Both the position numbers and the translations under genes were made by a program. Shown piece after piece: positions 1 through 64,000 of a DNA stretch of 64,000 nt. Location of the stretch: the NCBI GenBank assembly GCA_049509455.1, contig JBEKZX010000001.1:32001-96000 (forward strand), written 5' to 3'. The stretch comes from Conexivisphaerales archaeon. Its GTDB lineage: Archaea; Thermoproteota; Nitrososphaeria; Conexivisphaerales; DTJL01. The notes under the pieces are model-generated. The model was given only the letters and a program-made list of their open reading frames with translations. It ran no database searches and was not told the DNA's origin. Position 1 is the stretch's first letter. Each line of letters begins with the position of its first letter.

Positions 1-1142
1 TCGGAGTTCTTCACGTCCTGCTGGAGCGCCGCGAGGGCGCCGGAGCTGGAAGCAGAGGAGAGGCTGAACACGACAATCATCGTGTCATTCTTAGCCCCCA
101 CGAAGTTCTGGGTCAGCGACTTGGACAGGACGAGGGGATAGTCGGAGAAGCTCTCCTCTGAAATCGTAGCGTTGATTGCGCTAGCTACCTGTGTGACGGA
201 GCTGTCAGGGGTGAGGCCCGAAAGCAGACCGCCGAGGGAGGTTGCGTTGACCGTAAAGACGGGCGACGCCGCAAAGGCGCTCGCCGTCGTGTTCGAAAAG
301 AAATCTGCCGCGAGGTTCCAGATAGCGCTTCCCTGGTTCCAGTTGGTCACATTGAGCCCGTTCGCCACACTCAGGATTAGCCCCTCTGTTACGTTGCTCA
401 GCGAAGGGCTGGAGGTGATTTGGCTCACCGCTCCGCTGACGGCGGCTGCCTCCCACTGCGTCAACTGCGTCGCGTTGGTGGGGGCAGTCTGGACGCTCGC
501 GTTCCAATAGTCGAAGAACGCGGTGTAGTAACCGATTGACTGCTGGTCGCCTCCGAAGCTGCCCGTCTGTGCGAAGATGGTCGCGTTGGCCTGCTGGTTG
601 GCGATTGCTATATTCGTCTGGTTGGCAACTATTCCCAACCAGATCCCTACGAAGGCGGCGGGTATGCCGTACACCAGCTGGGATGTCTGGTTGATCCCCT
701 GCTGCATCTGGAAGAGGCCCGAGATGAAACTGGGCAACGTGGAGTTCAGGACGTCGCCCTCGGCCGAATAGATGTTCGACGCCCCCGTGTAGTTGGATAG
801 ACTGGGATCGGAGCCTATCTTGCTGTCGAGCTGGAGGACGGCGTTCTTCACGGCGTCCGAGTATACCCCGGAGGTCGGGTTCTGGATCACCAGTATGATG
901 CTATCTTTTCCGGCGCCGCTCAAGGAGGGAAACTGCGCGTTTATTATACCCTGAGCGACCTGAGACTCCGTGTTCTTCGGCCCTCCGAGGCTGGCCATGG
1001 CAGTGATGTCGTACGACACGCCGGCGAAAAAGCTGGGTATCAACGTGGCCGAAAGCACCAGCACCACGATCCATGCGACTATTATCAGCCGATGGAAGCG
1101 CCTGATGAAAGAGTTGAACGGGTCAAATTTAGAACTAGACAC
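1..1142 (-). CDS. MMPL/RND-family membrane transporter, N-terminal part (runs off window)
   Basis: Hand translation from GTG at 1142: MSSSKFDPFNSFIRRFHRLIIVAWIVVLVLSATLIPSFF..., one N-terminal TM helix then a long extracellular loop rich in N-x-S/T. Open to position 1; absent from the ORF track because it is truncated. Confidence 0.7.
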   Translation of the reverse strand, partial: MSSSKFDPFNSFIRRFHRLIIVAWIVVLVLSATLIPSFFAGVSYDITAMASLGGPKNTESQVAQGIINAQFPSLSGAGKDSIILVIQNPTSGVYSDAVKNAVLQLDSKIGSDPSLSNYTGASNIYSAEGDVLNSTLPSFISGLFQMQQGINQTSQLVYGIPAAFVGIWLGIVANQTNIAIANQQANATIFAQTGSFGGDQQSIGYYTAFFDYWNASVQTAPTNATQLTQWEAAAVSGAVSQITSSPSLSNVTEGLILSVANGLNVTNWNQGSAIWNLAADFFSNTTASAFAASPVFTVNATSLGGLLSGLTPDSSVTQVASAINATISEESFSDYPLVLSKSLTQNFVGAKNDTMIVVFSLSSASSSGALAALQQDVKNS

Positions 1143-1353
1143 CGTCTGCCATCCTCCAGCCGCATAAAGGAACAGCCATTCTTGTCATGGCGCACGTTGA
1201 ACTGTCGCCTAAGAATGCTCTCAATTTCCCCTTGAAGCCGTCTTGCTGCTGTTCATTTAAGGTTTGCCTCGTTCAAGCACGTCTCACGATGGCTGAAGAG
1301 CTTGCTTCACGCAGTCCGTGACATACCGCGGGCTGGGCTGACGTGGAGGACGG

Positions 1354-1761
1354 TCAAAGCTGGCCTAGCGTCGTGAAGAGCTCGAAGACCTGAAGCAGGA
1401 GGTCCCTGTCGGTGAATATGCCCACCACCTTCCCACCGTCAACAACGAAGAGATGGCGAACCTTCTTGAGGTGCATGAGAATGGTGGCGTCGGCGAGGCT
1501 CGCGTCCGACTTAATCGTTATCAGGGGGCCGCTCATTATCGCCTTGACGGGGGTCTTGGCTGGATTGATCCCCTTAACAGTCACCCTCCTCAGGATGTCC
1601 CTCTCGGTCACTATCCCCACGGGTTTCCCGTTCGACGTGACCATCAACGAGCTGGCGTCATGCTCGAACATCGACCGGGCTGCGCTTTTCACGGACTCGC
1701 CCTCTTCGATCGAGAATATCTTCGCGTTAGCTATCTCCTTCACGGAGGTCACTAGGGGCAA
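1354..1761 (-). CDS. CBS domain pair protein
   Basis: Two CBS repeats (GIVTERDIL, VRHLFVVD..VVGIFTDRDL); TTG start. Confidence 0.9.
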   Translation of the reverse strand: MPLVTSVKEIANAKIFSIEEGESVKSAARSMFEHDASSLMVTSNGKPVGIVTERDILRRVTVKGINPAKTPVKAIMSGPLITIKSDASLADATILMHLKKVRHLFVVDGGKVVGIFTDRDLLLQVFELFTTLGQL

Positions 1762-2113
1762 CTAGCATCTCCCATCCACTTCGACACTCCGCGGTAGTTA
1801 AAGTGATTGCGAACAGTCGGACGCCCAATTCCATCGGTGGATAGGTGTGCTGTTTCCCCTTCCTCCGTTCGGCTTCGTCCCCGTCAAGCATCCACCAGTG
1901 CCTTCGGCTGTGCCGGCGTTACAGGGGCCGCGGATGGCTCGACGAAGGTGTAGGCGCCCTCGGCGCCGTTAGGATCATCCTTGACGGCCTGGGCCTGCAC
2001 CTTGACATTGTTGTTATCTGGATGGAGCCCTTAACGACGCCTCGAAATGGTACGTCCGGTCAGAGCTGAAGGGGCGAACGGCTTGTCCTCGCGTCCATAG
2101 ACGTCGTTCGGCC

Positions 2114-2698
2114 TCAGCCACCGCTCTGCGTCTTCCTGGACTTCAACCTAGCCTTCACTATTTCTACGTCCAAGTAATCCGCCGGGTCGAAGGGGAGGAC
2201 CCTGATGATGCGAATATCCTTGGGAAGCTCCAGTTTACGCTTTGAATCGATGAGCAGCAGGCCCACATCGCCCTCAACAAGGGACTGGTCTACGAGGTTT
2301 GAGATATGGCGATTGCGTTCGGCAAGGCTCTGCTCATAGAGCTCTAACAGCGCATTGTTTGACGAGCCTCTGATCATCTGTCGCCAGGACTCAGTTTCAG
2401 CCACTAAGATGCGGTCCTCGGTTTTCTTCAGCTTCGCTCCCTCTTCGAGAAGCCCCACTATCAGAGAGAGACCCCGCTCTTCATCCCCGCTGACTTCCTT
2501 TAGGGCCTTCTCGGTGTCCTCCGACAGAGACTCCCGAAAGACCCATTTGACGCGACCTCTGAAGACTGTCAATTTGTCGGTCACATAGGTCCAGAACTCT
2601 TCAGATTTGGCGCCGTAGTCATCAGGAACGTACGATGTGGATTCCCTGAACTCGCTCTTCGCGTACATCCTGGGCACGATGAGAAGCGTTCGAGGCAT
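2114..2698 (-). CDS. hypothetical protein
   Basis: 194-aa ORF with genome-typical codon use and globular composition; no motif recognised. Confidence 0.7.
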   Translation of the reverse strand: MPRTLLIVPRMYAKSEFRESTSYVPDDYGAKSEEFWTYVTDKLTVFRGRVKWVFRESLSEDTEKALKEVSGDEERGLSLIVGLLEEGAKLKKTEDRILVAETESWRQMIRGSSNNALLELYEQSLAERNRHISNLVDQSLVEGDVGLLLIDSKRKLELPKDIRIIRVLPFDPADYLDVEIVKARLKSRKTQSGG

Positions 2699-2936
2699 CC
2701 CGATTCAAAGTCATCATCCGAACAGCCGTAATTAAACCTAAAGGATTTGGAACCAACAACTTACACTAGAGCATGGAACGAGTACGTTCACGAGCGAAGT
2801 TGCCTACAGCATTCTATCGTTTCTCTGATGTTCCGCGCCAGCGTTGCGACTATCTTATATCACCTCTGTTCAGACTTGCACTCTAGCTTCTGCCCGCTGC
2901 GGCCCAGCGGTCGGGCTGAACCATCGAGCTTTGGCG

Positions 2937-3527
2937 CTAGGGGCTTCCTTTCAGCTGCAGCAAGATGGCTTCGGCGGCAAGCTCAGCCGAAGTATGCTTG
3001 GAGTCGATCTTCAACGCGTTCACCGGCTCCTGGAACCTGACGAGCATCTCGTTGAACCTCAACTGGGGGACGCTGGCCTTGCGCGACGTGTTTCGCATAT
3101 ATGCCGTCCTGGCGTCGCAGTGGACGTGCACTAATAGGTGCGAGTCATAGGAGCCGCGCAACCTCTGCAACGCCTCCTCCCTGAACTCCTCCCTTAGGAA
3201 AGTGCCGTCCAGTATCGCGTTGTACCCGCGCTCGAGGGCCTCCCTAGCCAGTGTGAAGCAGACCGAATAGACGAAATCTGACTCTTGGCCGTCATATCGA
3301 GGCTGTGAAATCATCGATCTGACTTCATCGGTCTGGACATGCACCGTACCTTCGAGCTTCGTCGCCACAAGCCTAGCGATGGTCGACTTCCCGGATCCCG
3401 GGATGCCACAGAATATCAGCAGCTTTGGCAAAAGCAACTCTGTTGCGCCAAGGGAGGTTATAAAGTTGGAGACCCGGAAGGCTTCCTTCGCAAGGCGGTC
3501 AGCTTCAAGCTCCGCATGCCACAGCAT
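2937..3527 (-). CDS. P-loop kinase/ATPase (AAA_33-like predicted nucleotide kinase)
   Basis: Walker A GIPGSGKST, TDEVR, ILDGTF. True start may be slightly downstream. Confidence 0.85.
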   Translation of the reverse strand: MLWHAELEADRLAKEAFRVSNFITSLGATELLLPKLLIFCGIPGSGKSTIARLVATKLEGTVHVQTDEVRSMISQPRYDGQESDFVYSVCFTLAREALERGYNAILDGTFLREEFREEALQRLRGSYDSHLLVHVHCDARTAYMRNTSRKASVPQLRFNEMLVRFQEPVNALKIDSKHTSAELAAEAILLQLKGSP

Positions 3528-3615
3528 GAATCCTCTTCTGAAACAACTTCAGCCAATCTCTGGGTGGCGACCCCTAAAGGTGGTCATGATGGCGGGCTAC
3601 TTCGCGCCGTTCCCC

Positions 3616-4293
3616 TCAGCTGGATGGCGCTTTCTTCCAATTTATTCCGCGGCCCAAGGGCACCGTTCCCGGACCGACGACAGAATTGGTGACTGTGGCG
3701 AAGCTCGTGTAAGCCGCGACGGTGGCCGTTAAGATGCCCAGATATCCGCCCAAGTTCGTCATCAATGGCACGCCCAGGAGCGCACCTGCCCCGAGGGCGA
3801 AGAACGTCACCCAGAGGAAGAGGAACGTGAGGTTAAGGGCCAACGTGGTCGTCATCGCCGGTATCCACAAATAAAGCGTGAATATCCCCCACAGGATGAG
3901 GGTCGCACCCACTGCGCTTGGGATGGGCGTTATAATCTTCATGCTGGCGAGGAGACCCAGCAGAGCGTAGAAGAGCCAGAAGGCGCCGTAGCTGCAAAAC
4001 GCCGTGAACCCGAAGGTGTTCCCCTTCCTCATCTCGAAGACGCCTGTAAGGAGCTGGCAGGATCCGCCGTAGGCGAACGCAAGAGGGAGGACCACCGAAG
4101 CTGTCTCGGCAGGGAGCCATCCCGCGTTGGCGAAGCTGAGAAGGAAGGTGGTCAAGGCGAACGCGGCCAAACCTAATGGGGCAGGGTCAGCCGCCAATGT
4201 CTTATCCATGAGGGCATTCGACCTGTCCGCCCTCGCCAACGCCGCCGCCATCTCGGCTCTCAGCCGATTATAATCCTCTGTGACTTCCGTCAA
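3616..4293 (-). CDS. GPR1/FUN34/SatP-family acetate uptake transporter
   Basis: Signature ADPAPLGLAAFALTTFLLS, NTFGFTAFCSYGAFW; about 6 TM helices. Confidence 0.9.
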   Translation of the reverse strand: MTEVTEDYNRLRAEMAAALARADRSNALMDKTLAADPAPLGLAAFALTTFLLSFANAGWLPAETASVVLPLAFAYGGSCQLLTGVFEMRKGNTFGFTAFCSYGAFWLFYALLGLLASMKIITPIPSAVGATLILWGIFTLYLWIPAMTTTLALNLTFLFLWVTFFALGAGALLGVPLMTNLGGYLGILTATVAAYTSFATVTNSVVGPGTVPLGRGINWKKAPSS

Positions 4294-4427
4294 CGGATTT
4301 TATATTCCAAATGTAGTCTATATATGCATTCTTATCAGGAGTGACGTCAACGTTGGTATGTGTACAATATGAATAGAGATAACGATTTTAGCGCGCAACT
4401 GACCGTTGCGGCGAACGAATCATGCGC

Positions 4428-5333
4428 CTAAATCAGCCGGCTTGCCACAAAAGCCACGACCGTCGAAGACGCAAGAAGAAGGGGCCACGACCCCAACACT
4501 TCGAAGACAACCCTGGAGTCAACTATAGAGGGCTTCCTCGAGATGGAAAGGACCACCATGGCGCCTACGATGGCCTGAGTGACGCTGGTGGGTATGCCCA
4601 GCTGAGTATACACCCACAGCGTGGCGCTGGCCCCCAGCAGGGCGGACAGGTAGCCCGACGGGCTCAGGACGGCCATCCTCCAGCCCACCATCCAAGCCAC
4701 CGAGCCGCTGAAAAGGAGCCCTCCGGCCACCGCGGCGAGGAGCACCAGTCCCGACATGAGCGGCCCTGATGTGAAGCCCAGCAGGGCGCCCAGGTTGTTG
4801 GCGCCCAGCGTGTATCCGGAGACGACCACAGCGACGACGCCGAGGACCCTAGACCACGATTCCACAGCCATAAGCGAGGTCCTGGCTTCGAAGGAGAGGA
4901 TGACGCGGCGTATGAGCACCGCCAGGATCGCAGCAGAGAGTGGAGAGATCAGCCAGGCGGCGATGACGTAGCTCAGGACGTTGAGTCTGATCGTGGCGTT
5001 CATAGCGAGCGATACGCCGAGCATGGAGCCTAGGAGGACGTTGGAGACGCTGGCAGGGAACTTGAGGATTGTGAAGGCCGCCATCAGGGTCAGGACGGCC
5101 ACCAGGGCAGCCTCGGACGCTTGTGTGCCTGCGTTCGTCAGGCCCGTCGTAAGGGTGGAACTGACCTTGGAGCCTTCAAGAACGTAGCCGGCTGCGAAGG
5201 CGAGCGCGGCCGCCCCCAGATACAAGGAAACGGCCCTCCCAGAGACCTGGCGAAAGGCCGACCTGATGACTCCGATGTTGTTGGCACCGAAGACGAAGGC
5301 GACCAACAGGAGGAGCACATCGGCTGAGGTCAA
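4428..5333 (-). CDS. PiT-family inorganic phosphate transporter
   Basis: Repeated GANN motifs (FGANNIG, LGANNLG), GIPTSVTQAIVG; overlaps the DUF47 gene by 4 nt. Confidence 0.85.
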   Translation of the reverse strand: MTSADVLLLLVAFVFGANNIGVIRSAFRQVSGRAVSLYLGAAALAFAAGYVLEGSKVSSTLTTGLTNAGTQASEAALVAVLTLMAAFTILKFPASVSNVLLGSMLGVSLAMNATIRLNVLSYVIAAWLISPLSAAILAVLIRRVILSFEARTSLMAVESWSRVLGVVAVVVSGYTLGANNLGALLGFTSGPLMSGLVLLAAVAGGLLFSGSVAWMVGWRMAVLSPSGYLSALLGASATLWVYTQLGIPTSVTQAIVGAMVVLSISRKPSIVDSRVVFEVLGSWPLLLASSTVVAFVASRLI

Positions 5334-5998
5334 CTGTACCCCTTCGATATCACCACGTAGAGCACGTCGGTCGCGTCCTCGGCGTAGTCGGAGATGTTGT
5401 CGACCATGCGGACGAAATCACTCAGCTGTAGCACAGAAAGCGTGGATACGTTCAACGCGTAAATCTGCTCAGTCAAGGAATCCTTGATGATGTCGGCGGC
5501 CTCCTCATATTCCTCCACCGCCCGGCAGAACATAAGGAGCTCCTCCTTCTTCCCCGCGAGGCTTCCGATGGCATCCTGCAGCGAGGTGACGGCCCTTACA
5601 GTTACGGCAAGATGTTCGCTCACCTTCTCCCTGATTGGAGCCAGCTCCGAGGGTTCAAGGCGCCGCTGCGTGATGATCTTAGCTGAGCTCTTGGCGCTGT
5701 CGGCCACGCCATCCACGTTCTCCGCAAGGCTCATCAGATCTGTGCCTAGGTTGGAGAAGAAGACCCCCGTGCTGAGCTTGTCCACCAGCTCCCTCTGTAC
5801 GTGGTCCGCGTCCGTCTCAGCCTTGTCGATTTCGAGGTAATTAACGTAGGCCGCTGCGTGATCGCCGGCCATTATGCAATCTACGACCTTCTGCACCAGA
5901 GTAGACGCCTGCAGGCTCAACTCCACGTGGCGCCTGAGGAGCTCAAGGATTTCGTTCTCTCCGGCATTGAATGCGCGGAACCATTTGCGGAAGTTCAC
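5330..5998 (-). CDS. DUF47/PhoU-like phosphate transport regulator
   Basis: Helical acidic repeats (ETDAD, EEAADIIKD, DNISDYAEDA), translationally coupled to the PiT gene. Confidence 0.85.
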   Translation of the reverse strand: MNFRKWFRAFNAGENEILELLRRHVELSLQASTLVQKVVDCIMAGDHAAAYVNYLEIDKAETDADHVQRELVDKLSTGVFFSNLGTDLMSLAENVDGVADSAKSSAKIITQRRLEPSELAPIREKVSEHLAVTVRAVTSLQDAIGSLAGKKEELLMFCRAVEEYEEAADIIKDSLTEQIYALNVSTLSVLQLSDFVRMVDNISDYAEDATDVLYVVISKGYS

Positions 5999-6144
5999 GG
6001 CAAGCTAACCATTCACCCATCCTTTCCACGGTCTATAAACGTCTTCGCCTGCGTCCCAGTGCTTCAAGGCCGAAGACGCCGCTCTTGCCACTCTTGAAGG
6101 CAATAACTGCTGCCATCGATAAATACCCCCTCGAAGCGTCACCT

Positions 6145-7149
6145 ATGCTGCCCTTGGACTTCGATCAACTCTCCCGGAGCTCGTTGGGCTTCTACAGGGT
6201 CTGGACCATCCACTTGGGTCGGAGGTACGGCATCCTCGGCGCCATAGCCAAATCGAATGGATTGACGATGGATGAACTGGCAAGAGAGACCAAGCTTTTC
6301 CCCAAGGGTTTGAAGCTCTGGTGTGATGCCGCCTGTTCTCTCGGCATCATCGCTAGACGAGATGGGGGGTATCGTCTTGCCGGCAGGATGAAGGACCTCC
6401 TCGTCAACGAAACGCACAAAGAATACCTAGGGGGGCAGCTGTCCTATCTGGCCCTAAGGAGCCTTGACTACGATGCGTTTGACGGGTTCTTCAGGGACGG
6501 CACCGTCCCCGAGAGCGCCCCTCCACATATCGTCGAGGCCTTCAAAGAGGCCACCAGATGGGACCACACAGGATTCCTTCGAATCGTCCTGCGCGAGGCC
6601 CCCCAGGTGAAGTCCATCCTCGAGGGGAGGGCCAAGGTGCTGGACGTTGGATCGGGGACGGGCGACTGGATTTCCCGCATGCGCGAGTCCTACCCTCTCC
6701 CCCTTTATGTCGGCGTGGAATCGGATTCGGTGGCCATCAAAAGGGCGATGGACAGGGCGGTGGCTGCCGGCCCTGCATCGGTTCGGTTCGAGCACGGGAC
6801 CGCTGAAAGCATGCCATACGATGATGAGTTCGACCTAGTCTACCTTGGGGAAGTGCTTTGCGTGATGCTGCAACGGAAGCAGGCCCTTGCGAAATGCTTC
6901 GAGGCCTTGAAGCCAGGAGGGATCTTGGTGGTGGCCGAGGGCCTTCTCGACGAGAAGAAGGGATGGAGGGGAGCTTCGAACGAATTGATGAGGCCGATGC
7001 AGCTAGATTTCGCGTTGCTGGGGGGAAGCTTCTTCTCTAGGGCGGAGCTCAGGCGCCTCCTGCAGGACACCGGGTTCATGGGTCTCCGGTTCCTCTCGGC
7101 TGGAGGCGGCTTCTGGTTCGCCGTCGCTCGCAAGCCTTCAACAAGATAG
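6145..7149 (+). CDS. class I SAM-dependent methyltransferase with N-terminal winged helix
   Basis: Motif I VLDVGSGTG, FDLVY, ALKPGG. ATG 6145 preferred over the track start 5971, which overlaps the DUF47 gene. Confidence 0.85.
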   Translation: MLPLDFDQLSRSSLGFYRVWTIHLGRRYGILGAIAKSNGLTMDELARETKLFPKGLKLWCDAACSLGIIARRDGGYRLAGRMKDLLVNETHKEYLGGQLSYLALRSLDYDAFDGFFRDGTVPESAPPHIVEAFKEATRWDHTGFLRIVLREAPQVKSILEGRAKVLDVGSGTGDWISRMRESYPLPLYVGVESDSVAIKRAMDRAVAAGPASVRFEHGTAESMPYDDEFDLVYLGEVLCVMLQRKQALAKCFEALKPGGILVVAEGLLDEKKGWRGASNELMRPMQLDFALLGGSFFSRAELRRLLQDTGFMGLRFLSAGGGFWFAVARKPSTR

Positions 7150-7244
7150 GCCTGGGCCGGTTCCTCCCTAACGTTCCAAGCCGAACCGAAACGGAAATCC
7201 TGGTCAGCTTTTATAGGCCATAGAGAGGAGCTTTATGGATCATC

Positions 7245-7778
7245 ATGACTACAATGTCCCTGACGCGAGGGAATTGGGCCGGGAGGTTCATCTGGGCCTC
7301 CATCGTACAGGGGCTCTTCGCAGTTCTATGGACGCTCTTCATAGTCGATCCCTACCTTACCTATGGTCCGTCGAAGGTCATCTCGGGCGGTGGGGCCGGA
7401 ACTTGGTTCTTCGTAGGCTATATCACATACGTCCTTGTGGGAGTGGTGGCCGTCGCCGTCACGGCGATTTTCTACTTCTACATCGAGTCGGTCTTGGACA
7501 AGGTCTACAGAGGACTTACTTCCTATCTGGCTTGGGCGCACCTCATATTGATGAACGTGGGCGTAGCCGGAGCCTGCTTCCTGCTGATGTAGGGAGGCTA
7601 CAGGGCGGGCGTAGCTTCGGCACCGGTCTCGAGTGGAGGCGGAGGCCTTACCAGCGGGTAGATACACGTCCAGATCCTAAGCCAGCTAATCAACCCGGTA
7701 GGCTTACTCATCATAGCGGCCGCCCTCGGGGCAATCTTGGGCGGCATCGGCTACCTGATGGCTCAGAGGTTGAAGTAA
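7245..7778 (+). pseudogene. multi-TM membrane protein frame interrupted by two in-frame TAG codons (7590-7592, 7659-7661)
   Basis: After TAG 7590 the same frame continues GGYRAGVASAPVSSGGGGLTSG*IHVQILSQLINPVGLLIIAAALGAILGGIGYLMAQRLK to TAA 7776-7778, including a further TM helix. Confidence 0.7.
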
Positions 7779-7928
7779 CAGGCTTCGACGGCCTGCCGAG
7801 TCGCTCTTCTGGCCTCTTGTGGAGCAGCCTCTCGTTCCCCGTTGTCAGAGAAGACCCTGAACCTGCGGCTTGGGCTGGCGTGGCGCAAAGCCTTTATTCA
7901 AATCGGACCCCATCATTGAGGACTCTGC

Positions 7929-8648
7929 ATGGCTCTGATCAGGTACAGCAGGAGCATCATCCCGGCGTGTGACGTGGAGACTCTGGACGACCTTCGGGAG
8001 CTGGTTCGGCTCACGCATGACGTCGACAGGATCGGGGGATACAAGTTGGGCTCGACGCCGGCCATAACCTATGGCCTCCCCGAGCTGGTAAGGGTCGTCA
8101 GGGGGTTTACGGACCTCCCCATCATATACGACCACCAGAAGGCGATGACGGACATACCCGACACTGGAAGGGCCTTCGCTGCGGCCGTGAAGGGCGCCGG
8201 GGTGGACGCGCTCATAGGCTTCCCTATGGCCGGGCCGGCCACTCAGGACGCTTGGACGAAGGCCTGCCAGGAGGTGGGCCTGGGGGTGATCATCGGCGGA
8301 GAGATGACCCAGCCTCGGTACAGGAGAAGCGAAGGAGGGTACGTGTCGGACGAGGCGTTGGATGAGATCTACTTAAACGGAGCAAGGCTGGGGGTGACTG
8401 ACTTCGTCGTTCCCGGAAACAAGGTGGAAAGGGTCGCCCACTACAGGGAGCTGTTGACCCCGGTGGTTGGAGGCGCGCCGACCTTCTTTTCACCTGGTTT
8501 TGTAGCCCAGGGAGGAGAGGTTTCCGAAGCCGCAAAGGTCTCGGGCGGTTCCTGGCACGCCATAGTCGGCAGGGGCATCTACGGCGCCAAGGGCATCCGG
8601 GCCGCTGCGAAAGAGTTGACGAGCCACCTGTCGGACAGGGCTATCTGA
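7929..8648 (+). CDS. pyrF: orotidine 5'-phosphate decarboxylase
   Basis: ACD, YKLG, DHQKAMTDIPDT (DxKxxDIxxT-like), AIVGRGIY. Confidence 0.85.
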   Translation: MALIRYSRSIIPACDVETLDDLRELVRLTHDVDRIGGYKLGSTPAITYGLPELVRVVRGFTDLPIIYDHQKAMTDIPDTGRAFAAAVKGAGVDALIGFPMAGPATQDAWTKACQEVGLGVIIGGEMTQPRYRRSEGGYVSDEALDEIYLNGARLGVTDFVVPGNKVERVAHYRELLTPVVGGAPTFFSPGFVAQGGEVSEAAKVSGGSWHAIVGRGIYGAKGIRAAAKELTSHLSDRAI

Positions 8649-9663
8649 CCAGCGCCCCCTTCAGGTCCTCGATGGAGCGGAAGCCTTTTCTGGACATCTC
8701 CTCAGCCAGCTCCGTCTTAATCTTCCTCGCCGCCAGGGGACCCCTGTATACGAAGGAGGTGAAGACCTCGCAGGCGTCGGCACCGCATCCTATGAGCTCG
8801 AACACGTCCCTCCCTGTGAATATCCCTCCACAGGCCACCAGCGGGCCTTTCTTCCTCAGCTCGACCGAGACGTCCTTGACCATCCTCTTAGTGGAACAAT
8901 TTAGGGGGAGGCCGCTTAGCCCTCCATAGCCGACCGACGTCCCCCTCTCCTTGACCATCCTCGTGTTGCTGGCGGTCACTCCGAAGCCTTCCCTCCAGCA
9001 GAGCTGGATGATCTCCAGGACCGCGTCGTGATCCTCCTTGCCGTCGTAGGGAGGGACCTTGACCAGCATTGGCCTGCTTCCTACAGTCTTGACCTTCGCC
9101 AGTAGGCCTTCCAGCCTGTCGAGCCGTTCGTTCCAGCTCCCCTTGAACGTGGGGCTGCTAGTATTAATCTCCAGAATCTCCACGAAGGGATTCAGCAGGC
9201 TGATCACTTTCGTATATTCTTCGACGGTGTACCCCGCCACGCTGCCTATCAAAGGCATCTTCACTCTAGCCCTGCGCAACCGATGGACCACGGCCTCCAC
9301 CCCCGCCGAATTCAGACCCATGGCGTTCACTAGCCCGCCTTGATTCGTCTTCCTGACCATTCTCGGCCACCTGTTCCCCGGATACGCCCTGCCTAGGACG
9401 GAACCGAACACGACGAACCCGAACCCCAGGTCCTCCATCGCCCCTAGCGCGACGGCGTCCTTGTCATATCCTGCCGAGAGGCCTATGGGTGAAGCTAGGG
9501 TTACGCCGAGCAACCTCGTATGCAGCCGGTCATCATCGTATCGCAAGGCCCTGCCTAGCATCTTGAATGGTAGTCTCCTTTCGAAGACCTTCAGGGACAG
9601 TTCATGACAGGCGTCGGGGGAAAGATGAAAGAGGAGGGGTCCAAGGATGTCATCGTAGATCAA
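8641..9663 (-). CDS. pyrD: dihydroorotate dehydrogenase
   Basis: PIGLSAGYDKD, NAMGLNSAG, EINTSSP, VKVPP, SNT, GGLSGLPL, GGIFTG. Confidence 0.9.
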   Translation of the reverse strand: MIYDDILGPLLFHLSPDACHELSLKVFERRLPFKMLGRALRYDDDRLHTRLLGVTLASPIGLSAGYDKDAVALGAMEDLGFGFVVFGSVLGRAYPGNRWPRMVRKTNQGGLVNAMGLNSAGVEAVVHRLRRARVKMPLIGSVAGYTVEEYTKVISLLNPFVEILEINTSSPTFKGSWNERLDRLEGLLAKVKTVGSRPMLVKVPPYDGKEDHDAVLEIIQLCWREGFGVTASNTRMVKERGTSVGYGGLSGLPLNCSTKRMVKDVSVELRKKGPLVACGGIFTGRDVFELIGCGADACEVFTSFVYRGPLAARKIKTELAEEMSRKGFRSIEDLKGALVR

Positions 9664-10580
9664 GCCCTTTCCCCGTCGCTTATGCCCTTTCGAAGCCGCT
9701 CCAGCTGGGGTGACTCGTCCATCGCGATCCTGTAGAGTTCCTTCCTCCTCTTTTCGTCCTGATAGGACCTCCAGTCCCGGCAGTAGTCCCTGAGGATTTC
9801 GAGCTCTACGGGGTGCATCTCACTCTTGAGCCAGTCTAGGGCCTGGGAAGCGAACTTGATCACCGAGAACAGCCGCATCCCATGGTCCCGTGCCACCTCC
9901 TCCGCACCCTGTTCCCTGTCTATCAGCACCAGCACGTCTTCGCACCTCACGCCAGAGATCCTCTGACCGGTCATCTTCTCACGCCTTTTCAACTCATACT
10001 CCAGCTGCCTCTTCGTGACCAGCTTTGTGTCGAACCTCGACACGGTGTCGTCAATGATGACGAAGGAATCGCCGTCGACTATTTCCCCCTCCACGAGGCT
10101 GTGCTGGCCGTAGCCTGAGAGGACCCTGTCGAAGTCTTCGAGAGTCTTGACCTCCTCCATCTTCCTAGTGTAGCAAGTAGGGATCATGGAGTAGCCGGTG
10201 ACGGCGGTCGAAAGGACTATCGCTGCTTCGGCCACTCCCAGCCCCTTGTTGACGTGCGGAATCTGCTCTTCGATGGTCTTTCCGAGGACCACCCCAACCT
10301 CAGGGAGGATCTTCCAAGACTCCGCAAAGCTGGTAAGCGGCCTGAGGTCTACATAGTACGGCGACCATATCCCCGACCGCATGATCCACCCCTCGGGCCG
10401 CTGCCTGAACCATGTCCTGATCATGCTGTGCTGGAAGAGCTTCAGGGTGATGTCCTTGGCATAATCTTCGCGGGAGAATCCAGCGAGGTTCAACAGTTCG
10501 ACGTACCTCTCGATGAAGCTCAGGCTCCTTGAAGAGAATCCCTTCGAGTCATCTGCTCTCGGGTTCTGCCCAGCCGTCAT
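9660..10580 (-). CDS. pyrE: divergent orotate phosphoribosyltransferase
   Basis: RSGIWSPYYVDLR, IIDD in the PRPP loop, VLIDREQGA; coupled to pyrD. Confidence 0.75.
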   Translation of the reverse strand: MTAGQNPRADDSKGFSSRSLSFIERYVELLNLAGFSREDYAKDITLKLFQHSMIRTWFRQRPEGWIMRSGIWSPYYVDLRPLTSFAESWKILPEVGVVLGKTIEEQIPHVNKGLGVAEAAIVLSTAVTGYSMIPTCYTRKMEEVKTLEDFDRVLSGYGQHSLVEGEIVDGDSFVIIDDTVSRFDTKLVTKRQLEYELKRREKMTGQRISGVRCEDVLVLIDREQGAEEVARDHGMRLFSVIKFASQALDWLKSEMHPVELEILRDYCRDWRSYQDEKRRKELYRIAMDESPQLERLRKGISDGERA

Positions 10581-10742
10581 GGGTTACCTCCTAGAAATGA
10601 ACGATGACGTAACCTAGGCTGCAAGCAATTCGTCAGAACAGGCCTTTGAACGACGACCCACGCCTTTTTCACCAGACGGCCCTTAAAAGCGTTCCTCCGC
10701 CAGCGTCGCGTCAGGCGCTCCCCCTGACCCTCCTTTGACTAG

Positions 10743-10757
10743 TGGGCCGGATAGGAT
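10743..10757. repeat. direct repeat of the tRNA-Val 3' end (att-like)
   Basis: tgggccggataggat versus tgggccggacaggat at 12565-12579: 14/15 identical, same orientation. Confidence 0.55.
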
Positions 10758-11036
10758 CAGCATCTGAACAGGTTCTCAGTTCCGGTTCTCGGCGAGCCCA
10801 CTTCACTAGAACCGAAAATAGGCTGCGACTCCTGAACCTGTCCTGTGTAAGATATCTTAATACCCTGACATGGAAATCGCGGGAACTGTTCCGATTGGGC
10901 CGTCTCCAGCAATGTCTGTCCAAAATGACGGCGCCATCATGGGGACTGATGCCATGCTGACATAGGGACCCACTGGCTTTACACTAATACCCTTTTCAGC
11001 GATGGATTGGCGATGTGGCGGTTCTCGCCCTTCGCC

Positions 11037-11849
11037 CTAAACCGATGGCTTCGCAGGAGGCCGGGCAAATCTAACTAATAAGACGACCAGCAGCGCCGCA
11101 GCCACGATGACCGCGGAAGCCTCTGTGGCCAAGACCACTTGGGGATGCCCGCCTTGGTTCGCCGTTATCCCTGCAAGAGCCCAGACAACGACCAGGCCAT
11201 AGGCAATGTCTCTCCTCGTCCCCAGCATAGTGAGTGTGATGATTAATGCTACGACGATGACGAGCTCAGCCCAGGCGGCCGGAGCGATTCCTAACCCATT
11301 CCAGTTCAGTGAAACTAAAGCGGACGAGACATCCGCAATGGAAGCTATCGTGATCCAGCCGAGGTAGACGCTGAACGGTAGATGGACCCAGATCTTCTCG
11401 CTGAGAGGCGCCTTCGACTTGCTCACATCCAAGCGGAGATAGATGGCAATCAACGACGCCAACAACCCAAGAATCAGTGGGACTGACGCCACGATGTAGT
11501 CATACTGCCAAAGAAACAGCCACGCAATGTTGAACACGCTGCTTAGTATGAACAGGTAGCTCACCCCCCGATTGAACGAGTCCTCCCTGTGTCGCGGCAG
11601 CAATTGGAAGGTGACGAAGGCGAACAGCAACACGTAGATTATGCCCCAGATTGAAAAGGTGAAACCAGCCGGTGTGACAAGCGTCGGATAGGCAGCGGAC
11701 ACGTCAGCCGTGTTCCTGCCATTCAACAGCTTGGTGCCGCCCGCCAGGGCGTTGACGACGACCACCGCAACAAAGGCTAGGGCGTTTCCAATCTGCAAGG
11801 CCGAAACACTCCTCTTTCGAGACGCCAATCGGTTACGCCCAAGACTCAA
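11037..11849 (-). CDS. TspO/MBR-like tryptophan-rich membrane protein
   Basis: TLVTPAGFTFSIWGIIY, FNIAWLFLW, PFSVYLGWITIA; multiple TM helices. Confidence 0.8.
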   Translation of the reverse strand: MSLGRNRLASRKRSVSALQIGNALAFVAVVVVNALAGGTKLLNGRNTADVSAAYPTLVTPAGFTFSIWGIIYVLLFAFVTFQLLPRHREDSFNRGVSYLFILSSVFNIAWLFLWQYDYIVASVPLILGLLASLIAIYLRLDVSKSKAPLSEKIWVHLPFSVYLGWITIASIADVSSALVSLNWNGLGIAPAAWAELVIVVALIITLTMLGTRRDIAYGLVVVWALAGITANQGGHPQVVLATEASAVIVAAALLVVLLVRFARPPAKPSV

Positions 11850-11972
11850 CGAGTCGCAATGGATATCTAAAGATTCCCTTGCACCGCGCTAGCCCTGAAG
11901 GTCGCCTAAGCTAAGGACAATTCGGCGAGGTCATATGGTGCCGAACATTCAGATTGACCGTCGCGATTCCAA

Positions 11973-12485
11973 ATGGTGGACACGCTGGGCTACCGCGTCG
12001 TGAAGAAGTTGGGCAAGGTGGAAATCAGAAGCTACCCTCGTATGGTAATCGCCAAAGTGGACGGTTACGGAGACGGCGGCTTCAACCTTCTGTTCAGGTT
12101 CATCGCCGGCGAGAACAGCCGTAAGGCAAAGGTCGCAATGACCGCTCCGGTCCTGTCGGAGAATATTCCGATGACCGCGCCGGTCCTCTCGGGCGGGAGA
12201 TCGTTGGCCTTCGTCATGCCCGAATCCTATACGATCGAGACCACGCCCATGCCTGTCGATGAGCGCGTCAAGATTGTGGAGATCCCTGCCAGGAATCTAG
12301 CCGCTCTCAGGTTTTCCGGAAGATGGAACAAGGGTGTCTTTGATGCCAGATTGAAGGAGATGCTAGGCGAACTTCAGAGGGCCGGGACTGGGATCAAAGG
12401 TGAAGTGTTCTCCATGAGGTACAACGCTTCCTTCACCCCTTGGTTCTTGCACAGAAACGAGGTCTTCATTGAAGTTCCTCCCTGA
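11973..12485 (+). CDS. SOUL-family heme-binding protein
   Basis: VEIRSYP, GFNLLFRFIAGEN, MTAPV (twice), LRFSGRW, RNEVFI. Confidence 0.9.
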   Translation: MVDTLGYRVVKKLGKVEIRSYPRMVIAKVDGYGDGGFNLLFRFIAGENSRKAKVAMTAPVLSENIPMTAPVLSGGRSLAFVMPESYTIETTPMPVDERVKIVEIPARNLAALRFSGRWNKGVFDARLKEMLGELQRAGTGIKGEVFSMRYNASFTPWFLHRNEVFIEVPP

Positions 12486-12564
12486 ATGATTCCTTTTGAA
12501 CTAGGCTCAAAAAATGAGCCTGATTGGGGCTGGGATCAGGGCACGCGCTGGACACGACCTCCAA

Positions 12565-12640
12565 TGGGCCGGACAGGATTCGAACCTGTGATCTTCTGCG
12601 TGTAAGGCAGATGTCCAAGACCGAACTAGACGACCGGCCC
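12565..12640 (-). tRNA. tRNA-Val (TAC), no intron, CCA not encoded
   Basis: Cloverleaf: GGGCCGG/CCGGCCC acceptor; TCTGC-CT TAC AC-GCAGA; ACAGG-TTCGAAT-CCTGT. Confidence 0.95.
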
Positions 12641-12745
12641 GACATAGGCGGTCCATGCTGCCGGCTGTAAGAACTTTTCTTGGCAATAAGCCTGGGCGGT
12701 CATGGGGATGCAGGTCCGCATTAACCCTTAAAGCCCGTATCTGCG

Positions 12746-12982
12746 ATGCGGAGTCATGACCCCGAGATGGCCAAGGCTACTGCCACTGGGACTGGCGCGC
12801 TGGCTGACATAGTGGAGGCCGTCAGAGGCTTCCCAAGACACCAGGCCGGGGAGTTCAGGTTCCCCAAGAGATTCTTTTTCCGGAAGCTGGACCTTCTCAT
12901 GTGGGAGCTGGACGACGTAAGCGAATTCATCCACCTGGAACACACCGGTCGGTCTTACATCCTCCAGATAAGGCACCGATGA
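12746..12982 (+). CDS. small hypothetical protein
   Basis: 78-aa ORF filling the gap behind a TTAAAG box; genome-like codons; start could be ATG 12767. Confidence 0.55.
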   Translation: MRSHDPEMAKATATGTGALADIVEAVRGFPRHQAGEFRFPKRFFFRKLDLLMWELDDVSEFIHLEHTGRSYILQIRHR

Positions 12983-12997
12983 CGGCGAACAGATCGC

Positions 12998-13789
12998 TCA
13001 CAGAATGCGGCAGGCCGGGACGCTGTCGCTAGACTGTTTCAGGACGGGCAGTCCAAGACGGACCTCCGTGACCTCTCGCGGGTCCAGGTTGAAGTAGGCC
13101 ACCTTGGCTCCGGCGCCTAGGTCCAGCGCCTTGATGCCGGAGGGGCTCGCCACCATGCTCCGCCCGATGAAGGCTTCGTTGGCGTTCCCGACGCCCACAA
13201 CGTAGCAGGTGTCCTCATGAGCTCTAGCCATGAGCAGGGTCTGCCACTGCTCCTCCTTCATCTCCCCCTTGTACCACGCCGCTGGGACGATGACCGCCTC
13301 CGCCCCCGCCATGGCTTGCTTCCTGAACAGTTCGGGGAACCTGATGTCGTAACATATGGCCATGCCGAACAGCATGGATCTAACCTTGAACAAAGTCAGC
13401 CCGGACCCCGTCCCGAACACGTCCGACTCCTTATATCCAAGGGCGTCAAAGAGTTTCATCTTCCTGTACCCCCCCAACACCCTTCCACGGTCTATGACGA
13501 CGGCGGTGTTGTAAACGCGTTCCCGGCCTCGCTCGAAGATCGGAAGGATCACCCCCGACTCCTTCTTCTTGCTCAGCCTGACGACTTCGCTCACGAATTC
13601 CCCCTCGAATGTTTCAGACAAATCCTGCACGTAAGAGCGGGTCAGGCCCTCCTTGGGGAAGCCCATGACGTACTCCGGGAAGACCACGAGCCCGGTACCT
13701 GCTTCGAGACCTTTCATCACGGAAGCGACCAATTTCAGGTTCTCCGCCTTCGAGGCTGTGACCGCCAGCTGGGCGAGGCAGATCTTCAT
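12998..13789 (-). CDS. carbon-nitrogen hydrolase (Nit-like amidase)
   Basis: E-K-C triad: FPEY, YRKMKLF, ICYDIRFPE. Confidence 0.9.
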   Translation of the reverse strand: MKICLAQLAVTASKAENLKLVASVMKGLEAGTGLVVFPEYVMGFPKEGLTRSYVQDLSETFEGEFVSEVVRLSKKKESGVILPIFERGRERVYNTAVVIDRGRVLGGYRKMKLFDALGYKESDVFGTGSGLTLFKVRSMLFGMAICYDIRFPELFRKQAMAGAEAVIVPAAWYKGEMKEEQWQTLLMARAHEDTCYVVGVGNANEAFIGRSMVASPSGIKALDLGAGAKVAYFNLDPREVTEVRLGLPVLKQSSDSVPACRIL

Positions 13790-13827
13790 CTAGCCGGCGA
13801 AGGGGCTGCAAGACGTATAACGCTTTC

Positions 13828-14571
13828 CTAGTTCGTCGGAACGGTGATGGCGCGCCGCACTTCGGGCCTGCGACCGTCGTAGTTGGCCCGCACCAGCTCC
13901 CTGTTCCCGATCATATGCCAATCAAACCCCTCGATGAAGGGCTCCGAAGCAAAGATCACGGAGCTCTCGGTCTGGGCAAAGTACAACGTGTAGTACTCCT
14001 CGTACCTGTTGAAGTGTCGGTATGCGTACAGGGAGGTTCCGTCCTGCATGATGAACGTCAGGGAGGAGTAGTCCGTCCTTTCGAGCTCTGGGAGGATGCC
14101 TCCCAGAGCCTCCGGCAATCCCTTCTCCTTGAGGCCCTCCAGCAGCATGAGGAAGAGTTTCTCGCTGTCCGTCTGACCCACGGGCTGCCTCGATGCGGCG
14201 AACGATTTGGAGAGGCCCCGGATGCTCCCGTTGTGCATGAACGCCCTTCCCTCGATCACGAAGGGGTGGCTATTCACCGCGAGAGGGGTCCCTACTGACG
14301 CCTTGCGCAGGTGCAACATCACTGAGTGGGGCCCGGCAAAGTTACCCATGGTCTCCGTGACTAGGTCGAAGGAAGGGTCGTCCCAGGCGTCTTTCCTGCT
14401 GCGGTAGTGAAGGGAGGAGCCTCCGAAGTCCGAAGCATAAATTCCCCAGCCGGAAACGTGACCGGGGGCCGCCCTCGGAGGAACATGTCCTTCATGCGAA
14501 AGGCGACGGAACTTGACGAAGATGTCCTGCGGCAGGCTCTCTGCAGTCAGAATGGCCAGCATCCGGCACAT
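13828..14571 (-). CDS. class II glutamine amidotransferase (YafJ/EgtC/Dug3-like Ntn hydrolase)
   Basis: N-terminal MCRM, SGWGI, HLRKAS, NSHPF, MHNGSI, TDSE. Confidence 0.9.
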   Translation of the reverse strand: MCRMLAILTAESLPQDIFVKFRRLSHEGHVPPRAAPGHVSGWGIYASDFGGSSLHYRSRKDAWDDPSFDLVTETMGNFAGPHSVMLHLRKASVGTPLAVNSHPFVIEGRAFMHNGSIRGLSKSFAASRQPVGQTDSEKLFLMLLEGLKEKGLPEALGGILPELERTDYSSLTFIMQDGTSLYAYRHFNRYEEYYTLYFAQTESSVIFASEPFIEGFDWHMIGNRELVRANYDGRRPEVRRAITVPTN

Positions 14572-14612
14572 TTGAGGCGCATGATGCCGACTAACGGATA
14601 AAAGGCGATCGC

Positions 14613-15209
14613 TTGATCAGATTGGCTCGGGAAGACATATCAGGGCGAGCCTCGTCACAGACCTTCGATTCCCATTTGAAGTCCGACCCCGCCCGCCTCA
14701 AAGCGCTCCAGGAGGACAAAGAGGACTTTCTTCCCCGCGGTGCCCATCCCGTCGGCACAGTCAGGGTGGACGTCAGCTACGAACGCCAGCTCCTGCACTC
14801 GGCGACATGCTGGGAAGGGACCGAGCTCAAGTTCCCGGTGACCGTGGACGAGCCTCCCTCCCGCGGAGGGGACGGCGCAGCGCCCGCCCCTTTAAGCTAC
14901 TTCGTCCTAGGAGCGGCCGCGTGCCTCCTCACCCAGCTCGCCAAGCTCGCCATGCTGGACGAGCTCAAGATCAACTCCATGTCGATGTCGGCTCGCGGCC
15001 ACTTCAACCGCAAGCTGGGAGGTACCTTCTCGGAGCTAGTCTTTGACGTCAAGATATCCGGCGCCGAGAAGTCCGCCCGAGTTAAAAGGCTCAGCAGGGA
15101 CGCCGAAGGGCAATGCTATGCCTCGAATACGCTTAAGAAGGCCGTCAAGCTGGTCACGAACATCGAATATAACGGCGGCCTCCTTCTCACCCTTTCATCC
15201 ACTCCCTAG
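14613..15209 (+). CDS. OsmC/Ohr-family protein
   Basis: DEPPSRGGDGAAPAP, AAACLL and a second Cys in QCYASNTL. Confidence 0.85.
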   Translation: MIRLAREDISGRASSQTFDSHLKSDPARLKALQEDKEDFLPRGAHPVGTVRVDVSYERQLLHSATCWEGTELKFPVTVDEPPSRGGDGAAPAPLSYFVLGAAACLLTQLAKLAMLDELKINSMSMSARGHFNRKLGGTFSELVFDVKISGAEKSARVKRLSRDAEGQCYASNTLKKAVKLVTNIEYNGGLLLTLSSTP

Positions 15210-15247
15210 GAAACAGTTTTTACTGTGACCCGGCCTACGAGCCGTCA

Positions 15248-15640
15248 ATGAAGGTCGCCTTCACTCCGCAGGAGAAGCGCTTCCTGGAGGATAACGAGAT
15301 ATGTCGCTTCGCCACTAGCTCTCTGAAGGGATGGCCTCTCGTCACGCCGGTGGCCTACATCCTGATTGGTGATTCCATACACGTTGCGACCGACTACGAC
15401 ACCGCCAAGTACAGGCACCTGAAGGAGAACCCGAAGGCCTCGCTGGTGGTGGACACGGTGAGCCCCAACCGTGCCATCGTCATCCAAGGGAAGGTGGATC
15501 TCATAGAGGAAGGGAAGGAATTTGAAGAGATCTACGCGACCTTCTACAAGAGGTTCTCCTGGGTGCGCCGGGACCCATGGAAGGCGGGTGAGGCGCCATT
15601 CCTCAAGGTCTCCCCTGTCATGAAATCGAGCTGGGTCTGA
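15248..15640 (+). CDS. pyridoxamine 5'-phosphate oxidase-like split-barrel flavin/deazaflavin protein
   Basis: CRFATSS..GWPLVTPV, KYRHLKENPKASLVVD. Confidence 0.85.
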   Translation: MKVAFTPQEKRFLEDNEICRFATSSLKGWPLVTPVAYILIGDSIHVATDYDTAKYRHLKENPKASLVVDTVSPNRAIVIQGKVDLIEEGKEFEEIYATFYKRFSWVRRDPWKAGEAPFLKVSPVMKSSWV

Positions 15641-15699
15641 TGCCTCCCTCTCGTCATCACTTCCCCTTGGGCTCATGGCCGAGGAGGTCGTGATTAAAC

Positions 15700-16344
15700 T
15701 TGAAGCTCAGCCGCATGGTCGAAAGGTTCACCTCCAACGATGCTTTCGAGGAGAACATCTACGTCCTCTACGACCGGGCTGCCAAGGAGTGCATCATTAT
15801 CGATCCCGGCGCTGGCGCCAGCGAAGTCATAGCCTTCGTCGAAGGGGAGGGTTGCAAGGTTCAGTCCATCCTCGCAACGCATGCCCACATCGATCACGTC
15901 GTCTCAGCACCCGCCCTCGTCGAAAGGTTTCGTTCCCCCTTCCTCGTCCCCAAGGCCGACCTACCACTTCTCGACGGCATCAAGGAGCAAGCGGACGCCT
16001 TCGGGTATCATTTCAAGGGGGACGTTAGGGCGGACGGCTCCTTCGAGGGGGGAGCGTCTTTCGAGCTGGGAGCTCATCGCATCGATGTCCTTCATACGCC
16101 AGGCCACACCCCAGGGAGTTCCTGTTTCTTCCTCGACCGCAACATGCTCTTCACGGGGGACACGCTGTTCGCCGGCTCCATTGGTAGGACGGACCTCCCA
16201 AGAGGCTCTCCGAAGGACATGGTCGCCTCACTGAAGAAGCTCGCCGCTCTCCCCGGTCTCGTCGTCATCTACCCAGGGCATGACGAGGAGTCCACCATCG
16301 GCGAAGAGAAGGCGACAAACCCTTACCTCAGGTTCACCCCCTGA
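15700..16344 (+). CDS. MBL-fold metallo-hydrolase (glyoxalase II-like)
   Basis: THAHIDH, HTPGHTPG, FTGDTLF, YPGH. Confidence 0.9.
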   Translation: MKLSRMVERFTSNDAFEENIYVLYDRAAKECIIIDPGAGASEVIAFVEGEGCKVQSILATHAHIDHVVSAPALVERFRSPFLVPKADLPLLDGIKEQADAFGYHFKGDVRADGSFEGGASFELGAHRIDVLHTPGHTPGSSCFFLDRNMLFTGDTLFAGSIGRTDLPRGSPKDMVASLKKLAALPGLVVIYPGHDEESTIGEEKATNPYLRFTP

Positions 16345-16402
16345 AGCCGATTAGAAATGGCGGGAGCTTTTGTCGATTCGTCGAAGCCCTTCAACCTAGC
16401 TT

Positions 16403-16907
16403 ATGTCTATGGAAGGGCCAGGTGAACCTGTGGAGAAACCCGGCATCATAGGCGTCACGCTTACCGCGTCCGGCGTGGCCCTCCTGTAATAACGTCGCTC
16501 TGGCGTACGTTTCATTCACATCGTACTTCTAGGCCTTCGTCCAGGGGTTGTCGGATTCGTTGGACCTTCTCCTGCTCGCCGCGATTAAGGCCTTCTTCCT
16601 CGGCATCGTGGCTTGGGTGGGCGGCAAACCTCTGGCAGGGGGTGCAGATTTCGTCAAAGTCGAGAAGGGCGTCGGTATCATCACCGCACCGGAAGCGGTC
16701 GCCAAAGAGAAGGAAAAGGGAAGGTCCTTGGCTGGTGATGGAAGTTCCCCGACAGGGTTCTCGCCAGCGATAGGCTTCGTCAGCCTGACCTCATTCATAG
16801 CGCTGGAGGCGTTCGCCTTTTCCGGCTTCTCTTTGCCAGCAGTTCTCTCGCGCCCTAAACACCCCTTTCTCCGTCAACGGAATCCGCAAGGGAGGCCTTC
16901 GAATTGA
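16403..16907 (+). pseudogene. possible degraded small membrane-protein gene (frameshift near 16487, TAG 16530-16532)
   Basis: MSMEGPGEPVEKPGIIGVTLTASGVALL (stop 16487), then in the +1 frame NVALAYVSFTSYF*AFVQGLSDSLDLLLLAAIKAFFLGIVAWVGG... to TGA 16907, which overlaps the next gene's start. Confidence 0.35.
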
Positions 16908-17407
16908 ATCGAAATCGGAAGCTGAGACTCACCCAACATTCATATTTCAGCCTCGACAAGCTTCGTGGCGATGTCCATTTGGGCATGGTCCAAGGCAACG
17001 CGGGCAGAGTGATCGTCGCCAACCTTTCGAGGGGTAGCGACCTCCTCGAGTCTTTGGAGAAGCTGGCATCTGAATCCAACGTGGTCGGAGGGATCTTCAC
17101 GGCCATCGGTGCGGTTGGCAAGGCCGCTTTCACGTACTACGACCAAACGAATCGCGAATACGTCAGCATCACAATGGACGAAGAGTTGGAGATTGTCTCC
17201 TGCTCCGGCAACTTCGGCGTGCTGGACGGGCGCCCCAAGATTCACTGTCATGTCGTCTTCTCCGACAGGAAGGGCCGCGCGTTTGGCGGCCATCTGACGA
17301 AGGGCACCGAGGTCTTCGTCGGAGAGGTCCACCTCATGGAGGTGGGAGGCGTGGAACTGGAAAGAAAGGAGGACCCGGCCACGGGTATAGCGATGCTGGG
17401 CTTCTAG
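16904..17407 (+). CDS. PPC/DUF296 domain protein
   Basis: GSDLLESL, AIGAV, EIVSCSGN, HCHVVFSD..G.AFGGHL. Confidence 0.9.
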   Translation: MNRNRKLRLTQHSYFSLDKLRGDVHLGMVQGNAGRVIVANLSRGSDLLESLEKLASESNVVGGIFTAIGAVGKAAFTYYDQTNREYVSITMDEELEIVSCSGNFGVLDGRPKIHCHVVFSDRKGRAFGGHLTKGTEVFVGEVHLMEVGGVELERKEDPATGIAMLGF

Positions 17408-17952
17408 GTGCCCGATTCGAGCTGCCTGATCCGGGATGGCACCTCAGGGAACTTCGTCTTGGCCTGCTCTTCCGCAGCCGCAGCGGCTTCCCTTATGATG
17501 CTCTCCGCCTCTTCGTTCGCCAACGACACGTTGAACGAGCCGCCGCTCAGCCCGCCGGCCTCCGACACCGTCTGCTGAAGGCTAGCAAAGGATTCGCTGA
17601 TGGTCCCGCTGGCCTCAGGCATGACCTTGGCGAGCTGCTTCTGCAACGTGGCCGCCACCGCGATGGCGGGTCCCATAATGTAATTGAAGTCGCCCAAGTC
17701 TTTCACCGTCTCCATCCTTAGGAAGATGGCATTGAACGCCAGCTTGGACTTCATGACGGTCTTCTCCGTCTTCCTCAGCTCGGCCAGCTCGCTGGCGAGC
17801 ATCTTGGCTCGTGAGGAGTCGTTCGCCTTCAGAGCGTTGACTATCTTCGAGAATATCTCGGCATCCTTGATCTTCAGCCGGTATTCCCTGTCATCGAGCA
17901 GCCTAGTGACCGTCGTGAGAGTGTTCATGGCATTCTGCAACATCGGTTTCAA
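17404..17952 (-). CDS. ESCRT-III/Snf7-like (CdvB paralog) protein
   Basis: Helical pattern KDAEIFSKIV.A...D..RAKMLASELAELRK, LRMETV.DLGD, VMPEA, EEAESIIREAA, KFPEVP. Confidence 0.8.
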   Translation of the reverse strand: MKPMLQNAMNTLTTVTRLLDDREYRLKIKDAEIFSKIVNALKANDSSRAKMLASELAELRKTEKTVMKSKLAFNAIFLRMETVKDLGDFNYIMGPAIAVAATLQKQLAKVMPEASGTISESFASLQQTVSEAGGLSGGSFNVSLANEEAESIIREAAAAAEEQAKTKFPEVPSRIRQLESGT

Positions 17953-18364
17953 AGCTTCACCGGATTTGGACGTCTAATTGCACCAACCGAGGTTATCAAA
18001 GTCTTGTAATTAATACTTCCCTATCGGGCACGTAACAGCACTCCTCCATCCAAGCTCCTAGGTGTTGATGAAGATCGTATGGCTCGTAAGAAGGACCGTT
18101 TCCCTGTGGAACTCTGCCAGAGCAGGTCAAGGGTACAACAGCCGGCGCCATTCAACACCACGACAGTTCTCGGGTTGGAGGTGATGCAGAAGGAGGCTTG
18201 GTAAAGGCTCCACTCGCGCGCCCGCTCCTGTCGTCACTGCACCATGACCCCGCCGACGCTCCATGAGCTTTCGACCTATGTCTGAAGCTGTCCTTGAGTG
18301 GGTCAAATCCCACCACATCATCGTCGGAATCGGCGATCGCTTACGCTGATTTTCAAGCCTACTG

Positions 18365-18462
18365 TGGCGCCCAAGGCGAGATTTGAATTCGCGTGGTTCT
18401 GAACCAACTCGCGTCGTCCGCGTGACAGGCGGACATACTAGGCCGGGCTATACGACTTGGGC
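18365..18462 (-). tRNA. tRNA-Asp (GTC) with 20-nt intron at 53/54 (18388-18407), CCA encoded
   Basis: GCCCAAG/CTTGGGC acceptor; TCCGC-CT GTC AC-GCGGA; T-arm GCGAG-TTCAAAT-CTCGC is restored after removing the BHB-bounded intron. Confidence 0.9.
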
Positions 18463-18804
18463 TCCACTGCCGAAAGTCTGAAAGGGGGTTTTTATCCTTT
18501 TGCGATGGTCACCTTCCCGAACGCCTCGGCTCCTTTGTGGTCCTTTGAAAGCATGGCCTATTGAATCGACAAAAGCAGCGATTGCCAGCGGAGTCCGCGC
18601 TTTCATCGATGCCCTCCGCAGACGATGTCCGAAACGGATGGAACGACGTGCTCCCGCTCTAGTCGACTTCACGATGCTATCCTTATAGGAACCGACGACG
18701 AGAGGGACACATGCTTTCCGGCGGCAACGTCTACGTGACAATTTACGAGCCCGTCACTTCTCTCCGTCCCGCTTAAATCCGGGAGGGTTTCTTTCACATG
18801 GCGA

Positions 18805-19281
18805 TTGGACCCCCGCCTCACGGTCAAACTGGGCAGCATGTATCCCAGCTGCACCCACAAGGAGCTCGGAGAGCTGGCCTGCAGCATCCAAGAAGGAAAG
18901 TACTGGAAAGCAGGTCCCGGCATGACCTTCTCTGTCGCCCTCACCAGGGCCCGCCGCCTCAGAGGCAGAGACTGGGTAGCCAAGGTGACCGGCTTGGGCC
19001 AGGTGACCGTGCCTGGACCTCTGAAGCCCTACTGCAGGAGGGGAAGGGTCGTCCTGGTATCCTCGTCGGCTCCTTCTAGGGCGGTGCTCGTCTTGGGCTG
19101 GCCAACCTTCCTTTGGGTTATGAGGAAAGGGAAGGTCCACCCCCTAGTGGAGGGCGCCCTGGCTGGGAAGCTGGCAGGGTACGTCGGCGTCCCACGATTG
19201 AAGGAGTACCTCAAGTGCGATGATGAAGAAGGTTTGGCGGGCCCGTCGGGAATCGGACCCGAGACACCCGGGTCGCTTTGA
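18805..19281 (+). CDS. hypothetical protein whose 3' end overlaps tRNA-Lys(TTT) antisense
   Basis: 158-aa ORF, strongly genome-like codons, TTAAAT box about 30 nt upstream; stop lies inside the tRNA intron. Confidence 0.5.
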   Translation: MDPRLTVKLGSMYPSCTHKELGELACSIQEGKYWKAGPGMTFSVALTRARRLRGRDWVAKVTGLGQVTVPGPLKPYCRRGRVVLVSSSAPSRAVLVLGWPTFLWVMRKGKVHPLVEGALAGKLAGYVGVPRLKEYLKCDDEEGLAGPSGIGPETPGSL

Positions 19282-19332
19282 CCGCGGTCGGCCATAAAAG
19301 CCCGGCGCTCTACCTGGCTGAGCTACGGGCCC
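19235..19332 (-). tRNA. tRNA-Lys (TTT) with canonical 37/38 intron (19274-19294), CCA encoded
   Basis: GGGCCCG/CGGGCCC; CCGGG-CT TTT A^A-CCCGG; BHB central helix CTTT/AAAG; T-loop TCCGATT. Confidence 0.92.
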
Positions 19333-19414
19333 GTTCTGACTTGGTTGAAATCCCCCCGTTATTAAAACTAGGGTTGCGGAACTTCCTCATGACGGCCGTA
19401 CGGCGCCCAGGTGC

Positions 19415-20467
19415 CTAGGGGAGCGTCATGGCCATTACCGCCTTCTGCACGTGCAGCCTGTTCTCGGCCTCTTCGAAGTATAGCGACCTCTTGTTCTCAT
19501 CGATCACTTCGTCGGTCACTTCCTGCCCCCTGTCGGCCGGTCCGCAGTGCATGTAATAGGCCTTGTTGGTCCTGTCCAGGCTCTTCTTGGTGCATATCCA
19601 GTCCTTGTACTTCGACTGGAAGGCCGTCGCGGCGTCCTTATCCATCTTCGCGCTGTGCGGAGGGAAGAACTCCTTGGGCGACCACGCCTTGGGGTAGACG
19701 AAGTCGGCCCCTTCGAATGCCTCCTTCATATCGTAGCTGACCTCGAAGCTCCCACCGTACCTGTCGGCGTTCTGCTTGCAGGCCTTCGTCACGACGTCTT
19801 CCAGCTCGAACCCTTTGGGGTGGGCCAGCACGACGTCCATGCCGAATTGCGTAGTGATTAACGCCTCGTTCTGGGGCACGGCCAGCGGCTTGAGGCCGCC
19901 GGAGTAGGCGTAGGACACCACGAACTTCTTGTCCTTCAGCTTAGGCGACGCCTGCTTGGCGGCCATGATGTCCGCCATCGCCTGGAACGGGTGGTACATA
20001 TCGTCCTCCATGTTCAGAACGGGAATCGAAGCCCACTTGGCGAACTCCTGCACGACCTTGTGGCCCCTCCCGATGTTCCATTTGGCGGCGTCACCGTAGA
20101 TCCTGATCGCGATCGAGTCGCCCATCCTGCTGAGCACTCTAGCGACGTCTGAGATGGCCTCCGTCTGGTAGGCCACCATGTCCTCCGGCAGCGACGGCGT
20201 GTAGACGTCTTGGGGACTCAGGAAATGGGCGTGCCCGCCTAGCTGGTAAATGCCGCCTTCGAAGGAATTCCTCGTCCTGAGCGACCGATTGTAGAAAAGC
20301 ATGAAGAGCGTCCTCCCAGGAAGGTAGGGCGTCTCCTTCCGGCCCCTGAACTTCTTCTGCAGATCGAAGGAGGCGTCCAACACCTGAGTGAGCTCCTCCT
20401 GCGAGAAGTCTTGAGTGTTCAGGAAGTCCTTCCCCCTGAAGGCCCCGACATAAGATGGGAGTTTCAT
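19415..20467 (-). CDS. ornithine carbamoyltransferase superfamily protein, YgeW/AOTCase-like
   Basis: NRSLRTR, HPFQAMAD, YAYSGGLKPLAVPQ, MHCGPADRG, EAENRLHVQKA. ATG 20467 is preceded by a GGAGGTGG SD. Confidence 0.85.
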   Translation of the reverse strand: MKLPSYVGAFRGKDFLNTQDFSQEELTQVLDASFDLQKKFRGRKETPYLPGRTLFMLFYNRSLRTRNSFEGGIYQLGGHAHFLSPQDVYTPSLPEDMVAYQTEAISDVARVLSRMGDSIAIRIYGDAAKWNIGRGHKVVQEFAKWASIPVLNMEDDMYHPFQAMADIMAAKQASPKLKDKKFVVSYAYSGGLKPLAVPQNEALITTQFGMDVVLAHPKGFELEDVVTKACKQNADRYGGSFEVSYDMKEAFEGADFVYPKAWSPKEFFPPHSAKMDKDAATAFQSKYKDWICTKKSLDRTNKAYYMHCGPADRGQEVTDEVIDENKRSLYFEEAENRLHVQKAVMAMTLP

Positions 20468-20613
20468 AGATACCACCTCCGCTCGTCTCTTTCTCATATT
20501 ATAAGGTTTGGCAAAGGTCTCCGGCGGCGCGTCTCTGGAAGGCACAGAAAAGTTAAATACGCACCTTTTGGCGGTATTGTTGCGGAATATTTTGTATGTT
20601 GGAATATCAACGG

Positions 20614-20620
20614 TTTTTAA
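20614..20620 (+). promoter_or_regulatory. TATA box upstream of rpoH
   Basis: TTTTTAA about 50 nt before the rpoH ATG. Confidence 0.5.
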
Positions 20621-20668
20621 GGCACTTCCTGTCCGGCGTCGGAGCGCTGTGTAGCTAGGTGACTCTGC

Positions 20669-20920
20669 ATGGCTGAAATCGTCAAGGAATTCAAGCCTTC
20701 AGCTCACCGTGATGTGCCGAAGCACGAAATCGTGCCTAAGGACGAAGTGGACAGCATACTGAAGAGCTATAACGCTACATACGAGCAGTTCCCCTTCATC
20801 CTGACGACGGATCCCGTCGTCTTGGAGCTCCAGGCTAAGCCCGGCGACCTCATCAAGATAAGCCGGGATAGCAAGACGGCAGGTTCCAGCGTGTACTTCC
20901 GCCTTGTAGTCGAGGGTTAA
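20669..20920 (+). CDS. rpoH: RNA polymerase subunit Rpo5 (H)
   Basis: VPKHEIV, FPFILTTDPVV, AKPGDLIKISRDS.TAG..VYFRLVV. Confidence 0.95.
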   Translation: MAEIVKEFKPSAHRDVPKHEIVPKDEVDSILKSYNATYEQFPFILTTDPVVLELQAKPGDLIKISRDSKTAGSSVYFRLVVEG

Positions 20921-20925
20921 TAGTA

Positions 20926-23900
20926 ATGATGGAATCCACTTCGACCACCCTTACGGATGGATGGCCGATAATAGAGGATATACTGAGGAAGGAAGGTGTC
21001 GCCCGTCAGCACCTGAATTCGTATAACGAGTTCGTCGCCAGGGGCTTGCAGAGCATCATCGACGAGGTCAACGAGGCCGACATCGAGACCGCCAGCGGCT
21101 CCTACAAGGTTAAGTTCGGCAAGGTCATTTTAGACAGGCCCCGCGTCGTCGAGATTGACGGCTCCATAAGCTATGTTCTTCCTTCGGAGGCGAGGCTCAG
21201 GAACCTCACCTACGGCGCCCCTCTCTACCTTGAGATAACAATCATAGACCCTCAGCTGGGCCCCGCCGGCCAGGTCACCCAGAAGTTCCACATAGGCGAC
21301 TTGCCCGTCATGGTGAAGTCCAACCTCTGCGCCCTCTTCGGGCTCTCGGACGACCAGCTCATCGGAGCCGGCGAGGACCTCAAGGATCCCGGAGGGTACT
21401 TCGTCATCAACGGCTCCGAGAGGGTCATCGTGGGCTTGGAGGACCTCTCTCCCAACAAGATCCTTGTGGAGACCGACAAGAGCGGCGGTAAGGTTTCGCA
21501 CAAGGCAAAGATATACTCCTCCATAGTGGGCTACCGTTCCAAACTCGAGCTGGAGCTCAAACCTGATGGCGCCCTTTACGTCAAGCTCCCGGCCTCGCCC
21601 GTGGACCTCCCATTCGTAATCGTTCTCAGAGCGCTGGGCATCAACACGGACAAGGAGGTAGCCGACATGGTCTCGGTCAAGAGTTTCATCCAGGATCAGT
21701 TGGAGACCACCTTCGAGAAGTCCGCGGAGGCCCTTACTTCTCAGGAGGCCCTGATGTACATAGGGAATAGGGTCGCCCACGGCATGATGGACGAGCTCAG
21801 GCTGAAGAGGGCGGAAATGCTACTCGACTGGTACCTCCTTCCTCACCTCGGCAGGCAACCCTCCAACAGACTCGACAAGGCGGCCTTCCTCGGCGAAGCC
21901 GCATGCAAGCTGCTGGAGCTTCGCCTGGGCTACATCGACCAGGACGACAAGGACCATTACGGTAACAAGGTCATCAAGTTCGCAGGGCAGATGTTGGCCG
22001 ACCTCTTCCGCACCGCCTTCAGGAACATGGTGCGCGACATGAAGTACCAGCTGGACAGGGTGGGCCAGAGGAGGGGCCCTGCCGTAGTTGGCGCCGCCAT
22101 CCGTCCCGGCATCATCACTGACAAGCTAGCCAACGCCATTGCCACCGGGAACTGGGGAAGGGGAAAGGTGGGCGTCACGCAGCTCCTGGACAAGACCAAC
22201 TACCTTTCTACACTGAGCCACCTCAGGCGCATCCAGTCGCCTCTGAGCAGGAGCCAGCCAAACTTCGAGGCCAGGGACCTCCATTCCACTCATTTCGGCA
22301 GGATATGTCCAAACGAGACGCCCGAGGGCTCCAACTGTGGCCTGGTCAAGAACCTCGCCCTCTCTGCCATCATATCGGTCACCTCGTCCTCGCATGAGGT
22401 GCTCAACAAGCCCTTCGCGCTGGGCGTGATGAGATATGGTGAAGCGGTGGCGGAGCTGAAGGAGAGCGGAGCCAAGGTTTTCGTGGACGGCAGGATGGTG
22501 GGCTACGTCGACGACGCCTTCCGCCTGGCCTCGGCCTTCCGGAGGCTTCGGCGCCGGGGCGAAATCCCTTCTGATGTGTCGATCTACGTCTACAAGCCTG
22601 AGATGGCCAACGCCACGGTCAGGGTCTACATCTCGGCTAGTGCCGGGCGGGTCCTCAGGCCTCTGATAGTGGTCGAAAACGGCAGGCCACTGGTGACCGC
22701 CGACATGATCGAGAAGGTCAAGACGGGCATGCTCGGCTGGCGCGACCTGGTCTCCCAGGGCGTGCTCGAAGTAGTCGACGCCAACGAAGAGGAGAACGCC
22801 TACATCGCCCTCGACGCCAAGGACCTGACGGCGCAGCACACGCACCTCGAGCTCTACACGCCAGCCATCTTGGGCGTCGCTGGCTCGCTCATACCCTACC
22901 CTGAGCACAACCAGTCCCCTAGGAACACCTACGAGTCGGCCATGGCCAAGCAGGCCCTCGGCTTTTCCACATCCAACTTCGGCACAGCCAGCTACGTCCG
23001 CCAGCACCTCGCGGTCTATCCACAGGTGCCCGTGGTCAAGACGCGCTCCCATACGCTGATTAACATGGACGAAAGGCCGATGGGCCAGAACGCAGTGCTG
23101 GCCGTCCTCAGTTTCGAAGGCTACAACATCGAAGACGCCGTAGTCCTGAACAAATCCAGCGTCGACAGGGGCTTGGGCCGCACCTTCTTCTACAGGCTCT
23201 ACGAGGCCGAGGCCCAGCAGTATCTGGGAGGGATGAAGGACAGGTTCGAGTTACCTAGCGCGGACGCCAACATACGCGGCTTCAGGGGAGAGAAGTTCTA
23301 CAGGCTCCTCGAACCGGACGGGGTCGTCATGTCGGAGGCCGTGGTCTCCGGAGGCGACGTGCTGGCCGGAAGGACGAGCCCGCCTCGTTTCATGGAGGAG
23401 TACAAGGAGTTCGAGGTCAAAGGTCCCTACAGGCGTGACACCTCGATTGCCGTGCGGCCCAGCGAGAGCGGCGTCGTCGACTCGGTCTTCATGACGCAGA
23501 CCGTCGAAGGGAACAAGATCTACAAGATACGCGTCCGGGACCAGAGGATCCCCGAGTTGGGCGACAAGTTCGCTTCCCGACACGGGCAGAAGGGAGTCGT
23601 GGGCCTCCTGGTCAACCAAGAGGACATGCCCTACACGGAGCAGGGCATCGTCCCCGACGTCATCATGAACCCCCATGCCTTTCCGTCGAGGATGACCGTG
23701 GGCCAGTTCCTGGAGTCTCTAGCGGGCAAGGCGGCCGCACTGAGAGGTTCGCCCGTCGACGGCACGGCTTTCCTCGGAGAGAAGCCCAAGGGAATCAAGG
23801 ATATACTGAAGCAGTTCGGCTTCCTGGAGTCGGGCCGCGAAGTTATGTACGACGGCCGCACAGGGAAGCGCTACCCGGCCGACATCTACACGGGAGTCGT

Positions 23901-24297
23901 CTACTATCAGAAGCTCCACCATATGGTGGCCGACAAGATACACGCCCGCGCCCGCGGCCAGGTGCAGATGCTCACCAAGCAGCCCACTGAAGGGAGGGCC
24001 CGCGGCGGAGGCCTCAGGTTCGGAGAGATGGAGAGAGACTGTCTAATAGCCTACGGCGCGGCCATGGTTCTGAAGGACAGGCTCCTCGAGGAGTCCGACA
24101 AGACGGAGGTCCACATCTGCGAGAAGTGCGGGCTCATCGCCTACTATGATTCGCGGCAGCGCAAGTACGTATGCAAGGTGGACGGCGACTCGAGCAAGAT
24201 CTCAACAGTCACGGTGGCCTACGCCTTCAAGCTGCTCCTTCAAGAAATGATGAGCCTGGTGATAGCGCCACGCTTGAAGCTGAAGGACAAGGTCTAG
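20926..24297 (+). CDS. rpoB: RNA polymerase subunit Rpo2 (B), unsplit
   Basis: GGYFVINGSERV, GDKFASRHGQKG, KLHHMVADKIHAR, GLRFGEMERD. Confidence 0.98.
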   Translation: MMESTSTTLTDGWPIIEDILRKEGVARQHLNSYNEFVARGLQSIIDEVNEADIETASGSYKVKFGKVILDRPRVVEIDGSISYVLPSEARLRNLTYGAPLYLEITIIDPQLGPAGQVTQKFHIGDLPVMVKSNLCALFGLSDDQLIGAGEDLKDPGGYFVINGSERVIVGLEDLSPNKILVETDKSGGKVSHKAKIYSSIVGYRSKLELELKPDGALYVKLPASPVDLPFVIVLRALGINTDKEVADMVSVKSFIQDQLETTFEKSAEALTSQEALMYIGNRVAHGMMDELRLKRAEMLLDWYLLPHLGRQPSNRLDKAAFLGEAACKLLELRLGYIDQDDKDHYGNKVIKFAGQMLADLFRTAFRNMVRDMKYQLDRVGQRRGPAVVGAAIRPGIITDKLANAIATGNWGRGKVGVTQLLDKTNYLSTLSHLRRIQSPLSRSQPNFEARDLHSTHFGRICPNETPEGSNCGLVKNLALSAIISVTSSSHEVLNKPFALGVMRYGEAVAELKESGAKVFVDGRMVGYVDDAFRLASAFRRLRRRGEIPSDVSIYVYKPEMANATVRVYISASAGRVLRPLIVVENGRPLVTADMIEKVKTGMLGWRDLVSQGVLEVVDANEEENAYIALDAKDLTAQHTHLELYTPAILGVAGSLIPYPEHNQSPRNTYESAMAKQALGFSTSNFGTASYVRQHLAVYPQVPVVKTRSHTLINMDERPMGQNAVLAVLSFEGYNIEDAVVLNKSSVDRGLGRTFFYRLYEAEAQQYLGGMKDRFELPSADANIRGFRGEKFYRLLEPDGVVMSEAVVSGGDVLAGRTSPPRFMEEYKEFEVKGPYRRDTSIAVRPSESGVVDSVFMTQTVEGNKIYKIRVRDQRIPELGDKFASRHGQKGVVGLLVNQEDMPYTEQGIVPDVIMNPHAFPSRMTVGQFLESLAGKAAALRGSPVDGTAFLGEKPKGIKDILKQFGFLESGREVMYDGRTGKRYPADIYTGVVYYQKLHHMVADKIHARARGQVQMLTKQPTEGRARGGGLRFGEMERDCLIAYGAAMVLKDRLLEESDKTEVHICEKCGLIAYYDSRQRKYVCKVDGDSSKISTVTVAYAFKLLLQEMMSLVIAPRLKLKDKV

Positions 24298-24309
24298 AGG
24301 TGTATTGAG

Positions 24310-27300
24310 ATGGAAGAAGCGATTAAGACCGTGGGCGGAATCGGGTTCTGTGTCTTCTCGCCTTCGGAGGTCAGGAAGTACTCTACAGTCGAGATCACCG
24401 TCCCCGAGACCTACGATGAGGACGGAATGCCGGTCCAAGGAGGCCTCATGGACAGCCGCCTGGGCGTCCTGGAGCCGGGCCAGAAATGCGGCACGTGTGG
24501 CAACACCAGCGCCCGCTGCCCCGGCCACTTCGGCCACATCGAGCTCGCCGAGCCCGTGTTACACGTCGCCTTTGTCACGATCACCCACACGCTCCTTGTA
24601 GCCACCTGCCGCAGCTGCGGCCGGGTCCTCCTCCCCGAGGACGAGGTCAAGGCCTACAGAGAACAGATTAAGGTCAAGGGGTACACGACCCCCAACATCG
24701 TGGAGCGGATCTCTAAGGAGATAGTCGCCAAGGCGAAGAAGGCCAAGGTCTGCCCGCACTGCGGCAAGAAGAAGCTGGAAGTCGAGTTCACCAAGCCCCA
24801 CCTGTTCCACGAGATAAACGACGAAGGAGGCGCCGTCCGCCTCCTTCCCGCGGCCATAAGAGAGCGCATGGAGAGGATACTCGACGAGGACCTCGTCCTG
24901 CTGGGCTTCGACCCGACGTCGGCCAAGCCGGAGTGGCTAGTCCTTCAGGTCCTCCCTGTGCCCCCCGTCACCGTCAGGCCCTCTATCACGCTAGAGACGG
25001 GCATCAGGTCCGAGGACGACCTCACTCACAAGCTCGTTGACATCCTCAGAGTCAACCAGAGAGTACGCGAAAGCAAGGAGTCGGGCACGCCGCCCCTCAT
25101 CGTACAGGACCTCGTCGACCTTCTGCAGTATCACGTCACCACTTACTTCGACAACGAGGTCTCCGGCATACCGCAGGCCCACCACAGGTCTGGGAGGCCG
25201 TTGAAGACCATCAGCCAGAGGCTGAAGGGCAAGGAAGGACGCTTCAGAGGGAGCCTCTCAGGCAAGAGGGTAGACTTCTCCAGCCGCACGGTCATCTCCC
25301 CGGACCCCAGCCTCGACATCTCCGAGGTGGGCGTACCCGCGGAGGTGGCGAAGAAGCTCACCGTTCCCGAGAAGGTGGCCCCATGGAACATCGAGCACCT
25401 GAAGAAGCTGGTCATCAACGGCCCCACGACCCATCCAGGCGCCAACTACATCATCCGGCCCGACGGCGTGAAAATCCGCCTAGAGTTTGCCGGCGACCGG
25501 CAGGCCATCAGCGAAGCTCTAGCTCCTGGATACGTCGTCGAGAGGCACCTGAGCGACGGCGACGTCGTGCTGTTCAACCGCCAGCCTTCGCTGCACAGAA
25601 TGTCCATCATGGCCCACTTTGTGAAGGTCCTCCCGTACAGGACCTTCAGGCTTCACCCAGCAGTCTGTCCCCCCTACAACGCCGACTTTGACGGGGACGA
25701 GATGAACCTCCACGTCCCTCAGGGAGAGGAAGCGCGCTCCGAAGCCCTGACCCTTATGCGGGTCCAAGACCAGCTCATCTCGCCCAGGTACGGCGGCCCC
25801 ATTATCGGGGCGATAAGGGACTTCCTGACGGCCGCCTTTCTGCTGACTAGGGACGGGGTTTTCCTTTCCAAGACCGAGTTCTCCAATCTGGCATACGCCG
25901 GTGGATACACGGGAGAGCTTCCGCCTCCGGATAAGAAGGAGCCCGAGGAGCTCTACACCGGCAAGCAGCTCTTCAGCCTGTTCCTTCCCAAGGACTTCAA
26001 CTACGTGCTGACCTCGAAGTGGTTCAAGGCCAAGGGCGGCAAGAAGGGCAAGGACGTCGTCGTAAGGGAGGGCGTCCTAGAGTCCGGAGTCATCGACAAG
26101 GCCTCGATCGGAGCCGAGGAGCCCGACACCATCCTCCACAGGATAGTGAAGGACTACGGCACCGACGCGGCTAGGACCTTCCTTAACTCCATCCTCAGGA
26201 TCCTAAGAGCTTACATCACCTCGGTGGGCTTCTCATTCGGCTTCGACGAGCTGGAGCTCAGCACCGATGCCGTCAAGGAGATTTACGACATTATAGGTGC
26301 GTCCTACGGCAGCGTCGGAGACCTCTACAAGAAGTACGACGCGGGTAAGCTGCCCTTGATTAAGGGCCTCAAGCCCGAGGCGGCCCTGGAACAGTACATC
26401 ATGAGCGAGTTGAGCAAGGCTAGGGACCACGCCGGCCGCGTGGTCGAGAGGACCCTCCCCGACACGAACTCCGGCATCGTAATGGCCAAGACGGGAGCGA
26501 GGGGCTCTTCGCTCAACCTCGGGCAGATGACGGCCATCGTCGGACAGCAGTCGGTGCGAGGCAAGCGCATCACCAGGGGCTACTACCACAGAGCGTTGGC
26601 CCATTTTAAGCAGCTGGAGAAGAACCCCGACGCGTACGGGTTCGTGAAGTCCAACTACCGGGAGGGCCTCGACCCCATCGAGTTCTTCTTTCACGCCATG
26701 GGCGGGCGGGAAGGCCTCGTTGACACGGCCGTTAGGACCCAGCAGAGCGGCTACATGCAGAGGAGGCTGGTGAACGCCATGGAACACGTCAGGGTGGAGT
26801 ACGACTCCACCGTCAGGGATCCTCAGGGCAACCTCATTCAGTTCAGGTACGGAGAAGACGGCGTCGATCCCTCCAAGAGCGACCATGGCAAGGCCGTCAA
26901 CGTCGACAGGCTTATCGACTCGCAGGAGCTGCTCGACGACAAGACCCCTCCCAGGATAAAGGAGACCGAGGCGAAGGCCATGGTCAAAGGCTACAACGAG
27001 AGGCTCAACCCCAGGCTCGCCGAGGAGCTCGAGGAGGCCCTGAAGAAGGGAGGGCTCAGCAAGAAGTCGTCCAAGGCGGTATGCGAAACCACGGTGGCGC
27101 TGTACAAGAAGGCGCTCGTGGAGCCGGGCGAGGCCATGGGCGTCGTAGGCGCGCAGTCCATCGGCGAGCCGGGCACACAGATGACCCTCAGGACGTTCCA
27201 CTTCGCAGGCGTAAGAGAGAGGGACGTCACCCTGGGCCTGCCTAGGCTCATCGAGCTGGTGGACGCACGCAAACAACCCAGCACACCTACCATGGATGTC

Positions 27301-28104
27301 TACCTCGACGAAGAGCACAAGGTCAGCCAGGAGAAGGCGTTAGAGGTGGCCAGAGAGATACTCTTCACCAAGGTGGGCGACCTCGTCAAGCAGGTCAAGA
27401 AGGACTACGCGGAGATCTCCTTCGAGTTCGTCCTAGACGCGGAGAAGATGGCCGAAAGGGCTTGCACCATCGAAACCATCACCTCTGTCATAAAGTCACC
27501 CAAGAACAAGACCAAGGTGGACGAGAAGGGGAGGTTCTTCAAGATCCTAGTGGACAACTTCGAGGACCAAGCCTCCATCAGCGTCAGGGACAAATCGCTC
27601 AACACCAGAGTCAAGGGCGTCCCCGGGATCATGAGCGTCTCGGTCGTGCCCAAGGACTCCGAATGGATGATTCAGACGGCCGGCTCGAACTTGGGCAAGG
27701 TGCTGAAGCTCCCCGGAGTGGATGACACCAGGACCACGACCAACAACATCTACGAGATAGCCATGAACCTGGGCATCGAAGCCGCGCGCAACGCCATCGT
27801 CAGGGAGATACTCAACACGCTGGACGAGCAGGGTCTCGAGGTGGACGTCCGCCACATCCTCCTAGTAGCGGACCTGATGACGAGCAAGGGCTTGCTCCAG
27901 CAGATTGGCAGGCACGGGATCGCAGGCTCCAAGACCAGCGTCCTCGCCAGGGCGGCCTTCGAAATCACCGTCCCCACGTTGGCCGAAGCGGCCGCGAAAG
28001 GGGAGACGGAGGAGCTCAAGGGCGTGACCGAAAACGTTATTGTAGGTTCCACCATACCCGTTGGCACCGGGATGGTTGATATCTACATGAAGGGTGGCGA
28101 ATGA
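24310..28104 (+). CDS. rpoA: RNA polymerase subunit Rpo1, fused A'A''
   Basis: Catalytic YNADFDGDEMN plus the A'' motif QSIGEPGTQMTLRTFHFAG in one 1264-aa frame. Confidence 0.98.
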   Translation: MEEAIKTVGGIGFCVFSPSEVRKYSTVEITVPETYDEDGMPVQGGLMDSRLGVLEPGQKCGTCGNTSARCPGHFGHIELAEPVLHVAFVTITHTLLVATCRSCGRVLLPEDEVKAYREQIKVKGYTTPNIVERISKEIVAKAKKAKVCPHCGKKKLEVEFTKPHLFHEINDEGGAVRLLPAAIRERMERILDEDLVLLGFDPTSAKPEWLVLQVLPVPPVTVRPSITLETGIRSEDDLTHKLVDILRVNQRVRESKESGTPPLIVQDLVDLLQYHVTTYFDNEVSGIPQAHHRSGRPLKTISQRLKGKEGRFRGSLSGKRVDFSSRTVISPDPSLDISEVGVPAEVAKKLTVPEKVAPWNIEHLKKLVINGPTTHPGANYIIRPDGVKIRLEFAGDRQAISEALAPGYVVERHLSDGDVVLFNRQPSLHRMSIMAHFVKVLPYRTFRLHPAVCPPYNADFDGDEMNLHVPQGEEARSEALTLMRVQDQLISPRYGGPIIGAIRDFLTAAFLLTRDGVFLSKTEFSNLAYAGGYTGELPPPDKKEPEELYTGKQLFSLFLPKDFNYVLTSKWFKAKGGKKGKDVVVREGVLESGVIDKASIGAEEPDTILHRIVKDYGTDAARTFLNSILRILRAYITSVGFSFGFDELELSTDAVKEIYDIIGASYGSVGDLYKKYDAGKLPLIKGLKPEAALEQYIMSELSKARDHAGRVVERTLPDTNSGIVMAKTGARGSSLNLGQMTAIVGQQSVRGKRITRGYYHRALAHFKQLEKNPDAYGFVKSNYREGLDPIEFFFHAMGGREGLVDTAVRTQQSGYMQRRLVNAMEHVRVEYDSTVRDPQGNLIQFRYGEDGVDPSKSDHGKAVNVDRLIDSQELLDDKTPPRIKETEAKAMVKGYNERLNPRLAEELEEALKKGGLSKKSSKAVCETTVALYKKALVEPGEAMGVVGAQSIGEPGTQMTLRTFHFAGVRERDVTLGLPRLIELVDARKQPSTPTMDVYLDEEHKVSQEKALEVAREILFTKVGDLVKQVKKDYAEISFEFVLDAEKMAERACTIETITSVIKSPKNKTKVDEKGRFFKILVDNFEDQASISVRDKSLNTRVKGVPGIMSVSVVPKDSEWMIQTAGSNLGKVLKLPGVDDTRTTTNNIYEIAMNLGIEAARNAIVREILNTLDEQGLEVDVRHILLVADLMTSKGLLQQIGRHGIAGSKTSVLARAAFEITVPTLAEAAAKGETEELKGVTENVIVGSTIPVGTGMVDIYMKGGE

Positions 28105-28442
28105 ACTTGGACAACAAGAGGATCGCATCGGTGATCAAGGTTGCCATGAAATCCGGCAATGTGGTCCTGGGCGAGCGGGCTAGCCTCAAATCCCTCAAGA
28201 GCTCTAAGCTGGTCGTCGTGTCCGAATCCCTACTCAGCGAGGAGAGGGAAGCCGTCGAGAAGGCCTGCAAGGAGGCGGAGGTCCCCCTGCTGATATTCGA
28301 AGACTCGGCCGTGGCCTTGGGTGCGGCTGCAGGTAGATCGTTTCCCGTCAAGGTGCTCTCCGTGAAGAGCGCCGGGGATGCGGACATCGGCAAGCTGCTC
28401 AGACCCAAGGTCCCCGAGGGTGGCGCAGAGCAAAAGGCTTAA
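28101..28442 (+). CDS. rpl30e: ribosomal protein L30e
   Basis: VVLGERASLK, LGAAAGRSFPVKVLSV; expected position after rpoA. Confidence 0.9.
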   Translation: MNLDNKRIASVIKVAMKSGNVVLGERASLKSLKSSKLVVVSESLLSEEREAVEKACKEAEVPLLIFEDSAVALGAAAGRSFPVKVLSVKSAGDADIGKLLRPKVPEGGAEQKA

Positions 28443-28491
28443 AGAACAGGCGGCGAGAGTTGCTTCGTTAGTTTAGGATTGCGGTGTTGGT

Positions 28492-28935
28492 TTGTCGTCT
28501 GAAATAAAGCTCACTTCCGAAGAGCTCGGCCTCATGGCCGTCTTCCAGAACGTCACCGGCGTCAGCTCGAGGGACTGCGTGATCGATCAGGCCGGGGATC
28601 GCATAATCTTTGTCCTCGAGAAGGAGTTCATGGGCCAGGCCATCGGCAAGAAGGGGCAGACCATAGCCAACCTCGAGAACGTTCTAGCGCGACCCATCGA
28701 GCTCGTCGAGTACTCCGATGACCCGCGTGAGTTCATCAAGAACGCTCTGGGCTCTAGGAACGTTTTCGAAGCCAAGGTGAACGAGAAGGCCGACGGCTCC
28801 AAGGTGGGCATCGTAACGGTATCGACTAAGAACAAGGGGGCCGTGCTGGGGCGAGGCGGCAGGAACGCCGAGCGGGCGAGGATCCTTGCGAAGCGATACT
28901 TTGGCATCGAACACATTCACATAATAACTCAGTGA
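28492..28935 (+). CDS. nusA: archaeal NusA-like KH-domain factor
   Basis: GQAIGKKG and VLGRGGRN KH loops. Confidence 0.92.
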   Translation: MSSEIKLTSEELGLMAVFQNVTGVSSRDCVIDQAGDRIIFVLEKEFMGQAIGKKGQTIANLENVLARPIELVEYSDDPREFIKNALGSRNVFEAKVNEKADGSKVGIVTVSTKNKGAVLGRGGRNAERARILAKRYFGIEHIHIITQ

Positions 28936-28994
28936 AACGCCTATTGGAACCCAAATCTTATATTGCTCCATGTCAGCGGGTTGATGACTGAGGC

Positions 28995-29435
28995 TTGGCG
29001 CACAAGTCACCCAGAGGCGAGTTCGCTGCCCGAAAGCTGCAGAGCCAGAGGCAGCAGCATCGCTGGTCCAACAAGTACTACAAGAGAAGGATGCTCAAGC
29101 TGGACGAGAAGGCGGACCCCCTCGAGGCTTCCCCTCAGGCTAGAGGGATCGTGCTGGAGAAGGTGGGCGTTGAATCAAAACAACCCAACTCCGCCATCAG
29201 GAAGTGCGTCAGAGTTCAGCTGGTCAAGAACGGAAAGCAGGTCACGGCCTTCCTTCCGGGCGACGGTGCCCTGAACTACGTCGACGAGCACGATGAAGTC
29301 GTCATCGAAGGAATCGGCGGATCTCAGGGAAGGGCCATGGGAGACATCCCAGGCGTCCGGTGGCAGGTTTCCACCGTGAACGGAGTCTCGCTGGGTATGC
29401 TGGTAGTGGGCCGCAAGGAGAAGCCCAAGAGGTAG
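28995..29435 (+). CDS. rps12: ribosomal protein S12 (uS12)
   Basis: [32 protein letters not shown]. Confidence 0.97.
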
Positions 29436-29441
29436 ACGCCC

Positions 29442-30035
29442 ATGACGGAAAAGATTCTGCTATTCGGGAAATGGGACGTTTCTGAAGTCGAAGTCACCGA
29501 CGTGGGCCTACAGAGGGTCCTTTCGCTGAAGCCCTCGGTCATACCCCACACGCACGGCCGTCATGAGCACAAAAAATTTGGCAAGGCGGACGTCAGCATC
29601 GTCGAGCGGTTGGCCAACTCTTTGATGCATTTCGGGAGGAAGGACGCGAAGAACACCGGCAGGATGGGCGGCAAGAAGCAGAAGAGCATGAACATAGTGA
29701 GCGCCGCCTTGGAAATCGTCGAGCTGAAGACGGGCGAGAACCCCGTCCAAGTCCTCGTCCAGGCCGTCGAGAACGCGGCCCCCAACGAAGACACGACAAG
29801 AATAAGCTATGGAGGTGTCGTGTACCACCTCTCCGTCGACGTCGCACCCCTCCGCCGGATCGACCTGGCGTTGAGGTTCATAGCCGAAGGGGTGAGGGAG
29901 GCGGCATTCTCCTCCCAGCGTGGCATCGAAGAGGTTCTGGCCGAGGAGATAATCGCCGCCGCGAACAACGACGGCTCAAGCTTCTCCGTGAAGAAGAAGA
30001 CGGAGCAGGAGCGCATCGCCCTCTCTTCACGTTAG
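29442..30035 (+). CDS. rps7: ribosomal protein S7 (uS7)
   Basis: [39 protein letters not shown]. Confidence 0.97.
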
Positions 30036-30053
30036 AACTCCTCGTGCTAAACC

Positions 30054-30060
30054 TTAAATA
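30054..30060 (+). promoter_or_regulatory. TATA box upstream of tuf
   Basis: TTAAATA in the rps7-tuf spacer. Confidence 0.6.
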
Positions 30061-30101
30061 ATATCTTCCTTGTGGTAATGCGTTAGTTAGGGTGCATCCA
30101 G

Positions 30102-31418
30102 TTGCCTGAGAAACCACACTTGAACATCGTAGTCACCGGCCATATCGACCACGGCAAATCGACTACCATGGGTCACTTACTCTTCGAGCTCGGCGTCGTC
30201 GACCAGCGGCTCATTGACGAGTACGCGAAGAGCTCCGAAGAGACAGGCAGAGGCGACACTTTCAAGTTCGCTTGGGTCCTTGACCAGCTCAAGGAAGAGA
30301 GGGAGAGAGGCATCACCGTGGACCTGGCGTTCCAGAAGTTCGAGAGCAAGAAGTACAGTTTCACGCTCATCGACGCCCCCGGACACAGGGACTTCGTAAA
30401 GAACATGATTACGGGAGCCAGCGAGGCCGACGCGGCCGTTCTGGTGATCTCGTCCAAACCCGGAGAGACGGAGGCGGGACTCGGCGAAGGCGGCCAGACC
30501 GTGGAGCACGCCTTCCTGCTGAAGACTCTGGGCGTCAACCAGCTGATCGTGCTGATTAACAAGATGGACGCCACCACCCCCACTCCCTACGACCAGAAGA
30601 GGTTCGAGGAAGTGAAGGCCGAGGCGTCGGCCCTTCTGAAGAAGGTGGGGTACAAAGTCGAAACGCTCAGCATCATACCGGTATCCGGCTGGAAGGGCGA
30701 CAACCTCATCACCAGGTCCACCAACATGCCTTGGTACAAGGGTCCCACCGTGATGGACGCTCTGGACCTCCTGGTTGAGCCCTCCAAGCCCACAGACAAG
30801 CCACTGAGGATACCCGTCCAGGACGTCTACACTATCACCGGTGTCGGGACAGTCCCCGTCGGCAGGGTGGAGACGGGAGTCCTGAAGCCCAACGACGTCG
30901 TGGTGGTGATGCCTACGGGGGTAAAGGGTGAAGTCAAGACCATCGAGACTCACCACTCCCAGATTCCGCAAGCCATACCCGGGGACAACATCGGCTTCAA
31001 CATCAGGGGCATAGCCAAGACCGACATCAAGAGGGGCGACGTCGTAGGCTCCCCCAACTTCCCGCCCTGCGTGGCGAAGGAATTCGTGGGCCAGATAATC
31101 GTAGTGTTCCATCCGACAGCCATCGCCGCAGGCTACACCCCAGTCCTTCATGCGCACACTCTGCAGGTCGCGGCCTCAGTGAGCGAGCTGGTGTCGAAGA
31201 TCGACCCGCGCACCGGCCAGGTGGTGGAGGACAAGCCCAAGAGCCTGAAGACGGGCGACGCGGCCATCGTGAAGATAAGGCCGCTTAAGCCCGTCTGCAT
31301 CGAGACCTACAAGGACTTCCCCGAGCTGGGAAGGTTCGCTCTTAGGGACTCGGGCAGGACGGTGGCGGCCGGCATCGTGAAGGAAATAACCATCAAGCAG
31401 GAAGTCCAGGTCAAGTAG
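30102..31418 (+). CDS. tuf: elongation factor 1-alpha
   Basis: GHIDHGKST, RERGIT, DAPGHRDFVKNMITG, NKMD, GRFALRD. Confidence 0.98.
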   Translation: MPEKPHLNIVVTGHIDHGKSTTMGHLLFELGVVDQRLIDEYAKSSEETGRGDTFKFAWVLDQLKEERERGITVDLAFQKFESKKYSFTLIDAPGHRDFVKNMITGASEADAAVLVISSKPGETEAGLGEGGQTVEHAFLLKTLGVNQLIVLINKMDATTPTPYDQKRFEEVKAEASALLKKVGYKVETLSIIPVSGWKGDNLITRSTNMPWYKGPTVMDALDLLVEPSKPTDKPLRIPVQDVYTITGVGTVPVGRVETGVLKPNDVVVVMPTGVKGEVKTIETHHSQIPQAIPGDNIGFNIRGIAKTDIKRGDVVGSPNFPPCVAKEFVGQIIVVFHPTAIAAGYTPVLHAHTLQVAASVSELVSKIDPRTGQVVEDKPKSLKTGDAAIVKIRPLKPVCIETYKDFPELGRFALRDSGRTVAAGIVKEITIKQEVQVK

Positions 31419-31446
31419 GGTTCGAATCCCGTTTCTGTATTGTTCG

Positions 31447-33240
31447 CTAACCTAGCACGGGCTCTACGAACCTGAACGTTCTTGTGTTCAGCAGCCCCTT
31501 GTCGCTCAGCCTCAGCTCCGGGAGGACGGTGAGGGTTATCAGAGACATCGTCATGAAGGGTTCTACCATCTCACAGCCCATCCTCCTCCATGCTTCAAGG
31601 AGGCCCTCTGCCTCCTCGGCGACCTCTTCGACCGGCCTCTCAGAGAGGAGCCCGGCCACTGGGAGCCGAATCGAGCCGACGACGTGCTTCCCCCTGACCG
31701 CCACCATCCCCCCTCCCTGCTCTGTGACCGTCCTAGCTGCGAAGGCCATGTCCCTTTCGTCGGCTCCCACCAGGAGCAGGTTGTGTGAGTCGTGCGCGAC
31801 CGTCGATGCCACGGCCCCGTCCTTGAAGCCGAAACCTTTCGTGAATGCTACGGCCTTGTTCCCTCTTCCATGGTGCCTCTCTACGACGGCGACCTTCAGG
31901 ACGTCCTTTGAGCGAGAGATTTGCGCTTCGCTGTCCCTCACGGCCACTTCCTCGATGAGCTCCTTAGTATACACGCTGCCCCCCGTCACCCCTATGGCCC
32001 TGACCTCCACGGTCCCCCGTTCCTCGGGTGCCCTTATCACAAAATCTTCGGGGACGGGGAGGCGCTTGAGATGAATCGACTCCACCATCTGCTTGGGAGC
32101 CTTCGGCTGCTTGATGTCGACTTCCAGGCGACCGTCCCTGGCTACGACTCTGCCGTCGGCCATCACCATGGAGGGCCTGAAGTCCTCCAGAGACGGGAGC
32201 AACAACAGGTCGGCGCTCCTCATGGGCGAAATGGATCCCAGATAGCGTCCCATTTCATAGTGTTCGGCCGGGTTTATCGTGGCCATCTGGATGGCCACGA
32301 CGGGGGAGACGCCCTCTTCGACGGCCCTCCTCACCACATGGTCCATGTGGCCTTCCCTCACTAGGGAGCCTGGCTCCCTATCATCGGTCACGAGGCAGAC
32401 GTGGCGACTGTCCACCCCTCCCTCGGTTACTGCCCTGATGGTCTCCTTCAGGTCAAGCCACGCCGAGCCCTCCCTCACCTGGAGGTACATACCCCTCCTC
32501 AGCTTCTCGACAGCCTCCTCCTTGCTCGTCGCTTCATGGCACGACGTGATCCCTGCGGCCACGTATGCCGACAGAGATCGGTCACGGAGGCCAGGGGAAT
32601 GGCCTTCCACCAGCATCCCAGCTTCGAGGGTTGCCCGAATCTTTCCCATTACGTTCTTGTCCAGGCTCAGGACCCCGGGATAGTTCATCATCTCGCCCAG
32701 GGCCACCACGTTCGGCCACTTCAGCGCCTTCGAAATATCAAGGGGGCCTATGGCCGCGCCCGCCGTTTCGAACCCCGGGAAGGCTGGCACGCACGAAGGC
32801 AGGGTGAAGTAGACCTTCAAGGGGAGGGAAAGAGACTCCCTGAGCATGTACCTGACCCCCAACATCCCCATGACGTTCCCGATTTCATGAGGGTCCACGA
32901 AGACCGTGGTCGTCCCCCTGGGGAGGACGGCCCTCGCAAACTGGGTAGGCGTGACCATGGAGCTCTCTATGTGCATGTGAGCGTCGATGAGCCCGGGGGC
33001 AAGGTACATCCCTCTCGCGTCGATGACCTCCGTACGGGGTCCCACGGTATGCTTAGCTTCCCCCACCAGCGCTATCCTGTCCCTTTTGACGGCGACGTCC
33101 ACGTCCTCCTCTATCTCGCCTGTGTTGACGTTCACAAGACGAGCATGGCGAATGACCGCGTCGGCATAGGTGCGACCCATAGCGGTGTCGACGAGAAGAC
33201 CTCCGATGGCGCTAGGTCGGCTGCGCCACTTCACAGACAT
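31447..33240 (-). CDS. ade: adenine deaminase
   Basis: PGLIDAHMHIESSM, DPHEIGNV, EMMNYPG, VTDDR, AHDSHN. Confidence 0.93.
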   Translation of the reverse strand: MSVKWRSRPSAIGGLLVDTAMGRTYADAVIRHARLVNVNTGEIEEDVDVAVKRDRIALVGEAKHTVGPRTEVIDARGMYLAPGLIDAHMHIESSMVTPTQFARAVLPRGTTTVFVDPHEIGNVMGMLGVRYMLRESLSLPLKVYFTLPSCVPAFPGFETAGAAIGPLDISKALKWPNVVALGEMMNYPGVLSLDKNVMGKIRATLEAGMLVEGHSPGLRDRSLSAYVAAGITSCHEATSKEEAVEKLRRGMYLQVREGSAWLDLKETIRAVTEGGVDSRHVCLVTDDREPGSLVREGHMDHVVRRAVEEGVSPVVAIQMATINPAEHYEMGRYLGSISPMRSADLLLLPSLEDFRPSMVMADGRVVARDGRLEVDIKQPKAPKQMVESIHLKRLPVPEDFVIRAPEERGTVEVRAIGVTGGSVYTKELIEEVAVRDSEAQISRSKDVLKVAVVERHHGRGNKAVAFTKGFGFKDGAVASTVAHDSHNLLLVGADERDMAFAARTVTEQGGGMVAVRGKHVVGSIRLPVAGLLSERPVEEVAEEAEGLLEAWRRMGCEMVEPFMTMSLITLTVLPELRLSDKGLLNTRTFRFVEPVLG

Positions 33241-33393
33241 TTAAATTCAATCGTCGTCCGTTTCTATTAAGTGTTTACGGTCGAGTCTGTAAGGTCTTGA
33301 CATACGATGCCCCCCTGACAGACAGTTTGGGCGAAATGTCCATTGGACAACCTTAAATCTCAGATGAAGCCAATTTATTTTGAGTGTCTACCG

Positions 33394-34725
33394 TTGGGAG
33401 AAAAACAAGATGTCAACAAGCCCTATGAGCTGGCGGTCAAATATGCGAAATACTACGGTGGAAAGGTCGAAGTCGTCCCCCGTGTTCCCGTCACCTCGCT
33501 GAAGGATTTTGGGGTGTGGTACACGCCTGGCGTGGCTCAGGTCTCGAAGGAGATATTCAAAGACAAAGGCCTCTCCTTTGAGTATACCAACCGTTGGAAT
33601 ACGATCGCCATCCTCACCAACGGGACCAGGGTCCTCGGCCTGGGCGACATCGGCCCGGAGGCTTCGGCGCCTGTGATGGAGGGGAAGGCTCTAATATTCA
33701 AGTACCTAGGAGGGGTCGACGCCTTCGCCCTTCCCATCAGAGTCCCAGACAAGGAACGTTTCGTCGATGTGGCGAAGGTCCTCGAGCCGGCCCTGGGCGG
33801 CATCAACCTCGAAGACATCAGACAGCCCGACTGTTTCTACATACTGGAGAGATGCAGGAGGGAGATGAACATCCCTGTCTGGCATGATGACCAGCAGGGG
33901 ACCGCGGCTGCCACCGTCGCTGGGTTAATCAATGCCGTGAAGGTGGTCGGCAGGAAGATGGCCGACGTCTCGGTGGTCTTCCTCGGTGCGGGTGCTGCCA
34001 ACATCAGCAACGCGCGCCTGGCCATGACCGCCGGCGTCGACCCGAAGAAGATAATCCTCGTGGACAGCAAGGGCATCCTGCAGCCCGAACGCGAGGACAT
34101 TGACAAGATTGCCCTGCAGAACCCCTGGAAGTACGAAATCACGCTCAAGACGAACGGCGATAAGAAGAAGGGCGGCATCTCCGACGCGCTGAAGGGAGCG
34201 AACGTCCTGATTGCCGCCGCCACCCCAGGCCCCGACGTCGTGAAGACCGAGTGGATCAAGAGCATGGAGAAGGATTCGATTGTGTTCGCTATGGCGAACC
34301 CCGTGCCCGAGATATGGCCCTGGGAGGCGAAGAATGCTGGCGCCAAGATCGTCGCCACCGGCCGCAGCGACTTCCCCAACCAGGTGAACAATTCACTGGT
34401 CTTCCCCTCACTGTTCAGGGGCGTCCTGGACATCAGGGCTAAGACCATCACCGACGAGATGGCCGTCGCCGCCTCAATCGAGCTGGCGGAGTTCGCCGAG
34501 GAGGGAGGGCTCAGCGAAGAGCGCATCGTCCCCAAGATGACCGAGTGGGAGGTCTATCCGCGCGTGGCCACGGCGGTCGCCATGAAGGCCATGGAGCAGG
34601 GCATCACCAGGAAGAAGATGACTAGGAATGAGCTCATGGAGACGGCCACCGTCATGATATCCCATGCTAGGAACCAAATCGACGTGCTGATGAGGAACGG
34701 CGTAATACCACCTTTCCCGGAATGA
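33394..34725 (+). CDS. NAD(P)-dependent malic enzyme
   Basis: YTPGVA, TNGTRVLGLG, MEGKALIFK, INLEDI, HDDQQGT, ATGRSDFPNQVNN. TTG 33394 chosen; the track start is 33343. Confidence 0.92.
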   Translation: MGEKQDVNKPYELAVKYAKYYGGKVEVVPRVPVTSLKDFGVWYTPGVAQVSKEIFKDKGLSFEYTNRWNTIAILTNGTRVLGLGDIGPEASAPVMEGKALIFKYLGGVDAFALPIRVPDKERFVDVAKVLEPALGGINLEDIRQPDCFYILERCRREMNIPVWHDDQQGTAAATVAGLINAVKVVGRKMADVSVVFLGAGAANISNARLAMTAGVDPKKIILVDSKGILQPEREDIDKIALQNPWKYEITLKTNGDKKKGGISDALKGANVLIAAATPGPDVVKTEWIKSMEKDSIVFAMANPVPEIWPWEAKNAGAKIVATGRSDFPNQVNNSLVFPSLFRGVLDIRAKTITDEMAVAASIELAEFAEEGGLSEERIVPKMTEWEVYPRVATAVAMKAMEQGITRKKMTRNELMETATVMISHARNQIDVLMRNGVIPPFPE

Positions 34726-34825
34726 GCGACGACGCAGGGAAGTTGCGAAGAGGCTCCTCATTCTACGCAAGGGAGGCTTCAGATCCCTCAGCGGTGCCCA
34801 CGCCACGGCTATGAGATGGGCGTCT

Positions 34826-36118
34826 CTAGAGGCGCTGGACCTTCAGCTTAAGGAAGTGCGTAGCGCATGATATGCACGGGTCGTAGTTCCGCACCGCCAT
34901 TTCGCTTATCCTCCTGGCCTCAGCGGGAGGTGCTTCGATGATTCTCGGGGCCAGCTGCCTCACATCCTCCTCGATCCGCACCTGGTTTTGGGCCGTTGGT
35001 GGGACGATTTTCGCCTTCTCAATGTACCCCTTCCGGCTCACCTCGTAGCTGTGGTAGAGGACCCCCCTCGGCGCCTCGCTCACCCCGAAGCCCGTTCCCT
35101 CGCGATACTCATAGCTCGAATAGGGATGAGCCGGTTTGGAATACAGCCTCACCTCCTCCTTGACCTGTTCTAGGGCGTGCACCAGTTCGAGCGCCCGGCC
35201 CACGATGCTCTTGAATGGGTCGGTCACCGGTGACTTGAAGCCGACATCGTCCGCCAGCTCCCTGGCCTTCGGGCTGAGCTGGTCGAAGTTCAGGTTGACC
35301 CTCGCCAACGGCCCCACCATGTATGACTCTCCCTCCCTGGTCAGGGAGCGGAGCGCATTAGAGTACTCCACCTGGTGTTCGACGAAATTATCCTCGTAAG
35401 CCGACGGAGCAATGTGGAGCCCTCTATTCGAGACGATGTCTCCGCCGGTGATCGCGTAGCGCGTGGACTCCCTTAAGCTCACGAAGGTCACGTCCCTTTC
35501 CAGCGCGGGAGCTTCGAATGAACTAGTGAGGCGGACGGCCTCTTCAGCGAAGCCCTGTAATGTCTCCAGTTTCAAAAGCGACCCAGCCAAAGACTCTCTC
35601 TCAGGTGCCTTGTATATCCCTCCCAGTTTCAACGATACCGGGTGCACCTCCCTTCCGCCTATCACCGCCATCAGGCTGTTCCCGAGGTGTTTCAGAGAGA
35701 GGGCCTTGTTGACGAGGTCCGGCTTCTGCTTCGCTAGGGTCATAGCGTCTGGAACCCTGAGGAAGTCCGGGGCGGCCAGCATGAACACGTGGAGGGCGTG
35801 GCTTTCTATCCATTCGCCTAGGTAGATGAGCCGCCGCAGCCGCTGCACCTGCTCATCTATCTCCACGCCGAAGAGCCCTTCTAGGGCGTTCAGAGCACTG
35901 ATCTGGTAGGCCACGGGGCAGATGCCACAGATCCTGGATACTATATCCACCACCTCTTCGACCTTCCTCCCTTGCAGGAAGGCTTCATAGTAGCGCGGTG
36001 GCTCGAACATGTTCAGGCGGACGTCTAGGACCTTCCCGCCCTCGCTCTCAATCGTGAGAGAACCCTCGCCTTCGACCCTGGCGAGAGGACCCGTGTCCAC
36101 GACAAGCCTCTTAGTCAA
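34826..36118 (-). CDS. hydA: [NiFe] hydrogenase group 3b-type large (alpha) subunit
   Basis: ARVEGEG, L1 RICGICP, L2 DPCISCATH with a C-terminal extension. Confidence 0.93.
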   Translation of the reverse strand: MTKRLVVDTGPLARVEGEGSLTIESEGGKVLDVRLNMFEPPRYYEAFLQGRKVEEVVDIVSRICGICPVAYQISALNALEGLFGVEIDEQVQRLRRLIYLGEWIESHALHVFMLAAPDFLRVPDAMTLAKQKPDLVNKALSLKHLGNSLMAVIGGREVHPVSLKLGGIYKAPERESLAGSLLKLETLQGFAEEAVRLTSSFEAPALERDVTFVSLRESTRYAITGGDIVSNRGLHIAPSAYEDNFVEHQVEYSNALRSLTREGESYMVGPLARVNLNFDQLSPKARELADDVGFKSPVTDPFKSIVGRALELVHALEQVKEEVRLYSKPAHPYSSYEYREGTGFGVSEAPRGVLYHSYEVSRKGYIEKAKIVPPTAQNQVRIEEDVRQLAPRIIEAPPAEARRISEMAVRNYDPCISCATHFLKLKVQRL

Positions 36119-36878
36119 CTGTCTCCAACCACCTTCTGAACTCCTTCGAGTACGAGTTTATCCCCTTTACAAGCAGCTTGACGGCGGAAAGGTCGATGCC
36201 GCTCTTCTCGAGCCAGGAGGCATAGGATTTCAGGTTGACGTCGTCTGACGGCCCGAAGCAGCCGTAGCAGCCCCTGCCGAACGAGGGGCAGATGGCACCG
36301 CAGCCGTCCACCGTGGCAGGTCCCATACAGGGCGTCCCGTTGGCCACCACTACGCAGACGGTCCCCTTCCTTTTGCACTCGAAGCAGACGGCATTGGCGG
36401 GTAGCCTCGGCCTGGCGCCTCGGAGCACCGCCGAGAAGAACTGCAGCAACTGCACCTTGCTGATCGGGCAACCGCGAAGCTCGAAGTCCACCGCAACGAA
36501 ATCACTGACCGGCAGCGCCTTCTCCAAGGAACGCACTATCTTCGGCTCCGGATAGACCGCCTCCTTAAAGATGTCCAGCCTGCTCCAGTTCCTCAGAGCC
36601 TGCAGCCCGCCTGCCGTGGCGCAGGCGCCTATGGTGACCAGCATCCTGGAGTCCTCCCTAACACGCAGGATCTTCTCCACCTCGTCCGGCGTGGAGATGG
36701 AGCCCTCGACGAGGGCCACGTCGTAGGGTGCGCCGGCCGAGGCGCTGGTGGCCTCCAGGAAGTCGCAAATCTCCACGCTGTCAGCAATTGCCAGAAGCTC
36801 ATCTTCGGCGTCCAATATGGAGAGCTGGCATCCGTCGCACGACGAGAACTTGAAAACTCCCAGCCTGGGCTTCGCCAT
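36111..36878 (-). CDS. hydD: [NiFe] hydrogenase small (delta) subunit
   Basis: SSCDGCQ, GACAT.GG, RGCP, C-terminal Cys cluster. Confidence 0.92.
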   Translation of the reverse strand: MAKPRLGVFKFSSCDGCQLSILDAEDELLAIADSVEICDFLEATSASAGAPYDVALVEGSISTPDEVEKILRVREDSRMLVTIGACATAGGLQALRNWSRLDIFKEAVYPEPKIVRSLEKALPVSDFVAVDFELRGCPISKVQLLQFFSAVLRGARPRLPANAVCFECKRKGTVCVVVANGTPCMGPATVDGCGAICPSFGRGCYGCFGPSDDVNLKSYASWLEKSGIDLSAVKLLVKGINSYSKEFRRWLETVD

Positions 36879-36881
36879 GGC

Positions 36882-37712
36882 CTACACCCCCTCCTTCGCG
36901 AAGAACCTCTTCACCATGGGGTAGGCGAAGATGGGCCCGTCCTTGCAAATGAACACCGGCCCCATCTGGCAATGGCCGCAGGTTCCGACGCCGCAGCTCA
37001 TGTGCCTCTCAAGGGAGACGAAGATATTGTCCTGAGGGACCCTGCGCCGGAGGAGTTCCTGCACTGTAAACTTCATCATTATTTCGGGCCCGCAGACAAA
37101 GGCCATGGCTTCTTCGGCCAAGACGTCCACCTCCTTGAACAAGGTCGTCACTACGCCGACGTTCTTCGACCAACCCTCTTCGGCCCTGTCCACGGTGGTA
37201 AGGAATTGGCCTCCTTCCCTTTTGCTCCAGCTTGCGTGCTCGTACTTGTAAAGCAGGTCCTTCGGGGTCCTAGCACCGTAAAGTATCTTCACACCTTTGA
37301 AGCTGTGGGCGGAAGCAAGGGCATCCAGGATGACCGGGCGCAAAGGCGCCAGCCCCAGCCCTCCGGCGATAATCAATAGCTCCTTTCCATGGCTGCGCTC
37401 TACTGGCCACGAAGAGCCGAATGGGCCTCGCAGCCCTAAGACGTCCCCCATCTTCAGCCTAGAGATGAGCATGGTCACAGCGCCCACGGAGCGAATCGTA
37501 TGTTTAACCGTCTTCTCGCTGCGGGACGACGCGATGGAGATGGGCACCTCGCCTACTCCATAGACGTAAAGCATGTTGAACTGGCCCGGCTGGAAGTCGG
37601 CCGGCCCCCTTCCATCTGATAGCTCAAACGAAAAGGACAACGTGTCGGGGGTTTCAGGCACTATCTCCTTGACGACGGCCTGCGTGTATGTGAGCGCCAG
37701 GGTTTCAGGCAA
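36882..37712 (-). CDS. hydG: hydrogenase gamma subunit (FAD/NAD(P)-binding, 2Fe-2S)
   Basis: FQPGQFNML, GPFG, GGLGLAPL, CGPEIMM, HMSCGVGTCGHCQ. TTG 37712 overlaps the beta-subunit stop. Confidence 0.92.
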   Translation of the reverse strand: MPETLALTYTQAVVKEIVPETPDTLSFSFELSDGRGPADFQPGQFNMLYVYGVGEVPISIASSRSEKTVKHTIRSVGAVTMLISRLKMGDVLGLRGPFGSSWPVERSHGKELLIIAGGLGLAPLRPVILDALASAHSFKGVKILYGARTPKDLLYKYEHASWSKREGGQFLTTVDRAEEGWSKNVGVVTTLFKEVDVLAEEAMAFVCGPEIMMKFTVQELLRRRVPQDNIFVSLERHMSCGVGTCGHCQMGPVFICKDGPIFAYPMVKRFFAKEGV

Positions 37713-38829
37713 CCTTGACCACCTCCGGGAGCGGCCTCTTCTCTCCCTGCGTCCTGAGAACCCTGTTAACCGTGTCGGAGATGTCAATCCCCACCGGGCA
37801 CCAAGTGATGCACCTGCCGCATCCGACGCAGCCGTAGAGCTTGAACTGGTCCGGCCAGTAGGCGAACTTGTGCATCACGAACTGGCGGTAGCGGGCCTTC
37901 CTCTCCAGGCGTGGGTTCCCGCCAGCGCTGTAGGTGAAGTTCTTGGAGAGGCAGGAGTCCCAGACCCTCACCCTGGTAACGCTTCCGTCTTTCAGGTCCG
38001 TGGCGTCCTGGAGGATGTTGCAGAAACACGTGGGACATACCATGGTGCAGTTGCCGCAGCTCAGGCATCTCTGCGCCATCTCTTCCCATATCGGGCTCTC
38101 CAGCCCCGTGTACATGAAGTCGGAGGGGTTCTCCCTGTCGATCCTCTTGTGCATATCCTTGCTCACCTTGCGGATCAGGTCCCGCTCCTGGTGTAGCTCC
38201 TCCGGCGTGGCAGGCCACATCTCAATTCCCTCCATCAGGCTCATCCTTCCTTCAGTTACGTCCACGAGGATCTTGTCAGGTAGCTCGGTGATGGCGAGGT
38301 CGTAGCCGCCCTTCGCCTTCGGGCCCGTCCCCATGGAGGCGCAGAAGCAATTCTCTCCTGCCCTGCCGCAGTTGACCACGATCGTTAACGACACCTTCCT
38401 GAGAGGCGTGTACACCGGGTCCTTGTACTGCTCCATCATGAGCGCCCTGTCGAGCACTTCGACAGCTTTCAGATCGCAGGGTCGGAGGCCTAGGAAGGCG
38501 TACTTCTCTTCAGCCCGATAGACCGACTCCACCTTCAGCCCGACCCGGTCCTCCTTGAGCGTCACCATCGGCACGGAGCTCGGGTGAAGGAACTTCTTGG
38601 CTGACTGGGGGCCGTTCACCGCGGAGAATACGAACGGAGACGGTCCTTCCACCCTATACTTGCCTGGGGCCTGGACGTCCACCACGCCCGATGCCAGGTC
38701 CCCGAACGCTTCTATCTCCTTGAGGCAGACCGCGCCGTCTTCGAGCTTGGGGCCTATCACGGTATAGCCTAGGGAACGCAGGTTGGAGATCAGCCTCGAA
38801 AGGGCTTCTCGCTTTGCGACGTATTGCAA
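37705..38829 (-). CDS. hydB: hydrogenase beta subunit (4Fe-4S, AsrA-like)
   Basis: CLSCGNCTMVCPTCFC and CVGCGRCITWCP. Confidence 0.92.
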   Translation of the reverse strand: MQYVAKREALSRLISNLRSLGYTVIGPKLEDGAVCLKEIEAFGDLASGVVDVQAPGKYRVEGPSPFVFSAVNGPQSAKKFLHPSSVPMVTLKEDRVGLKVESVYRAEEKYAFLGLRPCDLKAVEVLDRALMMEQYKDPVYTPLRKVSLTIVVNCGRAGENCFCASMGTGPKAKGGYDLAITELPDKILVDVTEGRMSLMEGIEMWPATPEELHQERDLIRKVSKDMHKRIDRENPSDFMYTGLESPIWEEMAQRCLSCGNCTMVCPTCFCNILQDATDLKDGSVTRVRVWDSCLSKNFTYSAGGNPRLERKARYRQFVMHKFAYWPDQFKLYGCVGCGRCITWCPVGIDISDTVNRVLRTQGEKRPLPEVVKVA

Positions 38830-39013
38830 GGCTCGCTCAGGGCTTTCACCGTCTCCCCAGCCTAAGAAGATTTGTCATGGAGGACCAATGGGACGGAGCC
38901 CGTCTTGGCACGCATAAACCCACGAAGAGAATTATAGTATATATTTTGTGGGAATATTGTCAGGTTTTTGGGTATTTTACAATGGTTCATGGAGCGATGA
39001 AAGGCGGAAGGAT

Positions 39014-39850
39014 CTACCCAGGGGGAATGCCGAGCTTCTCACGTATCGCCTGGCTCTTCTCGGTCGCCTCCATCACGGCTCGCATGAGCGCCTGCCTAAT
39101 CTGGCTGCCCTCTAGCTCGTAAATGGCTTCGATAGTGGTGCCGCCCGGCGTCGTGACCATGTCTTTGACCTTCGCGGGGTTCTCCTTCAGCTCGAGCACC
39201 AGCTTCCCCGTTCCAAGAACCGTCTGGGCGGAGCTCATTAGGGCCAGGTCCCTGGGCAGGCCCACCCTCAGCCCCGCGTACATCAGCCCCTCTATGATGA
39301 TCGAAAGGTAGCCGGGGCCGCTCCCGCTCAGGGCGGTGATGGCGTCCATATGCCTTTCCTCCACCTCGGCGCAGATGCCGAACTCCTGAAACAAGCCGTG
39401 GACAAGCTTCCTGTCCTGCGCCGTCACACCTTCTCCGCAGCAGTATCCTGTGAACGACTCGCCGACCAGCACGGCAACGTTGGGCATGGCCCTCACGAAC
39501 CTGGCTCCCGGGACGAGCTTCGCGTAGAAATCTAGGGGGACGGTCGCCGCGGTCGAGATCACCAGCTTCCCCGCCAACTCCCGGGACATCTCCTTGAGCA
39601 CCTTCGAGGCGTCGGCAGGCTTGACGCAGAGGAAGACGATGTCCGCTTCCCTTGCGGCCCTCCTATTGTCCGAAGTGACTTCAGCGCCCAAGGCTTCAAG
39701 TTCACTGGCGTTCTTGACAATCCTTCTGGTGGCGAGGACCCTCCTTCCCTTGGCGCTTAGAAGGCTCTTCGCTATGGCCCCTCCGATGACCCCTGCGCCA
39801 ATGACGGCGACGGTCTCACGTTTTCTAGCCTTTCCGAGTCTTGAGCTCAA
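39014..39850 (-). CDS. proC: pyrroline-5-carboxylate reductase
   Basis: GAGVIG, RAMPNV, ALSGSGPGY, VTTPGGTT. TTG 39850 preferred because the track ATG 39880 sits in the TATA box. Confidence 0.93.
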   Translation of the reverse strand: MSSRLGKARKRETVAVIGAGVIGGAIAKSLLSAKGRRVLATRRIVKNASELEALGAEVTSDNRRAAREADIVFLCVKPADASKVLKEMSRELAGKLVISTAATVPLDFYAKLVPGARFVRAMPNVAVLVGESFTGYCCGEGVTAQDRKLVHGLFQEFGICAEVEERHMDAITALSGSGPGYLSIIIEGLMYAGLRVGLPRDLALMSSAQTVLGTGKLVLELKENPAKVKDMVTTPGGTTIEAIYELEGSQIRQALMRAVMEATEKSQAIREKLGIPPG

Positions 39851-40050
39851 CTGAACGTTCCCCTGCGTCTCGCCTTTCATATAAGCTTGTCCGCTTCGAG
39901 CGCCACTCGGGCCACTTGATCATTCAAACTCTTAGGGGCGAGGACGCAAGGGTTCGGGCACAGACCGATATCCATTCTGATCTGACCGGGCCGGTCAGGG
40001 GAAAGAGGACAACGTTATTAGATGTCTGAAGAGAGAAGAGCGCTTCGCGA

Positions 40051-40311
40051 TTGAACAGGCCGTCTGCCGCCATTATGGTTGACGTCAGGGATCAGCCCTG
40101 CCCAAACCCCATGCTCATCGTCAAGAAGGCCATGCGGACTGCCCAGGCCGGTGAGCTCTTCGAGGTGATTGTGAACGACCGGCTCGCCAAGGAAAACGTT
40201 TTGAGCTTTTGCTGGAACCGAGGAGAGGAAGTCATGAATTCTTGGGAGGACGAAGTTGACTTCCACCTGCTGATCAGGAAGTCCTCTACCCGGAATCCTA
40301 ATCGGGGCTAG
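40051..40311 (+). CDS. TusA/SirA-family sulfur carrier
   Basis: DVRDQPCPNP motif. Confidence 0.85.
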   Translation: MNRPSAAIMVDVRDQPCPNPMLIVKKAMRTAQAGELFEVIVNDRLAKENVLSFCWNRGEEVMNSWEDEVDFHLLIRKSSTRNPNRG

Positions 40312-40394
40312 CCGTTCCGACGATTAAGCATCGCCAATCAGAAACAACAAGAAAGAACGCATGTGTGGACAGGTATGTCTCTCGCTTCGCAGGC

Positions 40395-40652
40395 TTAGGC
40401 ACGCGCGGCCTTGGCGTGTTCCTTGTAAGCTTGGGCACAGGCCTTCGCATGGAAGGGAAGCTCTTTCTTACCGATCGTTTCGACGTAGGGCTCATATGCT
40501 ATGACGCCTCCGCAGAACGCGCACTTCCGCTCGCCGTAGGCGTCAGCGCAAGCCTTCGCATGGAACGGGAGCTTCTTCCCACCTATGGTCGTAAAGTATG
40601 GATTGTAAGCGATGATTCCCCCGCAAAACGCACACTTCGGTTCTTTCGCCAA
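40395..40652 (-). CDS. small protein of two tandem TRASH/YHS-like metal-binding repeats
   Basis: Two 37-aa-period units CAFCGGxIAYxPYxxTIGxKxLPFHAKACAxAY; TTG 40652 lies about 35 nt behind a TTTAAG box. Confidence 0.8.
   Translation of the reverse strand: MAKEPKCAFCGGIIAYNPYFTTIGGKKLPFHAKACADAYGERKCAFCGGVIAYEPYVETIGKKELPFHAKACAQAYKEHAKAARA
40425..40637 (-). repeat. intragenic tandem duplication, 111-nt period
   Basis: Units near-identical in protein but diverged at synonymous sites. Confidence 0.8.
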
Positions 40653-40796
40653 TTCGCTTCGCTCTGGTATATCGCGGCTGAGCTTAAATACCTTTAGCCA
40701 GCTGTAGCAAATCTTCAAGGACGCATTACAGCCTTGCAAACTCAAATTCGTGTTGTGGGCTTTTCCGAGACAGTAGGCAATCCACTGGAGGACTCT

Positions 40797-41534
40797 TCAG
40801 CTCTTGCCGATCCTCTGCTTAAGCTCGTCAATGATCTGGAAGCCGGACCACGTGCCAAGGATAGAAGCCCCGTCGTCTATCAAGCGCAAAGCCGTGTCCA
40901 GGTCCCTGATTCCACCGGCAGCCTTGACTTGGACTTCTGAACTCACCGTGGTCCGCAGGAAGCGGATACCTTCATCCGTCGCTGGCCCTCCCGTCCCCCA
41001 CCCGCTGGAGTTGGTTACAGCTGCCATTCCAGCCTGTTCGGCCAGCAATGCAGCCCTTATCCGCTCGTCGATGTTCAGCTGAGGAAGCTCCAAAGCCGCG
41101 ATTACCGGCCTACCCTGCGCCGATCTCACTACCGCGGCCAGCTCTTCCCTGAATCTAGTGTACAGGCCGGATCTGAGGTAGCCCAGATTCGGCAGGTAGT
41201 CAAACATGTCTGCTCCAGCTGTAATCCCGCGTTCGACTTCAATGACCTTGGCCTCCATAGTAGAGCCGCCCAAGGAGTACCCAACGAAGACCGAAAGCTG
41301 TACGTCCTGTCCTTTGATTACATGCTTGACATCTTCCGCCCAGCAGCCCTGGATGGCAAGGGCACGGAATCCATATTCGGCTGACTTTGTCGCGAATGAG
41401 AGTATCTCCTGCCAGGACGCTCCGGGTGGGGAGAAGGAGCTATGGATTATCGAGCACAGCCTCTTCACTGAGGGCAATTCTCTGGTCGACAAGCCACTTG
41501 TCAAGTGGTTCGCCGCCTTCTCTTTAAAGAGCAT
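40797..41534 (-). CDS. deoxyribose-phosphate aldolase (DeoC)-like protein with altered active site
   Basis: VGYSLG, AKVIE, GAD..D, VKAAGGIR, LGTWSG; canonical KTSTG appears as TNSSG. Confidence 0.8.
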   Translation of the reverse strand: MLFKEKAANHLTSGLSTRELPSVKRLCSIIHSSFSPPGASWQEILSFATKSAEYGFRALAIQGCWAEDVKHVIKGQDVQLSVFVGYSLGGSTMEAKVIEVERGITAGADMFDYLPNLGYLRSGLYTRFREELAAVVRSAQGRPVIAALELPQLNIDERIRAALLAEQAGMAAVTNSSGWGTGGPATDEGIRFLRTTVSSEVQVKAAGGIRDLDTALRLIDDGASILGTWSGFQIIDELKQRIGKS

Positions 41535-41661
41535 GGGTCTGAAGCTTCATCCTTAGACATCTACAGTTCGGGGACAGGCGAACGCAGGGAATCGCCGGAG
41601 CGGCGGCGAAGCTGAGCGTTCAAGACCAGGGGAACAATCGACTCTGAGAAAGGAAGCTAGG

Positions 41662-41776
41662 CGGGCCTGGAGGGATTCGGACCCCCGACCTACTGGTTTC
41701 TCCGGCACCCGATCGGTGTCGTAAGAGCCAGCCGCTCTAGGCGAGGTCAATCTCTACCTGGCTGAGCTACAGGCCC
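41662..41776 (-). tRNA. tRNA-Lys (CTT) with two introns: 22/23 (41737-41753) and 37/38 (41698-41721)
   Basis: GGGCCTG/CAGGCCC acceptor; removing 17 and 24 nt gives a 74-nt cloverleaf; BHB central helices AGGT/GCCT and CTCT/GGAG; T-loop TCCGAAT. Confidence 0.9.
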
Positions 41777-41888
41777 ACAGCGATAGCGTTTTTTGTGTGG
41801 ATTATTTAAGGCTTTGAGGCTGACCGCCGTCTGTCGAAGAATCAAACTTCAAACTTTAATTCAGGGCGCATGCGCCCGTCGAGTTATC

Positions 41889-42617
41889 ATGAACGTGGTC
41901 GAGGGGAGGGACCTCACGAAGGTGTACGGCTCGATCGTCGCCTTAGATGGAATCACTTTCGAAGTGCGACAGGGGGAGATCTTTGGTCTCATCGGTCCCA
42001 ATGGGTCCGGGAAGACCACCACGCTTCGGATCCTTTCCACCCTCATTAAGCCCACGTCGGGCAGCGCCATCGTCCTCGGCTACGACGTCGTCAAGGACGC
42101 GCAGAAGGTCAAGAGCTTGATTAGCTACCTTCCCGGCGAGGCCGGAGCATACCAGAACCTGTCGGGCAAGGAGTACCTTCACTTCATGGCCAACCTCTAT
42201 GCTTCGAACCGCGAGGAGCTGGATCAGATGGTCACCGCCGCCAGCGACATTTCCGGGCTAGGCGACAGGCTGAAGGACAAGGCCAAGACCTACAGCCAGG
42301 GGATGGGGAGGAGGCTCCTCATCGCCCGCTCTCTGATGTTCAAGCCGAAGCTGGCCATCATGGACGAGCCCACGTCGGGGCTGGACGTTGTGCACGCCAC
42401 CTACGTGCGCCGTATGGTCAAGGACTACGTGCGCAACTTCGGCGTGACGGTCCTCCTTTCCAGCCACAACATGCTGGAGGTCGACTATCTCTGCGACAGG
42501 ATAGCGCTCATAAACACCGGCCGCCTCCTGGCCGTGGGTTCTCCCAGCGAGGTCAAGGCCTCTGCAAGGGCCGAGAACCTCGAGGAGGCATTCATGAAGG
42601 TGATCAACAACGGCTAG
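41889..42617 (+). CDS. ABC-2 type transporter ATP-binding protein
   Basis: GPNGSGKTT, YSQGM signature, IMDEPTSGLD, SSH. Confidence 0.93.
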   Translation: MNVVEGRDLTKVYGSIVALDGITFEVRQGEIFGLIGPNGSGKTTTLRILSTLIKPTSGSAIVLGYDVVKDAQKVKSLISYLPGEAGAYQNLSGKEYLHFMANLYASNREELDQMVTAASDISGLGDRLKDKAKTYSQGMGRRLLIARSLMFKPKLAIMDEPTSGLDVVHATYVRRMVKDYVRNFGVTVLLSSHNMLEVDYLCDRIALINTGRLLAVGSPSEVKASARAENLEEAFMKVINNG

Positions 42618-42636
42618 CGTCTTCAGGACCCTGGTC

Positions 42637-43905
42637 ATGAAAGAGCTGCGGGACCTCCTCAAGGACCCGAAGCTGCTCTTCGGGATGATAGTCGTGCCGC
42701 TCCTGATGTACCCTCTGATGGGCGTGGCCATCAACGTGTCCACTCAAGCCGTGCAGAATAGCATTGGCACGGGTAACTTCGCCATCATGGACCTCGACGG
42801 AGGAAACTACTCCTCCCTGGCAGTGCAGTACTTCACTTCGCTCCCTAATGTCACCGTCAACGTTATACAGCCTGAACAGATTAGCGCCGCCATAACGGAC
42901 GCTCAGCACCTGAACGCCACTACCCTCGTCGTCATACCGCAAGGCTTCAGCCAGAATGTGACGGACCGCGGCGAGGTCTCCCTCCAAACATATACGCCGC
43001 TGAAGACGTTCGCCACCACCGAATCGGCAAAGGCGGGAGTGGTCTCCGACATCATCTCCTCCTTCTCCAGCTATCTCTCAGCCTACTACATCCAGACTGC
43101 CGACCCCACGCTCAACTCATCCGTTGTCATGCAGCCCCTGCAGGTGAACGCCACCAGCATCGTCAACGGCGAGCAGGTGGACATACCTCCCTCCACGCTG
43201 GACAGCATCATGCTGAGCCAGTCCTTCGGGACTCCCATCGCACTGATGGTTGTAATCATCCTGGCCATGCAGATCGCCGCCACCGCCATCGCCGTGGAGA
43301 AGGAGCAGAAGACCCTCGAGACCCTTCTCACCCTTCCGGTGTCCAGGTTCAACATTCTGTCCGCCAAGCTCATAGGTTCCACGGTCATCGCCGGCCTCGG
43401 GGCAGTGACCACGGTCATCGGCTACACCTACTACATAGATTCCTTCTCAAGCTCCTTCACAACCGCCACGTCGGTATCCTTCAATCTGGCGCCCTCTCTC
43501 CTCTTCTATGTCATCCTTGGAGCCCTTCTGTTCCTGACCCTCGCCTTCGCCACGTCGCTGGCCATCGTGATAGGGGTCTTCTGCGAGGACGTGCGCAGCG
43601 CTCAGGCCGTCGTCGGCTACCTCATCATACCCATCATGATTCCGACCTTCATGCTCCTCTTCAGCGACCTGCAGAGCTTCTCCACCGGAATACAGGTAGG
43701 CCTCCTTCTCTTCCCCTTCTCCTACGCGACGATCTTCTCCAAGATGGCCTATACGGGCAATTACACCATCGGTCTCCTGGGGATTGGCTACGTACTCCTC
43801 TGGACCGTCATCGTGCTTTACATCGGCTCCAGGATCTTCAGCTCGGAGAAGGTGCTGACGGCCAAGTTCACTTTTTCGAGGAAGAAGAAGCAGCGTCAGG
43901 AATGA
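42637..43905 (+). CDS. ABC-2 type permease (NatB-like)
   Basis: KELRDLL, AVEKEQKTLETLLTLPVSR..ILSAK; start may be ACG 42610 (see findings). Confidence 0.9.
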   Translation: MKELRDLLKDPKLLFGMIVVPLLMYPLMGVAINVSTQAVQNSIGTGNFAIMDLDGGNYSSLAVQYFTSLPNVTVNVIQPEQISAAITDAQHLNATTLVVIPQGFSQNVTDRGEVSLQTYTPLKTFATTESAKAGVVSDIISSFSSYLSAYYIQTADPTLNSSVVMQPLQVNATSIVNGEQVDIPPSTLDSIMLSQSFGTPIALMVVIILAMQIAATAIAVEKEQKTLETLLTLPVSRFNILSAKLIGSTVIAGLGAVTTVIGYTYYIDSFSSSFTTATSVSFNLAPSLLFYVILGALLFLTLAFATSLAIVIGVFCEDVRSAQAVVGYLIIPIMIPTFMLLFSDLQSFSTGIQVGLLLFPFSYATIFSKMAYTGNYTIGLLGIGYVLLWTVIVLYIGSRIFSSEKVLTAKFTFSRKKKQRQE

Positions 43906-44663
43906 GCCCTTGCGCCCACACCCTTTGACAGTGACCTGAAGGCTTCGGCGAGCTCCTTGTTGTTCTTGAGGAGTAGCAGGAGGCCTTCCTCGTTCACCTT
44001 CGGCTCCAGCGGTATCTCGGCCAGGAGCTTCGCTCCCAGAACCTTCTCCACGGACTTCGGCTCAGCTTTGCCGAGCACGTAAAGCTTCTTCTTGCCCACC
44101 ACTAGGTAGCTCATGTTCAGCACGAACCCGACCACCTCGACCTTCTCCTGCTTGGCCAGCTTCGACAGCTTGGCCACGACGGAAAGGGCGCGCTTCGAAG
44201 GGGTGGCCACCAGCAAGAGGCGACAGTTGTCGGCGAAGAGCCTAAAGGCGGCGAGCAGCTCGTCTCCCGTCCCCGGAGGCAGGTCCACCACCATGTAATC
44301 CAGCCTCCCCCAGTTGGTCTGGGCTAGGAGCTGGGTCACCAATGCCTGCTTCTCCCCTCCCTTCAGGGGGGCCGGCCTGTCACCGGTGAAGAACCCAACG
44401 GACATGGTCTTCAGCTTCCCGATGGCCTTGGGCTCCAGCCCCTCCTTAGTGCTCCTAATGGGCGGTCTGGCGTCAAGGTAGCTTGGAAGGCTGGGGCCGT
44501 GCACATCGATGTCTAGGAGCGCCGTCGAAAAGCCCTCCTTGGACAGGGTCACGGCTAGGGCGCTCGCCACGAAACTCTTCCCCACTCCGCCCTTACCGCT
44601 GCCGACCAATATTACGTGTCTGATCCGCTTCAGCCTTGTGAACGCCTGGTCTTGCTGGAACAT
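43896..44663 (-). CDS. Mrp/MinD-family P-loop ATPase, candidate ATPase-type HypB
   Basis: GSGKGGVGKS, DIDVHGPS, DLPPGTGD; no CxxC; directly downstream of hypA. Confidence 0.85.
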   Translation of the reverse strand: MFQQDQAFTRLKRIRHVILVGSGKGGVGKSFVASALAVTLSKEGFSTALLDIDVHGPSLPSYLDARPPIRSTKEGLEPKAIGKLKTMSVGFFTGDRPAPLKGGEKQALVTQLLAQTNWGRLDYMVVDLPPGTGDELLAAFRLFADNCRLLLVATPSKRALSVVAKLSKLAKQEKVEVVGFVLNMSYLVVGKKKLYVLGKAEPKSVEKVLGAKLLAEIPLEPKVNEEGLLLLLKNNKELAEAFRSLSKGVGARAHS

Positions 44664-44674
44664 CAGAGGCGTTT

Positions 44675-45121
44675 CTATTCACTCTTCTCCAGGACGAGCC
44701 TGGTGATCTTGATTACGCCGCCGTCGCTGAGGAAGATGTCCGAGCTTCCGCACTTTGGGCAGTGGATGAAAGCCGGGTAGAGTTCCGGAAGGAAGTGGAG
44801 CGGGAGCTCCTTGCTTTCGGGCTCGCTGATCATCAGCTCCGCGGCGACGCCCTTCAGTTGCTTCTTCGCCTCCTCGATGCCCCACTTCGCGGAACACTTC
44901 TGGCATGTGAAGGCGGCCTTGTCGTCGGTGACCTCCAGCTCGGCGCCGCCCAAAACTGGGCCCTCCAGCAGCGACTTGAAGGACTCGACCAAGATGGGCT
45001 TGTCCAGCTGCATTAGCTCCCCTATGGCAAGGTGAATCTTCAGGACCTTCTTCGCTTCATGTTTGTCGGCCTCTGACAGGACGGAGGCGATGACGCTCTG
45101 GGCCAAGCTCATTTCATGCAA
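44675..45121 (-). CDS. hypA: hydrogenase nickel metallochaperone HypA
   Basis: MHEMSL, CQKC...CPKC with a long insertion containing HFLPEL. Confidence 0.93.
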   Translation of the reverse strand: MHEMSLAQSVIASVLSEADKHEAKKVLKIHLAIGELMQLDKPILVESFKSLLEGPVLGGAELEVTDDKAAFTCQKCSAKWGIEEAKKQLKGVAAELMISEPESKELPLHFLPELYPAFIHCPKCGSSDIFLSDGGVIKITRLVLEKSE

Positions 45122-45267
45122 GAGTGCTCACTTTCCTTCCTTGTTAGGTGCACCACGTAGACCGTATATGAGGCTTGTTGGTGAATGGGGGGAGTGGCCG
45201 TGTCTCATGGTCAACGCATAAATCACCCGACCGTCCCCTGGACCCGCATAGCCGAGCCTGATGCAAG

Positions 45268-47556
45268 ATGAAGGAAGCCCTGGAGCTGACCGTGACCGGC
45301 GTCGTCCAGGGCGTCGGCTTCCGGCCTTTCATCTACAGGCTCGCCACCAAGCACGGGCTATGCGGCTACGTCCAGAACGTGGGCGGGAGCGCCGTCACAG
45401 CCGTGGTGGAAGGCTCTCGCTCCTCCATCGAAGCCTTCGGACGCTCCATCGAGCCCGAGAAGCCCGTCGCGGCCTACATCGAGTCCATCGAGATGAGGCC
45501 GCTGGAGCCGAAGGGCTACGGCTCCTTCTCCATCTTGGAGAGCGACGCCAGCGCCAACAGCCCCTCTATGATACCCGCCGACATCGCCGTATGCAACGAC
45601 TGTCTCGGCGAGGTCCTGGACCCCCATAGCAGGTTCCACCTCTATCCATTCAACTCGTGCGCCGTCTGCGGCCCCAGGTACTCGGTGATCAAAGCGACGC
45701 CGTACGACCGTCCCAACACTTCGATGGAGCCCTTCAAGCTCTGCAAGGACTGCCGGCACGAATACGAAGACCCCGGGGACGTCCGGCGCTTCCACGTGCA
45801 GGGGATAAGCTGCCCCGCGTGCGGTCCTAGGGTCTGGCTGGAGGACCGCAGAGGCCGCGGGGTGGACGGCGTCGATCCCATTGAAGAGGTGGGGAGGCTC
45901 CTAAGTCAGGGGAAGATCGTTGCGATAAAGGGCCTGGGGGGCTTCCACGTTTCGGCTAGCGCCAGCGACGACAGCGTGGTTGAAAGGCTACGCGAAAGGA
46001 AGCGCCGGCCCAGCAAACCCTTCGCCGTGATGGCGCTAGACATGGAGGCCATCCGGATGTTGGGCGCCGCATCTCCTGCCCAGAGGAAGCTCCTGGACTC
46101 TCCGGAGAAGCCCATCGTCCTGGTGAATGCGCGAAAGGACACCCCGCTGTCCCCTCGAATCGCCCCCGGCCTCCGCCAGGTGGGCCTCTTTCTTCCCTAC
46201 ACTCCGCTCCACCACTTGATCCTCCGGCAGTTCAGGGACCATTTCGCCATAATGACCAGCGGTAACCCTCCCGGCGAGCCCATGTGCATCAACGAGCGCG
46301 ACGCCAAGGAGAAGCTTTCGCCCTTCGTCGACTTCTTCCTCCTTCACAATCGTCGCATAGTGAACAGGGTCGACGACAGCGTTGTGAGGACGACGGATGG
46401 ACGCCCGACGCTCCTTCGCCGGGGCCGGGGCTACGCTCCTAGATGGATAAACCTCCCGGCGAGACTGCTATCCCCCTCCGTCTGCTTCGGCGCCATGCTC
46501 CAGAGCGCGGGGGCCGTCGGCTTCGGCGACAAGGCCGTCCTCACCCAGTACATCGGGGACACCGACGAATACTTCACCTCACTGGAGCTGGAGAGGTACA
46601 TCCGACTCCTCCTCAAGAACTATGGGATTCGCCCCCAGGATTCCACCACAGTCTGCGACCTCCACCCAAACTATCCCAGCACGGCCTTGGCCGAGAGATG
46701 GAGCGAGAGGTTCCACTCCCCTCTGCGTAGGGTCCAGCACCACTGGGCCCACCTTGCGTCCGTGGCCGCAGAGCATCAGATCGAAGGCGAAGTCCTCGGT
46801 ATCGCCGTCGACGGCACGGGGTTCGGCGACGACGGCAACATCTGGGGAGGCGAAGTGATGCGTTTCAGCACGAAGGGTTATAGACGGCTGGGCCACCTCC
46901 AGTACCAGTCGCTCCCCGGCGGGGACCTGGCCTCCACATATCCTGCGAGGATGCTCGCCTCGGTCCTCTCCCGATTCCTAAGTGATTCCGAAATCGCCAA
47001 GCTCTTCTCCTCCAGAGATCTCCTTCGCGGCCTCCCCTATGGTCGCCAGGAGCTCGAAATAGTGCTCCAGCAGGCTCGTGCACCTGGCATAGCCACATCC
47101 AGCCTGGGGAGGGTTCTGGACGCGGCGTCCGCGTTTCTTGGAGTTAGTTTCATGCGCAGCTACGAAGGAGAGCCCGCCATCAGGCTAGAGGCTTCGTCGA
47201 GGCGGGGGGACCCACCCCTCAGGCCTCGTATACTGAAGGGGGAAATCGACATCCTTGACACGACCTCGCTCTTTGATCAGCTCCTTGAGCTGGGTAGCTC
47301 GCACGACGTGGGCCTCCTGGCCTATGCGGTGCAGCATTCCCTGGGCCTGGGGCTGGCGTCAATGGCCCTCTCTAGGTCCAGAAGGAGCGACGCCATGTTG
47401 GCCGTGTCAGGTGGCGCCGCCGTGAACACATACATTATGGAGGGGATACGGGAAGGGGCCCAGGGCCGGCTGAGGGTGCTGACGAACTCAAAGGCCCCTC
47501 CCGGCGACGGCGGCATAGCGCTGGGCCAGTGCGCCTTAGCAGATTCTGGGAACTAG
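45268..47556 (+). CDS. hypF: carbamoyltransferase HypF
   Basis: GVVQGVGFRPF acylphosphatase domain, two Zn fingers, KGLGGFH, DLHP, HHWAH, GDGGIALGQ. Confidence 0.96.
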   Translation: MKEALELTVTGVVQGVGFRPFIYRLATKHGLCGYVQNVGGSAVTAVVEGSRSSIEAFGRSIEPEKPVAAYIESIEMRPLEPKGYGSFSILESDASANSPSMIPADIAVCNDCLGEVLDPHSRFHLYPFNSCAVCGPRYSVIKATPYDRPNTSMEPFKLCKDCRHEYEDPGDVRRFHVQGISCPACGPRVWLEDRRGRGVDGVDPIEEVGRLLSQGKIVAIKGLGGFHVSASASDDSVVERLRERKRRPSKPFAVMALDMEAIRMLGAASPAQRKLLDSPEKPIVLVNARKDTPLSPRIAPGLRQVGLFLPYTPLHHLILRQFRDHFAIMTSGNPPGEPMCINERDAKEKLSPFVDFFLLHNRRIVNRVDDSVVRTTDGRPTLLRRGRGYAPRWINLPARLLSPSVCFGAMLQSAGAVGFGDKAVLTQYIGDTDEYFTSLELERYIRLLLKNYGIRPQDSTTVCDLHPNYPSTALAERWSERFHSPLRRVQHHWAHLASVAAEHQIEGEVLGIAVDGTGFGDDGNIWGGEVMRFSTKGYRRLGHLQYQSLPGGDLASTYPARMLASVLSRFLSDSEIAKLFSSRDLLRGLPYGRQELEIVLQQARAPGIATSSLGRVLDAASAFLGVSFMRSYEGEPAIRLEASSRRGDPPLRPRILKGEIDILDTTSLFDQLLELGSSHDVGLLAYAVQHSLGLGLASMALSRSRRSDAMLAVSGGAAVNTYIMEGIREGAQGRLRVLTNSKAPPGDGGIALGQCALADSGN

Positions 47557-48585
47557 GTTCCCGGCCGGCGCCTCAAGGATCCTGAAGCCACCGATTCCGC
47601 TCTTGAGCAGGACGATCCCCCTATGTTCCTTGGGCTTCCTGGCCTCGCCGATTATGGCGGCGTCCTTAGCGCCCGCCTCCTTCAACGTCCTGAGTACAGC
47701 GTCGGCGATTCCCGGCTCGACGCCCAGGACGGCAGCGCCTTCATTGGCGAGGTAGAGCGGGTCGATGCCCAGCATGCCCAGGTATAGGCGAACGCTCTCC
47801 TTCACCGGGATGGCCGCTTCGTCGACGGCCACAACCGTACCGCTGCCTTTGGCCCAGTCGTTCAGCGTCATGGCCAGGCCCCCTCTTGTGGGGTCACGGG
47901 CGGCGTGGAGTCCCTTTCCAAAACGGTCGATCACGGGGAGCATAAAGGAAGTCAGGGGCTTCGCGTCGCTCTCCAGCCCTGACTTCAGGACGTCGACCCC
48001 CTGCTGAAGCGCTAGTATGGTGGCGCCATGGTCTCCCATGGACCCGGTGACTACGATCTTGTCCCCCGGCTTGAGCTCCGCGTCCACAATCGGCCTCCTT
48101 GTCAGCCCCAGCCCCACCGTCGTGATGATAATTTTGTCCAGCTGGCCCTTGGGCATGGTCTTGAAGTCCCCTCCAATTAGAGGTATGGACTCCCTCCGGA
48201 GCGTCGCCATCAAGGAATCCATGAGCTGGGAGAGCAGGTCTAGGTCGAAGCCCTCCTCGACTACCGTCGCGTCGAGGAGCGCGAGGGGCTTCCCTCCCAT
48301 CATTAGCACGTCATTGATGCTGCCTGAGGCTGCGAGGCTCCCTATGTCTCCGCCCGGAAAGATCAGAGGGCTCACGGTATAGGAGTCCACCGTCGCCACC
48401 AGGAACTGGTCTCCAATGGGCAGGGCCGCCGCGTCGTCGGGGGAGTCGAGGCCCACTCCTCCCTCCACGCTCTTGAGCTTCTTCTCCAGCTTCTGGAAGA
48501 GCATCCTGTCCAAAAGCTCCTGAGTCTCCTTCCCTCCAGCCCCGTGTGCGAGGGTTACGAAGCGCCTACCCAACTGTCCATTCAA
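47536..48585 (-). CDS. hypE: hydrogenase maturation protein HypE
   Basis: HGAGG, DSYTVSP, GGDFK, RDPTRGGL, C-terminal PRIC. Confidence 0.95.
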   Translation of the reverse strand: MNGQLGRRFVTLAHGAGGKETQELLDRMLFQKLEKKLKSVEGGVGLDSPDDAAALPIGDQFLVATVDSYTVSPLIFPGGDIGSLAASGSINDVLMMGGKPLALLDATVVEEGFDLDLLSQLMDSLMATLRRESIPLIGGDFKTMPKGQLDKIIITTVGLGLTRRPIVDAELKPGDKIVVTGSMGDHGATILALQQGVDVLKSGLESDAKPLTSFMLPVIDRFGKGLHAARDPTRGGLAMTLNDWAKGSGTVVAVDEAAIPVKESVRLYLGMLGIDPLYLANEGAAVLGVEPGIADAVLRTLKEAGAKDAAIIGEARKPKEHRGIVLLKSGIGGFRILEAPAGNLVPRIC

Positions 48586-48890
48586 CCCTTGCTCTTCACG
48601 CTGAGCAGACCCTTGAGGGACCTGTCCACGTCTTTTTCGGCCTTCCTCTTGGAGACGCCCGCATCGATTTCCAGCTGGACGGCGATGTCCCTGTAATAGG
48701 TGAAACTCTCCAAGAACTCCTGCTCGCTCAACCTAGAGATGGCCACCCCCGCGTGCACTAGGACATAGTCCCCGACGGACAGCTCTTCAGGCGTGGCCGC
48801 CAGGACCTCCCTGATGGTCCCGCCTCCGAAGTCCACCTTCGCTATCATGTCGTTGATCTCCAGGACCCTTGCCGGAACTGCCCAGCACAA
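48582..48890 (-). CDS. hypC: hydrogenase chaperone HypC
   Basis: MCWAVPA, GDYVLVHAG. Confidence 0.95.
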   Translation of the reverse strand: MCWAVPARVLEINDMIAKVDFGGGTIREVLAATPEELSVGDYVLVHAGVAISRLSEQEFLESFTYYRDIAVQLEIDAGVSKRKAEKDVDRSLKGLLSVKSKG

Positions 48891-50087
48891 CTATCGCCCC
48901 ACCCCCGTCTCCGCCGCCACCTTGTCGGCCAGCCCGCCGCCCCCATACTTGGCCCATACGGCGCAGGTCCCCTCCGAAGATACCATGCAGGGGCCGTAGG
49001 GCTTCTCAGCCGTGCAGGCCACCAGGAAGAGCGGGCAGTCGGTGGGCTTAATGAGGCCCAGCGTGACTTCGCCGCAGCGGCACCCTTCCGGGAGGTCCTC
49101 CGTCCAAGACTCCTTCGTAGGGTCCTTGATGTCAAAGCGCGACTTCGCATCGTGCGAAGCGTACTTCTTGCGAGGCTCGAGCCCGCTGGCAGGTATCACG
49201 CCTATCCCTCTCCAGGCGGCATCCGACTCCTCGAAGACCTTGGCCGTCGCGGCGAGCGCCCTCGCGTTACCTTCCCAGCCTACGGCCCTCCGGTATTCTA
49301 TCTCCACCTTGTGCTCCCCCCGGCTCATCTGATTGAGGAGCCCCGCCACCGAAATCAGGAGGTCCAAAGGCTCGAAGCCCGAGACGACAGCAGGGGTCTT
49401 GAACCTCTCCGCGATGGGGGCCCAAGCGGAAGCCCCAGTGATGACCGAGACGTGGCCTGGTGCGATGATGCCGTCCACTCCGCCCACCTTCTCTAGTGCG
49501 AAGCAAGCCGCCGGGGGAGTGAGCCGCAACGCGCTGAGGAAGTAGAGGTTGTCCGGGACCATGTCATGCGCCAGAGGCTCCGAGTAGCTGGGGGTGGTGG
49601 TCTCGAAGCCGATGCCCAGGAAGACGCAATCCTCCCCGTACTCCCTGGCGTCCTTCATGGCGTCGAGGAAGCTATAGACAACCTTCACGTCCCCGCCCAA
49701 TGCCTTAGCCTCCTCAAGGCTCCTGGCGTTGGAGACGGCCTTCGTGTTGGGGAGCCTGAAGGCGTCGCCGTATGAATAGACGCGGACGCCCTCCAGTGCC
49801 AAGCGAATGCAAGTATCCACGTAGTTCGAAGGGGTCACGCAGACTGGGCATCCCGGTCCTGAAATCATCTCCACGTTGCCGGGGAGGAGGCTCCTGATGC
49901 CATAGTGGGTCGTCGTCCACTCATGAGTGCCACAGAAGTTCATTATCCGTATGTGCTCCATCCCCTTCCTGTCCTTGAGCTCCTTGGCGATCTGACCGAT
50001 GGTCCGAGAAATGCTCTCGGCGACATCGGCATCCTTCCTGAAATACCTCTCGACATCGACTGAGAGGTCACGTCGAGCCTTCGGCAA
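48891..50087 (-). CDS. hypD: hydrogenase maturation protein HypD
   Basis: CGTHE, GPGCPVCV, GFETT, PGHVS, C-terminal Cys cluster. Confidence 0.96.
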   Translation of the reverse strand: MPKARRDLSVDVERYFRKDADVAESISRTIGQIAKELKDRKGMEHIRIMNFCGTHEWTTTHYGIRSLLPGNVEMISGPGCPVCVTPSNYVDTCIRLALEGVRVYSYGDAFRLPNTKAVSNARSLEEAKALGGDVKVVYSFLDAMKDAREYGEDCVFLGIGFETTTPSYSEPLAHDMVPDNLYFLSALRLTPPAACFALEKVGGVDGIIAPGHVSVITGASAWAPIAERFKTPAVVSGFEPLDLLISVAGLLNQMSRGEHKVEIEYRRAVGWEGNARALAATAKVFEESDAAWRGIGVIPASGLEPRKKYASHDAKSRFDIKDPTKESWTEDLPEGCRCGEVTLGLIKPTDCPLFLVACTAEKPYGPCMVSSEGTCAVWAKYGGGGLADKVAAETGVGR

Positions 50088-50263
50088 CCGTGGTCAGAGC
50101 CTTCTTGGTAGAGATAAGCCTTTTCCTTCATGCCGCGCAACTGATCAATCCGCATGGGCGCGAACTCCGTTACAGAGGTAACCTCTCCCGACACTCTTGC
50201 AAGGAGGAACATTCCACGAATTGCCTTCCGGGCAAACCAATAATAGCATCTGAGGTCAGGTGA

Positions 50264-51331
50264 ATGAGGAGTCATCCTTTGACGCTCGCTCTTGTGGGCC
50301 TCGGCACGCAGGGGACCGAAAGCATCCCCATCGGGGCAATTGAATTCGCCCGTCGTTGCGACCATTTGTACGCCGACGTGTACACCAGCCCCTGGCCTGA
50401 GGGGCTCCTCGCTCAGGTGGCGAAGCTCATCGGCAGGGAGCCCGCCCCGGCTTCGCGCACTCTGCTTGAGGATGGCAGGAAGATACTCGAGGAGAGCTCT
50501 AAGGCTGACACGGCCGTAATGTGCATTGGCGATCCTCTGGTCGCAACCACTCACATGACCCTTCGGCTGCGGGCCCTAGAGCTAGGCCTGCCGGTCAAGG
50601 TCTTCTACGCTGCCGGGATCCTGACCGCGGTCTTCGGCGAGACAGGACTCCATCCCTACAAGCTGGGCAGGGTCATCACGCTGGTGAGGTCCACTCCATC
50701 CGCTCTCGGTTCCGTCTACGCCGCCGTGAAGGAGACCCTCTCCTTGGGGCTCCATGTGCTCCTCCTCATGGAGTACAGCCACGACGAGGGCTTCAGCCTG
50801 CGACCCAACGACGGCCTGAAGATGCTCAGCGAGGTGGAGGCTTCATACAGACTGGGGGTCTTCTCCGATGACCGCCTCCTCGTCGTAGTATCGCGCCTGG
50901 GCCGGCCGGACCAGTCGGTCATCGCGGGCCGCCTCTCCGATCTGGCCTCGATGGACTTCGGCTCCCCTCCCCACAGCATACTCGTCCCGGGAAGCCTTCA
51001 CTACACGGAATCGGACGCCTTGCGGGCCCTGGCAAAGGCCGACCCCGCCGTCCTTTCTTCATCGAGGACTTCGCTGGTCCTTCCCAGCAAGACCATCGTT
51101 GAAAGGACCGTCGCCAAGACCAAGGCGGCCCTCAAGACGGCCAGGGAGCTGGCGGCCGGGCCTTCGATGCCCGACCTGGGAAGCGTCTTCGAAAACGTGG
51201 AAGCTTACCTGTCCGACGCCGATCGTTTCCTCCTCGAAGGGAAGCCAGAGCTGGCGCTGGTGGAGGCCGGCTACGCCGAGGGCCTCTTGGACTCGCTCAG
51301 GCTCCAGGGGATCCTGAAGATGACTTGGTGA
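50264..51331 (+). CDS. dph5: diphthine synthase with C-terminal DUF357-like domain
   Basis: VGLG, YADVYTS, GDPLVATTH, YKLGRVIT; C-terminal AYLSDADRFL..G..ELAL..AGYAEGLLDSL. Confidence 0.88.
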   Translation: MRSHPLTLALVGLGTQGTESIPIGAIEFARRCDHLYADVYTSPWPEGLLAQVAKLIGREPAPASRTLLEDGRKILEESSKADTAVMCIGDPLVATTHMTLRLRALELGLPVKVFYAAGILTAVFGETGLHPYKLGRVITLVRSTPSALGSVYAAVKETLSLGLHVLLLMEYSHDEGFSLRPNDGLKMLSEVEASYRLGVFSDDRLLVVVSRLGRPDQSVIAGRLSDLASMDFGSPPHSILVPGSLHYTESDALRALAKADPAVLSSSRTSLVLPSKTIVERTVAKTKAALKTARELAAGPSMPDLGSVFENVEAYLSDADRFLLEGKPELALVEAGYAEGLLDSLRLQGILKMTW

Positions 51332-51383
51332 AAGAAGGTCTAAATACTCACAGGATGTTGTAGTCATCTCTCGGACGAAAGAC

Positions 51384-52769
51384 TTGCCCGGCAGCATCTT
51401 CGTTAAGGAAGCCTGCGTGGCCACCTTCGACGGCAGGTTCCGCCTCTTGCAGCCCGCTTCCGTCTACGCGGAGGACGGGAGCTTCGTCAAGGTCGGCTCC
51501 CCCGAGGAAGTCAGGCCCGTGGCCGTGCATCCCGACATAACTATCGACGGGCGCAACAAGCTCGTCATGCCCGGCTTGGTCAACACTCACGTCCACTTAG
51601 CCCAGTCGCTGCTGAGGAGCTTGGTTCCTGACGACGTTACGCTCCTCGACTGGCTGACGCGCTGGGTTTGGCCTCTCCAAGGCAGCTTCAAGGCCGAGGA
51701 CGGTCTCGTCAGCGCACAGCTCACTCTGCTGGAGATGATCAAGGCGGGCACGACTGCCTTCGTTGCGACCTCGGTCAACGGAAGGTACGGGCCGGAGCGC
51801 ATCGCCGAGGCCGTCCATGCCTCAGGAATCAGGGCGGCCCTCGGAAGGCAGGTCATGGACATGCCTGGCTATGCGTCCAGGAAGGACGCGGTCCCCGCCT
51901 CCCTCCAGGAGGACAAGGTGGCGTCACTCAAATCGTTCAGCGAACTCCATCGCCGGTGGCACGGGAGGGACGGAAGGATCTGGATTTGGCTCTCCCCGCG
52001 GACGCCCGGCGCCTGCAGTGACCAGCTCTTCGAGGAGATGGCCTCACTCCTGACGGAAAGCGACGCCGGGCTGACCATGCACCTGGCGGAAATCAAGGAC
52101 GACGTGGGCTACTTCAGGAAGAAAGGGACGACCCCCGGCGCCTTCCTACGGAGGATGGGCCTCCTCAGGAGGAAGACGGTCTATGTGCACTGCGTCTGGC
52201 TCTCCGACGACGACATCAGGGAGTTCGTCAAGGGAGGTTCTACCGTTTCTCACAACCCCTCCTCCAACATGAAGCTGGGCTCGGGGATCGCCCCCGTAGC
52301 CAAGATGCTAAGGGCAGGGCTCAACGTCGCTCTGGGCACCGACGGCGGCCCGAGCAACGACTCCTACGATCTGCTGAGGGAATGCAAGCTGGCCTCCCTC
52401 CTCCAGAAGGTTGCCCTCGGCGACCCGAGAGCTGTTGGCTACGCTGACGTCCTGAAGATGGCCGTCACGAACGGCTACAGGGCGTTGGGGCTTGAAGGCA
52501 TCGCGGGCAGAATGGCGGCGGGGCAGAGGGCGGACTTCATAGTGGTGGACCTTGCTCAGCCCCACCTCACACCTGCGATCAACCCTCTGTCGAACTTGGT
52601 ATATTCGGCCACGGGTCAGGACGTTTCCGACGTATTCGTGGACGGCAGGGCGCTAATGCTGGGAAGGAAGGTCACGGTGCTCGACGAAGCGAATGTGCTC
52701 AGAGAGGCGAAGAGACGGGCGCCGATCTTGGCGGAGCGCGCCGGCCTCGGCAGGCGATCAAAGGCCTGA
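51384..52769 (+). CDS. amidohydrolase, MTA/SAH-deaminase/SsnA-like
   Basis: PGLVNTHVHL, MHLAE, VHCV, HNPSSNMKL.SG, GTDG. Confidence 0.88.
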   Translation: MPGSIFVKEACVATFDGRFRLLQPASVYAEDGSFVKVGSPEEVRPVAVHPDITIDGRNKLVMPGLVNTHVHLAQSLLRSLVPDDVTLLDWLTRWVWPLQGSFKAEDGLVSAQLTLLEMIKAGTTAFVATSVNGRYGPERIAEAVHASGIRAALGRQVMDMPGYASRKDAVPASLQEDKVASLKSFSELHRRWHGRDGRIWIWLSPRTPGACSDQLFEEMASLLTESDAGLTMHLAEIKDDVGYFRKKGTTPGAFLRRMGLLRRKTVYVHCVWLSDDDIREFVKGGSTVSHNPSSNMKLGSGIAPVAKMLRAGLNVALGTDGGPSNDSYDLLRECKLASLLQKVALGDPRAVGYADVLKMAVTNGYRALGLEGIAGRMAAGQRADFIVVDLAQPHLTPAINPLSNLVYSATGQDVSDVFVDGRALMLGRKVTVLDEANVLREAKRRAPILAERAGLGRRSKA

Positions 52770-53897
52770 CAAAGTCGGGTCCGCCGGCTTCATTAACTCT
52801 CGCAGAAGGACGGTGGCGTAGCACCCACTGTAAAGCCCGAACCTCAACTCAGCATAATCCTCCTTTCGGAAGCCTTTGAACCAGCCCACCATGGAGGCCG
52901 GCCGATATCCTCCCTCAACGCTGAGCTCCTGCATCTCTTTGATGTAGAAGTCCGTCGGAGTCAGCCCCTCCTCCTCCAGGACGTCTGCTAGGGCGACGGA
53001 ATACGGGTCGTGTCTGTTCCTAAACGCGAACCCCGGCAGCTGTGCCAGCGGCACCGGGAGGAAGCCTTCAGTCGCGTCGGCGGGGTCCCTCACATACGCC
53101 TCCAGTACGACGGGTCTCTTCCTGTGCTTCAGGATGTACATCGCAGACTCCTCCGAAAGCGAGCCGTTCCTCTCCAGGACCTTGCTCAGCGCCCTGTTGA
53201 ACAGGTAAGACTGGTAGGACTGCACGAGAAGGCGCCTAAGCCTCAAGGGGACCTTTCGCAACGCCACGACGGCGTCGGCCTCGGACAGCTCCTCCTCTAG
53301 CAGGATCCCCGCAGCCTCGGCGAACTTCCGCTTCACCATGGCATCTCCCACCTTCTGGTTGGGCTTGTCCCTCCCGAAGCGTTGCGAGCCGAAGAAGTTG
53401 GGGAGCTTCCCCTCGTCCAAGAGATGCCCAACCCTTTCCCCGTCCGCCTCTTTTCCACCGAACGAATGAATCCTGATTCTGAAGAAGTTGCCCAGCAGGT
53501 CCACCTTCTTCAACGGCCTCAGGGTCTCGGCCACCAGCGTGGCCCTGAAGGACGGCCCCGTCACATGCGCGGACGGGCTCTCTGCCATCTTCCTGCCCGA
53601 GACAAACTGATACGTCAGCGCCAGCTTATCCTTCAGGCCGAGCGAGTTCATGGCAATCCCGGTTGTCCACTGCAGTTTCTCGCGGGCCTCCATCGTCCCC
53701 GAGTTCCACTTGCAGAGGACATAGAGTGGGTATCCTCCCGATCCCAGCTTGGAGATGAGCTTCTTCGAATCGTCCATCAGGACCTCCGTCACCACGAAGT
53801 CGTCGGGGGCGGTCTTGGTCCTTCCGCTGGCGCCCTTTTCGGCGGTGGCGTACTGCTCAATGCCGATCTCCAGTTCCTCTTTGACGGTTGTCTTCAT
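52758..53897 (-). CDS. truD: tRNA pseudouridine(13) synthase TruD
   Basis: DFVVTE, GLKDKLALTYQ, GNFFRI, PNFFGSQRFG, GCYATVLLRE. Confidence 0.9.
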   Translation of the reverse strand: MKTTVKEELEIGIEQYATAEKGASGRTKTAPDDFVVTEVLMDDSKKLISKLGSGGYPLYVLCKWNSGTMEAREKLQWTTGIAMNSLGLKDKLALTYQFVSGRKMAESPSAHVTGPSFRATLVAETLRPLKKVDLLGNFFRIRIHSFGGKEADGERVGHLLDEGKLPNFFGSQRFGRDKPNQKVGDAMVKRKFAEAAGILLEEELSEADAVVALRKVPLRLRRLLVQSYQSYLFNRALSKVLERNGSLSEESAMYILKHRKRPVVLEAYVRDPADATEGFLPVPLAQLPGFAFRNRHDPYSVALADVLEEEGLTPTDFYIKEMQELSVEGGYRPASMVGWFKGFRKEDYAELRFGLYSGCYATVLLRELMKPADPTLSGL

Positions 53898-53913
53898 GAG
53901 CTATCGCGCTGGC

Positions 53914-54279
53914 CTACAGAAGCTTGAGGTCTCCCGTGATGCGGTCGACGAGCTCGGAGGGGCCTGGGCCGATGCCTAGGCAGGTGACGGTGTCGGGCGC
54001 TATCTGAGTTAGGCCTCGGTCCACGATGAGGACGGTGGGCAGCCCCAGCTCCTCGGCCTTCCGCCGCAGGGAGTTCAGCTCAGATTCGCTTCTCGCCTTG
54101 ACTACGATCTTGGCCTGGCCCTCAGCCCACCACCGCTTGAACCATTCAGGCTTCTTCCTTTCTGTGTCTCTCGATGCTGAAACGGCAGCGTGGGCCACTT
54201 GCGCCGCCAGCTTCCCCTTGCCCATGGAGATGTCCGTCCTGACGGCGACGACCAACTTATACTCGAATTCCCCCTCCAT
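53914..54279 (-). CDS. pth2: peptidyl-tRNA hydrolase Pth2
   Basis: MGKGKLAAQVAHA, QAKIVVK, DRGLTQI, TCLGIGP. Confidence 0.95.
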   Translation of the reverse strand: MEGEFEYKLVVAVRTDISMGKGKLAAQVAHAAVSASRDTERKKPEWFKRWWAEGQAKIVVKARSESELNSLRRKAEELGLPTVLIVDRGLTQIAPDTVTCLGIGPGPSELVDRITGDLKLL

Positions 54280-54352
54280 GACCCCTCAGACAATGGGCCG
54301 TCCTCCTCTTGATTTAAAGTTGGGGTAGCTTCGTCGGGTCATCAGCCAGATG

Positions 54353-55384
54353 TCAGATGGACTTTTCGGTCTTCGCGATGGCTTCGATGATGGTCTTGTA
54401 CAGCCCGGGGTTCGTCTCCGCAAGCCTCTCTAGCCTCGGAGGCTTGAGCCCGATCCTCTTCGCCCTGTTGATGTTGTACCTCACCAGTCTCTCGCCGTTG
54501 GTCTCGTGCCAGCCGCACTTCTGCATGTACTTCATTATGACCTCGAAGGCCTCCTCGTCGGTGACCTTCTTCACGTTGACCAGATAGGGCGGCAGTATGA
54601 GCCAGAGTATCCTGTGCCTGCCGTCCATGATGGGGCTCTCAAGGATCTTTTCGATGTACTTGTACTGACCCGAATCCTGGTAGGGCTTTGGCTTGGGGAG
54701 CCGGACCGAAATCCTGTCGACTATCTCCTGCATTGAAGGAGGGAGCCTGACCGGTTTGTCCATCCGCTTGAAACGCTGGAAGATGAAGACGGAGAACTGG
54801 TCCTGCACGATGTCGACCAGCCTTTCCTCAGAGAGGTAGATGTAGCCTCGGCAGAGGATGTTGTTGACCAGAGCGAGCCGGGGGTTATCTAGGAGCTGCA
54901 GTCCCGCCATCACCTCCAAGTACTTCTCCGCGGGCACCCTCAGCTGAAGCCTCATCTTGGCATCCTCTGAGGCCCTCCAGGGGAGCTTCTCCACCGTCTC
55001 CATCTTCAGGTCGAACAGCCCGTTCATGATGTTGCACATGGCACCCACCCTCTCCTCCCTGAACGCCTCCATGGATCTCATCCCCTCCGATCGAGAGAAG
55101 GCCCTCTCCAGGAAGGTGGAAGAGATGGCCTTGACCATAATCATTGCGACGATGAAACTGAATATCTCCACGAACCTGTCATCGTACCGGATCTTGCTGG
55201 TCTTCTTCTCGAGGGCCTCCAGAATCCTATCCTGGGCCCTGGAAAGGATGTCGTTCGCCCTGCTGTTGGTCTTAGGGTCGGAGATTTCGTCGATGGAGAA
55301 GCCCGAGTCCCTGAGGTATGTCTCGACGCCTGGAATGAACGGGTACCGGACGAACTCCGCCTCCCTAGAAACGGACGAACTCAT
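54353..55384 (-). CDS. priL: DNA primase large subunit N-terminal domain fused to a PriX-like C-terminal domain
   Basis: N-terminal RYPF; C-terminal YKYIEKIL...DGRHRILWLILPPYLVNVK; no four-Cys Fe-S motif. Confidence 0.75.
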   Translation of the reverse strand: MSSSVSREAEFVRYPFIPGVETYLRDSGFSIDEISDPKTNSRANDILSRAQDRILEALEKKTSKIRYDDRFVEIFSFIVAMIMVKAISSTFLERAFSRSEGMRSMEAFREERVGAMCNIMNGLFDLKMETVEKLPWRASEDAKMRLQLRVPAEKYLEVMAGLQLLDNPRLALVNNILCRGYIYLSEERLVDIVQDQFSVFIFQRFKRMDKPVRLPPSMQEIVDRISVRLPKPKPYQDSGQYKYIEKILESPIMDGRHRILWLILPPYLVNVKKVTDEEAFEVIMKYMQKCGWHETNGERLVRYNINRAKRIGLKPPRLERLAETNPGLYKTIIEAIAKTEKSI

Positions 55385-55512
55385 CGGGCCACTCTAGCTT
55401 CCTCCTCCGTGCACGATATAAGGTTTAGAAATCAGGGACTTGCTGACGAAGGCGCGCCACATTTCAAGACTAGGTTTATTTGAGGTGGCCGGTTGACATT
55501 GTCTGCGGGACA

Positions 55513-56505
55513 ATGTACGTCATCATCTCTCACCGCAAGGACCTGGACGGCCTGGCCTCGGCAGCCCTTTCGCTTCGTTACGTCGTCAAGCACAAGCGCT
55601 CTCCCTACACGATCTCCCTCAAGGACTACACCGACGAGGAGCTCGTGGTGGAGGAGAAGTTCTTGGACCTTCAGAACTGCAAATTCATCATCACGGACCT
55701 CTCAACCAACATCCCGCGCCTCGAGCTAATACTGGAGAAGTTCAGGACGTTGAAGTCTTGGAATAACGAGATTTGCTGGTTCGACCATCACCCGTCCACC
55801 GAGGTAATCAGGTCCTCTTTGGCGGCCGTCGTCGACTTCCTCGACCTACGCTCCAGCTCCACCGTCGCATCTGAGATTACATACCAGAACCTATTCGTCC
55901 GCAACGGACTCTACGACTCCCACGCCCTCCTCCTCTCCAAGCTGGGCCGGGATTCGGACCTCCTGGAGCTGAAGTACGGGGTGACGTCGAAGCTCATGTC
56001 CATGATCGACTTCTCTAACTACTTGGACAGGGGCTCGATAATATCGCCAAGGCTCCTCGCCATCGTGCTCCAGCTCGCCTTCCCGCGCATCGAGGCCGAC
56101 GAAGACGGGATAGTTGAACCCTACCAGAACGGTCTGATCGAGCAATACGAGACTCTGAAGACCAGAGAGAGGAAAAGGATCCTCGCCGACTCGGAGCTCT
56201 TCCAGGCGGGGAAGCACACGGTGGTCCTTTTCAGTTTCCCCCAGCTCTTTTCCGGAACGCAGGCATCGATGATAGTCTTGGATCACTTCAAGGCCGACGT
56301 TTCCATAGGCATCAGTGACTCCGGCGAAGGGAGCGTCAGGAGGTCGGTGGAGGACATCAGCTGCAGGAGGATCGCGGAGCTCTTCGGGGGCGGAGGGCAT
56401 GACTTCGCAGCCGGCTTCCCGACTGAGAAGGGAAATATGTCGGAGCCTGAGCTGGCCCAGTACAAGGAGAAGGTTAAGAAGGCCGTAATCAAGCTGCTCT
56501 CCTAG
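55513..56505 (+). CDS. DHH/DHHA1-family phosphoesterase
   Basis: HRKDLDG, ITDL, FDHH, GGGHDFAAG. Confidence 0.88.
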   Translation: MYVIISHRKDLDGLASAALSLRYVVKHKRSPYTISLKDYTDEELVVEEKFLDLQNCKFIITDLSTNIPRLELILEKFRTLKSWNNEICWFDHHPSTEVIRSSLAAVVDFLDLRSSSTVASEITYQNLFVRNGLYDSHALLLSKLGRDSDLLELKYGVTSKLMSMIDFSNYLDRGSIISPRLLAIVLQLAFPRIEADEDGIVEPYQNGLIEQYETLKTRERKRILADSELFQAGKHTVVLFSFPQLFSGTQASMIVLDHFKADVSIGISDSGEGSVRRSVEDISCRRIAELFGGGGHDFAAGFPTEKGNMSEPELAQYKEKVKKAVIKLLS

Positions 56506-56547
56506 AGGGGCTCCCCGTGGGGGAGTCCGTCGGTTTCGGGCGATACC

Positions 56548-57807
56548 ATGAGACAGCTTCGTTTCGTCGAGGTGCAGAGGGGGGAGCGTCGGAGGGAGGT
56601 GAAGTGTCCCGTCTGCCATGGCATGTCGTCGCTCTGTCGTGAGAATTACTGCCCCTACTTGGCGAAGCTCAAGGCCTTCCAGTCGGTCGCTCGCCTAGAG
56701 AGGATGGAGAGGGTCTTCGGCGCGTCGCCTCCCTCGGTCTTCGTCGGCGAATATGGATACCCGAAGGTGTTGGCCGGCCCCCTGGTGCCACCGCTTCCCC
56801 ACGAGGATACTGCACTCATGGACATGCCTGAGAGGTGGGTGGACAAGAGTTTCGAGGAGCTCCTGCGATACCGCCTGAGCCTAGTGAGGGGGAAGTACAC
56901 CATGGAGGTGGGCGAAGCGGTGAACCCTTCGCGGATCCTCTCTGCAACCCAGGAGGTTATAATGGCCTCCAGGCCCACCGACGTGGAAGCCGTCCTAGGG
57001 AAGAGGCCCGTGTTGACCGAGATCTTCAACTCCAGGAGTCCTCCCAATGGGCCCTCCGCACCGCTGATCAGCGTCAAGCTGGCGGAGAACCCCTCGGTCT
57101 CCGTTAGGGTTGAGAGGGTGGTGAGCGACGGCGACTTCAGGGCCGCCGAGGCGATACCCGAGCTCTTCTCCGGCGGCGTCAGGCAGAGCCAGATCACGAA
57201 GCTCCTCAGCATCGGCCTCCTCGGCGTCAAGAAGCGCAGGCGGCTGGTCCCCACCGAATGGAGCATCACAGCCGTCGACGATATTCTCGGAAAGGGGCTC
57301 ATCGACAAGGTGATGGACTTCTCCGAAGTGGACGGCTTCACCTTCTTCAGCCACCAAGCGCTGGGGAACGCCGTTTGCGTTGTCTTCCTTCCCTCTCCCT
57401 GGATGTTCGAAGGGCTGGAGGGTTGGGTGACCTCCGACCCCCGGGTCTATTCGGACCACGAGCTCTCCTCCGGTCGGAAGACCTACCCCACCAACCTCGC
57501 CGGGGCCTATCACGCCGCGAGGCTTCCTGTCTTGGAGTACCTGGCGGGACTGAGGAGGCAGGCCGGGGCCCTCGTCTTCATGGAGGTCCATCCTGAATGG
57601 ATCCCCCTCGGCGTCTGGCGCTTCCGCGAAATCGCCCGGAAGGCCTTGAGGCGGCCTCCCGTGGAGGCAGAAGACCTCAATCACGCTCTCCGGCTGGTCG
57701 CCGGAGAGCTCTCCATCCCCATCGAGAAATGGGTCCGTGCTTCCAGGGTAATCCCGTACTTCCTCCATCAGACCAAGCTCGAGGATTTCTTCCGCTCGAA
57801 GGGTTGA
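56548..57807 (+). CDS. nreA: Nre-family PCNA-interacting DNA repair protein
   Basis: N-terminal CxxC..C..C, SPPSVFVG.YGYPKV, RRRLVPTEWSITAVD, C-terminal PIP box QTKLEDFF. Confidence 0.9.
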   Translation: MRQLRFVEVQRGERRREVKCPVCHGMSSLCRENYCPYLAKLKAFQSVARLERMERVFGASPPSVFVGEYGYPKVLAGPLVPPLPHEDTALMDMPERWVDKSFEELLRYRLSLVRGKYTMEVGEAVNPSRILSATQEVIMASRPTDVEAVLGKRPVLTEIFNSRSPPNGPSAPLISVKLAENPSVSVRVERVVSDGDFRAAEAIPELFSGGVRQSQITKLLSIGLLGVKKRRRLVPTEWSITAVDDILGKGLIDKVMDFSEVDGFTFFSHQALGNAVCVVFLPSPWMFEGLEGWVTSDPRVYSDHELSSGRKTYPTNLAGAYHAARLPVLEYLAGLRRQAGALVFMEVHPEWIPLGVWRFREIARKALRRPPVEAEDLNHALRLVAGELSIPIEKWVRASRVIPYFLHQTKLEDFFRSKG

Positions 57808-58259
57808 AAGGCTCATCTCGAGACGGGAGCCATATCCTGAGCGGTGAACATCCTGGGAATCCGCGGAAACCATCGTGCGGAGGCGCTCGACTCGCGCCTT
57901 CGGAATCAAGCCAATGAAGATGGGAGGCTTGTTGGCCTCTATGAGATGACCATCTCCGCGCCCTCCAAAGGAAACCTTCCCCAGTGCCTGGATGAACAGC
58001 CGGCTGATCAGCCTTCTTGTTCGTCGCCTGCCGTCCAACGCCCCAAGGTTCCTTGCGGTCGTCTCGACAGCCTTGCTGGCCTCCTCCCTCTTCGGCAGGT
58101 ACCCTTCGTGGACCACGTTCCATCTCATTGAGGACAGCTTCCTAAGCCCACCCACGTTCACTCCGGCGGCGTCACGATAGGCGCTCCTCCGCCTCCCTCA
58201 GGAAAGGGTCCTTGGGAGGCCAGAAGCTGGGGGCAGATGTTCGCATTTCCTGGGGGAGA

Positions 58260-58775
58260 TTAACGGAATCTCGTCTTCAGCGCGAGTGTAAGAGGTATCC
58301 CCAGCCCCACGCAAGCCACCAGCTCCCCGGCGAGGACCGATGCGAAGGAGACGACGGGGTCGGTAGAGTAGACCCACCCCAGGAGCACCACCCCTATGAG
58401 GAAAGCCACGATTACGCTGGCTTGAAGGGCTGCCACCACGAGCGATCCCAGAGACTGGTTTCTGCCTAACCAGTAGGCGAGCGAGCCCACCACGGCGTTG
58501 GCGATCGTCCCGATGAGTAGGTCGGGGAAGCCGTAGGGCGATATGAGGTTGGATATCATGACTCCCAGAGTCACGCCCAACACCCCCGCCACGCCCACCC
58601 TCCTGTTCCAGGGTATAGGCAGGAGCGCGTCGGTAATCCTCAACTGCAGGGGTCCAAAAGCGATGGAGGCGATGGCATACGTCCCTATTCCATACACGGC
58701 CGCAATGAGGGCAGTCTGGGCTAGCAGCTCAGAGCGAGGCTTGCGACGCCCTGCCATTACATTCTTAGTGTCCAC
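58260..58775 (-). CDS. queT: QueT-family transporter (ECF S-component-like)
   Basis: ALIAAVY, FGPLQLRITDAL, GVTLGVMISNLISPYG.PDL.IG; SD GGGAGG 8 nt upstream of GTG. Confidence 0.85.
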   Translation of the reverse strand: MDTKNVMAGRRKPRSELLAQTALIAAVYGIGTYAIASIAFGPLQLRITDALLPIPWNRRVGVAGVLGVTLGVMISNLISPYGFPDLLIGTIANAVVGSLAYWLGRNQSLGSLVVAALQASVIVAFLIGVVLLGWVYSTDPVVSFASVLAGELVACVGLGIPLTLALKTRFR

Positions 58776-58845
58776 ACTCTATTCCTCCCAACCGGGGTTT
58801 CTTGAGCGGAACGGTGGGAGGCCCCACCACCCGCCAGAGCCGGTC
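58776..58845 (-). promoter_or_regulatory. structured 5' leader with anti-SD (riboswitch-like candidate)
   Basis: Hairpin GGTGGG/CCCACC competes with pairing of CCTCCCACCG to CGGTTGGGAGG over the SD; TATA TTTAATATAA at 58858-58867. Confidence 0.5.
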
Positions 58846-59013
58846 ATCCTCCGCCCATTATATTAAACTTGACTTACTCCGACCGTCGGCCCGCCTCCGA
58901 GTCGAGAAAACCTCTGCAAACCTGGAGCTCCGCGAGTTTTCACGAGTGATTAATCAAATGTTTTAAAAACACATAACTCCACATCCTCTCCGTAAAAGGA
59001 GTCCTGCGTCTCA

Positions 59014-61734
59014 TTGGCTACCAAAGACCTGCTTCGACGGAAGTTCGCGGAGGACTACTCGAAGTACTACAAGGTCGCCCTCTTCAGCGAGGAGGGCTTC
59101 GCCCGAAGGCAGTGCAGCAACTGCGGCAAGTTCATCTGGACGACCACCGAGGCGATGCTCTGCCCCGACTGCCAGGGGTACTCCTTCATCGGCAGGCCCC
59201 CCACCAGCGTGAGGAAGGACTACACCACCGCCTGGGCCGCCATCGAGAAGTATTTCGTCGATCGCGGCCACACGAGCGTCAAGAGGTACCCCGTCGTGGC
59301 TCGCTGGAGGCCCGACCTTTACTTCACCGTCGCCTCCATAATCGACTTCCAGAGGGTGGAGAACGGGAAGATAATCTTCGACTTCCCCGCCAACCCCCTC
59401 ATCATCCCCCAGATGTGCTTGAGGTTCAACGACATCGAGAACGTCGGCGTGACCGGCCGCCACTACACGTCCTTCTGCATGGTGGGCCAGCACGCCGTGA
59501 ACAACGCCCACGGATACTGGAAGGACAGGACCATCGAGCTGGACTACGGGCTTCTCACCGGGCCTTTCGGCGTCCCCAAGGATGAGATAACCTTCGTCGA
59601 GGATGTCTGGCTGGGCTACGGGGCCTTCGGCTATTCTCTGGAATACTACGTGAGGGGCCTTGAAATCGGGAACGCCGTCTTCACGGAATTCGAAGGCTCG
59701 CCCGAGAGCTACGTCACGATGCCCCACCCCATAGTAGACATGGGCGCAGGCTTGAATCGTTTCTCCTGGATGACTCGGGGCACCCCCACTAGCTACGAGG
59801 CCGTCTTCGGTCCAGTTTACGACCATATCATCAAACGGCTGGGGCTCCACCCGGACTCGAAGCTATTGACGAGGTACTATTCCCTCGCCGGCTCACTGGA
59901 CGTCACCGAAGTGCAAAATCCCGTCGCCGCCAAGGAGGCCGTCGCCAAGAAGTTGGGCCTCACTGGCGAGGGCCTTGAAGCGCAGATCGCTCCAATGGAG
60001 GCGGTCTTCTCTCTGCTCGACCACAGCAGGACGTTGCTCTTCGCCATAGTCGACGGAGCGCTCCCCAGCAACGTGGCCGGCGGGTACAACCTCCGGGTCC
60101 TGTTCCGCAGGGCCCAGAACTTCATCGAGGAGTACGGCTGGGACATAACGCTGGCGGAGCTGGCTTCGCTTCATGCCGAGTTCCTGAAGCCCATGTACCC
60201 GGAGCTAGCCGAGGGCGTCGCCTCGGTGGAGGAGATATTTGACGTCGAAGAGAGGAGGTACGACGCCAGCAAGGCTCGCGTCTCGTCCATTGTCCAGCAG
60301 CTGCAGAAGTCCAAGAAGTCGCCGTTGCTAGAGGACCTCATCCGTCTCTACGACAGCGAGGGGGTCACACCGGAGCTCCTCAAGGAGAACGGCCTCTCCA
60401 TAACGGTCCCCTCCGATTTCTACATGAAGGTCACGGAAAGGCACATCGTCCAGAAGCAGGCGGAGGAGAAGCCCCTCTATGACACTTCCGGGCTGCCCAG
60501 GACCAGGCCGCTCTTCTACGAAGAGAGGTCACTCTTCGACTTCGACGCAAAGGTGCTCCGGGCCTTCCCGGGCGACGCCATCGTGCTGGACCAGTCGGCC
60601 TTCTATCCACGCTCGGGCGGCCAGGAGCCCGACTTGGGGACCATCGAGGGGGTCCCAGTGGTAGATGTCATCAAGTACGGCGACGTCATAGTTCACGTCT
60701 TGAAGGGGAGGGCCCCGGCAGAGGGGGCGACGGTTCACGGAAGGGTGGATCAGGTAAGGAGGGGCATCCTCATGCGCCACCATACGGCCACACATATCGT
60801 CAACGGGGCCGCGAGGCAGGTCCTGGGCCCGTGGGTCTGGCAGCATTCGGCCTACAAGGACATCGACAAGGCGAGGCTGGACATAACCCACCACAGCCAC
60901 CTAACCCGCGAAGAGATGCTCAAGATCGAGGAAGCGGCGAACCAGGTGGTCCGTGAGAACATCCTTGTCGACCTCCAGGTCCTTCCGCGAAGCGTGGCTG
61001 AGCAGAAATACGGCTTCAGGCTGTACCAGGGAGGCGTCATCCCCGCGAAGGAGCTCCGCGTCCAAAAGATCGGCGACTTCGACGTGGAGGCCTGCGGAGG
61101 GACCCACTGCCAGCGGACCGGGGACGTGGGCTACATCAAGCTCCTCAAGGCTGAAAGGCTGCAGGACGGCGTTGAACGCCTCGAGTTCGCGGCCGGAGGC
61201 CCCGCTGTGAAATACATGGCCGACGAGGAGTCGAGGGTCCTGAGCGTCGCCGAGCAGCTCCAGACTCAGCCTGATCAGATAACGACGGTGGTCGGCTCGC
61301 TGAAGGACGGGAACGACCAGCTGAAGAAGAGGTACAAGAGCATTTCGAAGGAGCTATCCGCCCAGATGGCCGCCAATCTCAACTCCATTTCGGAGGACAT
61401 CGGAGGGATTCGCCTCCTCTTCCTCGATGCCGACTACTACGACGATCAGGCGCACATTACCATGGGCGAGCAGATAGTCGAGAAGAGGCCAGACGCCATC
61501 TACGTCGGTGCGGCCAAGCTCAACGGCAGGTGCAGGATAATCATCTTCGCCGGCGAGAAGGCCAGGGCGGCAGGCGTGGACGCCTCCTTACTCGTCAGGG
61601 GATCCTCGACGCTGCTGAAGGGCTCCGGCGGCGGCACGGCCAAGATGGCCCAGGGGGGCGGCGAGATACCCGTCACGATGCAGCCCCTGAGAGACCTTAT
61701 AACTCGCCTCATAAGAGAGGCAACCAAACAGTGA
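59014..61734 (+). CDS. alaS: alanyl-tRNA synthetase
   Basis: YPVVARWR, FTVASI, QMCLRFND, editing motifs HHTATH and CGGTH, C-Ala GGGT..MAQGG. Confidence 0.97.
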   Translation: MATKDLLRRKFAEDYSKYYKVALFSEEGFARRQCSNCGKFIWTTTEAMLCPDCQGYSFIGRPPTSVRKDYTTAWAAIEKYFVDRGHTSVKRYPVVARWRPDLYFTVASIIDFQRVENGKIIFDFPANPLIIPQMCLRFNDIENVGVTGRHYTSFCMVGQHAVNNAHGYWKDRTIELDYGLLTGPFGVPKDEITFVEDVWLGYGAFGYSLEYYVRGLEIGNAVFTEFEGSPESYVTMPHPIVDMGAGLNRFSWMTRGTPTSYEAVFGPVYDHIIKRLGLHPDSKLLTRYYSLAGSLDVTEVQNPVAAKEAVAKKLGLTGEGLEAQIAPMEAVFSLLDHSRTLLFAIVDGALPSNVAGGYNLRVLFRRAQNFIEEYGWDITLAELASLHAEFLKPMYPELAEGVASVEEIFDVEERRYDASKARVSSIVQQLQKSKKSPLLEDLIRLYDSEGVTPELLKENGLSITVPSDFYMKVTERHIVQKQAEEKPLYDTSGLPRTRPLFYEERSLFDFDAKVLRAFPGDAIVLDQSAFYPRSGGQEPDLGTIEGVPVVDVIKYGDVIVHVLKGRAPAEGATVHGRVDQVRRGILMRHHTATHIVNGAARQVLGPWVWQHSAYKDIDKARLDITHHSHLTREEMLKIEEAANQVVRENILVDLQVLPRSVAEQKYGFRLYQGGVIPAKELRVQKIGDFDVEACGGTHCQRTGDVGYIKLLKAERLQDGVERLEFAAGGPAVKYMADEESRVLSVAEQLQTQPDQITTVVGSLKDGNDQLKKRYKSISKELSAQMAANLNSISEDIGGIRLLFLDADYYDDQAHITMGEQIVEKRPDAIYVGAAKLNGRCRIIIFAGEKARAAGVDASLLVRGSSTLLKGSGGGTAKMAQGGGEIPVTMQPLRDLITRLIREATKQ

Positions 61735-61740
61735 TTCGCA

Positions 61741-64000
61741 TTGGGCGACGTTGAGGCCAAGTGGGTGCGGCGATGGGAGGAGAGCCGGATCTTCCAGGCT
61801 GACCGCGACCCGTCGCGCCAGAAGGTCTTCGTCACCTTCCCTTATCCCTATATGAACGGGCCCCTCCACCTCGGGCACGCGTATTCAGCCCTCAGGGTGG
61901 ACGTGTTCGCTCGCTATCAGAGGATGAAGGGCTTTAACGTCCTCTTCCCGTGGGCCTGGCACTGGACCGGCCAACCCATTGTTTCGGCGGCAGAGCGCCT
62001 GTCGAGGGGAGACCCCCTCATGGTCCACGAGTTCCGTGACGTCGACCGCGTCCCTGACTCCGAGCTGGCCAAGTTCGAGGACCCCCTCTACATGGCGGAG
62101 TATTACACGGAGCACAACAGACAAGCCGTCAAGCTGCTGGGGATGTCGATAGACTGGCGAAGAGAGTTCCACACGTCCAGCCACGAGCCCGCCTTCAGCA
62201 AGTTCGTGGAGTGGCAGTACTTGAAGCTAAGGGAGCTGGGCTACGTCGTCCAGGGGACCCATCCCGTCGTCTGGTGCCCTCACGACAAGAGCCCCACGGG
62301 CGACCATGACAGGCTCGAAGGGGAGGGAGTCGCCTCAGAAGAGTTCACCCTAGTCAAGTTCAAGCTGGAGCTGGAGGACAAGTTCCTGGTGGCCGCTACC
62401 CTCAGGCCGGAGACCATCTTCGGCGCCACCAACCTATGGATTAACCCCGAGGGCTTCTATTCCGAAGTCGTCGTGGACGGAGAGAACTGGATCGTCAGCA
62501 ACGAAGCCGTGAACAAGCTGTCGGAGCAGGGGAGGACCGTCAGCATCATCCGGAAGCTCGACGGCCTCTCACTCCTCGACACGAAGTGCTTGGTCCCCCT
62601 GGTGGGGAGGACGATTCCAGTCCTGCCGGCCGTGTTCGTCGACACCGACAACGCCACCGGCGTGGTCTACAGCGTCCCCGCCCATGCCCCCTACGACTGG
62701 CTGGCCCTAAGGGACCTCAAGACGGGGAACGAGAAGCTGGGCGCTTACAAGGTGAAACCGGAGAGCGTAGAGGAGACGGTCCCCATTTCGATAATCAGCC
62801 TGGCGGGATACGGCCAGTACCCCGCCGTGGATGCCGTCAACGCCCTCCAGGCCGTTGATCAGCTCGACCCCAAGGGCGAGGTGGCCACCAAGGAGATCTA
62901 CAGCAAGGAGTTCCACCTGGGAACCATGAAAGAGAACTGTCTTTCATACTCCGGGATGAAGGTGTCAGCGGCGAAGGAGGCCGTCACAGGAGAGCTACTC
63001 AGGCTGCGCCTAGCCGACAGGATGTTCGAGCTCCCCCAGAAGGTCATCTGCCGCTGCATGACCAAATGTATCGTGAAGGTCCTCCAGGACCAGTGGTTCC
63101 TCCGCTACAGCGACCCTGCCTGGAAGGAGAGCTCACTCAAATGCATAGCGGCCGCCGAGGTCTACCCCGAGGAGGCGCGGCAGTGGTTCGTCGAAAGCGT
63201 GAACTGGATCAGGGAGTGGCCCTGCGCCAGGAAGGTCGGCCTGGGCACTCCCCTTCCGTGGGATAAGGAGTGGATCGTTGAGACGCTCAGCGATTCGACC
63301 ATCTACATGGCCTTCTACACCATCTCGCATATCATCCGCTCTCAGGGGATAATCGAAGAGATGCTCACCCCCGAGGCCTTCGACTACATCTTCCTGGGAG
63401 CCGGCGACCCCGCCGCAGTCTCGGCCAGCTGCGGCATCCCCGTAAAGGTCCTAGACGAGATGAGGGCGGAGTTCCTTTACTGGTATCCGGTCGACCTGAG
63501 GAACAGCGCGAAGGAGCTCGTCCCTAACCACCTCACATTCTTCATCATGCAGCACGTCGCAATGTTCAGGCCAAGTCAGTGGCCCAGAGGGTTGGGCGTC
63601 AACGGAATGATGCTGCTTGAAGGCGTCAAGATGTCCAAGTCGAAGGGCAACGTGATACCCGTCTCGACGGCCATCGGTGATCTGGGAGCCGACACGGTGC
63701 GCGGAACTCTTCTTTCCAGCGCCGAAGGGATGGACGACCCCGACTGGCGTTCCAAGAACGCAGAGGACATCCACGCTAGGGTGACTTCGCTTCCCTCTTT
63801 CATCGAGAAGGCCCTAGCCTCATCCATCGATCGCGAGGAGCTGCCCATCGACAGGTGGCTCACCGCCACCCTGCAACTCAGGATCTCCTCCGTGTCGCAG
63901 GCCGTGGAGAAGCTCAAGACGAGGACGGCCTTCCAGGCTGCCTTCTTCGACATCTGGAACGATCTGAGATGGTATCTCAAGCGGTCTTTACCCAGGAAGG
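61741..64000 (+). CDS. leuS: leucyl-tRNA synthetase, partial (runs off window)
   Basis: Hand translation from TTG 61741: TFPYPYMNGPLHLGH, ATLRPETIFG, ETLSDSTIYM, KMSKSKGN. Confidence 0.95.
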   Translation, partial: MGDVEAKWVRRWEESRIFQADRDPSRQKVFVTFPYPYMNGPLHLGHAYSALRVDVFARYQRMKGFNVLFPWAWHWTGQPIVSAAERLSRGDPLMVHEFRDVDRVPDSELAKFEDPLYMAEYYTEHNRQAVKLLGMSIDWRREFHTSSHEPAFSKFVEWQYLKLRELGYVVQGTHPVVWCPHDKSPTGDHDRLEGEGVASEEFTLVKFKLELEDKFLVAATLRPETIFGATNLWINPEGFYSEVVVDGENWIVSNEAVNKLSEQGRTVSIIRKLDGLSLLDTKCLVPLVGRTIPVLPAVFVDTDNATGVVYSVPAHAPYDWLALRDLKTGNEKLGAYKVKPESVEETVPISIISLAGYGQYPAVDAVNALQAVDQLDPKGEVATKEIYSKEFHLGTMKENCLSYSGMKVSAAKEAVTGELLRLRLADRMFELPQKVICRCMTKCIVKVLQDQWFLRYSDPAWKESSLKCIAAAEVYPEEARQWFVESVNWIREWPCARKVGLGTPLPWDKEWIVETLSDSTIYMAFYTISHIIRSQGIIEEMLTPEAFDYIFLGAGDPAAVSASCGIPVKVLDEMRAEFLYWYPVDLRNSAKELVPNHLTFFIMQHVAMFRPSQWPRGLGVNGMMLLEGVKMSKSKGNVIPVSTAIGDLGADTVRGTLLSSAEGMDDPDWRSKNAEDIHARVTSLPSFIEKALASSIDREELPIDRWLTATLQLRISSVSQAVEKLKTRTAFQAAFFDIWNDLRWYLKRSLPRK

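Follow-up and report, generated by a model that had tools for sequence, protein, structure and literature searches.

The leader preceding queT in the DNA analysed here, a 64,000-nt stretch of a Conexivisphaerales genome hereafter called the window, is probably a representative of a conserved cis-regulatory RNA, widespread in archaea, that forms the 5' end of queT mRNAs and acts as a preQ0-type riboswitch. That the element is a conserved device for translational control is very likely, and the comparative sequence data make it likely that it senses a 7-deazaguanine directly. In its most specific form, which we tend to favour with some reservation, the motif would be an H-type pseudoknot sensing either preQ0 or 7-carboxy-7-deazaguanine (CDG), would constitute the first riboswitch class known so far from archaea alone, and would govern both the salvage and the synthesis of archaeosine precursors, with a flipped variant that may have shifted specificity.

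The motif is located in a 238-bp intergenic region between two divergent genes, alaS, which starts with TTG at plus-strand position 59014, and queT, the ORF of which lies on the minus strand. A previous reading of this DNA, made from the sequence only, had placed a TATA box, two alternative folds, a Shine-Dalgarno (SD) sequence and a GTG start codon ahead of queT on the minus strand, and all of these elements are present at the positions given below. It had also named the downstream gene, and this assignment is borne out by Pfam: the 171-aa product of queT (58260-58775, minus strand), an ECF-type transporter S component, matches PF06177 over residues 18-167 with 93.6 bits (E = 1.7e-26), well within the family gathering threshold of 33.7. 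The host genome encodes two homologues of EcfT (CbiQ). The GTG start codon (58773-58775) is positioned 8 nt past the SD, and its GAGUG context is identical in three congeners. The queT promoter contains a TATA box, TTTAATATAA, at 58858-58867 of the minus strand, which corresponds to -32 to -23 from the first base of P1, the outer helix of the motif. When 106 homologous loci were aligned on the first P1 base, an A/T peak was observed at -32 to -25, reaching 82-92% A/T at -31 to -29 and lying downstream of an A-rich stretch at -37 to -35. The usual distance between the centre of an archaeal TATA box and the transcription start site (TSS) is about 26 nt, and the conserved TATA-to-P1 spacing hence places the predicted TSS just upstream of P1, at 58836-58839 on the minus strand (0-4 nt before P1). 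The leader RNA is therefore predicted to be the extreme 5' end of the queT mRNA, with the anti-SD strand inside the transcript, and the GACCGG strand (58845-58840) would fall outside it. The optional GACCGG/CCGGUU closing helix proposed in the sequence-only reading is thus abandoned, being both upstream of the predicted TSS and not conserved in congeners, and the caveat attached to it, that the TATA spacing might exclude the GACCGG strand, is supported by the conserved TATA peak. The leader before queT comprises 60 bases, of which about 52 nt span the region from P1 to the SD.

Several features of the surrounding sequence were recorded alongside. A second A/T-rich box, TGTTTTAAAAAC, is found on the plus strand (window 58940-58975), some 40-50 nt ahead of the alaS TTG, and probably serves as promoter of the divergent alaS, in which case it occupies one intergenic region together with that of queT. 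Downstream, a minus-strand ORF of 388 aa (56995-58161) overlaps a plus-strand ORF of 419 aa (56548-57807) and looks like a GC-rich shadow frame; if so, queT appears to be monocistronic and convergent with the plus-strand 419-aa gene. Sequencing runs containing DNA of the host organism are peat and wetland metagenomes only, and no RNA run is listed among them.

The leader can be partitioned into two helices that compete for one strand and a third that accommodates either of them. On the minus strand, the 5' strand of P1, GGCGG (58831-58835), pairs with its 3' strand, CCGCU (58805-58809), as assigned by pair counts and RNAalifold. An invariant GU (58829-58830) sits atop the P1 5' strand and starts loop L1, followed by a G-rich strand, GGUGGG (58823-58828), which forms the 5' strand of the inner hairpin P2 (a putative anti-anti-SD) by pairing with 58813-58818 at -11.6 kcal/mol. 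The C-rich anti-SD strand CCUCCCACCG (58812-58821) is common to P2, as its 3' strand, and to the pseudoknot helix, as its 5' strand. Two bases, UU (58810-58811), make up L2, which connects the pseudoknot helix to the 3' strand of P1, and a linker, L3 (CAAGAAACCC, 58795-58804), the conserved A-rich end of which is followed by CCC, leads to the 3' strand of the pseudoknot, CGGUUGGGAGG (58784-58794). This last strand, defined through cognate duplex energies and compensatory variants, includes the SD GGGAGG (58784-58789). In fold A, P1 (58835-58831 with 58809-58805) is combined with P2 (GGUGGG 58828-58823 with CCCACC 58818-58813) for a total of -18.7 kcal/mol, and this combination is also the nested minimum-energy fold of the leader in the window. 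In fold B, CCUCCCACCG (58821-58812) pairs with CGGUUGGGAGG (58794-58784) over 10 bp, with U58791 bulged, at -15.8 kcal/mol, to which P1 can be added, so that the two states are of comparable stability. Because P2 and fold B use the same C-rich strand, they are mutually exclusive. The sequence-only reading had extended this exclusivity to the whole of the two folds; it holds for the inner hairpin P2 and fails for the outer GCGG/CCGC helix, which is compatible with fold B and together with it makes an H-type pseudoknot. Taken alone, the leader sequence folds no better than its dinucleotide shuffles (z = -0.13, with 87 of 200 shuffles as good), and hence the case for the structure rests on comparative data.

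In order to survey the distribution of the motif, a covariance model (R1) was built from 14 sequences with P1 as its only structure. A near-identical leader precedes the orthologous queT in four congeners, and an AT-rich family belonging to the same class also carries the motif, the GC-rich sequence of which contrasts with its surroundings there. Matches to R1 were obtained in 15 of 151 genomes of the host's own class, with none among the 81 genomes of a large own-class family of ~1.6-Mb genomes, in 28 of 151 genomes of its phylum, in 21 of 151 genomes of the phylum of a Promethearchaeota MAG, and in 94 of 151 Bathyarchaeia. No credible R1 match was found in 151 genomes of the phylum of Halobium; five matches of 23-28 bits in this group were rejected, having neither the motif nor queT downstream, and two weak Bathyarchaeia matches (L245, L246) were likewise rejected on reading. 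The motif is almost always present as a single copy per genome, and in the host the one copy scores 79.8 bits against 15.4 bits for the second-best R1 match. A loose pattern scan of genome contigs returned full copies in one Bathyarchaeia MAG and one Promethearchaeota MAG. The loose DNA pattern, which covers the 3' half of the motif, yielded mostly chance bacterial matches, the full motif being seen only at two archaeal loci (L026 and L102), which were also the only ones of 100 loose-pattern loci to exceed 55 bits under R1. One further locus (L063, 28 bits) was discarded as a false positive, since it falls within a long ORF, which by eye we take to be TolC-like. Conservation in orthologous leaders, on which the sequence-only reading had made its proposal depend, is accordingly strong and extends across at least two archaeal phyla.

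The consensus structure was derived from 101 unique sequences. P1 consists of 5 bp that are canonical in 94-100% of them; its closing pair occurs in six types (GC 39, AU 37, GU 6, CG 5, UA 4, UG 4), and its innermost pair, G58831:C58809 in the window, is G:C in 93 sequences and C:G in 7. The GU on top of the P1 5' strand is present in 101/101 unique sequences, and RNAalifold pairs its G with U58810 as a G·U in 100/100. The three bases ahead of the P1 3' strand are GUU in 87/101 and GCU in 12/101 sequences. The L3 linker is 8 nt long in 67/101 and ends in AAAC (70), AAAU (18) or AAAA (12 of 101), followed by an invariant CCC. A K-turn reading of the GUGA sequence was ruled out, the opposite strand being devoid of GA. 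The crossing helix between the C-rich strand and the SD tail measures 7-11 bp, and all 7 core pairs change on both sides within the family, as can be read directly from the variants CCUCCCA:UGGGAGG (the window), CCUCGCA:UGCGAGG, UUCCGAC:GUCGGAA, GCCCCCU:AGGGGGC and CCUCCCU:AGGGAGG. The covariation score of P1 plus the pseudoknot is 0.200, versus 0.082 for shuffled columns (reached in 0/500) and at most 0.044 for slid partners, and the cognate duplex of C-strand and tail averages -16.0 kcal/mol, versus -14.2 kcal/mol for permuted tails (z = -8.3, reached in 0/2000 permutations). These pair counts and shuffle statistics come from a covariance-model-derived alignment of related genomes, which leads them to overstate significance, and they are to be read as indicative and not as formal tests. 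RNAalifold, run on the model-derived alignment, returned P1 plus the G·U pair only, with no crossing helix or P2. Both the outer helix and the anti-SD:SD helix thus covary, which the sequence-only reading had made a condition of its proposal, and the covariation supports an H-type pseudoknot composed of P1 and the anti-SD:SD helix, with a G/U-rich L1 of ~9 nt, a UU L2 and an A-rich L3. A conserved, structured 5' leader with covariation-supported helices is what is generically found in riboswitches.

The evidence for P2, the hairpin between L1 and the C-strand, is weaker than that for P1 and the pseudoknot, and points to it with moderate strength: 79.6% of alignment cells are paired, 4 of 6 pairs show double changes, and cognate strands outperform chimeric ones with z = -2.9. 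Since the G-rich strand is a near-repeat, a second register, GGUGG 58831-58827 with CCACC, is also possible; variants such as GGAGG:CCUCC and GA(G)CGG:CCGUC favour the local hairpin. In one subclass the helix reads UUCCGAC:GUCGGAA and contains no SD (L179, L182, L242 and L252, in genomes G263, G235, G528 and G470). Here the helix abuts the AUG, and the start codon follows within 2-3 nt in two of the four loci, which suggests that in these leaders the pseudoknot would mask the start-codon region and not an SD.

All ORFs within 1.5 kb of the 106 motif loci were clustered to survey neighbouring genes. The motif is directly followed by queT in 101/106 loci, and in 25/106 queC starts at the queT stop (QueC cluster, 218-231 bits). 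Other neighbours are unrelated and lineage-specific, each occurring beside at most 11 of the 106 loci. Among the five loci lacking queT, one carries a frameshift (G001), one reaches a contig end (G282), two have a gene for a 234-aa membrane protein, and one (G008) has the motif ahead of a radical-SAM gene, the five best NCBIfam matches of which are all QueE (E from 1e-16 to 1e-26) and which is named QueE in the source record. The motif also precedes queE on four further contigs, representing three distinct sequences, with QueE proteins 68-70% identical to that of G008; this arrangement belongs to a separate clade, and the queE association may stem from a single lineage. The controlled genes hence encode an importer, the synthase converting CDG to preQ0 and the synthase of CDG itself, so that the regulon falls entirely within the 7-deazaguanine pathway, and the attachment of one motif to different genes of one pathway (queT, queT-queC and queE) is a further generic trait of riboswitches. 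The sequence-only reading had suggested as ligand a 7-deazaguanine or another vitamin; the genes under the motif point to the former and away from the latter.

The gene content of individual genomes bears on which 7-deazaguanine is transported. The host encodes an archaeal-type tRNA-guanine transglycosylase (TGT, 266 bits) and a cluster of queD-like, queC and folE2 genes that is not preceded by the motif (contig C97, 13826-15921; L258:2826-4921). No QueE was found in this genome, at 95.5% completeness, with two queries (the G008 QueE protein and TIGR04322). Taken together with the queT-queC operons in 25 other loci, this suggests that archaeal QueT may import CDG. In further genomes, G051 and G283 among them, there is no credible QueC or QueE, yet the motif before queT and TGT are both present.

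A variant class was noted in which the top P1 pair is flipped, reading GCGCGUG...GUUGCGC instead of GCGGGUG...GUUCCGC (L241, L243, L244, L248, L249, L250 and L255, in Bathyarchaeia genomes G496, G555, G576, G532, G501 and G558). Genome G496 has one standard and one variant copy, each ahead of a QueT paralogue, and G555 has two variant copies. The flipped-pair class might have an altered ligand specificity. At two loci (L248:370-1071 and L250:370-1071, both on the plus strand) the variant motif is followed not by queT but by the gene for the 234-aa multi-pass membrane protein mentioned above. This protein has no Pfam or NCBIfam match, and in language-model features it falls near clusters labelled 'ECF transporter S component' (score 0.94), a lead and not a finding; it could be a new 7-deazaguanine importer. 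Other irregular loci include the congener G001 (L154 / L006, L020, L022), where the motif is intact and the queT frame is in three pieces with TAG and TGA codons, so that queT is a pseudogene there or else the assembly of this 59%-complete MAG contains errors, and two loci (L156 and L157, in G039 and G057) where a short, truncated QueT-like N-terminus follows the motif, with a complete QueT homologue ~115 nt further on. A second locus with motif and queT (L159) is present in G039.

In bacteria, preQ1 riboswitches control queT by means of a pseudoknot in which the SD is buried (PMC5372724, PMC11625349). PreQ1-II was discovered before queT itself, and preQ1-I adopts an H-type pseudoknot fold whose L3 is A-rich (PMC11625349, PMC5372724). 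A 2024 review of the preQ1 family describes three classes with only bacterial examples and never mentions archaea. Covariance-model scans with Rfam agree with the earlier observation that the leader shows no match to the preQ1-I, TPP, FMN or ZTP consensus: no preQ1 family matched the window at 58600-59100 at E≤10 or 16 diverse motif loci at E≤1, and no family of Rfam 15 matches the motif, weak miRNA, snoRNA and T-box matches being noise or lying elsewhere in the loci. The closest parallels are with preQ1-I (RF00522, types I-III), which is likewise an H-type pseudoknot with a 5-bp P1, an A-rich L3 after the P1 3' strand, a 3' tail containing the SD that pairs back into the loop, and conserved U-containing dinucleotides atop P1, and which also controls queuosine-precursor genes at the level of translation by hiding the SD (PMC11625349). 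In keeping with this topology, P1 and the crossing helix of the archaeal motif covary, and the linker ends in AAA(C/U/A) in 100/101 sequences. The differences are nonetheless substantial. The motif spans ~52 nt versus ~34 nt for preQ1-I, its second helix has 7-11 bp versus 3-4 bp, and its L1 is ~9 nt, G-rich and capable of a competing hairpin, whereas that of preQ1-I is 2-3 nt. In preQ1-I, the cytosine that confers specificity is unpaired, follows an A or U and immediately precedes the P1 3' strand (PMC11625349), whereas the equivalent C58809 pairs with G58831 (G:C 93, C:G 7). PreQ1-I is bacterial, whereas the motif is archaeal, and in archaea preQ0, not preQ1, is the relevant precursor; nor does the motif match the preQ1-I covariance model.

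PreQ1-II (RF01054, the COG4708/queT motif of Streptococcaceae and Lactobacillales) resembles the archaeal element in its position directly before queT, in acting on translation only and in using the SD as one strand of the pseudoknot helix (PMC11625349, PMC5372724). It folds, however, into an HLout pseudoknot comprising P1-P4 and a U-rich triplex, as opposed to P1, P2 and one crossing helix here, and the two share neither a covariance-model match nor sequence similarity nor a domain of life. In preQ1-III (RF02680), the anti-SD in a hairpin loop also docks onto a 3' tail with the SD, but this RNA has ~100 nt, five helices and an aptamer apart from its expression platform, and again there is no covariance-model match. 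Given the lack of model matches, the sizes, the helix lengths and the paired cytosine, the motif falls outside all three preQ1 classes. No archaeal queT or preQ0 riboswitch is described in the literature searched, and the motif is apparently new to it.

In the mechanism we propose, P1 and P2 would form first during transcription and the mRNA would be translated, the G-rich L1 serving as an anti-anti-SD that would keep the SD free in the unbound state. An accumulating 7-deazaguanine, most likely preQ0, would then bind at the junction of P1 and the pseudoknot, in a predicted pocket lined by the invariant GU, UU and AAAC-CC residues, with the A-rich L3 occupying the minor groove of P1, as it does in preQ1-I. 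The ligand-bound pseudoknot would be stabilised and block 30S binding (an OFF switch), shutting off the QueT importer and, in other genomes, QueC or QueE. The pocket is a conjecture, because the C that takes the place of the specificity base of preQ1-I acts like any other paired base of P1. The anti-SD helix, moreover, is strong on its own (mean -16 kcal/mol) and may therefore form without any ligand, as would be expected of a constitutive structured leader that senses nothing and sets mRNA stability or a fixed level of attenuation, or of a thermosensor. Explanations of this kind are hardly credible, given that a fixed attenuator needs no two competing, covarying helices, and no near-invariant unpaired junction residues or restriction to a single pathway either. 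It is also very unlikely that the motif works in the opposite sense, as an ON switch in which binding of the ligand to the GU/GUU internal loop that separates P1 from P2 would stabilise the hairpin and release the SD. The invariance of that internal loop, some covariation in P2 and the status of P1 plus P2 as the nested minimum-energy fold in the window would all agree with such a switch; it would, however, leave the invariant A-rich linker and CCC unexplained in a tail that would be single-stranded, there is no physiological logic in a pathway product inducing its importer and a biosynthetic enzyme, and the preQ1 switches known from queT turn it off (PMC11625349).

The remaining explanations retain the pseudoknot and differ in what reads it. 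Structure and gene association fit a protein as well as a metabolite, and the leader might be bound or modified by the archaeosine TGT, by another preQ0 enzyme or by an RNA-binding repressor; the host encodes the archaeal-type TGT noted above, and a bacterial TGT modifies an mRNA in vitro (PMC1950534). We consider a protein reader unlikely, as queT and queC have no other recurrent companion in the 106 loci, and as the motif is very compact and its invariant unpaired junction nucleotides and A-rich L3 resemble those of small-molecule pseudoknot aptamers. A riboswitch for a ligand other than preQ0, be it CDG, preQ1, the archaeosine base, guanine or another purine, is a minor possibility. It draws on the co-transcription of queC, which converts CDG to preQ0, with queT, on the host's combination of queD-like, queC and folE2 genes with no QueE by two queries, whereby QueT may import CDG, and on the flipped P1 variant before paralogous transporters, which could differ in specificity. 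Against it, preQ0 is the end product that the archaeal TGT inserts, and thus a logical feedback signal for the importer, QueC and QueE, and genomes devoid of a credible QueC or QueE, such as G051 and G283, nevertheless keep motif, queT and TGT.

Few riboswitch classes are, to our knowledge, known in archaea, and those are shared with bacteria. If the preQ0-type riboswitch proposed here is confirmed, it would rank as an abundant RNA sensor: about 60% of the sampled Bathyarchaeia carry the motif, and its range would cover Bathyarchaeia, Asgard archaea and non-ammonia-oxidising Nitrososphaerota, the first two of which are largely uncultured. Archaea would then be using SD sequestration by a pseudoknot for metabolite control. 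Its small size makes the RNA directly accessible to biochemical and structural work, and it would provide a compact ligand-responsive part for archaeal genetics. For the biology of these organisms, it would mean that many of them salvage environmental 7-deazaguanines via QueT, and it would offer a direct handle on how they acquire the precursors of archaeosine.
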